From NCBI GenBank assembly GCA_041674405.1, contig JBAYVT010000001.1, positions 60,001 through 92,000 of the forward strand: a stretch of DNA of 32,000 nucleotides, given 5' to 3'. Both the position numbers and the translations under genes were made by a program. Below are positions 1-32,000 of this stretch, one piece after another; positions within the stretch are counted from its first letter, which is position 1, and every line of letters starts with the position of its first letter. Origin of the DNA: Patescibacteria group bacterium (lineage in GTDB: Bacteria; Patescibacteriota; UBA1384; XYA2-FULL-43-10). The notes under the pieces were generated by a model. The model searched no databases, was not told the origin of the DNA, and saw nothing but the letters and a program-made list of their open reading frames with translations.

Positions 1-485
1 TTAATGCCTTTGCCCTTATACACCTCTGGTGGCCTGACTTTTCGGACTTTGGCTGCAAATTCACCAACTTTTTGCCTGTCAATTCCTTCGATAACAATGG
101 AATTTTTAACCACATTGACCGCAATTTCCTCTGGGATGTCGAGCTTTATCTCGTGTGAATAACCCATGTTGAGAATCAATTCTGTTCCTTCAACCCGAAC
201 ACGATAACCGGTACCTTTGAATTCGAGTGTCTTTTTGGCACCCTTAGACAAATCAGCAATAATTCCAGAAATAAGGCGGGTTATAAGCCCATGCTGTGAT
301 TTTTCAAATTTTGAATTTCCATTTCGGCTTGTCGTGATAATACCATTTTCTATCTTTACTTTAATTTCATCCGGCAAATCTAAAATTCTTTCACCTTTTG
401 TTGATTTTGCAATAAACTTGTTATTTTCAACAGATATTGTGATATTGTCATCAGTTTTAATTGGTCGTTTTCCTAGTCTTGACAT
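1..485 (-). CDS. rplF: 50S ribosomal protein L6, C-terminus runs off the window start
   Basis: My own translation of the minus strand from ATG 485-483 stays open to base 1: MSRLGKRPIKT...GYSHEIKLDIPEEI...KVGEFAAKVRKVRPPEVYKGKGI. It lies after rpsH as in spc operons. It is absent from the ORF track because no stop lies in the window. Confidence 0.9.
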   Translation of the reverse strand, partial: MSRLGKRPIKTDDNITISVENNKFIAKSTKGERILDLPDEIKVKIENGIITTSRNGNSKFEKSQHGLITRLISGIIADLSKGAKKTLEFKGTGYRVRVEGTELILNMGYSHEIKLDIPEEIAVNVVKNSIVIEGIDRQKVGEFAAKVRKVRPPEVYKGKGI

Positions 486-490
486 ATTTC

Positions 491-868
491 CTACCAAATT
501 TCACAAATTAATTCACCACCGATATTCGTTTTCTTGGCTTCGCGTCCAGAAATCACACCGACTGGCGTTGACATTACGATGAGTCCCAGGCCACGCAAAG
601 GTTTAGGAATATCGTTGGCTTTGACATAAATGCGCTGTCCCGGCTTACTCAATCTCTTTAAATGCATCATTTTACCAGCGCCAAACGTAACAAGAAGCAT
701 CTTTTGGTTCTTAACAATTTTTTCAGAAACCGCAGAAATAAACCCTTCCTTTAGGATCACGTCCAAAACCGCTTTCTTGTGTTTCGAGTAAGGCAAAACT
801 GCTTCGGTTTTTCCGGCGCTTAATGCGTTTTTCAATCTGATTAATAAATCTGCAATTGGATCTGACAT
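491..868 (-). CDS. rpsH: 30S ribosomal protein S8
   Basis: 125 aa, MSDPIADLLIRLKNA... is the typical S8 N-terminus; operon position between S14 and L6. Confidence 0.95.
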   Translation of the reverse strand: MSDPIADLLIRLKNALSAGKTEAVLPYSKHKKAVLDVILKEGFISAVSEKIVKNQKMLLVTFGAGKMMHLKRLSKPGQRIYVKANDIPKPLRGLGLIVMSTPVGVISGREAKKTNIGGELICEIW

Positions 869-922
869 ATTGTCTCTTAAAGTTTAATTGATATATTTTC
901 TGTGTTTAAAATTCTGTACAAT

Positions 923-1108
923 TTACCAGCTGGACTTGGTTACGCCAGGTATTTCTCCACGGCTAGCTCGCTCTCTAAAGCAGATGCGGCACATATCATA
1001 CTTTCTTATGTAAGCACGCGGCCGTCCGCAAAGCTTACATCTTCGTATTTTACGTGTGGAAAATTTTGGCTTTCTATTCGCCTTTACAATCATCGATTCT
1101 TTAGCCAT
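923..1108 (-). CDS. rpsN: 30S ribosomal protein S14, short zinc-binding (type Z) form
   Basis: 61 aa with CKLCGR...CRIC Cys4 motif. Its start shares one base with the rplE stop (TAATG). Confidence 0.95.
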
Positions 1109-1662
1109 TATTTGCTCCCTTCTTGTTTTTCAAACGGGAATCCTAGCGCAGAAAGCAATGCCTCACATTCGGCATTATTCTTGGCAGTTGTATTAACATT
1201 TATCTGAAAACCGAAATTCTCGGTTACATTTTCAAATTTAATTTCGGGCATGATTGTATGCTCAGAAATTCCAAGCGAATAATTGCCCCTGCCATCGAAT
1301 CCATTTCGGGACAATCCCTTGAAATCTCTAACGCGTGGAAGAGCGACATTGGCTAGGCGGAAAATAAAATCATACATTTTCTCGCCGCGTAGTGTTACTG
1401 TAAGGCCGACTGGCTGGCCAATTCGCAGCTTAAATGCAGAAACTGCTTTTCTGGATTTGTTGATTTTAGGTTTCTGGCCAGTAATTATTGCCAGGTCATT
1501 CTGAATTTTTTCAATTGCTTTTTCTTCTTCTTTGAATTTGCCAACACCCGAGGATACAACTACTTTTGTAACTTTCGGTGTTCTTTCGATATTGGTAAAA
1601 GAGAGAGTTTTTTTGAGCTCTGGCCTGATCGTGTCATAAAATTTTTCTTTCAAAGCGGTCAT
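1108..1662 (-). CDS. rplE: 50S ribosomal protein L5
   Basis: 184 aa, conserved L5 sequence and operon position. Confidence 0.95.
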
Positions 1663-1982
1663 TACTTGGCTCCTCCCTCAATTGACTGATTGCATTTTTT
1701 GCAAATTCGAATTTTAGCATCATTCTTTATGCTGTATCCGACTCTTCCTGATTTGCCGCAATTCGGGCAAATGACAGCAACATTGGATGCGTCAAGCTTT
1801 TTGTTGATGTCGATTATTCCACCCTGCGGGTTCTTGCGGCTCGGCTTAACATGTTTTTTCATGATATGAACGCCTTTTACAGTAAGTTTATTTTCGGTGG
1901 CAAAAACACTATCAACTATGCCGCTTTTTCCGCGGTCTTTGCCAACTTTTACCAATACATTGTCATTTTTCTTAATTTTCAT
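1662..1982 (-). CDS. rplX: 50S ribosomal protein L24 (KOW domain) with a Cys4 C-terminal knuckle pair
   Basis: 106 aa; KOW motif VLVKVGKDRGKSG; C-terminal CPNCGKSGRVGYS...RICKKCNQ. Confidence 0.93.
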   Translation of the reverse strand: MKIKKNDNVLVKVGKDRGKSGIVDSVFATENKLTVKGVHIMKKHVKPSRKNPQGGIIDINKKLDASNVAVICPNCGKSGRVGYSIKNDAKIRICKKCNQSIEGGAK

Positions 1983-1990
1983 CGTATTTA

Positions 1991-2017
1991 CTTTATGAAC
2001 TTTATAAACTTTATGGA
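1991..2017. repeat. 9-bp tandem repeat x3 in the rplN-rplX spacer
   Basis: ctttatgaa / ctttataaa / ctttatgga are contiguous. In mRNA sense this is three AUAAAG-containing units ending 8 nt before the rplX AUG, with no SD. Confidence 0.8.
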
Positions 2018-2026
2018 CTTAATAGA

Positions 2027-2392
2027 CTATAATACTTCGGGTGCTAACGAAATTATTTTCATGTAGCCATTTCTTATCTCGCGTGGAATAGGCCCGAAAA
2101 TACGCGTACCTCGTGGATTTTTATCATTGTCGATAATTACCGCAGCGTTTTCATCAAACCGGATATATGAGCCATCTTCGCGGCCAAGTTCTTTTCTTGT
2201 CCTCACTATCACTGCTTTTACAACTTCCTTTTTCTTGACAGTTCCGCGAGGAATAGCGACTTTCACCGATGCGGTAATAACATCACCAATCTTGGCTGCA
2301 TCTCTTTTTTTGTGTCCCAAAATAGTAATGCATTCGATTTCCTTTGCACCAGTATTGTCTGCAACTTTTAATCTTGTTCCGGGCTGAATCAC
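2027..2392 (-). CDS. rplN: 50S ribosomal protein L14
   Basis: 121 aa, [17 protein letters not shown] is the canonical L14 start. Confidence 0.96.
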
Positions 2393-2640
2393 TAGCTAAC
2401 CTTTCTTACCGCTTCAAAATGCTTATTTTTTGAAAGTGGCTTTGTTTCTTTAATTTCAACAACATCACCTGTTTTATATTCGTTCTTCTCATCGTTGACC
2501 AAGTATTTCTTTGAAACCTTATACTTCTTTTTATAAAGGCGATTTGTCTTGATCCGGTCAACCGAAACGGTAATGGTTTTGTCTAAACCATCAAACACTA
2601 CTTCGCCAACTAAAATTCTAGATGTTTTTTCTTCTTTCAT
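2392..2640 (-). CDS. rpsQ: 30S ribosomal protein S17
   Basis: 82 aa; operon position; S17-like OB-fold sequence. Confidence 0.92.
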
Positions 2641-2642
2641 TT

Positions 2643-2843
2643 TTACTCCGCACTCGCATTCTTAATGGTAAGAAGCCGAGCAAGTTTCTTTTTATTATCG
2701 GAAATCTGAGCGTGATTTGAAGATTTTCCTGCTTTAACAGAAAGGCTTTTTACGGCAATTTCTTTTCTGGCTTTTGCAATTTCTGCCAAAATCTCAGTAT
2801 CTTTCATATTTTTTATTCTTTTCAATTCTTCGGTTTTTTTCAT
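2643..2843 (-). CDS. rpmC: 50S ribosomal protein L29
   Basis: 66 aa helical protein between L16 and S17. Confidence 0.9.
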   Translation of the reverse strand: MKKTEELKRIKNMKDTEILAEIAKARKEIAVKSLSVKAGKSSNHAQISDNKKKLARLLTIKNASAE

Positions 2844-3253
2844 TATTCTTCCTTTGTGAGAAATTTGGTCTTGACGGAAATTTTATGCTGAGCTAGTCTC
2901 ATCGCTTCTTTTGCTATGTCGTAAGGTACGCCATCCATTTCAAACAATATTCTGCCTGGGCGAATAACTGCCACGAAGTGGTCAAGTGCGCCCTTGCCCG
3001 AACCCATCGGTACTTCTGCGCTAGTTGCAGTTACAGGTTTGTTCGGAAAAACCCTAATCCAGATTTCACCACCGCGCTTGACATATCGAGTCATGGCGCG
3101 CCGTGCAGCTTCGATTTCACGTGCGGAAATCCAGCCATCCGACAAAGCCTTGATTGCATACTTACCAAAGGAAATTTCTGATCCGCGATATGCCAAACCT
3201 CGGCGCTTGCCGCGCTGTTCTTTCCTGTGTTTCATTTTCTTTGGCATTAACAT
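2843..3253 (-). CDS. rplP: 50S ribosomal protein L16
   Basis: 136 aa, [15 protein letters not shown] is the canonical L16 start. Confidence 0.96.
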
Positions 3254-3274
3254 GTGAATAATCCTTCGTGTATA

Positions 3275-3922
3275 TTATTTCTCGGTTTTTGCAAATTCAA
3301 TTTCTCTCTCGCCGTTATAAATCCAAACCTTGACGCCGATAATTCCGTAAGTTGTAAGGGCGGTTACATAAGAATAATCAATTCCACTCTTGAATGTTGA
3401 AAGAGGAACAGTGCCCAGGATCACCTTCTCGGTCCTAGCAATATCGGCTCCATTCAAACGCCCTGAAACTTGAACCTTAATGCCGCGAACCCCAGATTCT
3501 TTTGCCTTCTCGGCAGCTTGTTTCATAGCCCGCCTGAATGGCATTCTTTTTTCAAGTTGGAAAGCAACATTTGAAGCGACATAAGCAGCGACTGTTTCCG
3601 GTTTTTTTACCTCAACAATGTTGATTCTGGCCTTACCACCGGTTTCTTTTTCTACGAACTCTTTAATTTTTTCAGAACCGGCACCGCCGCGGCCAATTAT
3701 AACACCGGGCCTTGCGGAATAAATTGAGACGGAAATCATATTCGCATCACGATCAATGATCACATCAGTGACGGCAGCGCTTTTTAAGCGGTCCTTGATC
3801 TTGTCGCGAAGTTTTATATCGGAAATAAGGTTTTTAGCGTAGTTTTTGCTCTCAAACCATGTTGATTTCCAACTTTCGTTAATCTTCAAACGTATCGATT
3901 TTGGATTTACCTTCTGTCCCAT
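3275..3922 (-). CDS. rpsC: 30S ribosomal protein S3
   Basis: 215 aa, MGQKVNPKSIRL is the canonical S3 start; KH-like region present. Confidence 0.96.
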   Translation of the reverse strand: MGQKVNPKSIRLKINESWKSTWFESKNYAKNLISDIKLRDKIKDRLKSAAVTDVIIDRDANMISVSIYSARPGVIIGRGGAGSEKIKEFVEKETGGKARINIVEVKKPETVAAYVASNVAFQLEKRMPFRRAMKQAAEKAKESGVRGIKVQVSGRLNGADIARTEKVILGTVPLSTFKSGIDYSYVTALTTYGIIGVKVWIYNGEREIEFAKTEK

Positions 3923-3924
3923 AA

Positions 3925-4485
3925 TTATTCCTTTGCTTGCTTCGTAGAAGCCTTTTTAGCTTTAGGCTTTGCTGTATCAGCTTTCTTGTTTTTTCCGACA
4001 CTTTCGGTCGGAACTCCGACATCCGCCTTCGGCGTGGTCGTCGGAGCTTTTTCAACTTTATTAACTTCTGCTTTTTCAGCTTTGTTTGCCTCTTTTTTCT
4101 CGACTTTAACTTCTTCTTTGGATGATTTCGTTTTATTATTGGCTTTTGTGGCTTCGATTTCATCAGACAAAGTAAGAGTCAAGTGGCACATTCGTTTCTT
4201 AATCGCTGTGGCACGGCCCTTTGAAACAATTCTTCGTCTTTTCAGCCGTGGGCCTTCGTCACACTTGATGTTTTTAACAAAAACGTTTTCTGTATCCAAT
4301 TCCTGATCCTTGTAGGCAGCGATGCCGGATTTCAAAAGCGAATACAGGTCATTAGAAACGGCGGTTTCGGCATATTTGAGAATTGCCAATGCTTCGGAAG
4401 CATTTTTTCGCTTGATTCCGAAAAGAACCGGACGAACTTTCCTTGGTGAGACTCTCAGATACATTTTTTTAACTGTAATTTCCAT
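3925..4485 (-). CDS. rplV: 50S ribosomal protein L22 with ~70-aa K/E/A-rich C-terminal tail
   Basis: 186 aa; L22 core in the first ~115 aa, then a low-complexity lysine-rich tail. Confidence 0.93.
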   Translation of the reverse strand: MEITVKKMYLRVSPRKVRPVLFGIKRKNASEALAILKYAETAVSNDLYSLLKSGIAAYKDQELDTENVFVKNIKCDEGPRLKRRRIVSKGRATAIKKRMCHLTLTLSDEIEATKANNKTKSSKEEVKVEKKEANKAEKAEVNKVEKAPTTTPKADVGVPTESVGKNKKADTAKPKAKKASTKQAKE

Positions 4486-4510
4486 ATTTCTTGTTGTAAA
4501 TTATTTTATA

Positions 4511-4801
4511 TTATGCCCCAGCTTTTGCCTGTTCTTTGGCCATTTTACCACCATGCCTGACAAACTTTCTGGTAGGCGAGAATTCACCCAGCCTGTGCCC
4601 AACCATATCCTCAACTATAAATACCGGAATATGTTCTTTGCCATTGTGGACTGCGATTGTCACTCCCACCATTTCAGGCGAAATAACACAAGCTCGCGAC
4701 CAGGTTTTGATCGGTTTTCTGTCTCCAGACGCCTTAGCAGCCATAACTTTGCGAAGAACGCGTTCATCTACGTATGGGCCTTTTTTGAGTGAGCGTGACA
4801 T
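4511..4801 (-). CDS. rpsS: 30S ribosomal protein S19
   Basis: 96 aa, [13 protein letters not shown] is the canonical S19 start. Confidence 0.96.
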
Positions 4802-5628
4802 TATTTCCTCTTCTTGACGATTAATAAAGCTGACTTTTTATTTCTCTTTCGAGTCTTGTGGCCGAGCGCCGGCATACCCCAAGGCGTTTTCGGATACTTA
4901 AGACCGATTGAGGTTCCACCCTCACCACCACCATGCGGGTGATCGCAAGGATTCTTCGCTTTACCTCTAACGTGTGGTTTTCTGCCAGAAAGGCGAACTC
5001 GGCCAGCTTTACCAATGGTGATATTGCTGTGATCCGAGCAGGAAACCGCACCTATTGAAGCAAAACACTCAACACTAGTTTTTCGAATTTCACCAGAAGA
5101 CATGCGGAGCTGGGCAAAATCCTTGTCAATGCCAAGAAGAATGCAGTATGCGCCGGCAGATCGAACCATCTGCCCGCCGCGTCCAGGAACCATTTCAACA
5201 TTGTAAATCTGAGTTGATGCCGGGATATTTTTGATTTTCATCCTGTTTCCGGTACGAATTGCAGCTTTTTCGGAAGCAACAATGCTTGCGCCTTCCTTTA
5301 ATCCCTCTGGAGCAAGGATATAAGACTTTTCGCCGTTTTCATATTCAATAAGGGCGATGTTGGCGGTTCTATTTGGATCGTATTCGATTGCAATAACTTT
5401 TGCTTTTTCATCAAGTTTTTCTGTTTGTTTGAAATCAACAAATCTAAATAGTTTTTTGAATCCGCCCCCACGGTTTCGGGCTGTCATTCTGCCAGAATTA
5501 TTTCTGCCGGCAGTATTTTTCCCACCAAAAGTAAGGCTTTTTTCTGGAGCTTTTTTGGAGACGCCTGAAACCAAGACGCTCATTTGGCGCCTGGCATTGC
5601 TTGTGGATTTTATAACTTTGATTGGCAT
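4801..5628 (-). CDS. rplB: 50S ribosomal protein L2
   Basis: 275 aa; conserved GGGEG and HPHGGGEG-type motif ([12 protein letters not shown]). Confidence 0.96.
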
Positions 5629-5747
5629 ATTTATTATCTAATAACTAATAACTTAAATGTAATAACCTTATTCTTATCTAACAACCGAATGAAATATTCC
5701 TTTGGTTCTTTGTTTTTCGCTTTTAGTTATTAGTTTCAAGTTAATAA
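5629..5747. repeat. AU-rich intercistronic element, copy I (rplW-rplB spacer)
   Basis: Shares tatctaataac...ttaaatgtaataac...ttcctttggtt with 18536-18598 and ctaataac repeats with 29605-29656. It also contains the inverted partner agttattag near 5726. Confidence 0.7.
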
Positions 5748-6155
5748 CTATTTATTTGTCGTTCTGCCCCCGAGAAGACCTTTTTTCGGTTCGCGGATGG
5801 TAGTTTTGACATCTTTATTTTCAATTACTTCTTTTTTCTCGATTTTGGCAGCTTGTTTCTTTTCGGCCTTGTTGTCTTTCTTGTCACCCTCAACCTCAAA
5901 GATATCTATCGAATCTTTTTTTGCCAAAGTCACAATGGCTTTCTTGTAATCCTGCCTTTTGCCAGCGCCTTTCTTGGTCCGTTTGACTTTACCAATAATG
6001 TTCGAGGTATTTACAGACAAAACGGATACGGCATAAATCTTCTCAACGCTTCTTTTGATCTCATCCTTGGACATATCCTTTGAAACGATGAAGGTATATT
6101 TCGATTTCGAAGCTTGATAAAAGCTTTTTTCAGAAATGATGGCTTTATTTATCAT
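5748..6155 (-). CDS. rplW: 50S ribosomal protein L23 with ~40-aa lysine-rich C-terminal tail
   Basis: I chose ATG 6155 (MINKAIISEKS...) because AAGGAAG lies 5 nt upstream. The track ORF start at 6185 lies inside rplD. Confidence 0.9.
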   Translation of the reverse strand: MINKAIISEKSFYQASKSKYTFIVSKDMSKDEIKRSVEKIYAVSVLSVNTSNIIGKVKRTKKGAGKRQDYKKAIVTLAKKDSIDIFEVEGDKKDNKAEKKQAAKIEKKEVIENKDVKTTIREPKKGLLGGRTTNK

Positions 6156-6780
6156 TATCACTTCCTTTTTCAACAAACATTTCATCGTAAGCTTTTTTGG
6201 TCATGACGAGAAAATCAGATGAGGTAAGCGAAATCATATCTATATCGGATTTACCCATGATGGCGACATAAGGAAGGTTTCGAAATGCGCGCGCCGAGTC
6301 AGCTTCTGATCCGGCAAGAAAAAGTGAAATTTTTCCTTCAAGCCCGAGTTTGACAAGCAGTTTTTCGGCTTCCTTGGTTTTGGCATCTTTGATATCGATC
6401 GAATCGATAATAAGGAGCCTTTTGTTCTTGGCAAAGAAACCAAAAACTGAATATCTTGCTTTGGCGCGGAACTTCTTGTTAAGCCTTGTGGAAAAATTCT
6501 GGTCGCGGGATGGACCGAATGTAACTCCACCACCAACCCAGAGAGGCGATCTGTTCGATCCAGCTCTGGCATTCCCGGTGCCTTTCTGTCTCCATGGCTT
6601 CTTGCCGCCGCCGGAAACTGCACTTCTATCCTTGGCATCAGCGATTGCCGATCTTTGGCAATTACGAATGTAATTGATATATTCGGCAAGATGCTGAGCG
6701 TTTAAGCTTTCATCAAAAACCGGAGAGAGGGTAATCTCTTTTTCAGATGGGCCGGTTTTTGTGTAAAGTTTAAGTTTCAT
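6145..6780 (-). CDS. rplD: 50S ribosomal protein L4
   Basis: 211 aa; PWRQKGTGNARAGS is the L4 signature. Confidence 0.96.
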   Translation of the reverse strand: MKLKLYTKTGPSEKEITLSPVFDESLNAQHLAEYINYIRNCQRSAIADAKDRSAVSGGGKKPWRQKGTGNARAGSNRSPLWVGGGVTFGPSRDQNFSTRLNKKFRAKARYSVFGFFAKNKRLLIIDSIDIKDAKTKEAEKLLVKLGLEGKISLFLAGSEADSARAFRNLPYVAIMGKSDIDMISLTSSDFLVMTKKAYDEMFVEKGSDNDK

Positions 6781-6812
6781 ATTTTTAGTTTGTAGATAGT
6801 AGTCCGTAGTCC

Positions 6813-7412
6813 TTAGTTGGTAGATTCCTGTGTTTCTGCCTTTTTAATAACGCTGATTTTAATTTTTGAGCCTTTAGGTCCCGGAATTGATCCTTTGATC
6901 AAAATCTCGCCAGAATTTGTATCGATATCAAATATTTCAAGATTCTTCTGCATAACTTGCCTTGCGCCTAAGTGCCCTGGCATCTTGCGGCCAGCAACAA
7001 CACGCTGTGGATATCCACCACCGATTGAGCCAGGTGCTCTGTGATGATTTGAACCATGGCCCATCGGACCGCGGGAAAATCCATGGCGCTTGATAACGCC
7101 GGCAAAACCTTTGCCTTTTCCCGTACCAACAACTTCTATAATATCACCGCTATTTAAATCAAATTTAACATTGTCGCCAGCCTTATAAGATTTGGCATCT
7201 TCAGTGGCAAATTCTGAATATTTTGCCTTGGCATTTTTCTTGTCAGGGGCAGGGACAAACTCAACCTGAACGCCATTGTAGCCATTTTTTTCTTCAGTTA
7301 AGACCTGAGAGACTTTAAGATCGAGCAAAGCAAGCTTGGTTGCAGCAAAAACTTTACCTTCGCTATCGAAGACTCGTGTCATTCCTACTTTTTTGGCAAT
7401 TGCAAACGGCAT
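6813..7412 (-). CDS. rplC: 50S ribosomal protein L3
   Basis: 199 aa; GKGFAGVIKRHGF is the L3 signature. Confidence 0.96.
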   Translation of the reverse strand: MPFAIAKKVGMTRVFDSEGKVFAATKLALLDLKVSQVLTEEKNGYNGVQVEFVPAPDKKNAKAKYSEFATEDAKSYKAGDNVKFDLNSGDIIEVVGTGKGKGFAGVIKRHGFSRGPMGHGSNHHRAPGSIGGGYPQRVVAGRKMPGHLGARQVMQKNLEIFDIDTNSGEILIKGSIPGPKGSKIKISVIKKAETQESTN

Positions 7413-7444
7413 AATATATTTCTACTTAACAAGGCCAACAATAA

Positions 7445-7538
7445 TTGACCTGGAACCTCCACCCTCTGGGTGATGTTATCCATGGTCAAGTTGTATAACT
7501 TATCAAGTTGTTACCCCGAGGACTAACGCTATTCGGGG
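7445..7538 (-). promoter_or_regulatory. Two hairpins in the unusually long (152 nt) rpsJ-rplC spacer
   Basis: mRNA sense: CCCCGA-13 nt-UCGGGG (7514-7538). Then UUGACC(A)UGGA...CACCC-AGA-GGGUG...UCCAGGUCAA (7445-7489; 10-bp outer stem with one bulge plus a 5-bp apical stem). Confidence 0.5.
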
Positions 7539-7564
7539 CAACTAATTTAACAAGTTAAAGATTA

Positions 7565-7891
7565 CTACATTTTGATCTCAATGTCAACGCCAGCAGGAAG
7601 ATCGAGGGACATCAAGTTGTCGATCGTCTTTCCGGATGGATTCAAGACGTCGATAAGCCTTTTGTGGACTTTCATCTCAAATTGCTCGCGGGAATCCTTG
7701 TGAACGTGCGGGGATTTGATAACGGTAACCTTGGAAACTTCGGTTGGAAGCGGTACCGGCCCACAGACGCTTGCGCCTGATCTGACAACTGTTTCGATAA
7801 TCAGCCTTGCGGATTTATCGATAATCCTGTTGTCGTAAGCCTTGAGCTTAATTCTGATCTTTTGTTTTACTTCTTTTGCTTGGGTTGGCAT
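7565..7891 (-). CDS. rpsJ: 30S ribosomal protein S10
   Basis: 108 aa; [10 protein letters not shown] is the S10 signature; AAGGA SD. Confidence 0.96.
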
Positions 7892-7903
7892 GATCGAATT
7901 TCC

Positions 7904-9082
7904 TTATTTGGTAATCTTGGTAACTACACCTGCACCAACGGTCTTGCCACCTTCACGGATAGCAAACTTAAGTCCTTCTTCCATAGCGATCGGCTGGATA
8001 AGCTTGACCTGAACGTTGACAGTATCGCCTGGCATAACCATTTCTTTGTCAAAGGTGATTTCACCGGTAACATCAGTGGTTCGGATGTAGAATTGTGGTT
8101 TGTAGCCTTTGAAGAATGGGCTGTGTCGTCCACCTTCCTCTTTGGTCAATGCATAGATTTCAGCATCAAACTCGGTATGAGGAGTGATTGTGCCCGGCTT
8201 GGCAAGCACCTGGCCGCGCTCAATATCTTCACGCTCGATACCTCGAAGAAGAACACCGACATTATCACCAGCTTGGCCTTGGTCAAGCATCTTCTTGAAC
8301 ATTTCAACACCGGTAACAACTGTTTTGGTAGTCTTTTTGATGCCGACAATTTCGATTTCATCGTTGACCTTTACAATACCGCGGTCAATTCTACCTGTGG
8401 CAACAGTGCCTCGGCCTTTGATCGAAAATACGTCTTCAACAGGCATAAGAAATGGCTTGTCGATTTCACGTTTTGGCTCTGGAACAGCTTCATCAAGAGC
8501 ATTCATAAGGTCATCAATTGATTTGACAGCATCTGCATTGCCCTCGAGTGCCTTAAGAGCGGAACCGCGGATGATTTTGGCATTGTCGCCATCATATTCG
8601 TATTTGGTCAAAAGCTCGCGGATTTCCATCTCGACAAGGTCAAGAAGCTCGGGATCGTCAACCATGTCGGTCTTGTTCATGTAAACGATGATTACAGGAA
8701 CGCCAACCTGGTTGGCTAGAAGAATGTGCTCGCGAGTTTGCGGCATCGGTCCATCAGCAGCGGACACAACCAAGATCGCACCATCCATCTGTGCGGCACC
8801 GGTGATCATGTTTTTGACATAGTCAGCGTGGCCTGGGCAGTCGACGTGTGCGTAGTGGCGTTTTGCTGTTTCGTACTCAGAGTGGTGAGTAGCGATAGTA
8901 ATACCTCTCTCACGCTCTTCTGGGGCATTGTCAATTTCTTCAAACTTTTCAACGCGCGCCATTCCTTTGTCGCCTTGAACCTTCAAGATTGCCGCAGTCA
9001 GGGTTGTTTTACCATGGTCGACGTGACCAATGGTACCAACATTGACGTGAGGCTTTGTTCTTTCAAACTTTTCTGCAGCCAT
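7904..9082 (-). CDS. tuf: Elongation factor Tu
   Basis: 392 aa; [15 protein letters not shown] and NKTD GTPase motifs. Confidence 0.98.
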
Positions 9083-9149
9083 TTTGTTGTCTCCTGATGT
9101 GGCAAGTAGCTTGCCTCATCTATTAATTAACATTTTTTGCGCTATCGCT

Positions 9150-9178
9150 ATATTAACCTAAAAACTCATTTTACGCAA
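9150..9178 (-). promoter_or_regulatory. Candidate sigma70-type promoter for tuf
   Basis: Minus sense TTGCGT (9178-9173), 17-nt spacer, TAATAT (9155-9150), about 70 nt upstream of the tuf AUG. Confidence 0.45.
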
Positions 9179-9282
9179 GAGGCAAGCTCTCGCTAATTTC
9201 AAATATCAAATTTCTAATTTCAAACAAAATTTTTTAATGTTCAAAATTTGATATTTTATTTGTAATTCGTCATTCGGATTTT

Positions 9283-9356
9283 GACATTTTGTTTGTCATT
9301 TTACATTTGTAATTTGACATTTCAATTGTCATTTGTCATTTGTAATTTGACATTTA
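9283..9356. repeat. 33-bp tandem repeat, ~2.2 copies plus a degenerate copy upstream
   Basis: Unit 9283-9315 versus unit 9316-9348 match at 28 of 33 positions by hand alignment. A third partial unit overlaps the fusA stop. G(A/T)CATT submotifs recur with spacing 14-12-7. Confidence 0.8.
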
Positions 9357-11426
9357 CTTGGCTTTTCCCTCAATAATCTGCTGTGCAACATGCGGCGGAA
9401 CTTCGGCATATTTCTCAAATTCCATCGTGTTTGAAGCTCTACCCTGTGTCATCGAGCGAAGCGAAGTGGTATAGCCGAACATCGAGCCAAGTGGCACAAG
9501 CGCATGGACAAATTTGACGCTGCCCTTATCCCCCATCTCAAGAATCTGGCCGCGCTTCGAATTAAGGTCGCCCATAACATCGCCCATAAAATCTTCCGGG
9601 GTAAGGACTTCAACCTTCATGATAGGCTCGAGGATCACAGGATCAGCCTTCTTGAAACCATCCTGGAACGCCATCGAACCGGCAATCTTAAAGGCCATCT
9701 CAGACGAGTCAACTTCGTGGAATGAACCATCAAAAAGGTCGACTGCGACGTCAACAACCGGGTATCCGGCGATCACACCCTTACTCATTGCCTCTTCGAT
9801 ACCTTCATTGATCGGATTGATGAATTCACGAGGAATAGCGCCGCCAACGATGTTATTGATAAACTCATAACCTTTGCCGGCTTCCTGTGGAATAACCTTG
9901 ATAACAACATGTCCGTATTGGCCGCGCCCACCGGTCTGGCGGATATATTTGCCTTCTTGGGTGACTTCTTTGCGGCAAGTTTCGCGGTAAGCAACCTGCG
10001 GCTGGCCGACGTTGGCCTCTACCTTAAATTCACGTTTCATGCGGTCAACAAGGATCTCAAGGTGAAGCTCGCCCATACCGGCGATGATAGTCTGGCCGGT
10101 TTCCTGATTGGATGAGACGCGGAAAGTCGGATCTTCTTCAGCCAAACGCGCGAGTGCGATGCCCATTTTCTCTTGGTCAGCCTTGGTTTTCGGCTCGATA
10201 GCCACTTCGATAACAGGCTCCGGGAAAGTGATCTTCTCAAGAATCACCGGCTTTTCCATATCGCAAAGAGTTTCACCAGTTGTGGTGTTTGATAAACCGA
10301 CAGCGGCAGCGATTTCACCGGCATAGACCTCATCTACCTCTTCGCGGTGATTGGCATGTAAGCGGACGATTCGGCCGATGCGCTCTTTGCTACCAGTAGA
10401 TGAATTTAAAATGTATGAACCCTTCTTAAGGACGCCGCGGTAAACACGGAAAAAGATCAATTTGCCAACGAACGGATCAGCAGCAACTTTAAATGCTAGT
10501 GCCGCAAATGGCTCGTTATCATCGGCTTTGATCTCGATTTCCTCACCGGATTTCGGCTCGATTGCCTTGGCTGGCGGAACATCAAGAGGGGAGGGTAGGT
10601 AATCAACGATAGCATCCAAAAGTGAGATTACGATACAACCACGGCCATCGCCACCAAGAACCGGGTAAAAAGTACCGGTCAGAGTCGCTTTGCGAATTAG
10701 ATTGATAAGCTCGGACTCGGAAATTTCCTCGCCGTTCAAATATTTCTCCATCATCGCATCATCAAATTCGACAACTTTCTCGATAAGCTCTTGGCGATAC
10801 TTTTCAGCCTTCTCTTTGAGATCGGCTGGAACTTCGCCGGGTGTTAGCTCTTTATCATGATATTCCTTGTATGTGTAGCCCTTCATGCGGACCAAATCGA
10901 TAACGCCGTTAATAGACTGCTCAAAACCGATCGGGATCTGAATCGGGAAACAATTCGGCGAAAGACGTTCGCGCATCGAGTCAAGCGAGCGGTAGAAATC
11001 ACCGCCTGTCTGATTGATCTTATTGATAAAGCACATTCGAGGAACAGTATATTTATCAGCCTGACGCCATACAGTCTCGGACTGCGGCTCGACTCCCATT
11101 TTGCCATCGAAAATTACGACTGCCCCGTCAAGAACACGCAAAGAGCGCTCTACCTCTACGGTAAAGTCCACGTGGCCCGGAGTATCGATGATATTGATTC
11201 GATTGTTCTTCCAAAAAGCGGTGGTAGCGGCGGATGTAATAGTAATGCCGCGCTCACGCTCCTGCTCCATCCAGTCCATGGTAGCTTCACCTTCGTGAAC
11301 TTCGCCGATTTTGTGAGTTCGACCCGTGGTGTACAAAATACCCTCTGTAACAGTGGTTTTTCCGGCGTCGATGTGAGCAATAGTGCCAAAGTTTCTAACT
11401 TTTTCTAGTGGATAATCTCGTCCCAT
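9354..11426 (-). CDS. fusA: Elongation factor G
   Basis: 690 aa; [14 protein letters not shown] and NKID-like (INKIN) motifs; GGAGA SD. Confidence 0.98.
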
Positions 11427-11529
11427 AATCTCTCCAAAAATGAATTTATCTGTGTCTATCTGTGAAATAGATCTGTGAATGTTTCATCATCTTAAATGCA
11501 AAATAAAAAATTCCCCTCATTGCTAGTCA

Positions 11530-11559
11530 ATTGTAGCACTTTTATTCTATAATTGTCAA
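11530..11559 (-). promoter_or_regulatory. Candidate promoter for fusA at the left edge of the island
   Basis: Minus sense TTGACA (11559-11554), 18-nt spacer, TACAAT (11535-11530). Confidence 0.55.
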
Positions 11560-11620
11560 ACTCTCATGGTCATAGTCGGCAATGTCTAAAATTCAAAAAA
11601 ACCAGCAAATAACAAAATAA

Positions 11621-12358
11621 TTAGACTTTGATATTGCCTTCATGGTTTAGTTCTTTTTCAAATTCGGATTTCAAAAATAGTAGTTGACTAAACGAATCCT
11701 GGTCTTCTTTCAAAAGATTTTGAATTACGTTTGTAATCGTCTGATTACCATACACCCTTGGGAAAAGAATCTTGAAGTGACTATAATATAGATTAAAATC
11801 TATTAAGTTTTCCCGAAGCTCCGCTCCGGAAATTTCAAAAAAAGACAAAACATTGTCAAGTGGCGTAAAATTTTTTTCATGTTCAAGACTTGTTCTCCCG
11901 TAAATTATAATATTTTTTAGCTCTTCACTAGAAAGATTCGCTTGTTCAATTTTTTTAGCATACTCGGGGTTCGTCGCTGTTATCAAATCAACTTTAACAT
12001 TATTATTAAAGTCCTTAATCAAGACGAGAGTATTTGACAATCTACTGTTCCTTTCATCCCGGTCTAGTAGTTTTCTCTCGTGCTGTAGCTGTTTCTGCTG
12101 AATTTGTTTAAGCCAATATGTTTCTTTTGTGTACTGCAGAATAGCGATAAAAGTTAGAAACAAAATTTGGGCAGAGATATAGTCTGTCAAACTAACATTG
12201 CCCATCGCAAAACAATATATAAGTAGCCCTGACCCAATAATAAATAGTAAAAAATTCATCGAATCAAAAAAGTCTAATAAAAAATATTTCTTCCACCACT
12301 TCTTAATTTCACGAAATTTTTTGTTGATTCTGGTCAACTGCTCATTAGTGTTTTGCAT
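11621..12358 (-). CDS. Hypothetical membrane protein: 2 N-terminal TM helices, coiled-coil-like Q/K/E stretch, ~140-aa soluble C-terminal domain
   Basis: 245 aa. Hydrophobic segments are FLLFIIGSGLLIYCFAMG and ISAQILFLTFIAILQY, followed by WLKQIQQKQLQHERKLL. I recognise no family confidently. Confidence 0.6.
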   Translation of the reverse strand: MQNTNEQLTRINKKFREIKKWWKKYFLLDFFDSMNFLLFIIGSGLLIYCFAMGNVSLTDYISAQILFLTFIAILQYTKETYWLKQIQQKQLQHERKLLDRDERNSRLSNTLVLIKDFNNNVKVDLITATNPEYAKKIEQANLSSEELKNIIIYGRTSLEHEKNFTPLDNVLSFFEISGAELRENLIDFNLYYSHFKILFPRVYGNQTITNVIQNLLKEDQDSFSQLLFLKSEFEKELNHEGNIKV

Positions 12359-12436
12359 AAGTACTTTGTCCCAAATATTCTATAATAAATCTTAGTAAGA
12401 TAAACTTGTCCTAAGTCTGATTTTTCGACGATAGCT

Positions 12437-12799
12437 CTACCGGATCAGTTCGTGTTTGAAATATTTTTCTTGGAACTCTACGGCTTTTTCGATTTCTTCG
12501 TCGAAATAGTCCCCGTCGTTGGCGGCACCAACCAATTTGTCTTCATTGTCATCTGTGCGGTGGATAATAGCGATGATTTTCACCTGTACTGATTCAACCG
12601 GCTTGTCTTCACCAAGAACAAAGACATCAATATCGTCGCCGTCGCCGGCTTTTATCCCTTCGATATAGCCATAATTAATCGGGTAAATGTGGTCGGGGTA
12701 TTTAGGATGAGCCGAGCCGAGCGGCCGATCTATTGTGACATTGTACTCTCTACCTAAAAATTTTTTATAATCCATTGAATCCCACCTAAATTCTGTCAT
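12437..12799 (-). CDS. Short inorganic pyrophosphatase-like protein
   Basis: DRPLGSAHPKYP...YGYIEG...DGDDIDVFVLG...DDNEDKLVGA resembles the family I PPase acidic core. I chose ATG 12799-12797, which forms an ATGA overlap with the CYTH stop. Confidence 0.65.
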   Translation of the reverse strand: MTEFRWDSMDYKKFLGREYNVTIDRPLGSAHPKYPDHIYPINYGYIEGIKAGDGDDIDVFVLGEDKPVESVQVKIIAIIHRTDDNEDKLVGAANDGDYFDEEIEKAVEFQEKYFKHELIR

Positions 12800-13305
12800 T
12801 TGTTTATAAGACGTTCTCGGATCATATCGGGATAGCCGCATTTATCGAGGCGATCGGATTTTTTGAAGCCAAATAGCTTTTCAATCTTCTCAACCTCTGA
12901 AATACTTGGTGATTCAATTTCTATAAAGTTGCCGAGATCTACTACTTCGTCAATCACGATTTCCGAATCACCATAGATATAAACTCTGCGCTTTTTATCC
13001 ACAACGACATCTATATCATGGCCGATTTTTTGTAATATTTCTTTTGCCATTTTGGCATCATCAATAGACATTTCCCATTCATCGGTCCGAGCATATGACG
13101 GAACGAAGTGATAAGCGAGTTCCTTTTTGTCTCCTTTTTCCCTGACTCTAAGATATTTGCGTCCCTCGGCGTTGTCCGGAACGAGAAAATACGTGTCGAT
13201 GCAGCGAAACTCTTTGACATATTTTGCGTCTATTTGATCCAACTTTTTGATAACTGCATCAGGATCGTCAATTTTGTACTTTAGTTCAATTTCAACATTT
13301 GGCAT
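12796..13305 (-). CDS. CYTH-domain protein (CyaB-like class IV adenylyl cyclase / triphosphate tunnel metalloenzyme family)
   Basis: 169 aa. N-terminal EIELKY (ExExK signature), YLRVRE, and IDEVVDLGNFIEIE C-terminal pattern typical of CyaB-like CYTH proteins. Confidence 0.75.
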   Translation of the reverse strand: MPNVEIELKYKIDDPDAVIKKLDQIDAKYVKEFRCIDTYFLVPDNAEGRKYLRVREKGDKKELAYHFVPSYARTDEWEMSIDDAKMAKEILQKIGHDIDVVVDKKRRVYIYGDSEIVIDEVVDLGNFIEIESPSISEVEKIEKLFGFKKSDRLDKCGYPDMIRERLINK

Positions 13306-13909
13306 GGGATTTTATATCTCCAATTAATTCTGGAAATTCATCTTGATTGAAGTGCCCGCGGTCTTCGAAGACCTGGGATTTGGCACTTGGCAGCTGCTTT
13401 TCAAATACCGCAAGCTCCGAATACGGCACTATCGGGTCGTCTTTGCTTTGATACAAGAAGATATTTTTCGCCTGTTTTTCGATATTGGAAAGCGAGTCTG
13501 GAAGCCTGAAATCTTCACAATCTGCAGTGTTATTATGCGGTGGAGCTACCAGATGAAGTGATTTGATCTTCTTCGGAAAGTCATTCTCAGCCAGGTATTT
13601 GGCGAGGAACATGCCGCCAAGAGAGTGGCCTATTAGAACCACGTCGTCGTTTAGGAACGGAAACATGCGCTCAAACCAGATTTTCCACTCCTTATATTTC
13701 GCATCATATTTGTTTGGCATTTGGGGGTTGAAAACCTCAAAATCATCGCCGAGTACGGACTGAAGTGAAATTTTCCAGTCATACCTGGTTTTAAACTTCT
13801 CTGGTCTTACTTCCCAGGTTTTTAGCGAGTTCAGATAGTCTTCGTACGTTTTGAACGAATCCCCGCCATGCATCACAACCACTTGTTTCTTTGCCATTAT
13901 TGAGTCCAC
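13292..13909 (-). CDS. Alpha/beta serine hydrolase (YdeN/RBBP9-like)
   Basis: GHSLGG nucleophile elbow, later SKDDPIV and DRGHF. The track start at 13909 is GTG; ATG at 13897 (MAKKQVVVMHGG) is an alternative. Confidence 0.7.
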   Translation of the reverse strand: MDSIMAKKQVVVMHGGDSFKTYEDYLNSLKTWEVRPEKFKTRYDWKISLQSVLGDDFEVFNPQMPNKYDAKYKEWKIWFERMFPFLNDDVVLIGHSLGGMFLAKYLAENDFPKKIKSLHLVAPPHNNTADCEDFRLPDSLSNIEKQAKNIFLYQSKDDPIVPYSELAVFEKQLPSAKSQVFEDRGHFNQDEFPELIGDIKSHAKC

Positions 13910-13968
13910 AATTAATTATTTCTACCTTAACACTACGCTCTGGTATGATGTTTTTCAAGCTTTGGTGA

Positions 13969-14226
13969 TCAATATTCCAATTTATATCTCCCGTTTATCA
14001 AGAAGTAGGCTGGGAGATTGTTTTTATCTTCGGCAAGGATTCCGAGGACGTTTTTGCAGTCGCATTGCAGAAAATCGGGAGGGGGCGAACTTAGATATTT
14101 ATTTGGCGCTAATATATTCGACACATGGCAAAAGTGATTTTTGCACTCCCCTACCTTACTCATCTCGAGAACAACCTTGCCGCAGTCACTGCAGACTACT
14201 TTGACTGAACCTGTCCCTCCATCCAT
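13969..14226 (-). CDS. Small Cys-rich (zinc-ribbon-like) protein ZnA, 85 aa
   Basis: I chose ATG 14226 because GGAAGGAG lies 4 nt upstream; the track start at 14250 is TTG. Motifs: VVCSDCG...CKNHFCH...CDCKNVLGILAED. Confidence 0.6.
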   Translation of the reverse strand: MDGGTGSVKVVCSDCGKVVLEMSKVGECKNHFCHVSNILAPNKYLSSPPPDFLQCDCKNVLGILAEDKNNLPAYFLINGRYKLEY

Positions 14227-14248
14227 CGCACTCCTTCCAAAAATTAGC

Positions 14249-14420
14249 AAAATAAAAAGGGTCTCCCGCTGGCGGCACCCTTGCGGGTGCCCTACAACCT
14301 TTCGGCCGTAGACACATCAGCATACCAGACAGAAGACCGTCTTTATTGCTGATGTGTATTTTTTGCCATGCCCTTGCGGGTTTAGGCAATTGCTGTGTTA
14401 TCGACAGCATCAATATTTTA
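14249..14420 (-). promoter_or_regulatory. Structured 5' leader of ZnA with GNRA hairpins and a terminator/antiterminator-like 3' end (unclassified)
   Basis: Minus sense: UUGCC..CCC-GCAA-GGG..GGCAA; an 11-bp stem ACACAUCAGCA/UGCUGAUGUGU; CUACGGCC-GAAA-GGUUGUAG; GGCACCC-GCAA-GGGUGCC (14291-14274). The 3' arm of that last hairpin is shared with GGGU..CCG-CCAG-CGG..ACCC followed by UUUUUAUUUU (14280-14249). A weak possible promoter is TTGGAT-17-TTTAAT (14466-14438). Confidence 0.45.
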
Positions 14421-14506
14421 CCCCAAATCAATGGAGAATTAAATAGCATTTAATACATCTATCCAACCCTGCAAACAACTCGCCCCGAAAACAATTCAAC
14501 AAAACC

Positions 14507-14544
14507 TATCGTCGATTTATCGACGATCGTTCATATTTCGACGA
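14507..14544. repeat. 38-bp nested-palindrome repeat R1 (putative operator)
   Basis: tatcgtcgatttatcgacgatcgttcatatttcgacga, containing the dyads tcgtcgat-tt-atcgacga and acgatcgt. Confidence 0.85.
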
Positions 14545-14573
14545 CCAAAGACAATACAAGGATATGCGGATTG

Positions 14574-14603
14574 TTGACCTAGGTGTATTTCTTAAGTTAA
14601 TAT
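14574..14603 (+). promoter_or_regulatory. Candidate promoter of the G+C-rich orphan unit
   Basis: TTGACC (14574-14579), then TTAATA after 17 nt or TAATAT after 18 nt; 30 bp downstream of R1. Confidence 0.5.
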
Positions 14604-14609
14604 TGCTGC

Positions 14610-14921
14610 AAGTTGCCTAAACCACTGCACTGGAGCTGAGAATCATGCCAAAACATCCTCGAGGCAAAAGAGGTGGCCGAAGCAATCCCGGAAAGGGCAG
14701 CAAGTCCTCGATGGAAAAGCGCTGTGGATTGCCGGCACATCCCCTCCCGCAAGCGATTGACCATTCGGGAACGCTCGGCCCAGACATGGGATGGCTAGAC
14801 CACGAAGCACCCGGAGTAGACTTTCTGAGCCTACCTCCAACCACTCGCGACCACGGGCAATAGCCCAATCCTCGCAGAACCAAGAAAGGCGCCGGCAAAA
14901 GTCGGGGCCTTCTTGTTTTTT
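14610..14921 (+). ncRNA. Orphan G+C-rich transcription unit: candidate ~310-nt ncRNA (alternatively a 72-aa basic protein, 14645-14863)
   Basis: Bounded by the promoter above and an intrinsic terminator (stem 14884-14912 with AAAA loop, then UUGUUUUUU). In the 72-codon ORF, 39 of 72 third positions are G/C by hand count, i.e. no GC3 enrichment. The first 60 codons of the neighbouring G+C-rich MTase give 44 of 60. Confidence 0.35.
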
Positions 14922-14933
14922 AATTAAAAATTC

Positions 14934-15173
14934 TTAGCAATGGCCTTTGTGATAGACTTTGCCTTGAATTATTTTGTTCGCTTTCCTTGTGTGATATGTT
15001 GCCTCACGAGCAAAAAGCCCGCCACATTTGGGACACTTTAAGTCACCATTCGTATAATCTTCGATAATCCGATCTTTATAACATTTTACGAGATGGCCGG
15101 GCTTATCTTTTTGATAGTAATAAAGCTCGGCATTGCAATTTGCGCAGTAGATTTTGATTTTATATATCTTCAT
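14934..15173 (-). CDS. Small Cys-rich (zinc-ribbon-like) protein ZnB, 79 aa, apparent paralog of ZnA
   Basis: IYCANCN...VKC...KCPKCGGLFAREA, with the same knuckle order and G-hydrophobic-hydrophobic-A-acidic motif as ZnA. Confidence 0.6.
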   Translation of the reverse strand: MKIYKIKIYCANCNAELYYYQKDKPGHLVKCYKDRIIEDYTNGDLKCPKCGGLFAREATYHTRKANKIIQGKVYHKGHC

Positions 15174-15187
15174 TATTTTGAATTCCG

Positions 15188-15814
15188 TTATCGTCGATTT
15201 ATCGACGATCGTTTATATTTCGACGATTGGATTTTATCATTAACGGATTCTCGCTCTACTGGTTTGTGACCGGGATTTTTGGATAGAATTTTTGCGATGT
15301 AATTTTCGATATTTGACGATTCAACTACAAAGTAAGCCACATATTCCTCAACTCGATATTCTTTGGACAGCATTTCCACCATATCACCGATATTCCGATC
15401 GCAGACCCAGAGACTTTTCTGAATTTGCCGAAAGCCCATTTGTTTTATCGATCTTCGAAATGCATTTCTTTGTCTTTTTTTAGTCTCTGGAATATCGAAC
15501 GAAACGAGCCGGCGTTTATGGTCTTTCTGGTCCAATACTAATTTGTCGATCATTTTAATCTTTGCTTTATTAGTAAATTTCACCGAATCGCCATTATCAA
15601 TCTCAACATAATTATTTCTCTTAAGGCTATAAATCACGCTCGAAATCTGCCGCCTCGAAATACCGGAAGCACCAAAGCGAACATTAAAATAATCAAGCAT
15701 TTCTGTTTGTTTCATTGATCGTTGATGCTTTTTTACAAATTCAATGATCAAATTTAACGCAGTTTCAATGCATCCTTTCATTAATATCTGCGAATTTCTA
15801 GGCGTCATATACAT
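15188..15814 (-). CDS. PaaX-family-like regulator: N-terminal winged-helix plus Cas2-like ferredoxin-fold domain
   Basis: 208 aa. The wHTH-like segment is ISRRQISSVIYSLKRNNYVE. RLVSFDIPETKKRQRNAFRRSIKQMGFRQIQKSLWVC...YVAYFVVES matches the beta-alpha-beta pattern of Cas2/PaaX central domains. Confidence 0.65.
   Translation of the reverse strand: MYMTPRNSQILMKGCIETALNLIIEFVKKHQRSMKQTEMLDYFNVRFGASGISRRQISSVIYSLKRNNYVEIDNGDSVKFTNKAKIKMIDKLVLDQKDHKRRLVSFDIPETKKRQRNAFRRSIKQMGFRQIQKSLWVCDRNIGDMVEMLSKEYRVEEYVAYFVVESSNIENYIAKILSKNPGHKPVERESVNDKIQSSKYKRSSINRR
15189..15226. repeat. 38-bp repeat R2
   Basis: Identical to R1 except one C>T (37/38). It lies 15 nt upstream of the ZnB ATG and encodes the last ~12 codons of the regulator ORF. 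Confidence 0.85.
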
Positions 15815-15846
15815 AACTCAAGTATACTCCAAAAATCGCCAATGTA

Positions 15847-15884
15847 TGCCGTCGAATATTGAACGATCGTTCATATTTCGACGA
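15847..15884. repeat. 38-bp repeat R3 (diverged), with an inverted partial half-site at 15903-15916
   Basis: The 24-bp core gaacgatcgttcatatttcgacga matches R1 at 22 of 24 positions, and about 31 of 38 overall. It lies between the divergent regulator and methyltransferase genes. Confidence 0.75.
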
Positions 15885-16030
15885 TAACCTTAATACAATT
15901 TATCGAAGATGAACGAAATTATATAATGGATCTTTGTTGATGATTATATTTTGATCATGGACAAATTCGCGGGAATGTGCTATCGTTTATCGTTGTCTGC
16001 ACACCACACACTGAAGGAGGAAGAAGACAG

Positions 16031-16819
16031 ATGAACAAGACCGCCCAAAGACTTTCGAAGAGGTGGCCGCCCTTTCTCCACAAAGTTGTGGAGGCGCCGT
16101 ATGAATCGGCGGACGTGATCTTGCGCATGCTCCGATACAATCCAGAGAAGGCGATGGCAAAGTATCCCCGGCTTCGTGAGATCAAGGACGCATCGGAGAT
16201 CAGCCGGGTCTTTGCGCGCTATGGCCCCCATGGCATCTTCACGGTATCGGACAAGGAGCTGCCGAGGGTGATGGCAGCAGTCGGTGACAACTATGGGGTG
16301 CTCATGACCGTCGAGGACCACGCCTGGATCATGGACAACCTCCTGGAGCAGCTCAGGAGTCCCGCGTCGTTTCTCGATGTGGGATGCGGAGTTTGTCCCT
16401 ACACCGCTTTCCTGGTCCGTGAGGGATACCTTCGCGGCCAGGTGGTGGGAGTCGACCAGATGCCCGAAATACTTGGCCGCGCAAGAGAAGTCTTCGAGCG
16501 CGCACAGGCATCTCACCCACTGGTCCTCGGGACTGCGCTCCGGCTTCCGTTTGCAGATGCGTCCTTCGAACACGTGTTCTGCAACGATGCCCTGCACTGG
16601 ATCAAGGGGTGGAGACGCGCACTCAACGAGATGTGCCGCGTGCTTGCACCAGGCGGACGGCTGTTTGTCTGCTACTCGGTGAAGTTCACGCGAACGCTGA
16701 TCACCGAGCGCGGCATCATCGAGGAGCTGGCCAAGCACGGGATCAAGCCCGCGTTCGTCTCGTTCGACGCCGTGGGCAGCCAGACGCCCCGGACGATTGT
16801 CACCGGGTGCAAAGAATAG
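16031..16819 (+). CDS. Class I SAM-dependent methyltransferase (G+C-rich)
   Basis: Motif I FLDVGCGVCPY, then LRLPFADASFEHVF and LAPGGRLFV. I chose ATG 16031 after AAGGAGG; the track start at 15977 is GTG. Confidence 0.75.
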   Translation: MNKTAQRLSKRWPPFLHKVVEAPYESADVILRMLRYNPEKAMAKYPRLREIKDASEISRVFARYGPHGIFTVSDKELPRVMAAVGDNYGVLMTVEDHAWIMDNLLEQLRSPASFLDVGCGVCPYTAFLVREGYLRGQVVGVDQMPEILGRAREVFERAQASHPLVLGTALRLPFADASFEHVFCNDALHWIKGWRRALNEMCRVLAPGGRLFVCYSVKFTRTLITERGIIEELAKHGIKPAFVSFDAVGSQTPRTIVTGCKE

Positions 16820-16868
16820 GAGGTGGAAGAGCTGAAGAGCGGACCAAGTGTCCGCTTTTGGCTTTTAA
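16818..16868 (+). terminator. Terminator-containing ~50-bp direct repeat, copy A
   Basis: ggaggtggaagagctGAAGAGCGGACcaagtGTCCGCTTTTGGCTTTTAA. The 35-bp core 16834-16868 is identical to 17970-18004; hairpin AGCGGAC/GTCCGCU followed by a U-run. Confidence 0.7.
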
Positions 16869-17017
16869 TCGCCAACTTGGCAATCATTTAATCCGTAAAG
16901 TTTCACATAGCCAAATTCGATGGCTAATAACCTTGACGAAGGAGGCTAATAATGTTATGTTGAACATCGACTTCGAACCACATACCTTTCACATACCTTC
17001 TAAGGGGGAATCGGATA

Positions 17018-17947
17018 ATGCGAGGCGTTAGCCTTCTGAAGTCGTTGGTGAGTTGGGTCGGAAGCTGGATCACGTTCATCATCGCGCTTGCGGTGATGGC
17101 CGGGTTCTGGTTCGGGTGCTACATGGCGGTGAAGACTTGGGCACCAGAGTATCTGCACTACTTCGATCTGGGCCTCTGGATCGCCGGGGGTTTGGCCGGG
17201 GTGATGCTCGTCTTCAACGAGCCGATCGTCGTTCTAGCCACTGGCGCCAGCCGAGTCAAGGAGCCGCTAGCCTTGGGCTCGGAGCGCAAGCTCTGGAACG
17301 CCGTAATGGCGGTAAGCGGCAGTATGATGATCAAGCCGCGCGTCTATCTGCTTCCAGACTTAGGCATGAACGCCATCAGCTTCGGCTGGGGAATCCCGTT
17401 CATGTCGGCCGTTGGAGCAACGCAAGGCGCCGTACACAGTCTAAGCGACGAAGAGCTGCAGGCCGTGATGGCACACGAGGTCGGGCACATCCTCAACAAG
17501 GACATCCTGATTTCTACCGCGATGGCCGCATCGGTCATGGTTATGGCCTTGACCGGCTGGCTTCTTATGCGGGTCGCCCCATGGACTGGCGGTAGGCGAA
17601 GCTCCTCATCAGAAAGCTCTAGCGGAGGGATCGCGATCCTGGTCTTCCTGGTCGTGGGTGGCGTGATGTACATTTTCGGCCGCCTACTGGGTAGCGTTCT
17701 GCAGGCGTTTGTCTCGCGACAGCGAGAGTATGTTGCGGATACTACCTCGGCCCGGATCATGGGATCGGGGGAGCCTCTGATCAGCGCCTTGCGCAAAGTC
17801 ACCGGTTACCCCTCGATTGGGTCTGATGTTGCGGCAGCCGCCGTAGGGTTCCTTTGCACTGCAGACCCCAATCCCGAGGACATGATGGCGACGCACCCGT
17901 CGCTGTCGGACAGGATTTACCACCTGAAAGACCTGTCTGGGGAGTAA
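17018..17947 (+). CDS. M48-family (HtpX-like) membrane zinc metallopeptidase (G+C-rich)
   Basis: 309 aa. HEVGHILNKD (HExxH), downstream EYVAD, and several hydrophobic helices. GGGGGA SD 7 nt upstream. Confidence 0.8.
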   Translation: MRGVSLLKSLVSWVGSWITFIIALAVMAGFWFGCYMAVKTWAPEYLHYFDLGLWIAGGLAGVMLVFNEPIVVLATGASRVKEPLALGSERKLWNAVMAVSGSMMIKPRVYLLPDLGMNAISFGWGIPFMSAVGATQGAVHSLSDEELQAVMAHEVGHILNKDILISTAMAASVMVMALTGWLLMRVAPWTGGRRSSSSESSSGGIAILVFLVVGGVMYIFGRLLGSVLQAFVSRQREYVADTTSARIMGSGEPLISALRKVTGYPSIGSDVAAAAVGFLCTADPNPEDMMATHPSLSDRIYHLKDLSGE

Positions 17948-17955
17948 ATGAGAGT

Positions 17956-18004
17956 GGAGGTGGAGAGCCGAAGAGCGGACCAAGTGTCCGCTTTTGGCTT
18001 TTAA
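17956..18004 (+). terminator. Terminator-containing direct repeat, copy B
   Basis: ggaggtggagagccGAAGAGCGGACcaagtGTCCGCTTTTGGCTTTTAA, with the same 35-bp core as copy A. Confidence 0.7.
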
Positions 18005-18006
18005 AT

Positions 18007-18041
18007 AAAGAAAAAAGAGCCTTCAAGGTTCTTTTTTCTTT
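18007..18041. terminator. A/U-rich 15-bp hairpin, candidate bidirectional terminator at the rpsG / island junction
   Basis: aaagaaaaaaga-gcc-ttcaa-ggt-tcttttttcttt. The 12 outer pairs are perfect, and there is a U-tract on either strand. Confidence 0.6.
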
Positions 18042-18058
18042 ATGAGTTTCGATTTTAT

Positions 18059-18535
18059 TTAGAATCTTGCGAAGTGGGCAAACGCCTTGTTGGCTTCCGC
18101 CATCTTATGAGTTTCTTCGCGTTTTTTCACGGCTGCGCCTTCATTCTTGCAGGCCTGAATTATTTCATCTGAAAGTTTGAGTGCAAGTTTTTGGCCCTTT
18201 TTCTTATTGGCAGCGGCTAGAATCCAGCGCATGGCAAGTGTATTTTTGCGGTCTTTGTTGACCTCGACTGGCACCTGATAGTTGGCACCGCCGATTCGCT
18301 TTCCCTTAACCTCTACAATCGGACCGACGTTTTTGATCATCAGATCGAATACTTCCATCGGCTCAGACTTAAGCTCGACAGAAGCGGTATCAAATGCTTC
18401 GTAGACGATTCGCTCAGCAACAGTTTTCTTGCCATTTAGCATGACGTAATTGATGAATTTTGACATCAAAATGCTGCCGTATTTTGCATCGGGCTGTATT
18501 GGCTGCTTCTTAGCTTTTGTATTTCCTCGTGACAT
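18059..18535 (-). CDS. rpsG: 30S ribosomal protein S7
   Basis: 158 aa; PDAKYGS...KFIN and NKAFAHFRF-type (ANKAFAHFARF) C-terminus. Confidence 0.96.
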   Translation of the reverse strand: MSRGNTKAKKQPIQPDAKYGSILMSKFINYVMLNGKKTVAERIVYEAFDTASVELKSEPMEVFDLMIKNVGPIVEVKGKRIGGANYQVPVEVNKDRKNTLAMRWILAAANKKKGQKLALKLSDEIIQACKNEGAAVKKREETHKMAEANKAFAHFARF

Positions 18536-18598
18536 ATTTTTCTATCTAATAACTTAAATGTAATAACTAATAACTAACTGAATAATTTCCTTTGGTTT
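18536..18598. repeat. AU-rich intercistronic element, copy II (fills the whole rpsL-rpsG spacer)
   Basis: tatctaataacttaaatgtaataactaataactaac...tttcctttggtt aligns with copy I. Confidence 0.7.
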
Positions 18599-19021
18599 TT
18601 AGCTGGCTTTGACAAGCTTTACCCCGTATTTGCTTCGGGCTTGTTTGCGGTCTTTGACACCTTCAAGGTCGAGCTTTCCACGGATAATGTGATATCGCAT
18701 ACCAGGAAGGTCCTTCACGCGTCCGCCGCGAATCATAACCACAGAGTGTTCCTGTAGATTGTGGCCTTCGCCAGGGATATATGCGTTTACTTCCATGCCG
18801 TTTGTAAGTCTGACACGGGCAAATTTACGCAAAGCGGAGTTAGGCTTTTTCGGGGTCATGGTGCCAACCTTCACACAAACGCCGCGCTTTAGGGGGCAGC
18901 CTTTCGGCATGGCAACCGGCTTATTCTTAAGATAGTTAAAAGTGTTCTTAAGCGCAGTTGTCTTAACTTTGTTCTTGGCCCTTGTTCGGCCTTTTCTTAC
19001 TAATTGGTTGATTGTTGGCAT
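18599..19021 (-). CDS. rpsL: 30S ribosomal protein S12
   Basis: 140 aa; MPTINQL...[11 protein letters not shown] signature. It has a ~12-aa insertion after residue ~25 relative to the usual ~124-aa form. Confidence 0.96.
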
Positions 19022-19150
19022 CTAAAATTCCTAAATTGAAATTATCTCACTGAATATTCACACAGATTCACACAGAAAATTTCCAGAAACTTCTGTGATC
19101 AATTTTTGTGAACGTAAATACGATATCAAAATTTCACCCGATTGTCAAAG

Positions 19151-22100
19151 CTATTCTGCAGCCGCCTTGGCAAGTTCACCCAGCGATTGGCCCTTCAAGC
19201 CGGTACCAGCCGGAATGAGTTTACCGATGATGACATTTTCCTTAAGGCCATTCAAATTATCGGTTTTGCCGGAAATCGCAGCGTCGATTAACACAGAAGT
19301 TGTTTCCATAAATGATGCAGCAGACAGGAAGCTCTTGGTCTTTAGGGCGACTCGGCTCATACCCATAATGATAGGCTCAAATTCGATAAGCTTGGCACCC
19401 TCTTTCTTTCTTCTTGTGTTTTCACGGCCAAGCTCTTGCGAGTCGACGACCTGACCAGGAAGGAATTCGGTCTCATTATCAGAAGAGATAATTCTCGCTT
19501 TTGAGCACATCTGGCGAACAATTACTTCCAAGTGCTTGTCATTGATGTGCTGGCCTTGCGATTCATAAATTTTCTGAACATCATCGATAATATAATTTTG
19601 GGTCTCTTCCAAACCTTTTAGCTTGAGCGATGAAGTAAGATCGAAATGGCCTTCGGTAAGGGCATCACCCTTTTTCACATCGGCGCCGTCTTTGACGCGA
19701 AGCAGTGAAATTGTTGAAGTTGGATACTCGCGCATGACCTTACCGCGCCCGGAAATAATTCCTTTATCACCTGAAATTTTGATTTCACCGGCGATATTTG
19801 CGCGAAGCGGCTTCTGATCCTGCGCCTCAGCAATAATTTCTTTGGCCTTGATCTTATCGCCATTTTTCACAATCCATTTGTACTCTGCAGGCAAAACATG
19901 AGATTCAGATTTGTCGGCAATTCCCATAACGATCAATTCAGTCTCGTTTTTGTTCTTTTCAATTGTAACCTTACCATCGATTTCAGAAATAATTGCCGGG
20001 CTCTTCGGTGATCTGGCTTCAAATAATTCTTCAACTCGAGGCAAACCGGAAGTAATGTCTTCACCAGCAGCACCACCTGTGTGGAAGGTACGCATAGTAA
20101 GCTGGGTTCCCGGCTCACCAATAGCTTGTGCGGCAACGATACCAACAGTTGCACCGGTATTTACGAGCTGACCGGTAGCAGGATCTTGCCCATAGCAGTG
20201 TTGGCACACGCCACGCTCAGTCTGGCAACCAAGAAGCGAACGAATTTTGATAGAGTCAATTCCGGCGGCTTCGATTTTCTGTATGTCATCTTCGGTAAGC
20301 ATAGCACCGGCTTTGATTCCGGCTGCATCTTCTGCGAGCACTCGTCCACGGATGTAGGCATTCCAGGTGCCACCCTCAGCTTCGTAAAACGACTTATTCA
20401 TCTGGCGGCTCTGATCTGTCCCGCAATCTTGCATAGTGATAACGGTATCCTGAGAAACATCAACCAGTCTTCGGGTAAGATATCCCGCTTCAGATGTTCT
20501 AAGAGCAGTGTCAGCACGACCTTTTCTGGATCCGTGGGTTGATACGAAGTATTCAAACACCGACAAGCCTTCTTTGAAGTTCGAGATGATCGGAAGCTCG
20601 ATGATATTACCGGTAGGATCGGCTACGAGGCCCTTCATACCAGCAATCTGATTGAGCTGGGAAACATTACCGCGAGCCCCGGATTTCATGAATATGAAGA
20701 GGTTGTTATCTTTGTCAAACGCATCTACCATAGTCTTTTCAACCTCGCTTGATGCATCCATCCAAATCTCAACTGTCTTTGCATATCGCTCATCGTTGGT
20801 TAAAAATCCTGACATGAATTGGGTATCGATCTTGTTCAGCTTTTCTTGGGCTGCCTTTATGACATCCTTTTTCTTTTCAGAAACAACAATGTCTTCCACG
20901 GCAAATGTAATGCCGGATTGGCCAGCAAACTTGAATCCAAGAGCCTTGAAATTATCTACAAGCTTGGCTGTTTCAGCCTTTCCATATGTGTGGTAAACAC
21001 TTGAGACAACAGATTTGATTTTCTTTTCATCAAAGACTGCGTTTTCAAATGGATGCCCTTCAGGCAAATTTTCATTTAGAATGATTCGCCCAGCAGTTGT
21101 TTCGAGCACTTCGCCATTTACCCTGACCTTCACGAGTTCACGAAGCCCAAGTTTTTCAGCTTCGTATGCGCTTACAGCTTCGTCTGCATTTGAATATGCC
21201 TTGGTCACGGCTTTGTCTTCAGCTTCGAGCATAGACAAATAATATAGGCCAAGGATTATATCAAGCTTCGGAGTAACGATCGGATCACCGGAAGCAGGCT
21301 TTAAAAGGTTGTGGGCTGAAAGCATGATTTCTCCGGCTTCCATTTCCGCCTGTTCTGAAAGAGGAACATGAACAGCCATCTGGTCACCATCAAAGTCTGC
21401 ATTAAAGGCAGAACACACGAGCGGGTGAACCTGAATAGCTTTACCCTCGATCAAAACCGGCTGAAAAGCTTGAATACCAAGCCTGTGAAGAGTCGGTGCG
21501 CGATTGAGCATCACATGATGATCGCGGGTGATTTCTTCCAAAATATCCCAAACAAAAGATTCGCCTTGGTCTATGAGCCTGGTAGCATTTTTCACATTGT
21601 GAACATACCCGTCTTTGATAAGGCGGCCGATTACGAACGGCTTAAATAGTTCAAGAGCCATAACCTTCGGAATACCGCACTGGTTTAGCTTCAAATTCGG
21701 GCCGACAACGATAACAGACCTACCAGAATAGTCAACACGTTTACCAAGAAGGTTCTGTCTGAATCGTCCTTGTTTACCACGGATCATATCGGAAAGCGAT
21801 CGAAGTTTTCTCTTGCCGCCGGCAGATGAAGCGATTTTGCCTTTTCTGGCGGAGTTGTCGATTAAGGCATCCACTGCCTCCTGAAGCATTCGTTTCTCGT
21901 TGCGGCAAATAACTTCAGGCGCACCCTGTGAAATTAATCTTTTTAAGCGATTGTTTCTGTTCAATACTCGGCGATATAGGTCGTTTAGGTCTGATGCGGC
22001 AAATCGGCCACCATCGAGCTGAACCATCGGTCGAAGATCCGGCGGAATAACAGGAATGCGAGAAAGGACAAGCCATTCTGGCCTGATATCAGCGGACTTA

Positions 22101-22930
22101 AGATTGTTTAAAATTCGGAGAGTTTTAAGAAGTTTTCTTCTATTTGTGCCGTTGTCTTTGGCAAGGGCTGCACGAGTGTTTTGAATCTCAGCACCGAGAT
22201 CAACGCGCTTTAAAAGCTCGGAAACTGCTTCAGCACCGATATTTACAGAGACTACTTGCCCATATTTGATGGTGAGATCGTTGTATTTTTCTTCTGAGAT
22301 AATAGTGCCAGCCTTGATTCCGGTCAAATCGCTTTTTGCTTGCTTGTAAGCGGCATCGATTTTTTGGCGCTCGATTTCCTTGGATGCTTCGGATTTGGTA
22401 GGATCAGACTTTTTTATCTTGTTCAAATATTCCTGATATTCCTCTTCAAGTGCGGCAAGACTCTCTTCCTGAATTTCACTATTTATATCCATCACGATAA
22501 AGGAGGCAAAATAAATCACTTTTTCAAGATCATTAACAGAGAGACCAAGGATCGAGGCGATAACAGACGAAGTTCCGCGGGAATACCAAATATGCGCTAC
22601 AGGAACAGCAAGATCGATATGGCCCATTCGGATACGGCGTACAGATGAACGGGTGACTTCGACGCCGCACTTATCGCAGACTACGCCTTTGTATCGAATC
22701 TTTTTGTACTTTCCGCAGTAGCACTCCCAGTCTTTGGTCGGCCCAAAAATCCGTTCACAGAATAAGCCGTCGCGTTCTGGTTTTTGCGTGCGGTAATTGA
22801 TGGTTTCCGGTTTTAGAACCTCGCCATGAGACCATGTCAAAATGTCATCCGGCGAAGCAACGGAAATCTTTACCGCTTCGAAGTCGGTAACATTCACCTG
22901 GTCTTTTATTTCAACTCTTTCTTTCGCCAT
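19151..22930 (-). CDS. rpoC: DNA-directed RNA polymerase subunit beta'
   Basis: 1259 aa; zinc motif [23 protein letters not shown]; catalytic NADFDGD. Confidence 0.98.
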
Positions 22931-22987
22931 ATTATCCTCTGTTTTTCATTAATCAGGTCGGGCTAATTAGCCTAATTGGTTATTCAA

Positions 22988-25900
22988 TTATCCTTCTTTA
23001 ACTTCTTCTGAGACTATATCTTCATCTTCGCTGGTTTGTTCTGCGGCAATCTCCGTCAGCTTTTCATCAAGCTCTTCGCTATCACCATCTTCTCCGTCCT
23101 CAAAATCATCCGAGCTTTCTATTTCTACGTGGGAATCTTCAACATGAGGGGCTCGAATAACTTCACTCTCTTCTTCCAAAACTTCTGATTCCTCAGCGAT
23201 AAGATCGACACGAAGCGCTAAGCTCTGAAGTTCTTTGACCATAACGTTGAAAGCTTCCGGTAGGGTTGGTTTCTGAATCTTTTCGCCCTTAATGATAGCT
23301 TCGTAAGCCTTGGAGCGGCCGATAACATCATCGGATTTGATTGTGAGCATTTCCTGCAAGATATGGGCAGCGCCATAAGCTTCAAGGGCCCAAACTTCCA
23401 TCTCACCAAATCTCTGTCCGCCGAATTGTGCCTTACCACCGAGCGGCTGCTGGGTAATCATCGAGTAAGGACCGACAGAACGTGCGTGCATCTTGTCGTC
23501 AACAAGGTGATGGAGTTTCAAGATATACATAACTCCAACGGTAGATTCACGATCAAAAGGAAGGCCGGTTCTGCCATCGATGAGCTTAATTTTGCCGCTT
23601 TCCGGTAAATTCTGCTCTTTGAGTTTAGATCTGATTTCGTCATTTGAAATACCTTCAAAAGCAGGAGAAGCGACCTTATATCCGCCTTCCATCGCGGCCC
23701 AGCCCAAGTGGGTTTCCAAAATCTGGCCAATATTCATACGGGAAATTACACCAAGAGGGTTCAAAATTACGTCAACCGGGCGTCCATCAGGAAGATATGG
23801 CATGTCTTCTTCGGGAAGAATGGTAGAGATAACACCTTTGTTACCATGGCGTCCAGCCAGCTTGTCTCCAATCGAAATCTTGCGAAGCTGAGCCACAGAG
23901 ACTTCAACCATCTGATATACGCCAGATGGAAGTTCGTCGCCGGATTCTTTCGAAAATACCTTTACGCCGACGATTTTGCCGCGCTCGCCGTGAGGCAGGC
24001 GAAGCGAAGAATCCCGGACGTCTTTGGCTTTTTCACCGAAAATGGCCCGAAGAAGCTTTTCTTCAGCCGAAAGCTCGGTTTCACCTTTTGGCGAGATTTT
24101 ACCAACAAGGATATCGCCAGGGCCGACTTCTGCGCCAAGGCGAACAATTCCAAGCTCATCAAGATTTGAAAGTGCTTCTTCAGAAACATTTGGAATATCG
24201 CGGGTTAGAAGCTCAGGACCAAGTTTAGTATCGCGGACTTCGATAGAATATTTTTCAATATGAACACTTGAAAGTTCATGATCGCGAACCAATCTTTCAG
24301 AGATAATAATAGCATCTTCGTAGTTACCACCACCCCATGACATGAAAGCAACCAAAAGATTCTGCCCGAGAGCCAATTCGCCATTTTGCGTTGCTGAAGA
24401 ATCAGCGATAATTTGACCCTTTTTAACCTTGTCACCGACCTTAACAATCGGTTTTTGGTTTATAGCTGTACCTTGATTTGATCTTAAAAACTTCTCAAGC
24501 TCATAATCAAGCTCTTCGCCGTCTTTATTTTTGATTCGAATCAGGTGAGAAGAAACATGCGTTGCTTCACCATCTTCCTCAGCAAGCAAAATCTGGCCGG
24601 AGTCCTTGGCAGCGGCCTCTTCCATGCCGGTACCAACGATAGGAGAATCAGGCTTGATCAGGGGAACAGCCTGGCGTTGCATGTTCGATCCCATCATGGA
24701 TCTTGCTGCGTCATCATGTTCAACAAACGGAATAAGGGCCGTGGAGATAGAAACGATCTGTTTCGGCGATACGTCCATGTACTGAACCTTTTTGGCATCG
24801 GCAATTTCCGGCTCACCATTTTCACGTACAACTACGCGGTCGCCCTTAATATAGCTATTTTCATCAAGTTCGATCGAAGCCGGCGCAATCAAGTGTTTCG
24901 ACTCTTCGGACGCATCAAGATATTCGATTTCGTCTGTTACTTTTACTTTTTTACCCTCGACTACTACCTTTCTGTATGGCGTTTCCAAAAATCCGTATTC
25001 ATTTACCTTGGCATAGGATGCCATATAGGAGACAAGGCCAATATTCGGTCCTTCAGGAGATTCGATCGGGCAGATTCTACCATAGTGCGAAGTATGAACG
25101 TCACGAACTTCAAATCCAGCGCGTTCGCGGGAAAGTCCGCCAGGACCGGTAGCCGAAAGCGTTCGTTTATGTTCGAGCTCGGAAAGCGGATTTGTTTGAT
25201 TCATAAACTGAGAAAGCTGCGAGCTGGCAAAGAATTCTTGCAGAGAAGCGGCAATTGGGCGGGCATTTACAAGCGATCCGGGAGTAATTTCTTCAGCTTC
25301 GAGAACGGACATTCTGTCTTTGATGATGCGTTCGACGCGCAAAAGCCCGACTCGAACACGGCTCTGTACTAGCTCGCCGACAGCGCGGATTCTTCTGTTT
25401 TTTAGGTTATCCGTGTCGTCTTCTTTTGCTTCCGGAGTATTGTTTAGGCGGATTATTTCTTTAATGATTTCGATCAGGTCTTCGACTCGAAATACGCGGT
25501 TTTCAGGAATGTTTTTAATATCAAGATTTAACCTACGATTCATTTTGTATCGGCCAACCCTGCCAAGATCATATCTTTTCGAATTGAAAAACATTGTTTC
25601 GATGAAAACTTTGGCCGACTCAGGAGTGGCAAGATCACCAGGGCGAATTCTTTTGTAAGTCTCAACCAGGCCTTCTTCATAATTTTTGGCCGGATCTTTA
25701 AGAAGAGTTGATTCGATATATTTATGATTTTCATCGTCATCTACATCAGCAAACAAGTCCTTGATCTGTTGGTCTGTTGTAATTCCAAGAGCTCGAAGCA
25801 GGCTTGTAATAGGAATTCTTCTTTTGCGGTCAATTTTTACGGTGATGATATCCTTCGGGCTGGTTTCAATCTCAAGCCAGGCTCCACGGGAAGGAATAAC

Positions 25901-26377
25901 CTTTGCGCCGAACAGATTTCGTGCGCCAGAATTTTCAGAAGTAAAGAGAACACCATACGAACGGACAATTTGAGATACGACGACACGTTCGACACCATTT
26001 ATGATAAAGGTGCCGCGGCGGGTCATAAGAGGAAAATCACCAAGGAAAATTTCGCCTTCTTTGATTTCTTCGGTTTTCTTGTTTAGAAGGGTTGCCTTGA
26101 CACGCAGAGGTGCTTTATAGGTTAAATTTTTTTCTCGAGCAGTGCGTTCGTCTACCTTTGATTTTTCAAGATAATAATCGCCAAAGGTAAGAGAGTACAT
26201 TTCTCCGGTAAAATCATCGCAGGGCGAAATTTCGTCTAGGAGTTCACGAAGCCCTTCTTTGAAAAACCAGTCATAGGATTTCGTTTGGACTTCAATAAGA
26301 TTTGGAAGCTGTTCAAATGTTTGTTCTTGGCGAGGTTTGACCCTGCTTCCTACTTTGAATTTGGTTACCATAGACAC
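22988..26377 (-). CDS. rpoB: DNA-directed RNA polymerase subunit beta, with ~70-aa acidic C-terminal tail
   Basis: 1129 aa with conserved beta-subunit blocks ([31 protein letters not shown]). The tail is [11 protein letters not shown]...[14 protein letters not shown]. Confidence 0.98.
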
Positions 26378-26583
26378 TCTCCTTCAATTCGAACGATGAA
26401 AAAACACGAAAATCCTGTCCCCGGTTCAGGGGATTTGAAATGAAAAAAGATCTAAGAGACGAGATTTCGTAGCATTAAATTGCTCGATTTATTTGATTGA
26501 ATGTGATTTACCAATAAAGACTAGCACAACAAGTTGCGTTTGTCAACACAAACACAAACCCTTGTTATTTTCATGTTGTATAT

Positions 26584-26613
26584 ATAATATTCCGAACGAA
26601 TGGTGGGTGTCAA
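26584..26613 (-). promoter_or_regulatory. Candidate promoter for rpoBC with ~200-nt leader
   Basis: Minus sense TTGACA (26613-26608), 18-nt spacer, TATTAT (26589-26584). Confidence 0.45.
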
Positions 26614-26725
26614 GTGTGGATAAAATATTCGCATGCAGACTTAATTATTACGACTTATGTATCAAGTATCATGAGGTACGAATCAAGCGATTTTATTTAG
26701 CATAATACCTAATTCTTGATACTGG

Positions 26726-27181
26726 CTATTTTTTGCCTTTACGCAAAAAATCTGACTCTATCTGCCTCTCCTGCTCCCGTTTTTTGATCGTTTCTCTTTT
26801 GTCGAATTTTTTCTTGCCGCGGCCTAGGCCGACTTCAAGCTTCAGTTTCCCCCTTGTAAAATACATTTTCAGAGGAACAAGCGTCAGCCCTTTTTCTTCG
26901 GTTTTTCCTGCTAAACGCTCGATTTCAGTTTTTTTCAAGAGTAATTTTCGCGATCGCGATTTATCTTCCTCGTCACCAATTATCGAATTTATCAGGTATA
27001 CTTCACCATGCATTATGCGGACATGCGCACCTGAGATATTGGCACGTCCAGACCTTGCGGCCTTAATTTCGTTCCCGAAAAGAACAACCCCGGCTTCAAA
27101 CGACTCATCAATTGCATAGTCGAACCGGGCTTTCTTATTATAGATCTCAATTTTTTTTGTCTTTTCAGTTTTTGCCGGCAT
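26726..27181 (-). CDS. smpB: SsrA-binding protein SmpB
   Basis: NKKARFDYAI...FEAGVVLFGNEIK...KLLLKKTEI...KGLTLVPLKMYF. I chose ATG 27181; the track start at 27223 is TTG. Confidence 0.9.
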   Translation of the reverse strand: MPAKTEKTKKIEIYNKKARFDYAIDESFEAGVVLFGNEIKAARSGRANISGAHVRIMHGEVYLINSIIGDEEDKSRSRKLLLKKTEIERLAGKTEEKGLTLVPLKMYFTRGKLKLEVGLGRGKKKFDKRETIKKREQERQIESDFLRKGKK

Positions 27182-28184
27182 CGGTTTCGAGAGTTTTTTT
27201 AATGGTTGGCCATTCGGCGACAATAACAGCTATCGATGCTGAAATTGGTACGGCAAGCATCGCCCCGGCTATGCCCAGAAGACGCGCGCCAATCAAAATA
27301 GCAATGATAATAATAACCGGAGACAAGCCGACAGCCTTTTTCATGATGTTCGGCACCAGAATATTGTTTTCAAGCTGCTGAACAAGAATAAACAATGCTA
27401 CAACAATAAGTGCCATTATTGGAGAAACGGTGAGCGCAACAAGTGCAGCAATTATCCCGGCAATTATTGGTCCGATAAGTGGAACTATTTCTAAAACCGC
27501 TGCAATTACGGCTAGTGTTAAGGCATATGGAACACCAATTATAAGAAGCCCGATCAAATCCATAAGGCCGACAATCAAGCCAAGGAGCAACTGGCCGCGA
27601 AACCATGCGCCGACCTTGTCCGAAACTTTTCTGATAACAGCAATAATCCGATCGCGATATTCAGAAGGAATCAGATAGAGCGCTAATTTTCTTGGGGCAT
27701 GAGCATCCAGAAGCAAATAGACAAAAAGCACTATTGCGGTAATAAAAGTAACAACACCGCCAAAAATGCTTGCGGTAAGCGATACAAAGCCGGAAGACAA
27801 CCCGCCAACTCCCCGTGTAATTGCGTCTAGGTTGTTTTGGATAATTGGCGCGTATTGTTTAAGATACGAGTATTTGCCTAGATTCGCCGGTAGATGAAAA
27901 GCGAATTGTGAGGTTTCAGAAACAAGTGGCGGAATTATCAAATAAATAATAGCCGAAATAATTGCAACAATGATTAGAAGCATTGCGATGACTGCAGGAA
28001 TCCTGCGGATTTTTTTGGCCCACCTATTTACTACCGGTGCAAAAATGGCGTAAAGAAGTAAAACAACAAAAATCAAGGCAATAATATCTTTGATTAGATA
28101 CAGAAGATATATGGCCAGTATTGCCAAAGCTATTTTAACTATGGCCCAGATATCGATATCAACTTCTACTTTAGCTGGCTTCAT
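27165..28184 (-). CDS. AI-2E family transporter (UPF0118/PerM-like permease)
   Basis: 339 aa, ~8 hydrophobic helices, LEIVPLIGPIIAG-type motif typical of the family. Confidence 0.75.
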   Translation of the reverse strand: MKPAKVEVDIDIWAIVKIALAILAIYLLYLIKDIIALIFVVLLLYAIFAPVVNRWAKKIRRIPAVIAMLLIIVAIISAIIYLIIPPLVSETSQFAFHLPANLGKYSYLKQYAPIIQNNLDAITRGVGGLSSGFVSLTASIFGGVVTFITAIVLFVYLLLDAHAPRKLALYLIPSEYRDRIIAVIRKVSDKVGAWFRGQLLLGLIVGLMDLIGLLIIGVPYALTLAVIAAVLEIVPLIGPIIAGIIAALVALTVSPIMALIVVALFILVQQLENNILVPNIMKKAVGLSPVIIIIAILIGARLLGIAGAMLAVPISASIAVIVAEWPTIKKTLETDAGKN

Positions 28185-28235
28185 CTACCCGCCTTTCATA
28201 ATTATTTTTAGCAAAAGATGCGGACTTCCTAAAAA

Positions 28236-28877
28236 TTAATTAATTACTTTCCCATGCTTAAATTCTATTTGCCCCCCAGCCGGAATAGTAATATTATCCT
28301 TCTTATCCACGCTTATTTTAACATTTTTTCCGGATATCTGCTCGACTATTCCCCCTTTTCTATTTAAGGCCGATTCTAAAACGCTGGAGTTTCCAAGGGC
28401 AAGTATTGTAACCGGAGAAGAATAATTGGAGGCGGAGATAAACGTATTTGTACCAATCCTGTGCCCATTTATACTGATCGCAGTTGCGCCGATGTTTTTA
28501 AGGGCATCGATAAGATCTACAAAATTTGCCGTCGTTAATTCTCCTGTAATCGCGATCATCACTCCCTGGCCGACTGATGGCGAAATGCCGACAATTTCTT
28601 CCAATAATTTAGACTCGCCCAACAATTTTTTCTTAGTTTCCGATTTATCGTCAGATGTCTTTAGATAATTATTGTAATTGTTGGTAAGTTCGTTGATTTG
28701 AGATTTCAATGACGCATTATTTTTCGCAACTTGTTCTATCTCTAACGCCATGACGGCATTTGTTTCGGGCTGTGTAAGCACATTAACTTTTTTACTGGCA
28801 AAATACTGAGTAATAATTCCAAAACCCAGAAGGAAACAAATTGCGCTAATAATGATGTAATCGGAGCGTTTGAACAT
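28236..28877 (-). CDS. DUF881-domain membrane-anchored protein
   Basis: N-terminal TM, coiled-coil, then GQGVMIAITG...LIDALKNIGATAISINGHRI. I chose ATG 28877 after an AAGGA SD; the track start at 28949 overlaps the upstream gene. Confidence 0.75.
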   Translation of the reverse strand: MFKRSDYIIISAICFLLGFGIITQYFASKKVNVLTQPETNAVMALEIEQVAKNNASLKSQINELTNNYNNYLKTSDDKSETKKKLLGESKLLEEIVGISPSVGQGVMIAITGELTTANFVDLIDALKNIGATAISINGHRIGTNTFISASNYSSPVTILALGNSSVLESALNRKGGIVEQISGKNVKISVDKKDNITIPAGGQIEFKHGKVIN

Positions 28878-28884
28878 TCTATCC

Positions 28885-29604
28885 TTACGATGCCATGCCG
28901 GGCAGCGTTCCTGAAAAAGCCGGCAGAATGATATTGGTATTTTTCTCAACGTAAAACTTCAACCCGAAATTTTTTACTCTCTTGTGCAGGTCAGCTAAAA
29001 TATTCTGGTCCTGCAAGCGATCATACATTATGCCTTGGTCTCCGATGACTTCGATTTTGAATGGATTGGAAATTTTTGCATCGTTAATAAGAATGGTATT
29101 TACAATGCAATCAATTGAAGTAGAAGAAACAACTCTTTCCCCATTTACAGAAATCCCTTCTGCTGTTGATCCCCAAAGAAGATTTATAATATCGCGCAAA
29201 TCGGCGGCATGCACTATTGAATCATCCGAAACTGGCCCCGTCGTAGAATCATCAAGGGTAATAATGATTCCTGGCCCATTGAGTTTGGTCAACCCCGCTT
29301 GTTCTCGTTTTTGATTTAAAACTAATGTCTCTTGTGGAGCAAGAGAGCTTTCTGCAAGATTGCTTGATAAATTGTTAACTTTGCCTTGTAGGTCGGCAAC
29401 CTCATTTTTGAGATTAGCCTGTTCGGAATAAAGAAGATCTTTGGTATCTTTAAGGCTCAAATACGGCGCAACAGAATTTGTCACCCGGGTTGGCAGAACT
29501 TTGGATTGAAGAATAATCAACATCCCGATGATTATGCCGATGAGCGCATACAACGATCGGTTTATCAATGTCTTTGTCTTTTTAAAATCAATCTTTTTGG
29601 GCAT
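28885..29604 (-). CDS. DUF881-domain membrane-anchored protein (paralog)
   Basis: TM, coiled-coil, GPGIIITLDD...LRDIINLLWGSTAEGISVNGERV. Confidence 0.75.
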   Translation of the reverse strand: MPKKIDFKKTKTLINRSLYALIGIIIGMLIILQSKVLPTRVTNSVAPYLSLKDTKDLLYSEQANLKNEVADLQGKVNNLSSNLAESSLAPQETLVLNQKREQAGLTKLNGPGIIITLDDSTTGPVSDDSIVHAADLRDIINLLWGSTAEGISVNGERVVSSTSIDCIVNTILINDAKISNPFKIEVIGDQGIMYDRLQDQNILADLHKRVKNFGLKFYVEKNTNIILPAFSGTLPGMAS

Positions 29605-29656
29605 GAAATTTAACTAATAACTAAAATCTAATAACAAATAACCAAAGGAATAACCC
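29605..29656. repeat. AU-rich element, copy III (upstream of the DUF881 gene)
   Basis: aactaataactaaaatctaataacaaataaccaaaggaataac. It has the same ctaataac repeats as copies I and II, but the ccaaagg motif is inverted relative to them. Confidence 0.6.
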
Positions 29657-29690
29657 AGATATTTTTGATTTTTGAGTTTTGAATTATTAA

Positions 29691-29766
29691 TGGTACCCCC
29701 AGTAGGATTTGCACCTACGACCTTTCCCTTAGGACGGGACTGCTCTATCTACTGAGCTATGGGGGC
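29691..29766 (-). tRNA. tRNA-Arg (anticodon CCU), CCA encoded
   Basis: Hand-folded cloverleaf: GCCCCCA / GCTC-AGTAGATA-GAGC / anticodon loop GTCCTAA / GTAGG-TGCAAAT-CCTAC / TGGGGGT-A-CCA. It has a G1-U72 wobble and a G27-A43 mismatch. Confidence 0.85.
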
Positions 29767-29954
29767 TTGCTACTGGCGGACAGGTATCCACTGAGACCCA
29801 ACGGGTAGCCTTTGGCTCTTTGGCTTGGGTCTACGCGGACGGATGAATAATTACAGCCTGGATTTTAGCACAATTTTCAGGTATATTAAAGGCTGTCTTA
29901 ATACATTTTGATTTTTGAATTTTAATTTTTGAGTCTCCGCCAGTTGGCGGATTT

Positions 29955-30031
29955 CGGGGTGTAGCGCAGCCTGGTAGCGCGCATCGTTCGGGACGATGAG
30001 GCCCGCGGTTCAAATCCGCGCACCCCGACCA
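29955..30031 (+). tRNA. tRNA-Pro (anticodon CGG), CCA encoded
   Basis: CGGGGTG / GCGC-AGCCTGGTA-GCGC / CATCG-TTCGGGA-CGATG / CGCGG-TTCAAAT-CCGCG / CACCCCG-A-CCA. Confidence 0.9.
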
Positions 30032-30064
30032 TAGTATTTAATCAACCATTTAATATATTCCTAT

Positions 30065-30099
30065 ATAAACTTCAACGCCTCCCGCATGCAACACGGGAG
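30065..30099. terminator. G+C-rich hairpin between tRNA-Pro and the purL 3' end
   Basis: AACGCCUCCCG-catgcaaca-CGGGAGGCGUU then UUUUU on the plus strand (terminates tRNA-Pro). It lies ~37 nt after the purL stop on the minus strand. Confidence 0.65.
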
Positions 30100-30131
30100 G
30101 CGTTTTTTGTTCTGTTTTCCCTCCTTCTGGG

Positions 30132-32000
30132 CTATCTCGGGTGCTCCATGCACCAGGTGTACATGTTCTGGATGGCGGTCAGCCAGGGGCTGGCCTTGAG
30201 TCGTTTCCAGCTATCGGGCATCCAGGGCAGCTGCCAGAGCTGCCAGAGCCGCTCGATGTGCGGCATGGTGATGACGTGGCGACCATCCGGCGTGCAGAGA
30301 CCGGCGATGCCGTAGGGGCTTCCGTTCGGGTTGAACGGATAATCCATAGTGGCCTCGCCGTCTGGCCCGACATAGGTCATCGGGACCAGGTTGTTCGTGC
30401 GGATCCAGTCCAGCACGCTTTGGTCGTGGCAGTAGAGCCGGCCTTCGCCGTGCGCTACGATGATGCCGAGGATCGAGTTCTCCATGCCCTTGAACATAAT
30501 GGCGGGAGATTGCCCAACCTTGACCGTCACGTAGCGCGACTCGAACATCCCGGACTCGTTCTTAAGGAAGCGTGGCCTACGCTCAAGAGGCAGGGACTGG
30601 TCGGGAGCGATCCCAAGCAGGGCAGCAGTCTGCGTTCCGTTGCAGGCGTGGTAGCTCAGAGTATCTTTCCGCTCGAAGAAGAATCTGCGGTACTGCTCCC
30701 ACGCCAGAGGGTTCTCCTCGATTGATGCAGCCCAGCCCACTCCCGACTCCATTGGCTCGTCCTGGTAGGAAAAGCCGCCGACCTCGGCCGCGACTCGAAA
30801 GTCGTCGAGCGTTGACCGACCGTCTATGAAGTCAGTCGTCATAAGGTCGTAGGGATCGAAACCGGCCTGGTAAAACATCCCCGCCATCTCGCGATCGCCG
30901 TTGCTGCCCGGTGCGCGAATGATGGCTACCTTAGGCCGGTCATTTCTCCGCAGTATTTTGGCTGACGTCGGTCGGGGGACAAACGTCAGCATGTACGGCG
31001 GAGGCACGAGCAGAGTCGGAATGGTATTGCGCTCTTGCTCGATGCACTTGGGGTTGGTGTCAATGGCGTCGAGCTGGAACGAGGTCTCCATCCAGGCTTG
31101 GCGCAGATTGACCATCGGTGACCGGTGGACAATCTTGCCATTGTGTTTGACCTGAATTTGTGGAGATTTCGAACGCTTGACGCCGGCGATCACGTTGGCT
31201 TTCAGGCCGGAAGCTCGGTAGTGTTTGACCACTTGCCGCGCGTCCTTCGCCCTGCAGCCAATGACGACTCCCGGAACCTCCGAGAAGTAGTGCCGAAGCC
31301 AGCCGAAGCGGCCTGCACTCGCAATCTCGAGGCCGACGCCGGAGACGAAGGCCGTCTCGAGCAGGGTGGTGATCAGTCCGCCATCACTGATATCGTGCAG
31401 CATCCTGATCTCTCCAGACTCGAGTAGATTCTGAGTCGTTTCGAAGTAGCTGATCACTCGCTCGATGTTGACGTCCGCGCAATCGTCGCCCGTCTGGCCG
31501 TAAACCTGCGAAAGCGCGCTTGCGCCGAGAGGCTTGTAGTCCGGCGACAGGTCGACATGAATCAGAGTGTCAACATCGTCCTCGATCACCGGAGTGACCT
31601 TGACAGTGATGTCGGGCATCTGTGCCGCTAGAGTGACGAATATGGTTACCGGCCACTTGACCTTGGTAACCTCGCCGGCTGGGCTCTGTGCCAGGTTGTT
31701 GCCAGAGCTGGAGTCCTTGCCGCCTAGCTGGCGCATGCCGATCTGGATTTGTGCTTCAGCCAGGGCACTGGCGGTCTCTTCGATGATCACGCCCTCGCCG
31801 GGCGCTTTTGCATCGGAGAACCAGTTGATCTCGCAGTTCACGTCACCCAGGTTGGTGATCTTTGCCCCGGAGATGCTGATCAGAGCCTCGGCCAGAGTCA
31901 TTCTCGCCGTTGCACCGCCGGAAATGAGGCCGAGGTGCGGGCGGACAGCCGACGCCATGACGGTGCCGACCGTGTCGAGGAAGCTGTTGGCCATGATCCA
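30132..32000 (-). CDS. purL: Phosphoribosylformylglycinamidine (FGAM) synthase, large single-chain form, C-terminal ~620 aa; N-terminus off-window; G+C-rich
   Basis: Glutaminase domain motifs VAIIRAPGSNGDREM, ACNG, AHGEGR, NPNGSPYGIAGLCTPDGRHVITMPHIER. The frame stays open to base 32000. Confidence 0.85.
   Translation of the reverse strand, partial: WIMANSFLDTVGTVMASAVRPHLGLISGGATARMTLAEALISISGAKITNLGDVNCEINWFSDAKAPGEGVIIEETASALAEAQIQIGMRQLGGKDSSSGNNLAQSPAGEVTKVKWPVTIFVTLAAQMPDITVKVTPVIEDDVDTLIHVDLSPDYKPLGASALSQVYGQTGDDCADVNIERVISYFETTQNLLESGEIRMLHDISDGGLITTLLETAFVSGVGLEIASAGRFGWLRHYFSEVPGVVIGCRAKDARQVVKHYRASGLKANVIAGVKRSKSPQIQVKHNGKIVHRSPMVNLRQAWMETSFQLDAIDTNPKCIEQERNTIPTLLVPPPYMLTFVPRPTSAKILRRNDRPKVAIIRAPGSNGDREMAGMFYQAGFDPYDLMTTDFIDGRSTLDDFRVAAEVGGFSYQDEPMESGVGWAASIEENPLAWEQYRRFFFERKDTLSYHACNGTQTAALLGIAPDQSLPLERRPRFLKNESGMFESRYVTVKVGQSPAIMFKGMENSILGIIVAHGEGRLYCHDQSVLDWIRTNNLVPMTYVGPDGEATMDYPFNPNGSPYGIAGLCTPDGRHVITMPHIERLWQLWQLPWMPDSWKRLKASPWLTAIQNMYTWCMEHPR

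Follow-up and report, generated by a model that had tools for sequence, protein, structure and literature searches.

In E. coli, the repressor PaaX recognises TGATTC(N27)GAATCA and silences its own promoter, Px, by sterically hindering RNA polymerase (PMC9493321). The small regulator described here, mini-PaaX, shares with the PaaX proteins of E. coli and Pseudomonas (PDB 8a39, 3l09) an N-terminal winged helix followed by a Cas2-like central domain; however, PaaX has about 305 amino acids and carries the ligand domain PaaX_C, whereas mini-PaaX has about 180 and lacks it. No paa genes are found near the regulator of the window, which is the whole stretch of 32,000 nucleotides that was analysed. 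The putative binding sites are also comparable, with 6–7-bp arms about 24 bp apart in place of TGATTC-N27-GAATCA, a spacing that is similar but not identical. Unlike in PaaX, conservation extends to the dyad centre (CGATCG), a second candidate operator stands right after the stop codon so that the gene is bracketed, many paralogs with private arm sequences coexist in one small genome, and the promoters of about half of the family members are of the leaderless type.

Cas2 and its VapD-like relatives share with mini-PaaX the ferredoxin-like fold, the N-terminal strand motif SFDIPE and Q.Q.SLW, although mini-PaaX is fused to a winged helix. The window contains neither cas1 or other cas genes nor a CRISPR array, and the same generally holds for the homolog loci, where each gene has two full palindromes about 650 bp apart and not a repeat-spacer array. 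Repressors such as LacI (O1/O2), GalR (OE/OI), AraC and DeoR use two distant operators and DNA looping. Mini-PaaX loci similarly have a pair of apparently cognate operators separated by a few hundred bp, the first at the promoter and the other downstream, which would permit cooperative repression through a DNA loop; however, the second lies past the end of the regulator's own gene, family-wide. In RAYT/REP and IS200/IS605 systems, a small nuclease gene is flanked by cognate palindromes, and mini-PaaX likewise has its own palindrome class on both sides, which differs by paralog.

Judging from sequence comparison, the 38-bp repeats of the window very probably serve as DNA-binding sites for the small PaaX-like regulator whose gene lies among them. 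The locus itself is probably that of an autoregulated two-domain PaaX-type repressor, with repeats R3 and R2 as cognate operators that bracket its own gene in the layout of a Patescibacteria-wide family. This gene-bracketing layout is conserved and undescribed, and the locus is not a new multi-gene system.

Repeats, regulator gene and promoter

The features of the locus are as follows.

13969–14226, minus strand: ZnA, 85-aa Cys-rich protein, starting 27 nt past the LOOT U-run
14250–14388, minus strand: LOOT RNA with a 3' tail outside the Rfam model (match to RF03000 at 14274–14388)
14507–14544, no strand: R1, candidate extra third operator copy; reference copy of the 38-nt family, 37/38 identical to R2
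14645–14863, plus strand: orf72, gene of a small basic G+C-rich protein, convergent with the regulator-ZnB unit; promoter-like site at 14574–14603
14934–15173, minus strand: ZnB, 79-aa all-beta zinc-binding protein with invariant C10, C13, C31, C47 and C50
15188–15814, minus strand: regulator gene (mini-PaaX), with winged helix, linker helix and Cas2-like (PaaX_M) domain, without PaaX_C
15189–15226, no strand: R2, downstream candidate operator of the regulator gene, 97% identical to R1
15821–15826, minus strand: putative -10 box TATACT, 6 nt 5' of the ATG at 15814
15847–15884, no strand: R3, upstream (promoter-side) candidate operator of the regulator gene, 82% identical to R1
15903–15916, no strand: degenerate partial copy of the left half of R3, TCGAAGATGAACGA, read from the sequence, outside the repeat family
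16031–16819, plus strand: G+C-rich class I SAM-dependent methyltransferase (MTase), divergent from the regulator; Pfam Methyltransf_11, 80 bits
16828–16868, plus strand: terminator-like hairpin, a 41-mer after the MTase gene, 98% identical to its counterpart past the M48 gene
17018–17947, plus strand: G+C-rich M48/HtpX-like membrane metalloprotease with HEVGH motif; Pfam PF01435, 82 bits
17964–18004, plus strand: second copy of the terminator-like 41-mer, after the M48 gene (repeat family D2, shared with 16828–16868)

The three 38-bp repeats claimed in an earlier, sequence-only reading of this DNA are real and non-random: with up to 3 mismatches, the 22-mer core was counted 3 times, whereas 100 shuffles gave an expectation of 0.00, and no further copy lies in this 32-kb part of the 396-kb contig. 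The right-hand 22 nt of R3 are identical to R1. The nested dyads are present as described, R3 being a near-perfect 38-bp palindrome with centre ACGATCGT and outer arms CGTCGA/TCGACG. The supposed inverted half-site at 15903–15916 contains a 1-nt deletion; it carries no weight alone and its significance is doubtful.

The non-random placement also proved to be as reported. R1 lies between the divergent orf72 promoter (plus strand) and the LOOT-ZnA unit (minus strand), 29 nt from the promoter-like site TTGACC-18-TAATAT (14574–14603), and overlaps neither promoter-like site on its flanks. R2 covers the last codons and the stop codon of the regulator ORF, and the ATG of ZnB follows 15 nt beyond its end, with no canonical promoter found in that interval. 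The regulator and MTase genes diverge from either side of R3. While R2 had rightly been seen to overlap the end of the ORF, the codons that it contributes are a non-conserved read-through extension, as homologs stop about 15–25 aa before the C-terminus of the window regulator and these terminal 15–25 codons run into R2. The MTase-regulator-ZnB junctions recur in an independent Logan assembly (L002), which rules out an assembly chimera as the source of the AT-rich/GC-rich mosaic.

The regulator matches Pfam PF20803 (PaaX_M) with 63.1 bits against a cut-off of 24. It also reaches the cut-offs of PF09827 (Cas2; 27.3 bits) and of the NCBIfam Cas2 model (26.2 bits, cut-off 24.5), and falls far under that of the PaaX equivalog model (15.5 against 264.55 bits). 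Its AlphaFold model (pLDDT 84) comprises a winged helix (residues 1–70), a linker helix and a ferredoxin-like beta-alpha-beta-beta-alpha-beta domain. In Foldseek, the top PDB match was E. coli PaaX (8a39, E=1.1e-3, probability 1.00), and Cas2 chains aligned with the C-terminal domain. The 150 homologs found, mostly of 176–190 aa, belong to a family (roughly 180–200 aa) that is common in Patescibacteria, with several copies per genome. Its alignment shows an invariant S..T.KAK linker, Q.Q.SLW and the invariant Cas2-type motif SFDIPE with its Asp; because of these Cas2-type motifs and the Cas2 cut-offs reached, NCBI and JGI label several homologs “Cas2”. With this motif conserved, an activity other than dimerisation could be conceivable.

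Since the putative -10 box ends so close to the start codon, the regulator mRNA would be leaderless or nearly so. The predicted -35 position falls at the proximal edge of R3, which only touches it, and the -35 hexamer is poor. The arrangement AGTATACTTGAG-ATG at the regulator start is also kept in the syntenic locus L003. Across the family, a -10-like hexamer 4–9 nt 5' of the ATG was found in 22 of 48 regulators, compared with 19% of 173 control gene starts. In most loci the upstream palindrome ends 8–30 nt before this hexamer and would thus cover the -35 box or the spacer.

Matching palindromes on both sides of the regulator gene

The layout palindrome-regulator-palindrome recurs around dozens of relatives from other members of the candidate phyla radiation (CPR). 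Of 51 testable homolog loci from other genomes (dozens of MAGs), 47 have the regulator gene enclosed by a matching pair of palindromes of its own, each of 36–46 bp, one overlapping or abutting the promoter and the second just 3' of the stop codon. In these 47 loci the two flanks share a match of 22–50 nt (median score 26), which exceeded all 30 control windows drawn per locus (null mean 9.2). A generic 38-nt palindrome detector returned 69 palindromes in 524 kb of related loci, 60 of them adjoining a regulator gene. In these loci the repeat thus does not behave as a generic, scattered REP/MITE-like element, and searches of the JGI metagenome and IMG/VR collections gave no match to its exact core. 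In 42 homolog loci, the centre of the upstream palindrome, the equivalent of R3, lies a median 54 nt 5' of the start codon, and that of the downstream one, the equivalent of R2, a median 39 nt 3' of the stop. The downstream palindrome occurs irrespective of the orientation of the following gene (co-directional in 25 loci, convergent in 17) and thus belongs to the regulator unit. R3 and R2 form the family-typical pair and R1 is an extra copy; it is absent from L003, and third copies are rare elsewhere (examples at L005:229 and L032:6991).

A site is a single dyad of ~38 bp built around the conserved centre ACGA|TCGT; from there, each half-site runs through a variable inner triplet and 5 bp of A/T spacer to a locus-specific outer arm of 6–7 bp, and the two arms stand about 24 bp apart. 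Among 84 sites, the central hexamer is CGATCG in 62, CGGCCG in 8, CGTACG in 6 and TACGTA in 4; positions 8–12 are nearly pure A/T and the arms at positions 13–19 are self-complementary at 82–93%. The outer arms show 81% identity between the two sites of one locus against 29% between loci, the centre 94% against 71%. Paralogs of one genome differ in their arms, among them the five of Berkelbacteria RIFOXYA2_FULL_43_10 (L018, L025, L035, L036, L040). Together with the bracketed loci and the PaaX-like geometry, these locus-private arms support the repeats as operators of the adjacent regulator.

A mobile or selfish cassette in the manner of IS200/IS605 or RAYT/REP, with the Cas2-like domain as a nuclease acting on the CGATCG centre, would also place cognate palindromes at both gene ends regardless of the neighbours, and could account for several paralogs per genome with private palindromes, for the invariant Asp at the Cas2 catalytic position and for the different gene-adjacent regions of the window and L003. 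The regulators of L008 and L012, 68% identical and with similar arms, even have unrelated flanks. However, the paralogs of one genome are 35–55% identical, and none is an identical or near-identical copy of another. Unlike in those elements, the palindromes are not dispersed, with only about 4 copies in 524 kb beyond the gene-bracketing pairs, and synteny around the gene links the window with L003 and L038 with L041, and in part also L016 with L017. Furthermore, there is no HUH motif or HUH/Tyr transposase signature, no transposase or PHROG match and no relative in IMG/VR, and the upstream copy sits operator-like over the promoter. The cassette is consequently very unlikely.

Very unlikely, too, is a reading of the palindromes as RNA hairpins (terminators, insulators or mRNA stabilisers), or as sites of another factor, with the regulator unconnected. 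Each 38-mer could fold with a stem of about 17–19 bp, the downstream copy lies directly 3' of the stop codon, and R1 and R2 scored as terminator-like in a simple scan. Yet two hairpins of one locus would have no reason to share sequence and to co-vary with the enclosed paralog, the palindromes associate with the mini-PaaX gene family only, and their arm spacing is close to that of PaaX-type operators. The upstream copy lies 5' of the predicted -10 box and hence outside the regulator transcript. Downstream copies lack a consistent U-run, and in L003 a separate canonical terminator follows the downstream palindrome, so this palindrome is not the terminator.

For the preferred reading, that of an autoregulated repressor, the most likely mechanism would be the following. 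Each dyad would be bound by a dimer or a dimer of dimers, with the variable winged helices reading the outer arms and the conserved part of the protein (S..T.KAK linker and Cas2-like core) placed over the conserved dyad centre. Occupancy of R3, abutting the -35 of the leaderless promoter, would repress the regulator's own transcription, and the site 3' of the stop codon could either cooperate with R3 through a DNA loop of about 650 bp or form a roadblock or an insulator at the gene's 3' end.

Neighbouring genes and control beyond the regulator

In the sequence-only reading, one regulator was thought to unite ZnA, ZnB, structured RNA, the SAM-MTase and the M48 protease in a single new regulon, for example for protease/methyltransferase maturation of small Cys-rich proteins. 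All these genes do lie within 4 kb with the three repeat copies interspersed, R3 occupies the divergent regulator-MTase intergenic region, R1 and R2 are each on the 5' side of a minus-strand unit, and in locus L033 an M48 gene stands directly upstream of a regulator family member. Nevertheless, the family-wide bracket explains R3 and R2 fully, whatever the neighbours. Beside 54 homologs these are heterogeneous (NUDIX, GNAT, RecO, aminoacyl-tRNA synthetases, glycosyltransferases and others), and the MTase/M48/Zn-ribbon set does not recur. The closest syntenic orthologue, L003, has the regulator and both palindromes without MTase, M48, ZnB, ZnA, LOOT or R1. Such a module is thus unlikely; of that interpretation, the repeats as cognate operators are retained and the novel regulon is not.

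The individual genes give the same picture. ZnA and ZnB, proposed as Zn-ribbon paralogs, are unrelated (BLASTP E=0.11 over 9 residues). ZnA is nearly an orphan, with only 7 hits among 1.84 billion representative proteins; the family of ZnB, with no assigned function, is widespread and highly conserved (119 homologs, 53–90% identity; ZnB model with pLDDT 90.7 and weak structural matches only), and its members stand in varied gene contexts without the mini-PaaX regulator, MTase or M48. The homolog search found no MTase orthologue outside this organism, and 74 nt separate R3 from the beginning of the MTase promoter-like site. The M48 protein matches NCBIfam HtpX models, all under their cut-offs. 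Sequence comparison marks both the MTase gene and the M48 gene as G+C-rich, lineage-specific insertions beside the regulator and not as conserved partners. The G+C-rich “orphan unit” is orf72, which has a G+C-rich homolog of 46% identity at the equal relative position in L003; a bidirectional terminator-like hairpin lies by it, at about 14886–14916. Repeats, dyads and placement thus stand from the first description, whereas the paralogs, the orphan unit and the several RNA elements do not.

ZnB is probably co-transcribed with the regulator, or just downstream of it. With R2 only 15 nt before ZnB and R1 between two units, ZnB, and possibly LOOT-ZnA and/or orf72, may have been recruited into control by the regulator. 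R1 is the only argument for any regulated target beyond the regulator itself.

LOOT RNA

LOOT RNA (RF03000) is reportedly a metagenome-derived sRNA candidate from the 2017 work of Weinberg and others. Structured RNA is indeed present in the window, as had been proposed, but the sole Rfam match is this one known family, at full length and with 76.1 bits against a gathering score of 46.4. A pattern search found no LOOT in the 54 regulator homolog loci, and it is not linked to the regulator family. In the window, the tail (14272–14260) pairs with the apex of the long hairpin (14338–14326) and is followed by a U-run (14258–14254). This long-range helix is contained in the minimum-free-energy fold and shows covariation across 42 LOOT RNAs; compared with the RF03000 model, all LOOTs examined carry this further covarying helix and a U-run past the model end.

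The repeat at both ends of the regulator gene

The 38-nt repeat proposed in the sequence-only reading was recovered at 14507-14544 (R1), 15189-15226 (R2, 97%) and 15847-15884 (R3, 82%), and the likeness of the three copies ends abruptly at their edges. R1 and R2 are identical at 37 of 38 positions, and R3, which differs from them mostly in the left inner arm and the spacer, is a near-perfect palindrome with the centre ACGATCGT. The 22-nt core occurs three times in the 32-kb window at one mismatch or fewer, against 0.00 expected, with no further occurrence, and all three copies fit inside 1.4 kb. The exact degenerate core ACGATCGTTYATATTTCGACGA gave 0 matches in the JGI metagenome contigs and in IMG/VR, from both of which the source organism is seemingly absent.

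R3 lies on the promoter side, and R2 at the stop, of the gene (15188-15814, minus strand) for the regulator, a mini-PaaX protein with a winged helix and a Cas2-like domain. The term regulator family is used here for its Patescibacteria-wide, multi-copy group of homologs, which databases often name "Cas2" or "PaaX". In the first three homologous loci examined, a 38-41-bp palindrome centred on CGATCG stands on each side of the regulator gene, with arms that differ from those in the window, and a scan of species-representative genomes added another 54, with several frequently found in one genome. The 220 nt upstream of the start and a 220-nt stretch taken around and past the stop were compared at each testable locus, along with 30 control windows. 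The match between the two flanks exceeded all 30 controls from the same locus in 47 of 51 testable loci, with a median score of 26 versus a null mean of 9.2. A sequence-agnostic detector found 69 palindromes of 38 nt in 524 kb; 9 of them do not adjoin a regulator gene, and 3 of these 9 repeat the site of their own locus. With the other 60 next to a regulator gene, and three copies in the 32 kb covered of the 396-kb source contig, the many unlinked copies of a generic dispersed REP, REPIN or MITE element, named beforehand as the alternative to an operator, were not seen.

When 84 sites were aligned on their centres, a common half-site plan emerged, consisting of T-C-G-T, three variable positions, five A/T positions and a variable arm of 6-7 bp, the whole dyad spanning about 38 bp. 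The centre is CGATCG in 62 sites, CGGCCG in 8, CGTACG in 6 and TACGTA in 4, and the self-complementarity of the outer arms amounts to 82-93%. Outer-arm identity is 81% between the two sites of one locus versus 29% between loci, and paralogs within the same genome carry differing arms. The palindrome before the regulator start (UP) and the one past its stop (DOWN) are 587-855 bp apart from centre to centre (median 652 bp), which is about the gene length. Judged by these comparisons, R3 and R2 are the predicted operator pair that is standard for the regulator family, whose operator candidates can be read straight from a genome as two matching palindromes per regulator gene.

In many loci, including L010, L020, L027, L030 and L049 from other assemblies, the UP palindrome is followed 8-30 nt on by a TATAAT-like hexamer. 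Among 48 regulators, 22 have such a hexamer with its end 4-9 nt ahead of the ATG, compared with 19% of 173 other gene starts, and AGTATACTTGAG-ATG is common to the window regulator and to that of L003, the syntenic orthologous locus. A Shine-Dalgarno-like motif was found in only 12 of the 48 regulators. The closeness of the hexamer to the ATG and the scarcity of Shine-Dalgarno-like motifs together point to leaderless regulator transcripts, with the putative UP operator on the -35 box or the spacer, where an autorepressor classically binds.

The DOWN palindrome, centred a median of 39 nt past the stop, is present with either a co-directional (25 loci) or a convergent (17 loci) next gene, at variable distance. 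As a general rule it was rejected as the operator of the next gene, given the 17 convergent neighbours and the very variable distances to the co-directional ones. It was likewise rejected as an intrinsic terminator, since no consistent U-run follows the DOWN palindromes and L003 has a separate canonical terminator beyond its own. Its indifference to the orientation and distance of the neighbour, and the inconsistent U-run, mark it as part of the regulator unit at the level of DNA.

The palindrome-gene-palindrome layout resembles that of RAYT/REP or IS200 units, and a mobile unit of this kind was considered, which would also suit L008 and L012, two loci with regulators and arms in common but not flanks. 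However, the paralogs, at 35-55% identity, are old; of six locus pairs compared, three keep their synteny (the window with L003, L038 with L041 and, partly, L016 with L017); and the palindromes are not spread through the 524 kb of related loci. Searches of Pfam and PHROG gave no match to a HUH/Tyr nuclease or transposase signature, and no relatives of the regulator were found in IMG/VR. A phage or defence origin was rejected on the same IMG/VR result, together with PADLOC, which returned Cas2 matches only, and PHROGs, which returned nothing meaningful.

The regulator between PaaX and Cas2

The protein that would bind this operator pair matches PF20803 (PaaX_M, Pfam) over residues 97-168 (63.1 bits; cut-off 24). 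Two Cas2 profiles, PF09827 (27.3 versus 23.8 bits) and TIGR01573 (26.2 versus 24.5 bits), are matched over the first ~40-48 domain residues only, the PaaX equivalog TIGR02277 fails (15.5 versus 264.55 bits), and the Pfam HTH models give only sub-threshold matches at the N-terminus. In the AlphaFold model (pLDDT 84), a winged helix made of three helices and a beta wing (residues 1-70, pLDDT about 90) leads by way of a linker helix into a ferredoxin-like domain. Foldseek with this model placed E. coli PaaX (8a39) first and other winged-helix repressors next, and Cas2 chains in the PDB match the second domain. A profile of the regulator family gave no significant match among PDB sequences, so that it is Pfam and the predicted fold that relate the family to PaaX and Cas2.

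The 150 homologs at E<=1e-5, proteins of Patescibacteria, typically measure 176-190 aa, compared with 305 aa for PaaX. Their alignment holds 23 invariant residues, all within Y58-Y150 and including SFDIPE and Q.Q.SLW, and the first ~57 residues are highly variable. The final 15-25 residues of the window regulator, encoded by R2, form an extension that is not conserved in the homologs. Pfam gave no match to PaaX_C in the regulator, in which the Cas2-like domain is followed by just about 20-45 residues.

Five homologs (P0021, P0031, P0035, P0065 and P0080) are labelled "CRISPR-associated endonuclease Cas2" by NCBI or JGI, because the partial TIGR01573 match just clears its cut-off. Cas2 of CRISPR-Cas adjoins cas1 and a CRISPR array, unlike the regulator: neither Cas1 nor a repeat-spacer array was found in the window, and cas genes are absent among the homolog neighbours. 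The naming looks like a systematic misannotation, as the examined loci have no CRISPR-Cas context.

The operator of PaaX is TGATTC(N27)GAATCA, and PaaX represses its own promoter sterically; as of a 2022 review, no structure of a PaaX-DNA complex had been reported (PMC9493321). By analogy, both the published operator and the autorepression would fit the layout of the regulator, which shares with PaaX the winged helix and the Cas2-like PaaX_M domain. The arms of the PaaX operator are N27 apart, and window-type sites have 6-7-bp outer arms about 24 bp apart. PaaX also has the phenylacetyl-CoA-sensing helical PaaX_C, which the regulator lacks, and is linked to paa catabolic genes, as the regulator family is not; no paa genes were found in the window or the homolog loci. 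The regulator would be of a known kind, an autoregulated repressor of PaaX type whose operator is a long dyad. What appears to be new, as far as sequence can tell, is the combination of a two-domain truncated protein, a conserved dyad centre, a bracketing operator pair, leaderless promoters and many paralogs of private specificity. A literature search on PaaX combined with Cas2, CPR or Patescibacteria found nothing, and neither the family nor the putative operators that bracket its genes seem to have been described before, as far as this search could show.

That these wHTH-Cas2-like proteins are more than plain repressors, namely a free-living, repeat-binding relative of Cas2 that marks both gene ends, is improbable. 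Under such a scheme, suggested by the invariant Cas2-type catalytic motif and the invariant CGATCG-type centre, the Cas2-like dimer would engage, and perhaps nick or remodel, the centre of the palindrome, and the winged helices would give locus-specific addressing. Were it true, the regulator family could serve as an insulator or be an element of the addiction type, could be one of the main transcription-factor families of Berkelbacteria-like CPR genomes, and would bear on how Cas2 came to act on palindromic repeats. To our knowledge, CPR/Patescibacteria have very few recognisable transcription factors and their regulation is almost uncharacterised. For the PaaX-type repressor that we favour, the loci provide dozens of natural candidate protein-operator pairs of differing specificity, useful for learning how PaaX-type proteins read long dyads; these pairs could also show the role of the Cas2-like domain outside CRISPR, and why an operator sits 3' of the regulator's own gene.

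Accessory genes between rpsG and fusA

The window is part of a 396-kb Patescibacteria (CPR) contig (ENA ERZ27247358, k141_1464549), and the locus sits in the otherwise conserved cluster rpoB-rpoC-rpsL-rpsG / fusA-tuf-rpsJ, between two genes that are normally neighbours in the str operon:

18059-18535, minus strand, rpsG
9354-11426, minus strand, fusA

About 6.6 kb of accessory genes (about 11600-18050) separate them, including a 245-aa ORF, a pyrophosphatase, a CYTH gene, a Ser-hydrolase, the small putative zinc proteins ZnA and ZnB, the LOOT RNA, orf72, the regulator, a methyltransferase (MTase) and an M48 protease. A different gene set occupies this gap in L003, which suggests an insertion hot spot. 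Directly upstream of fusA there is a tandem array (9245-9355) with 3.4 copies of a 33-nt unit and a sub-period of 7, TTTGTCA.

Against a background of about 40% G+C, three segments reach 55-62%: one with MTase and M48 (16.0-18.0 kb), one with orf72 (14.6-14.9 kb) and one with a PurL-like gene that follows the adjoining tRNA-Pro (30.1-32.0 kb). The mosaic is genuine, since L002, an independent Logan assembly, has the same order of MTase, regulator, ZnB, ZnA and hydrolase. No donor of the G+C-rich genes is evident. Among 5.8 billion proteins no near relative of MTase came up, and none is closer than 43% identity over its generic SAM-binding domain. The M48 protein matches PF01435 with 82.2 bits and carries the HExxH motif as HEVGH in its translation; it is HtpX-like, without reaching the cut-off of the NCBIfam HtpX equivalog (138.8 against 355). 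Copies of a 41-nt terminator-like hairpin module, 98% identical and each preceded by GGAGGTGGA, follow MTase (16828-16868) and M48 (17964-18004), as would be expected if the two 3' ends had a common origin or had been duplicated.

The L003 regulator, 65-67% identical to that of the window, holds the same position in the order rpoC-rpsL-rpsG ... regulator ... orf72-like ... Ser-hydrolase. Both palindromes are kept there, four unrelated small ORFs stand where MTase and M48 do in the window, and ZnB, LOOT, ZnA and the third repeat are all absent. By comparison with L003, the window has acquired two additions: ZnB, which lies between R2 and the terminator of orf72, and a segment of ~650 bp with R1, LOOT and ZnA, which lies between the promoter of orf72 and the gene for the hydrolase. 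R1, nearly identical to R2, stands as R2 does 5' of a unit on the minus strand, and the regulator may have extended its control to ZnB, and to LOOT-ZnA or orf72, which can be said with moderate strength because R1 overlaps no predicted promoter. The proposal of a new module of MTase, M48, Zn-ribbon proteins and RNA found no support, as L003 lacks these genes and the neighbours of the 54 homologs are heterogeneous, with no conserved partner gene. L003 also has a second palindrome pair (5447-5499 and 7822-7876; 37-50 nt, ATTTCATTTGCACATTG-N4-CAATGTGCAAATGAAAT), unrelated to the operators, which encloses a 2.4-kb block with a 140-aa gene, the regulator, the orf72-like gene and the hydrolase.

The small genes also read differently from what had been supposed. 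ZnA and ZnB, taken for paralogs, proved unrelated by direct comparison. ZnA has 7 detectable relatives in 1.84 billion representative proteins, and ZnB (14934-15173, minus strand) belongs to a family (P0135-P0253) of zinc-binding proteins of 74-85 aa and 53-90% identity from Patescibacteria, Bipolaricaulota and Bacteroidales, with neither a name nor a Pfam family. Its model (pLDDT 90.7) is all-beta and weakly like (E>0.3) the RIG-I C-terminal domain, Yippee, MsrB and cereblon-type (beta-tent-type) zinc domains. ZnB homologs occur in varied contexts without the regulator. In L248 one comes after an 89-aa ORF that matches no Pfam family, and another stands just after a small HTH gene in L254 (500-1752; 3001-3255), where, as a single case, a genuine cas4-cas1-cas2 adaptation module lies 1.2 kb upstream of it with the HTH gene between. 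The G+C-rich "orphan" is orf72, a small basic protein with a likewise G+C-rich homolog in L003. An RNA in this region was rejected, since the L003 homology is at protein level in the orf72 frame only and Rfam gave no match even at E<=1.

The LOOT RNA and its 3' tail

Of the RNA elements claimed for the locus, a LOOT RNA (RF03000; 14250-14388 with its 3' tail, minus strand) does stand upstream of ZnA, matching positions 1-121 of the 121 in the model with 76.1 bits against a gathering threshold of 46.4; the supposed link to the regulator or to ZnA-like genes was not borne out. No LOOT 5' motif was found in the 54 regulator loci, the genes downstream of 40 LOOT RNAs are mutually unrelated, and L003-L006, loci from other assemblies, gave no Rfam match. 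A pattern scan yielded about 43 further LOOT RNAs (L061-L177, L228, L236). A co-directional ORF usually begins 0-70 nt past the LOOT U-run, and the encoded proteins likewise have no relation to one another.

In all LOOT RNAs examined, 42 of which were aligned, a 13-nt 3' tail beyond the Rfam model forms a long-range helix with the tip of the long hairpin, and a U-run comes directly after this tail. The window has the two strands of the helix at 14338-14326 and 14272-14260 and the U-run at 14258-14254. Across the 42 sequences, 90.6% of the cells in this helix pair, compared with only 36-63% in slid controls, and 12 of its 13 pairs change on both sides. Its covariation is 0.52 versus 0.23 when shuffled, and 0 of 500 shuffles reach 0.52. 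The window fold that includes the tail helix, at -67.3 kcal/mol, has a rival in the plain-hairpin centroid, at -62.1 kcal/mol. The two readings of the helix are a pseudoknot and an alternative helix of the terminator-like kind.

Follow-up and report, generated by a model that had tools for sequence, protein, structure and literature searches.

The element on the minus strand at 14249-14389 of the window (the whole 32,000-nucleotide stretch of DNA analysed here) is a full-length LOOT RNA, and thus belongs to a known family. Its tail, which follows the last hairpin (P4), is predicted to pair with the apex of the second hairpin (P2). This predicted helix is conserved and covarying, and is missing from the public model of the family. 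We suggest that LOOT here is a cis-acting, two-state 5' leader (an attenuator) of the mRNA of the adjoining gene, ZnA, a reading to which we give about an even chance on the strength of the sequence comparisons described below. The likely role as a ZnA leader and the extra, predicted tail helix go beyond the published description of LOOT.

The assignment to the family is straightforward. A search with cmscan against Rfam 15 gives an untruncated match to LOOT (RF03000), which spans 14274-14388 (minus strand) and model positions 1-121 of 121; it scores 76.1 bits, where the gathering threshold is 46.4, with E = 7.7e-13 in the search of the window. An earlier note, made from the sequence of this DNA, had called the leader unclassified, and had proposed a cmscan search of Rfam, in which a hit would make the element known rather than novel. 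Because the match to RF03000 is full-length, the label was wrong, and by the note's own reasoning the family is a known one. LOOT reportedly has its source in the screen of Weinberg et al. 2017. The main text of that paper does not discuss LOOT (PMC5737381). The paper describing CaCoFold gives it about 43 base pairs, six helices and 28 'cross-covariations' (PMC7657543), and the Rfam 15 paper lists it with two added base pairs (PMC11701678). Rfam types the family as 'Gene; sRNA', with a model that stops at P4, and it has been catalogued since 2017, filed as an sRNA, without a function; none was found in the literature searched.

All four hairpins that had been listed from the sequence do exist, on the minus strand and where they had been placed. 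The unconstrained minimum free energy (MFE) structure of 14274-14390 on the minus strand, at -62.3 kcal/mol, is identical to the Rfam model structure, with hairpin loops GCAA (P1), UCUU (P2), GAAA (P3) and GCAA (P4). Dinucleotide shuffling gives a mean of -32.6 kcal/mol (z = -7.47), with none of the 200 shuffles as stable. The strand had also been called correctly, because the plus strand folds 9.5 kcal/mol worse. The parts of the element, and the start of the gene beyond it, are as follows, in the order in which they would be transcribed.

14415-14420, minus strand: candidate -10 box TAAAAT, putative, as read from the sequence.
14392-14408, minus strand: small 5' hairpin GCUGU-CGAUAAC-ACAGC, directly upstream of P1 and outside the Rfam model.
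14363-14389, minus strand: P1, with an outer stem UUGCC/GGCAA and an inner CCC-GCAA-GGG (cmscan alignment and MFE).
14381-14386 and 14366-14370, minus strand: P1 internal loop CCUAAA / CAUGG, matching the conserved CCUAA[A/C] / [C/U]AUGG.
14347-14357, minus strand: 5' arm of the P2 outer stem (X), ACACAUCAGCA (cmscan, MFE, and compensatory changes among paralogues).
14339-14346, minus strand: A-rich linker AUAAAGAC, leading from the P2 outer stem to the apex.
14324-14338, minus strand: P2 apex segment (Y), GGUCUUCUGUCUGGU, forming either a local apical hairpin or the tail helix.
14312-14322, minus strand: 3' arm of the P2 outer stem (X'), UGCUGAUGUGU, pairing with X over 11 bp (cmscan, MFE, paralogues).
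14292-14311, minus strand: P3, CUACGGCC-GAAA-GGUUGUAG (cmscan, MFE).
14274-14291, minus strand: P4, GGCACCC-GCAA-GGGUGCC, with which the Rfam model ends.
14260-14273, minus strand: 3' tail (Y'), GCCAGCGGGAGACC, pairing with the P2 apex.
14249-14259, minus strand: U-run CUUUUUAUUUU, beginning 1 nt past the tail helix and apparently terminator-like.
14231-14238, minus strand: Shine-Dalgarno sequence (SD) of ZnA, GGAAGGAG, 10 nt past the U-run.
13969-14226, minus strand: ZnA, an 85-aa orphan Cys-rich protein (CxxC ... CxxxxCH ... CDC), directly past LOOT.

The local P2 apical hairpin is AGACGG-UCUU-CUGUCU. The A-rich linker AUAAAGAC could pair with the U-run, which would lengthen the tail helix. 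Two further LOOT copies are present in this genome, and across the three copies 10 of the 39 predicted pairs are changed on both sides. In each of the other two, a hairpin of unrelated sequence lies at the same place before P1, and their SDs are GGAGGGAG and GGAGGGA, spaced as for ZnA here.

The helix that is absent from the Rfam model was analysed in 68 LOOT copies, namely a first set of 39 loci and 29 held-out loci from other classes. In the copy in the window it is predicted to comprise 14 bp between the P2 apex (14324-14338) and the tail (14260-14273), for which RNAduplex gives -23.1 kcal/mol; the strands that pair are GGUCUUCUG(u)CUGGU and GCCAGCGGGAGACC, respectively. A corresponding apex-tail helix of 12-16 bp is predicted in 68/68 copies. 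In 39/39 loci of the first set, the 12-18 nt immediately following P4 are predicted to pair with the P2 apical region, always at the same position, and the duplex has a mean energy of -22.7 kcal/mol, compared to -13.6 kcal/mol when the tails are shuffled. A swap test that uses no alignment gives the same -22.7 kcal/mol for own tails and -15.1 kcal/mol for foreign ones, with a matrix of helix classes that is strongly diagonal. The held-out loci behave in the same way, with the helix present in 29/29 and mean energies of -21.7 (own), -13.4 (shuffled) and -14.4 kcal/mol (foreign).

Covariation was assessed across 39 loci on a plain MAFFT alignment, which was not fitted to any structure. Of the 14 pairs in the tail helix, 12 are changed on both sides, and 90.8% of the cells are paired; on the same alignment, the values are 8/8 pairs and 98.4% for P3, and 5/7 pairs and 91.0% for P4. 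For the whole LOOT structure 93.5% of cells are paired, compared to 72.8% for shuffled alignments (0/500 reach the observed value) and 36-46% for slid registers. The nine proximal positions of the tail helix each show four or five of the standard pair types. Covariation in relatives had been proposed as a check on the leader as a structured RNA, and its outcome is that the structure is kept, and covaries, across LOOT copies. At every locus a run rich in U or G starts 0-1 nt past the tail helix. In the window the predicted 14-bp helix (-21 to -23 kcal/mol) is followed, 1 nt on, by CUUUUUAUUUU, much as the G+C-rich helix of an intrinsic terminator is followed by its U-tract. It is not a compact hairpin as in such a terminator, since it encloses about 60 nt (the P2 3' arm, P3 and P4).

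The tail competes for bases that are already in use. At 67/68 loci the apical hairpin uses at least four of the apex bases that would pair with the tail, and in this copy 7 of the 14 are paired locally in the MFE structure of the core. Averaged over the 68 loci, the energies are -9.0 kcal/mol for the apical hairpin and -22.2 kcal/mol for the tail helix. Mutually exclusive platform pairings beside a conserved aptamer are characteristic of riboswitches, and across the LOOT loci there are two sets of such pairings, apical hairpin versus tail and, at part of the loci, tail versus a downstream partner (see below). The earlier note had also placed mutually exclusive pairings beside the U-run, and such pairings exist and are conserved, but with partners other than those that it named: the alternatives are the P2 apical hairpin and the apex-tail helix.

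The partners proposed in the earlier note were both made by the 3' arm of P4 (GGGUGCC), which would pair either within P4 (as the anti-terminator) or in a local hairpin GGGU..CCG-CCAG-CGG..ACCC that together with the U-run would form the terminator. The local hairpin is indeed present, although weak at -7.2 kcal/mol, and its analogue in the paralogous copy L002 (-8.7 kcal/mol) is terminator-like by a consensus scan. In the third copy in this genome, L003, it drops to -3.2 kcal/mol, and over 39 loci the mean is only -4.8 kcal/mol, with 13/39 below -5. In the window, the conformer containing this hairpin has an energy of -56.0 kcal/mol, about 8 kcal/mol worse than the native, Rfam-like fold with the tail free (-63.9 kcal/mol); P4 alone gives -14.3 kcal/mol, against -23.1 kcal/mol for the tail-apex helix; and the partner with which the bases of the tail covary is the P2 apex rather than P4. 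A switch of this kind, being weak and not conserved, is very unlikely. Two other conformers of this copy need to be considered in its place. Closing the tail helix with the P2 outer stem open gives -59.3 kcal/mol, while a pseudoknot having P2 and the tail helix together comes out at about -75 kcal/mol before any loop penalty, a crude estimate. The tail helix could therefore coexist with P2 in a static pseudoknot, in which case nothing switches, a point to which we return below.

LOOT is nearly always followed by a gene on its own strand. In 32/36 loci of the first set the nearest substantial open reading frame downstream shares the strand of LOOT, compared to 18/38 for the nearest upstream, and at least one of the four downstream exceptions (L001) is an artefact of the ORF picker, which took an antisense ORF over ZnA. 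For the held-out loci the downstream figure is 29/29. The start codon is a median of about 55 nt past the LOOT core, and lies within 80 nt in 52/64 loci; this is too close for the downstream gene to have a promoter of its own. In the window the AUG of ZnA is at 14226, which puts 22 nt between U-run and AUG, and this gap, together with the same-strand bias, bears out in spirit the original description of a leader ahead of ZnA.

The strand bias and the short distance to the start codon are not expected for the type under which Rfam files LOOT, as an sRNA should have no fixed relation to the gene downstream. Nevertheless, LOOT might be a stand-alone, trans-acting sRNA with its own promoter, for which the tail helix and U-run would be its own terminator, with ZnA either expressed by leak-through or unrelated. 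Such an RNA would be closed by helix and U-run in every copy, as is seen, and there are some promoter-like boxes just upstream: boxes resembling those for sigma-70 reach a score of at least 8/12 at 26% of loci, against 7% at random anchors. In the genome G110, moreover, the sequence ahead of the start codon at L039 fits the P2 arm of the genome's other copy, L024, more closely than that of L039 itself, which may indicate pairing in trans. Against this, the putative seed of the sRNA would lie hidden within a stable stem, and several features found at other loci (the partner for the tail, the repeat of the P2 arm and the shared terminator arm at L007 and L017, all described below) make sense only in cis. 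Together with the gene arrangement, this makes a stand-alone sRNA rather unlikely.

As regards a promoter, in all three paralogous copies there is a TAAAAT or TAATAT, followed by 6-7 nt and then the small hairpin before P1, while in the relatives the pattern is instead wTGCTA-N16/17-nACAwT, ending 4-12 nt before P1. A promoter of the sigma-70 consensus type, lying at a constant distance, was rejected, since the enrichment is only the modest one given above and the copy in the window gives no hit. Also rejected was a helix closing the whole element, between a conserved 'UACAA' upstream and 'UUGUA' past the U-run, which at -4.2 kcal/mol is hardly distinguishable from shuffled sequence (-3.6 kcal/mol); the upstream 'UACAA' word fits better as a putative -10 box.

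Many loci carry further elements between LOOT and the gene. The tail has a downstream partner in 21/38 loci of the first set and in 16/29 of the held-out loci (37/67), compared to about 21% of shuffles. At L007 and L017, this partner doubles as the 5' arm of a canonical terminator, a hairpin followed by U7. In addition, the 5' arm of P2 (often CCGACCAAGG) is repeated directly before the AUG in 13/68 loci, and because of this repeat the 3' arm of P2 could sequester the ribosome binding site (RBS). None of the three copies in this genome has a tail partner, a shared terminator arm or a repeat of the P2 arm.

The leader that we propose would work as follows. In the first state the P2 apical hairpin would be closed and the tail free, and RNA polymerase would read through into ZnA, perhaps reaching the genes for the hydrolase, CYTH protein and pyrophosphatase that follow it. 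In the second, the tail would invade the apex, and the resulting helix of about 14 bp, directly before the U-run, would cause termination, to give an RNA of about 140 nt. The choice would be set by whatever locks the native P1-P4 fold, be it a ligand, a protein or the kinetics of folding. If the regulated state is the native fold with its apex locked, the other platforms fit in as well. At L007 and L017 the freed tail would pair with its downstream partner, and thereby act as an anti-terminator. At the loci bearing the repeat, an intact P2 would keep its anti-SD-like 3' arm occupied, leaving the RBS free. We infer that one logic may unite the tail, the anti-terminator and the P2-repeat platforms. 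It should be added that for the P2-repeat loci the simplest logic, in which the native fold frees the RBS, opposes the idea that the tail helix means 'off', and that making the two agree takes a further assumption.

A number of observations speak against an attenuator. A terminator stem that encloses about 60 nt is unusual; compact terminators (hairpin plus U-run) are not enriched in the window, where there are 27 compared to an expected 23.5 +/- 5.1; and the genome's three copies are without the extra platform elements. The organism may not rely on compact terminator signals. The last two of these observations would equally fit a static structured 5' UTR, that is, a single pseudoknotted fold comprising P1-P4 and the tail helix which, without regulated switching, would stabilise the mRNA, enhance translation or insulate the cargo genes; the U-run would then either have a structural role, by pairing with the A-rich linker, or mark a pause site. 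By the crude estimate above, the pseudoknot is the most stable of the conformers, the tetraloop-receptor module described below would imply a rigid fold, and the genes downstream are too diverse for one metabolite signal. A static fold does not, however, lead one to expect that exclusive pairings should be conserved, as they are for the apical hairpin versus the tail (67/68) and for the tail versus its downstream partner (about 55% of loci), nor that 13/68 loci should repeat the P2 arm ahead of the AUG, or that L007 and L017 should have a platform with a canonical terminator. On balance we regard a purely static UTR as fairly improbable, and prefer the two-state leader.

The gene that the leader would control is an orphan. 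ZnA belongs to no Pfam or NCBIfam family, and has only 2 matches among 5.8 billion proteins. There are three LOOT and ZnA modules in this genome, each with the tail, the U-run, a strong SD and a ZnA paralogue (63-68% identity). Four distant relatives of ZnA, of 30-38% identity, are found in a sister family and carry a YQKDGPGWLKRCY signature, which is visible also in ZnB (14934-15173); there is no LOOT upstream of these four. An association of LOOT with ZnA as a general rule was accordingly rejected, being confined to this genome. Because the distant ZnA relatives lack LOOT, the pairing is a lineage-specific duplication of a module and not a rule of the family. Beyond ZnA, a cluster of three genes (12437-13909) continues on the same strand.

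13292-13909, minus strand: alpha/beta hydrolase (Pfam).
12796-13305, minus strand: CYTH protein (Pfam).
12437-12841, minus strand: inorganic pyrophosphatase (Pfam).

These three calls had been made from the sequence, and Pfam confirms them. The genes from ZnA to the pyrophosphatase overlap or are closely spaced, and nothing terminator-like was found on the minus strand between ZnA and the three genes, as the earlier note had also observed; co-transcription of ZnA with them is plausible. The other two LOOT and ZnA modules precede different genes. The hydrolase, CYTH and pyrophosphatase genes were also considered as a conserved operon, and this was rejected, the two closest CYTH-bearing relatives being without both neighbours. 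The GC-rich spacer at 14545-14930 was considered as a second non-coding RNA and likewise rejected: it has no Rfam match with E < 0.7 and no tRNA or tmRNA, and its fold z-scores are -1.2 and -1.3.

The LOOT family is found in small genomes of the CPR/Patescibacteria. The source genome, of 929 kb and estimated to be 98.7% complete, has an EF-G nearest to those of Patescibacteria MAGs. It has its three copies, and LOOT occurs, with 1-3 copies each, in 12/61 relatives, in 29/151 genomes of the class and in 30/151 genomes sampled across the phylum; it is found in 0/14 control genomes. The genes downstream code for C-5 methylase, T5orf172, SNase and PD-(D/E)XK-like proteins and membrane proteins (a hydrophobic segment is present in 40/64 of the proteins), and in this genome for ZnA. 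Riboswitches generally precede a coherent set of genes belonging to one pathway or ligand, and the cargo of LOOT is very diverse, which speaks against a typical metabolite switch; this gene context suggests no candidate ligand.

In 6/9 of the relatives sampled, a gene for a large serine recombinase lies about 100-200 nt upstream of LOOT, in divergent orientation. This raises the question of whether LOOT acts as DNA, as a recombination or binding site of the mobile elements that house many of its copies, used for example by the neighbouring recombinase, and not as RNA; P2 is after all an inverted repeat of variable sequence. The G.U pairs and GNRA loops are found on one strand only, however, that strand being the more stable by the 9.5 kcal/mol noted above, and the covariation preserves RNA pairs, including G.U. 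Furthermore, no recombinase adjoins any of the three copies in this genome, the only one found being about 7.6 kb from L003. We consider a DNA-level element to be extremely improbable.

Taking these results together, a wider proposal can be made, which we offer tentatively as a possibility towards which we would not yet lean. LOOT may be an orphan class of riboswitch-like attenuator native to the Patescibacteria (CPR), in which an aptamer braced by a tetraloop and its receptor has its apex either closed (genes on) or invaded by the tail (termination). The tail would be re-used in several platforms, controlling the cargo of integrative elements and, here, three orphan zinc proteins, in response to a ligand or a protein. 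A position as leader and a covarying switch helix would turn LOOT into a regulatory element that can be tested, for which the segments 14324-14338 and 14260-14273 form a defined pair for mutation and compensation. In this genome, one control element would link three paralogous genes for orphan zinc proteins. More generally, LOOT is present in about 20% of the Patescibacteria sampled (30/151), a group in which very few RNA regulators are known and genetics is lacking.

Comparison with known systems gives some indication of how the RNA may fold and work. The GAAA tetraloop and its 11-nt receptor, CCUAAG...UAUGG, are found in group I and II introns, RNase P RNA and c-di-GMP-I riboswitches. The internal loop of P1 in LOOT, CCUAA[A/C]...[C/U]AUGG, resembles this receptor, and P3 supplies the GAAA, which is its loop in 66/66 assessable loci. 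The two differ at the sixth base, where the canonical receptor has G.U and LOOT has A with C or C with U, in a covarying manner: among the 68 loci, the halves are CCUAAA with CAUGG in 34 and CCUAAC with UAUGG in 22, while the canonical CCUAAG/UAUGG occurs once. By analogy, this suggests that the GAAA of P3 docks into the receptor of P1, and that LOOT has a compact fold.

RNA thermometers and translational riboswitches make use of switches between SD, anti-SD and anti-anti-SD sequences. The repeat of the P2 5' arm before the start codon, with its SD-like AAGG, is reminiscent of these at 13/68 loci, unlike the three copies in this genome, which do not have the repeat and whose SDs are free and strong.

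In transcriptional riboswitches such as ZTP, preQ1-I and fluoride, a strand of the aptamer pseudoknot is shared with the expression platform. By analogy, the 3' strand of LOOT may pair either within a compact, aptamer-like domain or downstream, beside a U-tract, and L007 and L017 have what appears to be the classic three-way competition between aptamer helix, anti-terminator and terminator. LOOT differs from these riboswitches in that its downstream genes do not form one coherent pathway, and also in that, for most copies, it is the long-range helix itself that abuts the U-run, and not a separate compact terminator.

Finally, with respect to the LOOT of Rfam, the copy described here is alike in its four hairpins, the GAAA of P3, the GNRA loops of P1 and P4, and the CCUAAA/CAUGG loop. 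To this sRNA that ends at P4, the copies analysed here add the predicted apex-tail helix, the U-run and a gene on the same strand, and these three together point to a leader.

By their sequences, the small zinc-ribbon proteins ZnA (85 aa, encoded behind the LOOT RNA at 13969-14226 on the minus strand) and ZnB (14934-15173) are, with the distant sister-family relatives at loci L047-L050, members of one uncatalogued family. They carry the signature CxxC ... YQKDGPGWLKRCY ... CDC and match no Pfam or NCBIfam model. Members of the ZnA type are nearly confined to the genome that holds the window.

A 38-nt element, GAAATATGAACG-ATCGTCGAT-AA-ATCGACGAT-AGG, which contains three TCGTCGA/TCGACGA half-sites, occurs six times in this genome, at the following positions:

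14507-14544, window copy
15189-15226, window copy
15850-15884, window copy
C5:132512, further copy in G000
C1:17241, further copy in G000
C1:203732, further copy in G000

Three copies flank ZnB and a PaaX-like gene (winged helix-turn-helix plus Cas2-like; 15188-15814), and LOOT has one copy some 120 nt upstream of it. The element could be an operator array for the PaaX-like regulator, or else a terminator-like hairpin.

The spacer that separates ZnB from the LOOT promoter region is a GC-rich stretch of about 385 nt (14545-14930, about 0.47-0.50), which is non-coding, occurs once in the genome, has no match in Rfam and folds with an unremarkable z-score; it may be a decayed gene. G+C reaches 0.57-0.59 in two blocks, 15977-17947 and 30001-32000 (against about 0.40-0.44 for the genome), the former block holding two plus-strand ORFs of 280 and 309 aa, of which the 280-aa one looked methyltransferase-like from its sequence. 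Two further signals in the window are:

~14880-14915, minus strand, terminator-like hairpin for ZnB
11530-11559, minus strand, near-consensus promoter TTGACA-18-TACAAT with TG extension (11/12 matches)

The promoter precedes the EF-G gene (9354-11426), and marks the end of a possible ZnA-to-245-aa transcription unit.

At other LOOT loci (L004, L022, L024, L027, L029 and L038) a large serine recombinase gene, with Resolvase, Recombinase and Zn_ribbon_recom domains, is divergent from LOOT and some 100-200 nt upstream of it, which puts many LOOT copies at the edge of integrative elements.

The 5' arm of hairpin P2 (10-17 nt, often CCGACCAAGG) recurs 0-8 nt upstream of the start codon of the downstream gene, at a fixed distance from the LOOT core, at these loci:

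L005, L012, L016, L020, L023, L030, L033, L038, L134, L137, L142, L146, L154

Because this arm is repeated before the start codon, the P2 3' arm could sequester the ribosome-binding site there. Two loci of genome G035, L007 and L017, each have a canonical terminator (CCAGCU-AUUGAAA-AGCUGG-U7 and CUAGCU-UUAA-AGCUAG-U7) whose 5' arm can also pair with the LOOT tail (the segment just 3' of P4). The layout of aptamer helix, anti-terminator and terminator is a textbook one.

Follow-up and report, generated by a model that had tools for sequence, protein, structure and literature searches.

Morons are reportedly autonomous insertions of a promoter, a gene and a terminator with atypical G+C content, and were first described in lambdoid phages (the Hendrix/Juhala concept). 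A unit in the genome of a Patescibacteria group bacterium resembles them in being a discrete insertion between two genes that a relative lacks at the corresponding position, in having a promoter-like site and its own terminator, and in a G+C content about 15–20 points off that of its flanks. Unlike morons, however, the unit holds no recognizable or statistically supported gene and lies outside any prophage; the searches revealed neither another copy nor a relative of it, and its mobility is only presumed.

Three other kinds of element invite comparison. With ORFan small protein genes, the unit shares a short open reading frame of 72 codons (ORF72), which is preceded by a Shine–Dalgarno-like motif and has no database homolog. 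Whereas the four other small G+C-rich ORFs of the genome keep the pattern GC1>GC2<GC3 and the codon choice of their class, ORF72 does not. The layout of the unit, the lack of a downstream gene and the strong hairpin-U6 end recall stand-alone sRNA genes, although a unit of about 310 nt is long for an sRNA and is without a stable fold or conservation even within the family. The neighboring, divergently oriented LOOT RNA (RF03000) shares with the unit TTGCCTAAACC and a CATGNCAAAA stretch at its 5' end, but the unit lacks the LOOT hairpins, gave no covariance-model match at E ≤ 10 and showed a fold z-score of −0.4 compared to −8.0 for LOOT.

The window, i.e., the whole stretch of 32,000 nucleotides that was analyzed (C1:60001–92000), belongs to a 0.93-Mb genome in 7 contigs (98.7% complete, 41–44% G+C), and the genomes of relatives range from 0.5 to 1.5 Mb. 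The unit sits within a block of accessory genes flanked by rpsG and fusA. Along the minus strand, the order is the PaaX/Cas2-like regulator gene, the zinc-ribbon gene, the unit, a 38-nt repeat, LOOT RNA and a second small Cys-rich gene. All features named in an earlier note on this DNA were recovered at their positions, and the locus comprises the following features:

14274–14388, minus strand: LOOT RNA (Rfam RF03000; 76.1 bits vs. a gathering score of 46.4), divergent from the unit.
14507–14544, no strand assigned: first copy of the 38-nt operator-like repeat, conserved in related loci; left edge of the insert.
14545–14933, plus strand: whole insert (AT-rich leader, G+C-rich body and terminator), delimited by comparison with seven related loci.
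14574–14579 and 14598–14603, plus strand: putative sigma-70-like promoter, match TTGACC-18-TAATAT (scan score 9/12).
14605–14883, plus strand: G+C-rich body (57.3% G+C), RNA structure not significant.
14613–14623, plus strand: 11-mer TTGCCTAAACC, same as the 5' end of the neighboring LOOT RNA, inverted.
14617–14898, minus strand: antisense ORF of 93 codons, annotated as a gene on ENA contig k141_1464549.
14632–14635, plus strand: Shine–Dalgarno-like motif GGAG, read from the sequence, with an ATG 9 nt further on.
14645–14863 (stop included), plus strand: ORF72, basic and disordered-looking product, coding signature absent.
14881–14921, plus strand: intrinsic terminator (stem 14881–14896/14901–14915, AAAA loop 14897–14900, U6 14916–14921).
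14934–15173, minus strand: zinc-ribbon gene (79 aa, weak Pfam zinc-ribbon matches), converging on the terminator; right edge of the insert.
15188–15814, minus strand: PaaX/Cas2-like regulator gene (Pfam PaaX_M, 2.6e-17).
15189–15226 and 15847–15884, no strand assigned: further copies of the 38-nt operator-like repeat in the window, from a repeat search.

Several observations on the neighborhood were made along with these features. PaaX/Cas2-like regulators are strongly expanded in the relatives G001–G060, with up to 14 copies per 0.7-Mb genome, and the best match of the window's copy among these relatives is just 49% identical. The BLASTP similarity between the two small Cys-rich proteins (13969–14250 and 14934–15173) was not significant (E = 0.12, 9 residues). 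A terminator-like element of about 50 nt is duplicated with 96% identity (16819–16880 and 17956–18004), one copy following the methyltransferase gene and the other the M48 peptidase gene; the genome has no further copy.

The limits of the insert were determined by comparison with related loci. The protein cluster of the zinc-ribbon gene (≥90% amino acid identity) has members on seven other contigs, all of which were compared. Nucleotide homology to these seven loci always stopped at 14921–14936, at or just past the stop codon of the zinc-ribbon gene, and both the hairpin and the G+C-rich body were absent from 7/7 of them. One syntenic relative, L096 (Logan SRR30681578_318479), showed the order repeat, PaaX-like gene, repeat, zinc-ribbon gene, repeat, repeat, as in the window, with 70% nucleotide identity over 15613–14933 and a repeat anchored by a 26/26-nt match to 14538–14513. 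The distance from the zinc-ribbon stop to the repeat was 92 nt in L096 vs. 394 nt in the window. Thus, 14545–14933 is a lineage-specific insertion, or was lost in the relative. As to the earlier proposal of a decayed remnant of foreign DNA, no frame showed homology to anything, but relative to the related loci the segment is a lineage-specific insertion. Other assemblies of the species were 99.4–100% identical or ended short of the unit. The gene order near the zinc-ribbon gene is shuffled in L091–L094, where a hydrolase/HD gene, the zinc-ribbon gene and the PaaX-like gene follow each other; the order PaaX-like gene, zinc-ribbon gene is common to L096 and the window.

As had been noted from the sequence, the unit stands beside an operator-like repeat, the copy at 14507–14544 bordering the insert on its left. 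Further copies of the 38-nt repeat were found elsewhere in the genome (G000:C5:132524–132549 and G000:C1:203745–203769) and in relatives, namely at L093:6946–6983 (38 nt, 92%) and at L096:159–186, 800–831, 1099–1133 and 1168–1193. Related loci preserve the repeat with identities as high as 100%, while the surrounding DNA is not conserved. One L096 copy overlaps the −10 element of a TTGTCA-17-TAAATA promoter match. Since two of the additional copies are flanked by gene 3' ends on both sides, a role as operator is not the sole possible reading of the repeat.

The body (14605–14883) stands out from its AT-rich surroundings as claimed before, with a measured 57.3% G+C compared to 30–42% in the flanks. 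Merged windows of at least 55% G+C form 149 islands in the genome, so that G+C richness alone is frequent. An isolated G+C-rich island of about 280 nt without a coding signature is unusual, however.

The terminator was characterized by folding. The stem recognized earlier (14884–14912) proved to be the core of the longer stem listed above, and the U-run is present. The stem is imperfect, 15–16 nt long with a bulge and a mismatch, which is why a simple terminator scanner missed the hairpin. As plus-strand RNA, the terminator folded with −22.9 kcal/mol (z = −4.1), a value equaled by 0/200 shuffles. RNA of the same hairpin from the minus strand reached −16.5 kcal/mol (z = −0.9). This asymmetry between the strands arises because G–U pairs turn into C–A mismatches on the opposite strand. 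Due to its strand bias and its absence in relatives, the hairpin was assigned to the insert and to the plus strand rather than to the converging zinc-ribbon gene. No shared terminator family was found for it. The promoter scan yielded 8 sites in 2.4 kb compared to 5.6 ± 2.3 in shuffles; hence, the TTGACC-18-TAATAT match is not above chance. For the promoter-to-terminator unit proposed for the plus strand, support thus came from the terminator side only, through the strand asymmetry of the hairpin.

The explanation preferred here, with a probability of roughly 0.4, is that the unit is a degenerate or non-coding, possibly never-coding, member of the G+C-rich promoter-gene-terminator cassettes of this genome. 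The segment 14545–14933 would then represent a self-contained cassette placed in the interval from the zinc-ribbon stop to the operator-like repeat, with three parts: an AT-rich leader bearing the promoter-like site, the G+C-rich body and a strand-specific intrinsic terminator of its own. Its build would be that of the 'moron'-like G+C-rich islets of the genome, but with a body lacking both a coding signature and a stable RNA fold, and it is this double lack that points to a degenerate or never-coding member of the islet class. If the promoter fires, a plus-strand transcript of about 310 nt would result, and the terminator would end it short of the converging zinc-ribbon gene, which it would otherwise enter in antisense. 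No constraint is detectable on either the transcript or the 72-codon frame, and the insert is presumably without function.

This explanation has to be weighed above all against a real, lineage-restricted small gene, which is possible although somewhat less probable. Translation of ORF72 from the GGAG motif and the ATG would then yield an intrinsically disordered protein of 72 aa, basic over the N-terminal third and acidic and His-rich in the rest. The unit would join the other single-gene cassettes of high G+C content, being of very recent origin or evolving rapidly. ORF72 fills the G+C-rich body, and its stop lies 17 nt upstream of the terminator, whose specificity for the plus strand fits a gene of this orientation. 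Just 6% of shuffles contained an ATG-initiated ORF of 72 or more codons on the plus strand; for any strand and any start, the fraction was 28%. Frames as long as ORF72 are to be expected in such DNA, and the length as such is not significant. A GGAG at a spacer of 4–10 nt precedes 17% of long-ORF starts vs. 2.5% of all ATGs, which corresponds to an about 7-fold enrichment before real starts. The spacer of 9 nt seen for ORF72 is among the less common ones; spacers of 4–5 nt dominate in the genome.

The composition of ORF72, in contrast, speaks against a gene. GC1/2/3 of ORF72 were 0.66/0.55/0.55 compared to 0.62/0.43/0.73 for the adjacent methyltransferase gene and to 0.58/0.47/0.75 and 0.59/0.44/0.77 for other nearby G+C-rich genes; the third position is not raised and the second is unusually high, so that the codon signature is missing, as the earlier note had held. 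Three-base G+C periodicity was insignificant in the unit (p = 0.34) but reached p < 0.01 in 88/94 windows of the same length in the window's G+C-rich genes. With codon tables trained on 37 long G+C-rich ORFs and on 475 long native ORFs from the same genome, ORF72 had log-likelihoods of −0.148 (G+C-rich table) and −0.216 (native table), both lower than the 5th percentile (about 0.016–0.02) for in-frame windows from either gene class. Together with the absent periodicity, this agrees with the previous impression that the unit does not look protein-coding. Synonymous codon choice, a measure unaffected by amino acid composition, scored −0.043 for ORF72, while the 5–95% ranges were 0.047 to 0.46 for G+C-rich genes and −0.53 to −0.09 for native genes. 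Thus, ORF72 falls between both gene classes and within the range of out-of-frame readings. In sliding windows, no frame on either strand attained the median of true frames; the frame of ORF72 was the best of six at 14690–14790, in the 3' half, which counts in favor of a small gene.

The four other small G+C-rich ORFs of the genome, all on the minus strand (C2:39119–39271, C1:175378–175518, C2:121181–121315 and C5:134884–135021), came from G+C-rich intergenic gaps not accounted for by rRNA or tRNA, and there are at least four such units. They comprise 44–50 codons, lie in AT-rich DNA and have a strong hairpin at the stop or at most about 25 nt after it; a Shine–Dalgarno-like motif (AGGAGG or a G-rich run) is evident in 3/4 of them, the C5 ORF being the exception. 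The resemblance of the unit to this architecture of Shine–Dalgarno motif, ORF of 44–50 aa and hairpin about 20 nt past the stop argues for a small gene. However, 4/4 of these ORFs passed the codon tests as coding, with scores inside the gene classes, while ORF72 with the same build failed, both its codon and its synonymous scores lying outside the two classes. The Pfam search of the four ORFs gave nothing significant (one sub-threshold DUF6373 match, E = 0.056), and no similarity was detected between ORF72 and the small basic G+C-rich ORF at C1:175378–175518.

The annotations of the locus conflict as well. For identical DNA, the NCBI record carries the 72-aa ORF on the plus strand, whereas ENA, Logan and JGI carry the 93-aa antisense ORF instead, which weakens the case for ORF72. 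The antisense ORF has GC1/2/3 of 0.55/0.62/0.56 and a TTG start inside the terminator loop, and is most likely a chance frame. A minus-strand frame containing two TAG stops showed weak local periodicity when read through (about p = 0.02, uncorrected). Both gene calls, 72 aa on the plus and 93 aa on the minus strand, deserve to be treated as doubtful in annotation.

Homology searches did not provide a relative of the unit. No DNA homolog was found in its own genome, in 60 relatives or in phages; the search of 400 genomes of the phylum returned chance 20-mers only, and that of plasmids terminator-sized pieces only. At the protein level, the sole match of ORF72 among 5.8 billion clusters was itself, and a full HMMER search of 1.84 billion representative proteins returned itself and one chance match, a repeat in an FN3 protein; this lack of a homolog counts against a small gene, as does the ESM Atlas model of ORF72 (pLDDT 0.25, pTM 0.08). 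No protein homolog was present in relatives, tblastn against the organism's own genome revealed no paralog, and the JGI metagenome scan gave no match. A match of ORF72 in the GTDB contig scan was antisense to a cyanobacterial polyketide synthase gene and was rejected as a chance pattern. The GTDB contig and metagenome scans require runs of eight conserved codons and are blind to distant or out-of-frame relatives. The PaaX-like protein, used as query in a second metagenome scan, gave no match.

Searches with the other frames were equally negative. The 93-codon antisense ORF matched only itself in the large protein databases, the read-through of the minus-strand frame with two TAG stops matched nothing among longer proteins, and none of the open segments in the six frames had a match in Pfam, PHROGs or NCBIfam. 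Hence, no frame matched any protein or family in the collections searched, and a pseudogene fragment, which had been raised as a possible outcome of a blastx-type check, did not come to light. A 37% match of ORF72 in another genome (G041) was discarded, as it sits in an RNA-like stretch beside a tRNA. This stretch (L004:1480–1700, G041:C70) is G+C-rich (52–66%) and frame-less, lies beside a tRNA gene and looks like an unclassified RNA.

The cassette explanation is favored over a small gene because the coding tests failed for ORF72, whereas the four sibling ORF units pass them. Several points count against it. The layout, with promoter-like site, GGAG, an ORF filling the body and a terminator, is exactly small-gene-like. 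Non-functional DNA of 57% G+C would drift to 41% in this genome; thus, the unit would have to be recent or maintained by something. Moreover, degeneration is not directly demonstrable since no intact homolog exists. Overall, a rough estimate puts the odds of gene vs. non-gene near even. The lean is towards non-coding, since the synonymous-choice and the GC2/GC3 tests are independent of amino acid composition and separate the unit from its siblings.

A functional structured RNA had no support. Rfam 15 at gathering thresholds gave no match within 14574–14921, so that the Rfam check suggested in the earlier note brought no family to light. At E ≤ 10, in a search of 1.2 kb, the body remained blank, and there were only sub-threshold sRNA matches on the terminator hairpin and one snoRNA match of 14.6 bits. 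With dinucleotide shuffles as reference, the body without the terminator had fold z-scores of −0.39 (plus) and −0.98 (minus), and four sub-windows of the body ranged from +0.7 to −1.4. The same test gave −8.0 for LOOT, −6.2 for tmRNA and −2.2 for RNase P of this genome, and −0.65 to −5.4 for G+C-rich coding windows. Since the body folds like shuffles and is blank in Rfam, the idea of a novel ncRNA gained nothing. The pairings pointed out before (catccc 14738–14743 with gggatg 14788–14793, and gggc-aata-gccc) do exist, but are no better than chance, the hairpin at 14736–14795 having z = −0.07.

RNase P, tmRNA and SRP, whose motifs had not been seen in the sequence, were among the Rfam families covered without a match, as were 6S, LOOT and hammerhead. 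The identity of the unit as RNase P RNA or tmRNA was rejected, as both are located elsewhere in the genome, and SRP RNA was rejected, as the genome is without SRP RNA, Ffh and FtsY. The SRP pathway as a whole was not detectable in the genome: RF00169, RF01854, the Ffh M domain (PF02978) and the SRP54 GTPase (PF00448) were all blank, and no ORF carries the DTAGR motif, while SecY as positive control was found at 1.7e-100. Forty relatives gave only weak P-loop matches, and 0/121 genomes of the phylum gave a match at E ≤ 1e-15. This absence agrees with what is known, as both SRP subunits are remarked to be missing in many CPR bacteria (PMC8080830).

A regulatory RNA of about 310 nt that acts in trans or in cis by base pairing and does without a fixed fold is unlikely, but accounts for part of the observations. 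It might belong to a regulon of the PaaX-like regulator and LOOT/zinc-ribbon elements, with which it has the region of the operator-like repeat and 11 nt of 5' sequence in common. The orphan promoter-to-terminator layout with no plus-strand gene downstream, the absent coding signature and the strand-specific terminator are in line with such an RNA, and so is the restriction of TTGCCTAAACC to the unit and the LOOT 5' end. Against it stand the fold z-score of the body and the blank Rfam search at E ≤ 10, as well as the lack of a DNA homolog in the 60 relatives and in the 400 genomes of the phylum. Pairing to neighboring 5' regions, assessed by a crude duplex test, was not above shuffles. In addition, about 85 nt separate the repeat from the putative start downstream of it, and the L096 repeat overlaps a −10 element of opposite direction.

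The relation to LOOT was analyzed through the shared motif. Across the 0.93 Mb of the genome, TTGCCTAAACC is found exactly twice, at the LOOT 5' end (14379–14389, minus) and at the putative start of the unit (14613–14623, plus); the two copies are inverted, 225 nt apart and followed by a loose continuation of the match. A local alignment between the unit and the LOOT 5' end (shared 16-mer) as good as the observed one was reached by 8/500 shuffles. At 18 other LOOT loci, an inverted copy of the LOOT 5' end was not conserved, the one exact case lying inside a reverse-transcriptase gene, and the genome's other two LOOT loci have no such unit. The shuffle result and the lack of recurrence count against a regulatory RNA, and the TTGCCTAAACC match between unit and LOOT is probably a coincidence. 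Quite improbable is a lineage-specific regulatory RNA that is divergent from the LOOT/zinc-ribbon leader, whose TTGCCTAAACC would be a tag in common with LOOT or would compete for a LOOT-binding factor, and which would belong to the regulon of the expanded PaaX/Cas2-like regulators of Patescibacteria. In genome G003, which is of the same family as the window's genome, an ORF of 321 aa at L077:79–1044 (minus) carries the reverse-transcriptase-like motif FRWVDDIIIG; a LOOT RNA follows about 450 nt downstream of it.

Least probable of all is that no plus-strand unit exists, the hairpin being a bidirectional terminator of the zinc-ribbon gene, the promoter match a chance event and the body a silent spacer: the promoter-like match is at chance level, 22 nt separate the hairpin from the converging gene's stop, and the minus strand, too, has a U-rich stretch (UUUCUUGGUU), but the hairpin is weak as minus-strand RNA, and its absence after the homologous gene in all seven relatives indicates that it arrived with the insert.

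Taken alone, the insert matters little: it is one unique, unconserved piece of about 390 nt without a demonstrable product. Its value is that of a data point on a pattern of this genome, i.e., small G+C-rich units of promoter, body and terminator in AT-rich DNA, and the unit would be seen here either before gaining or after losing its coding signature. If transcription and translation data proved its expression, it would provide a clean case for studying the origin or decay of these cassettes in ultra-small bacteria.
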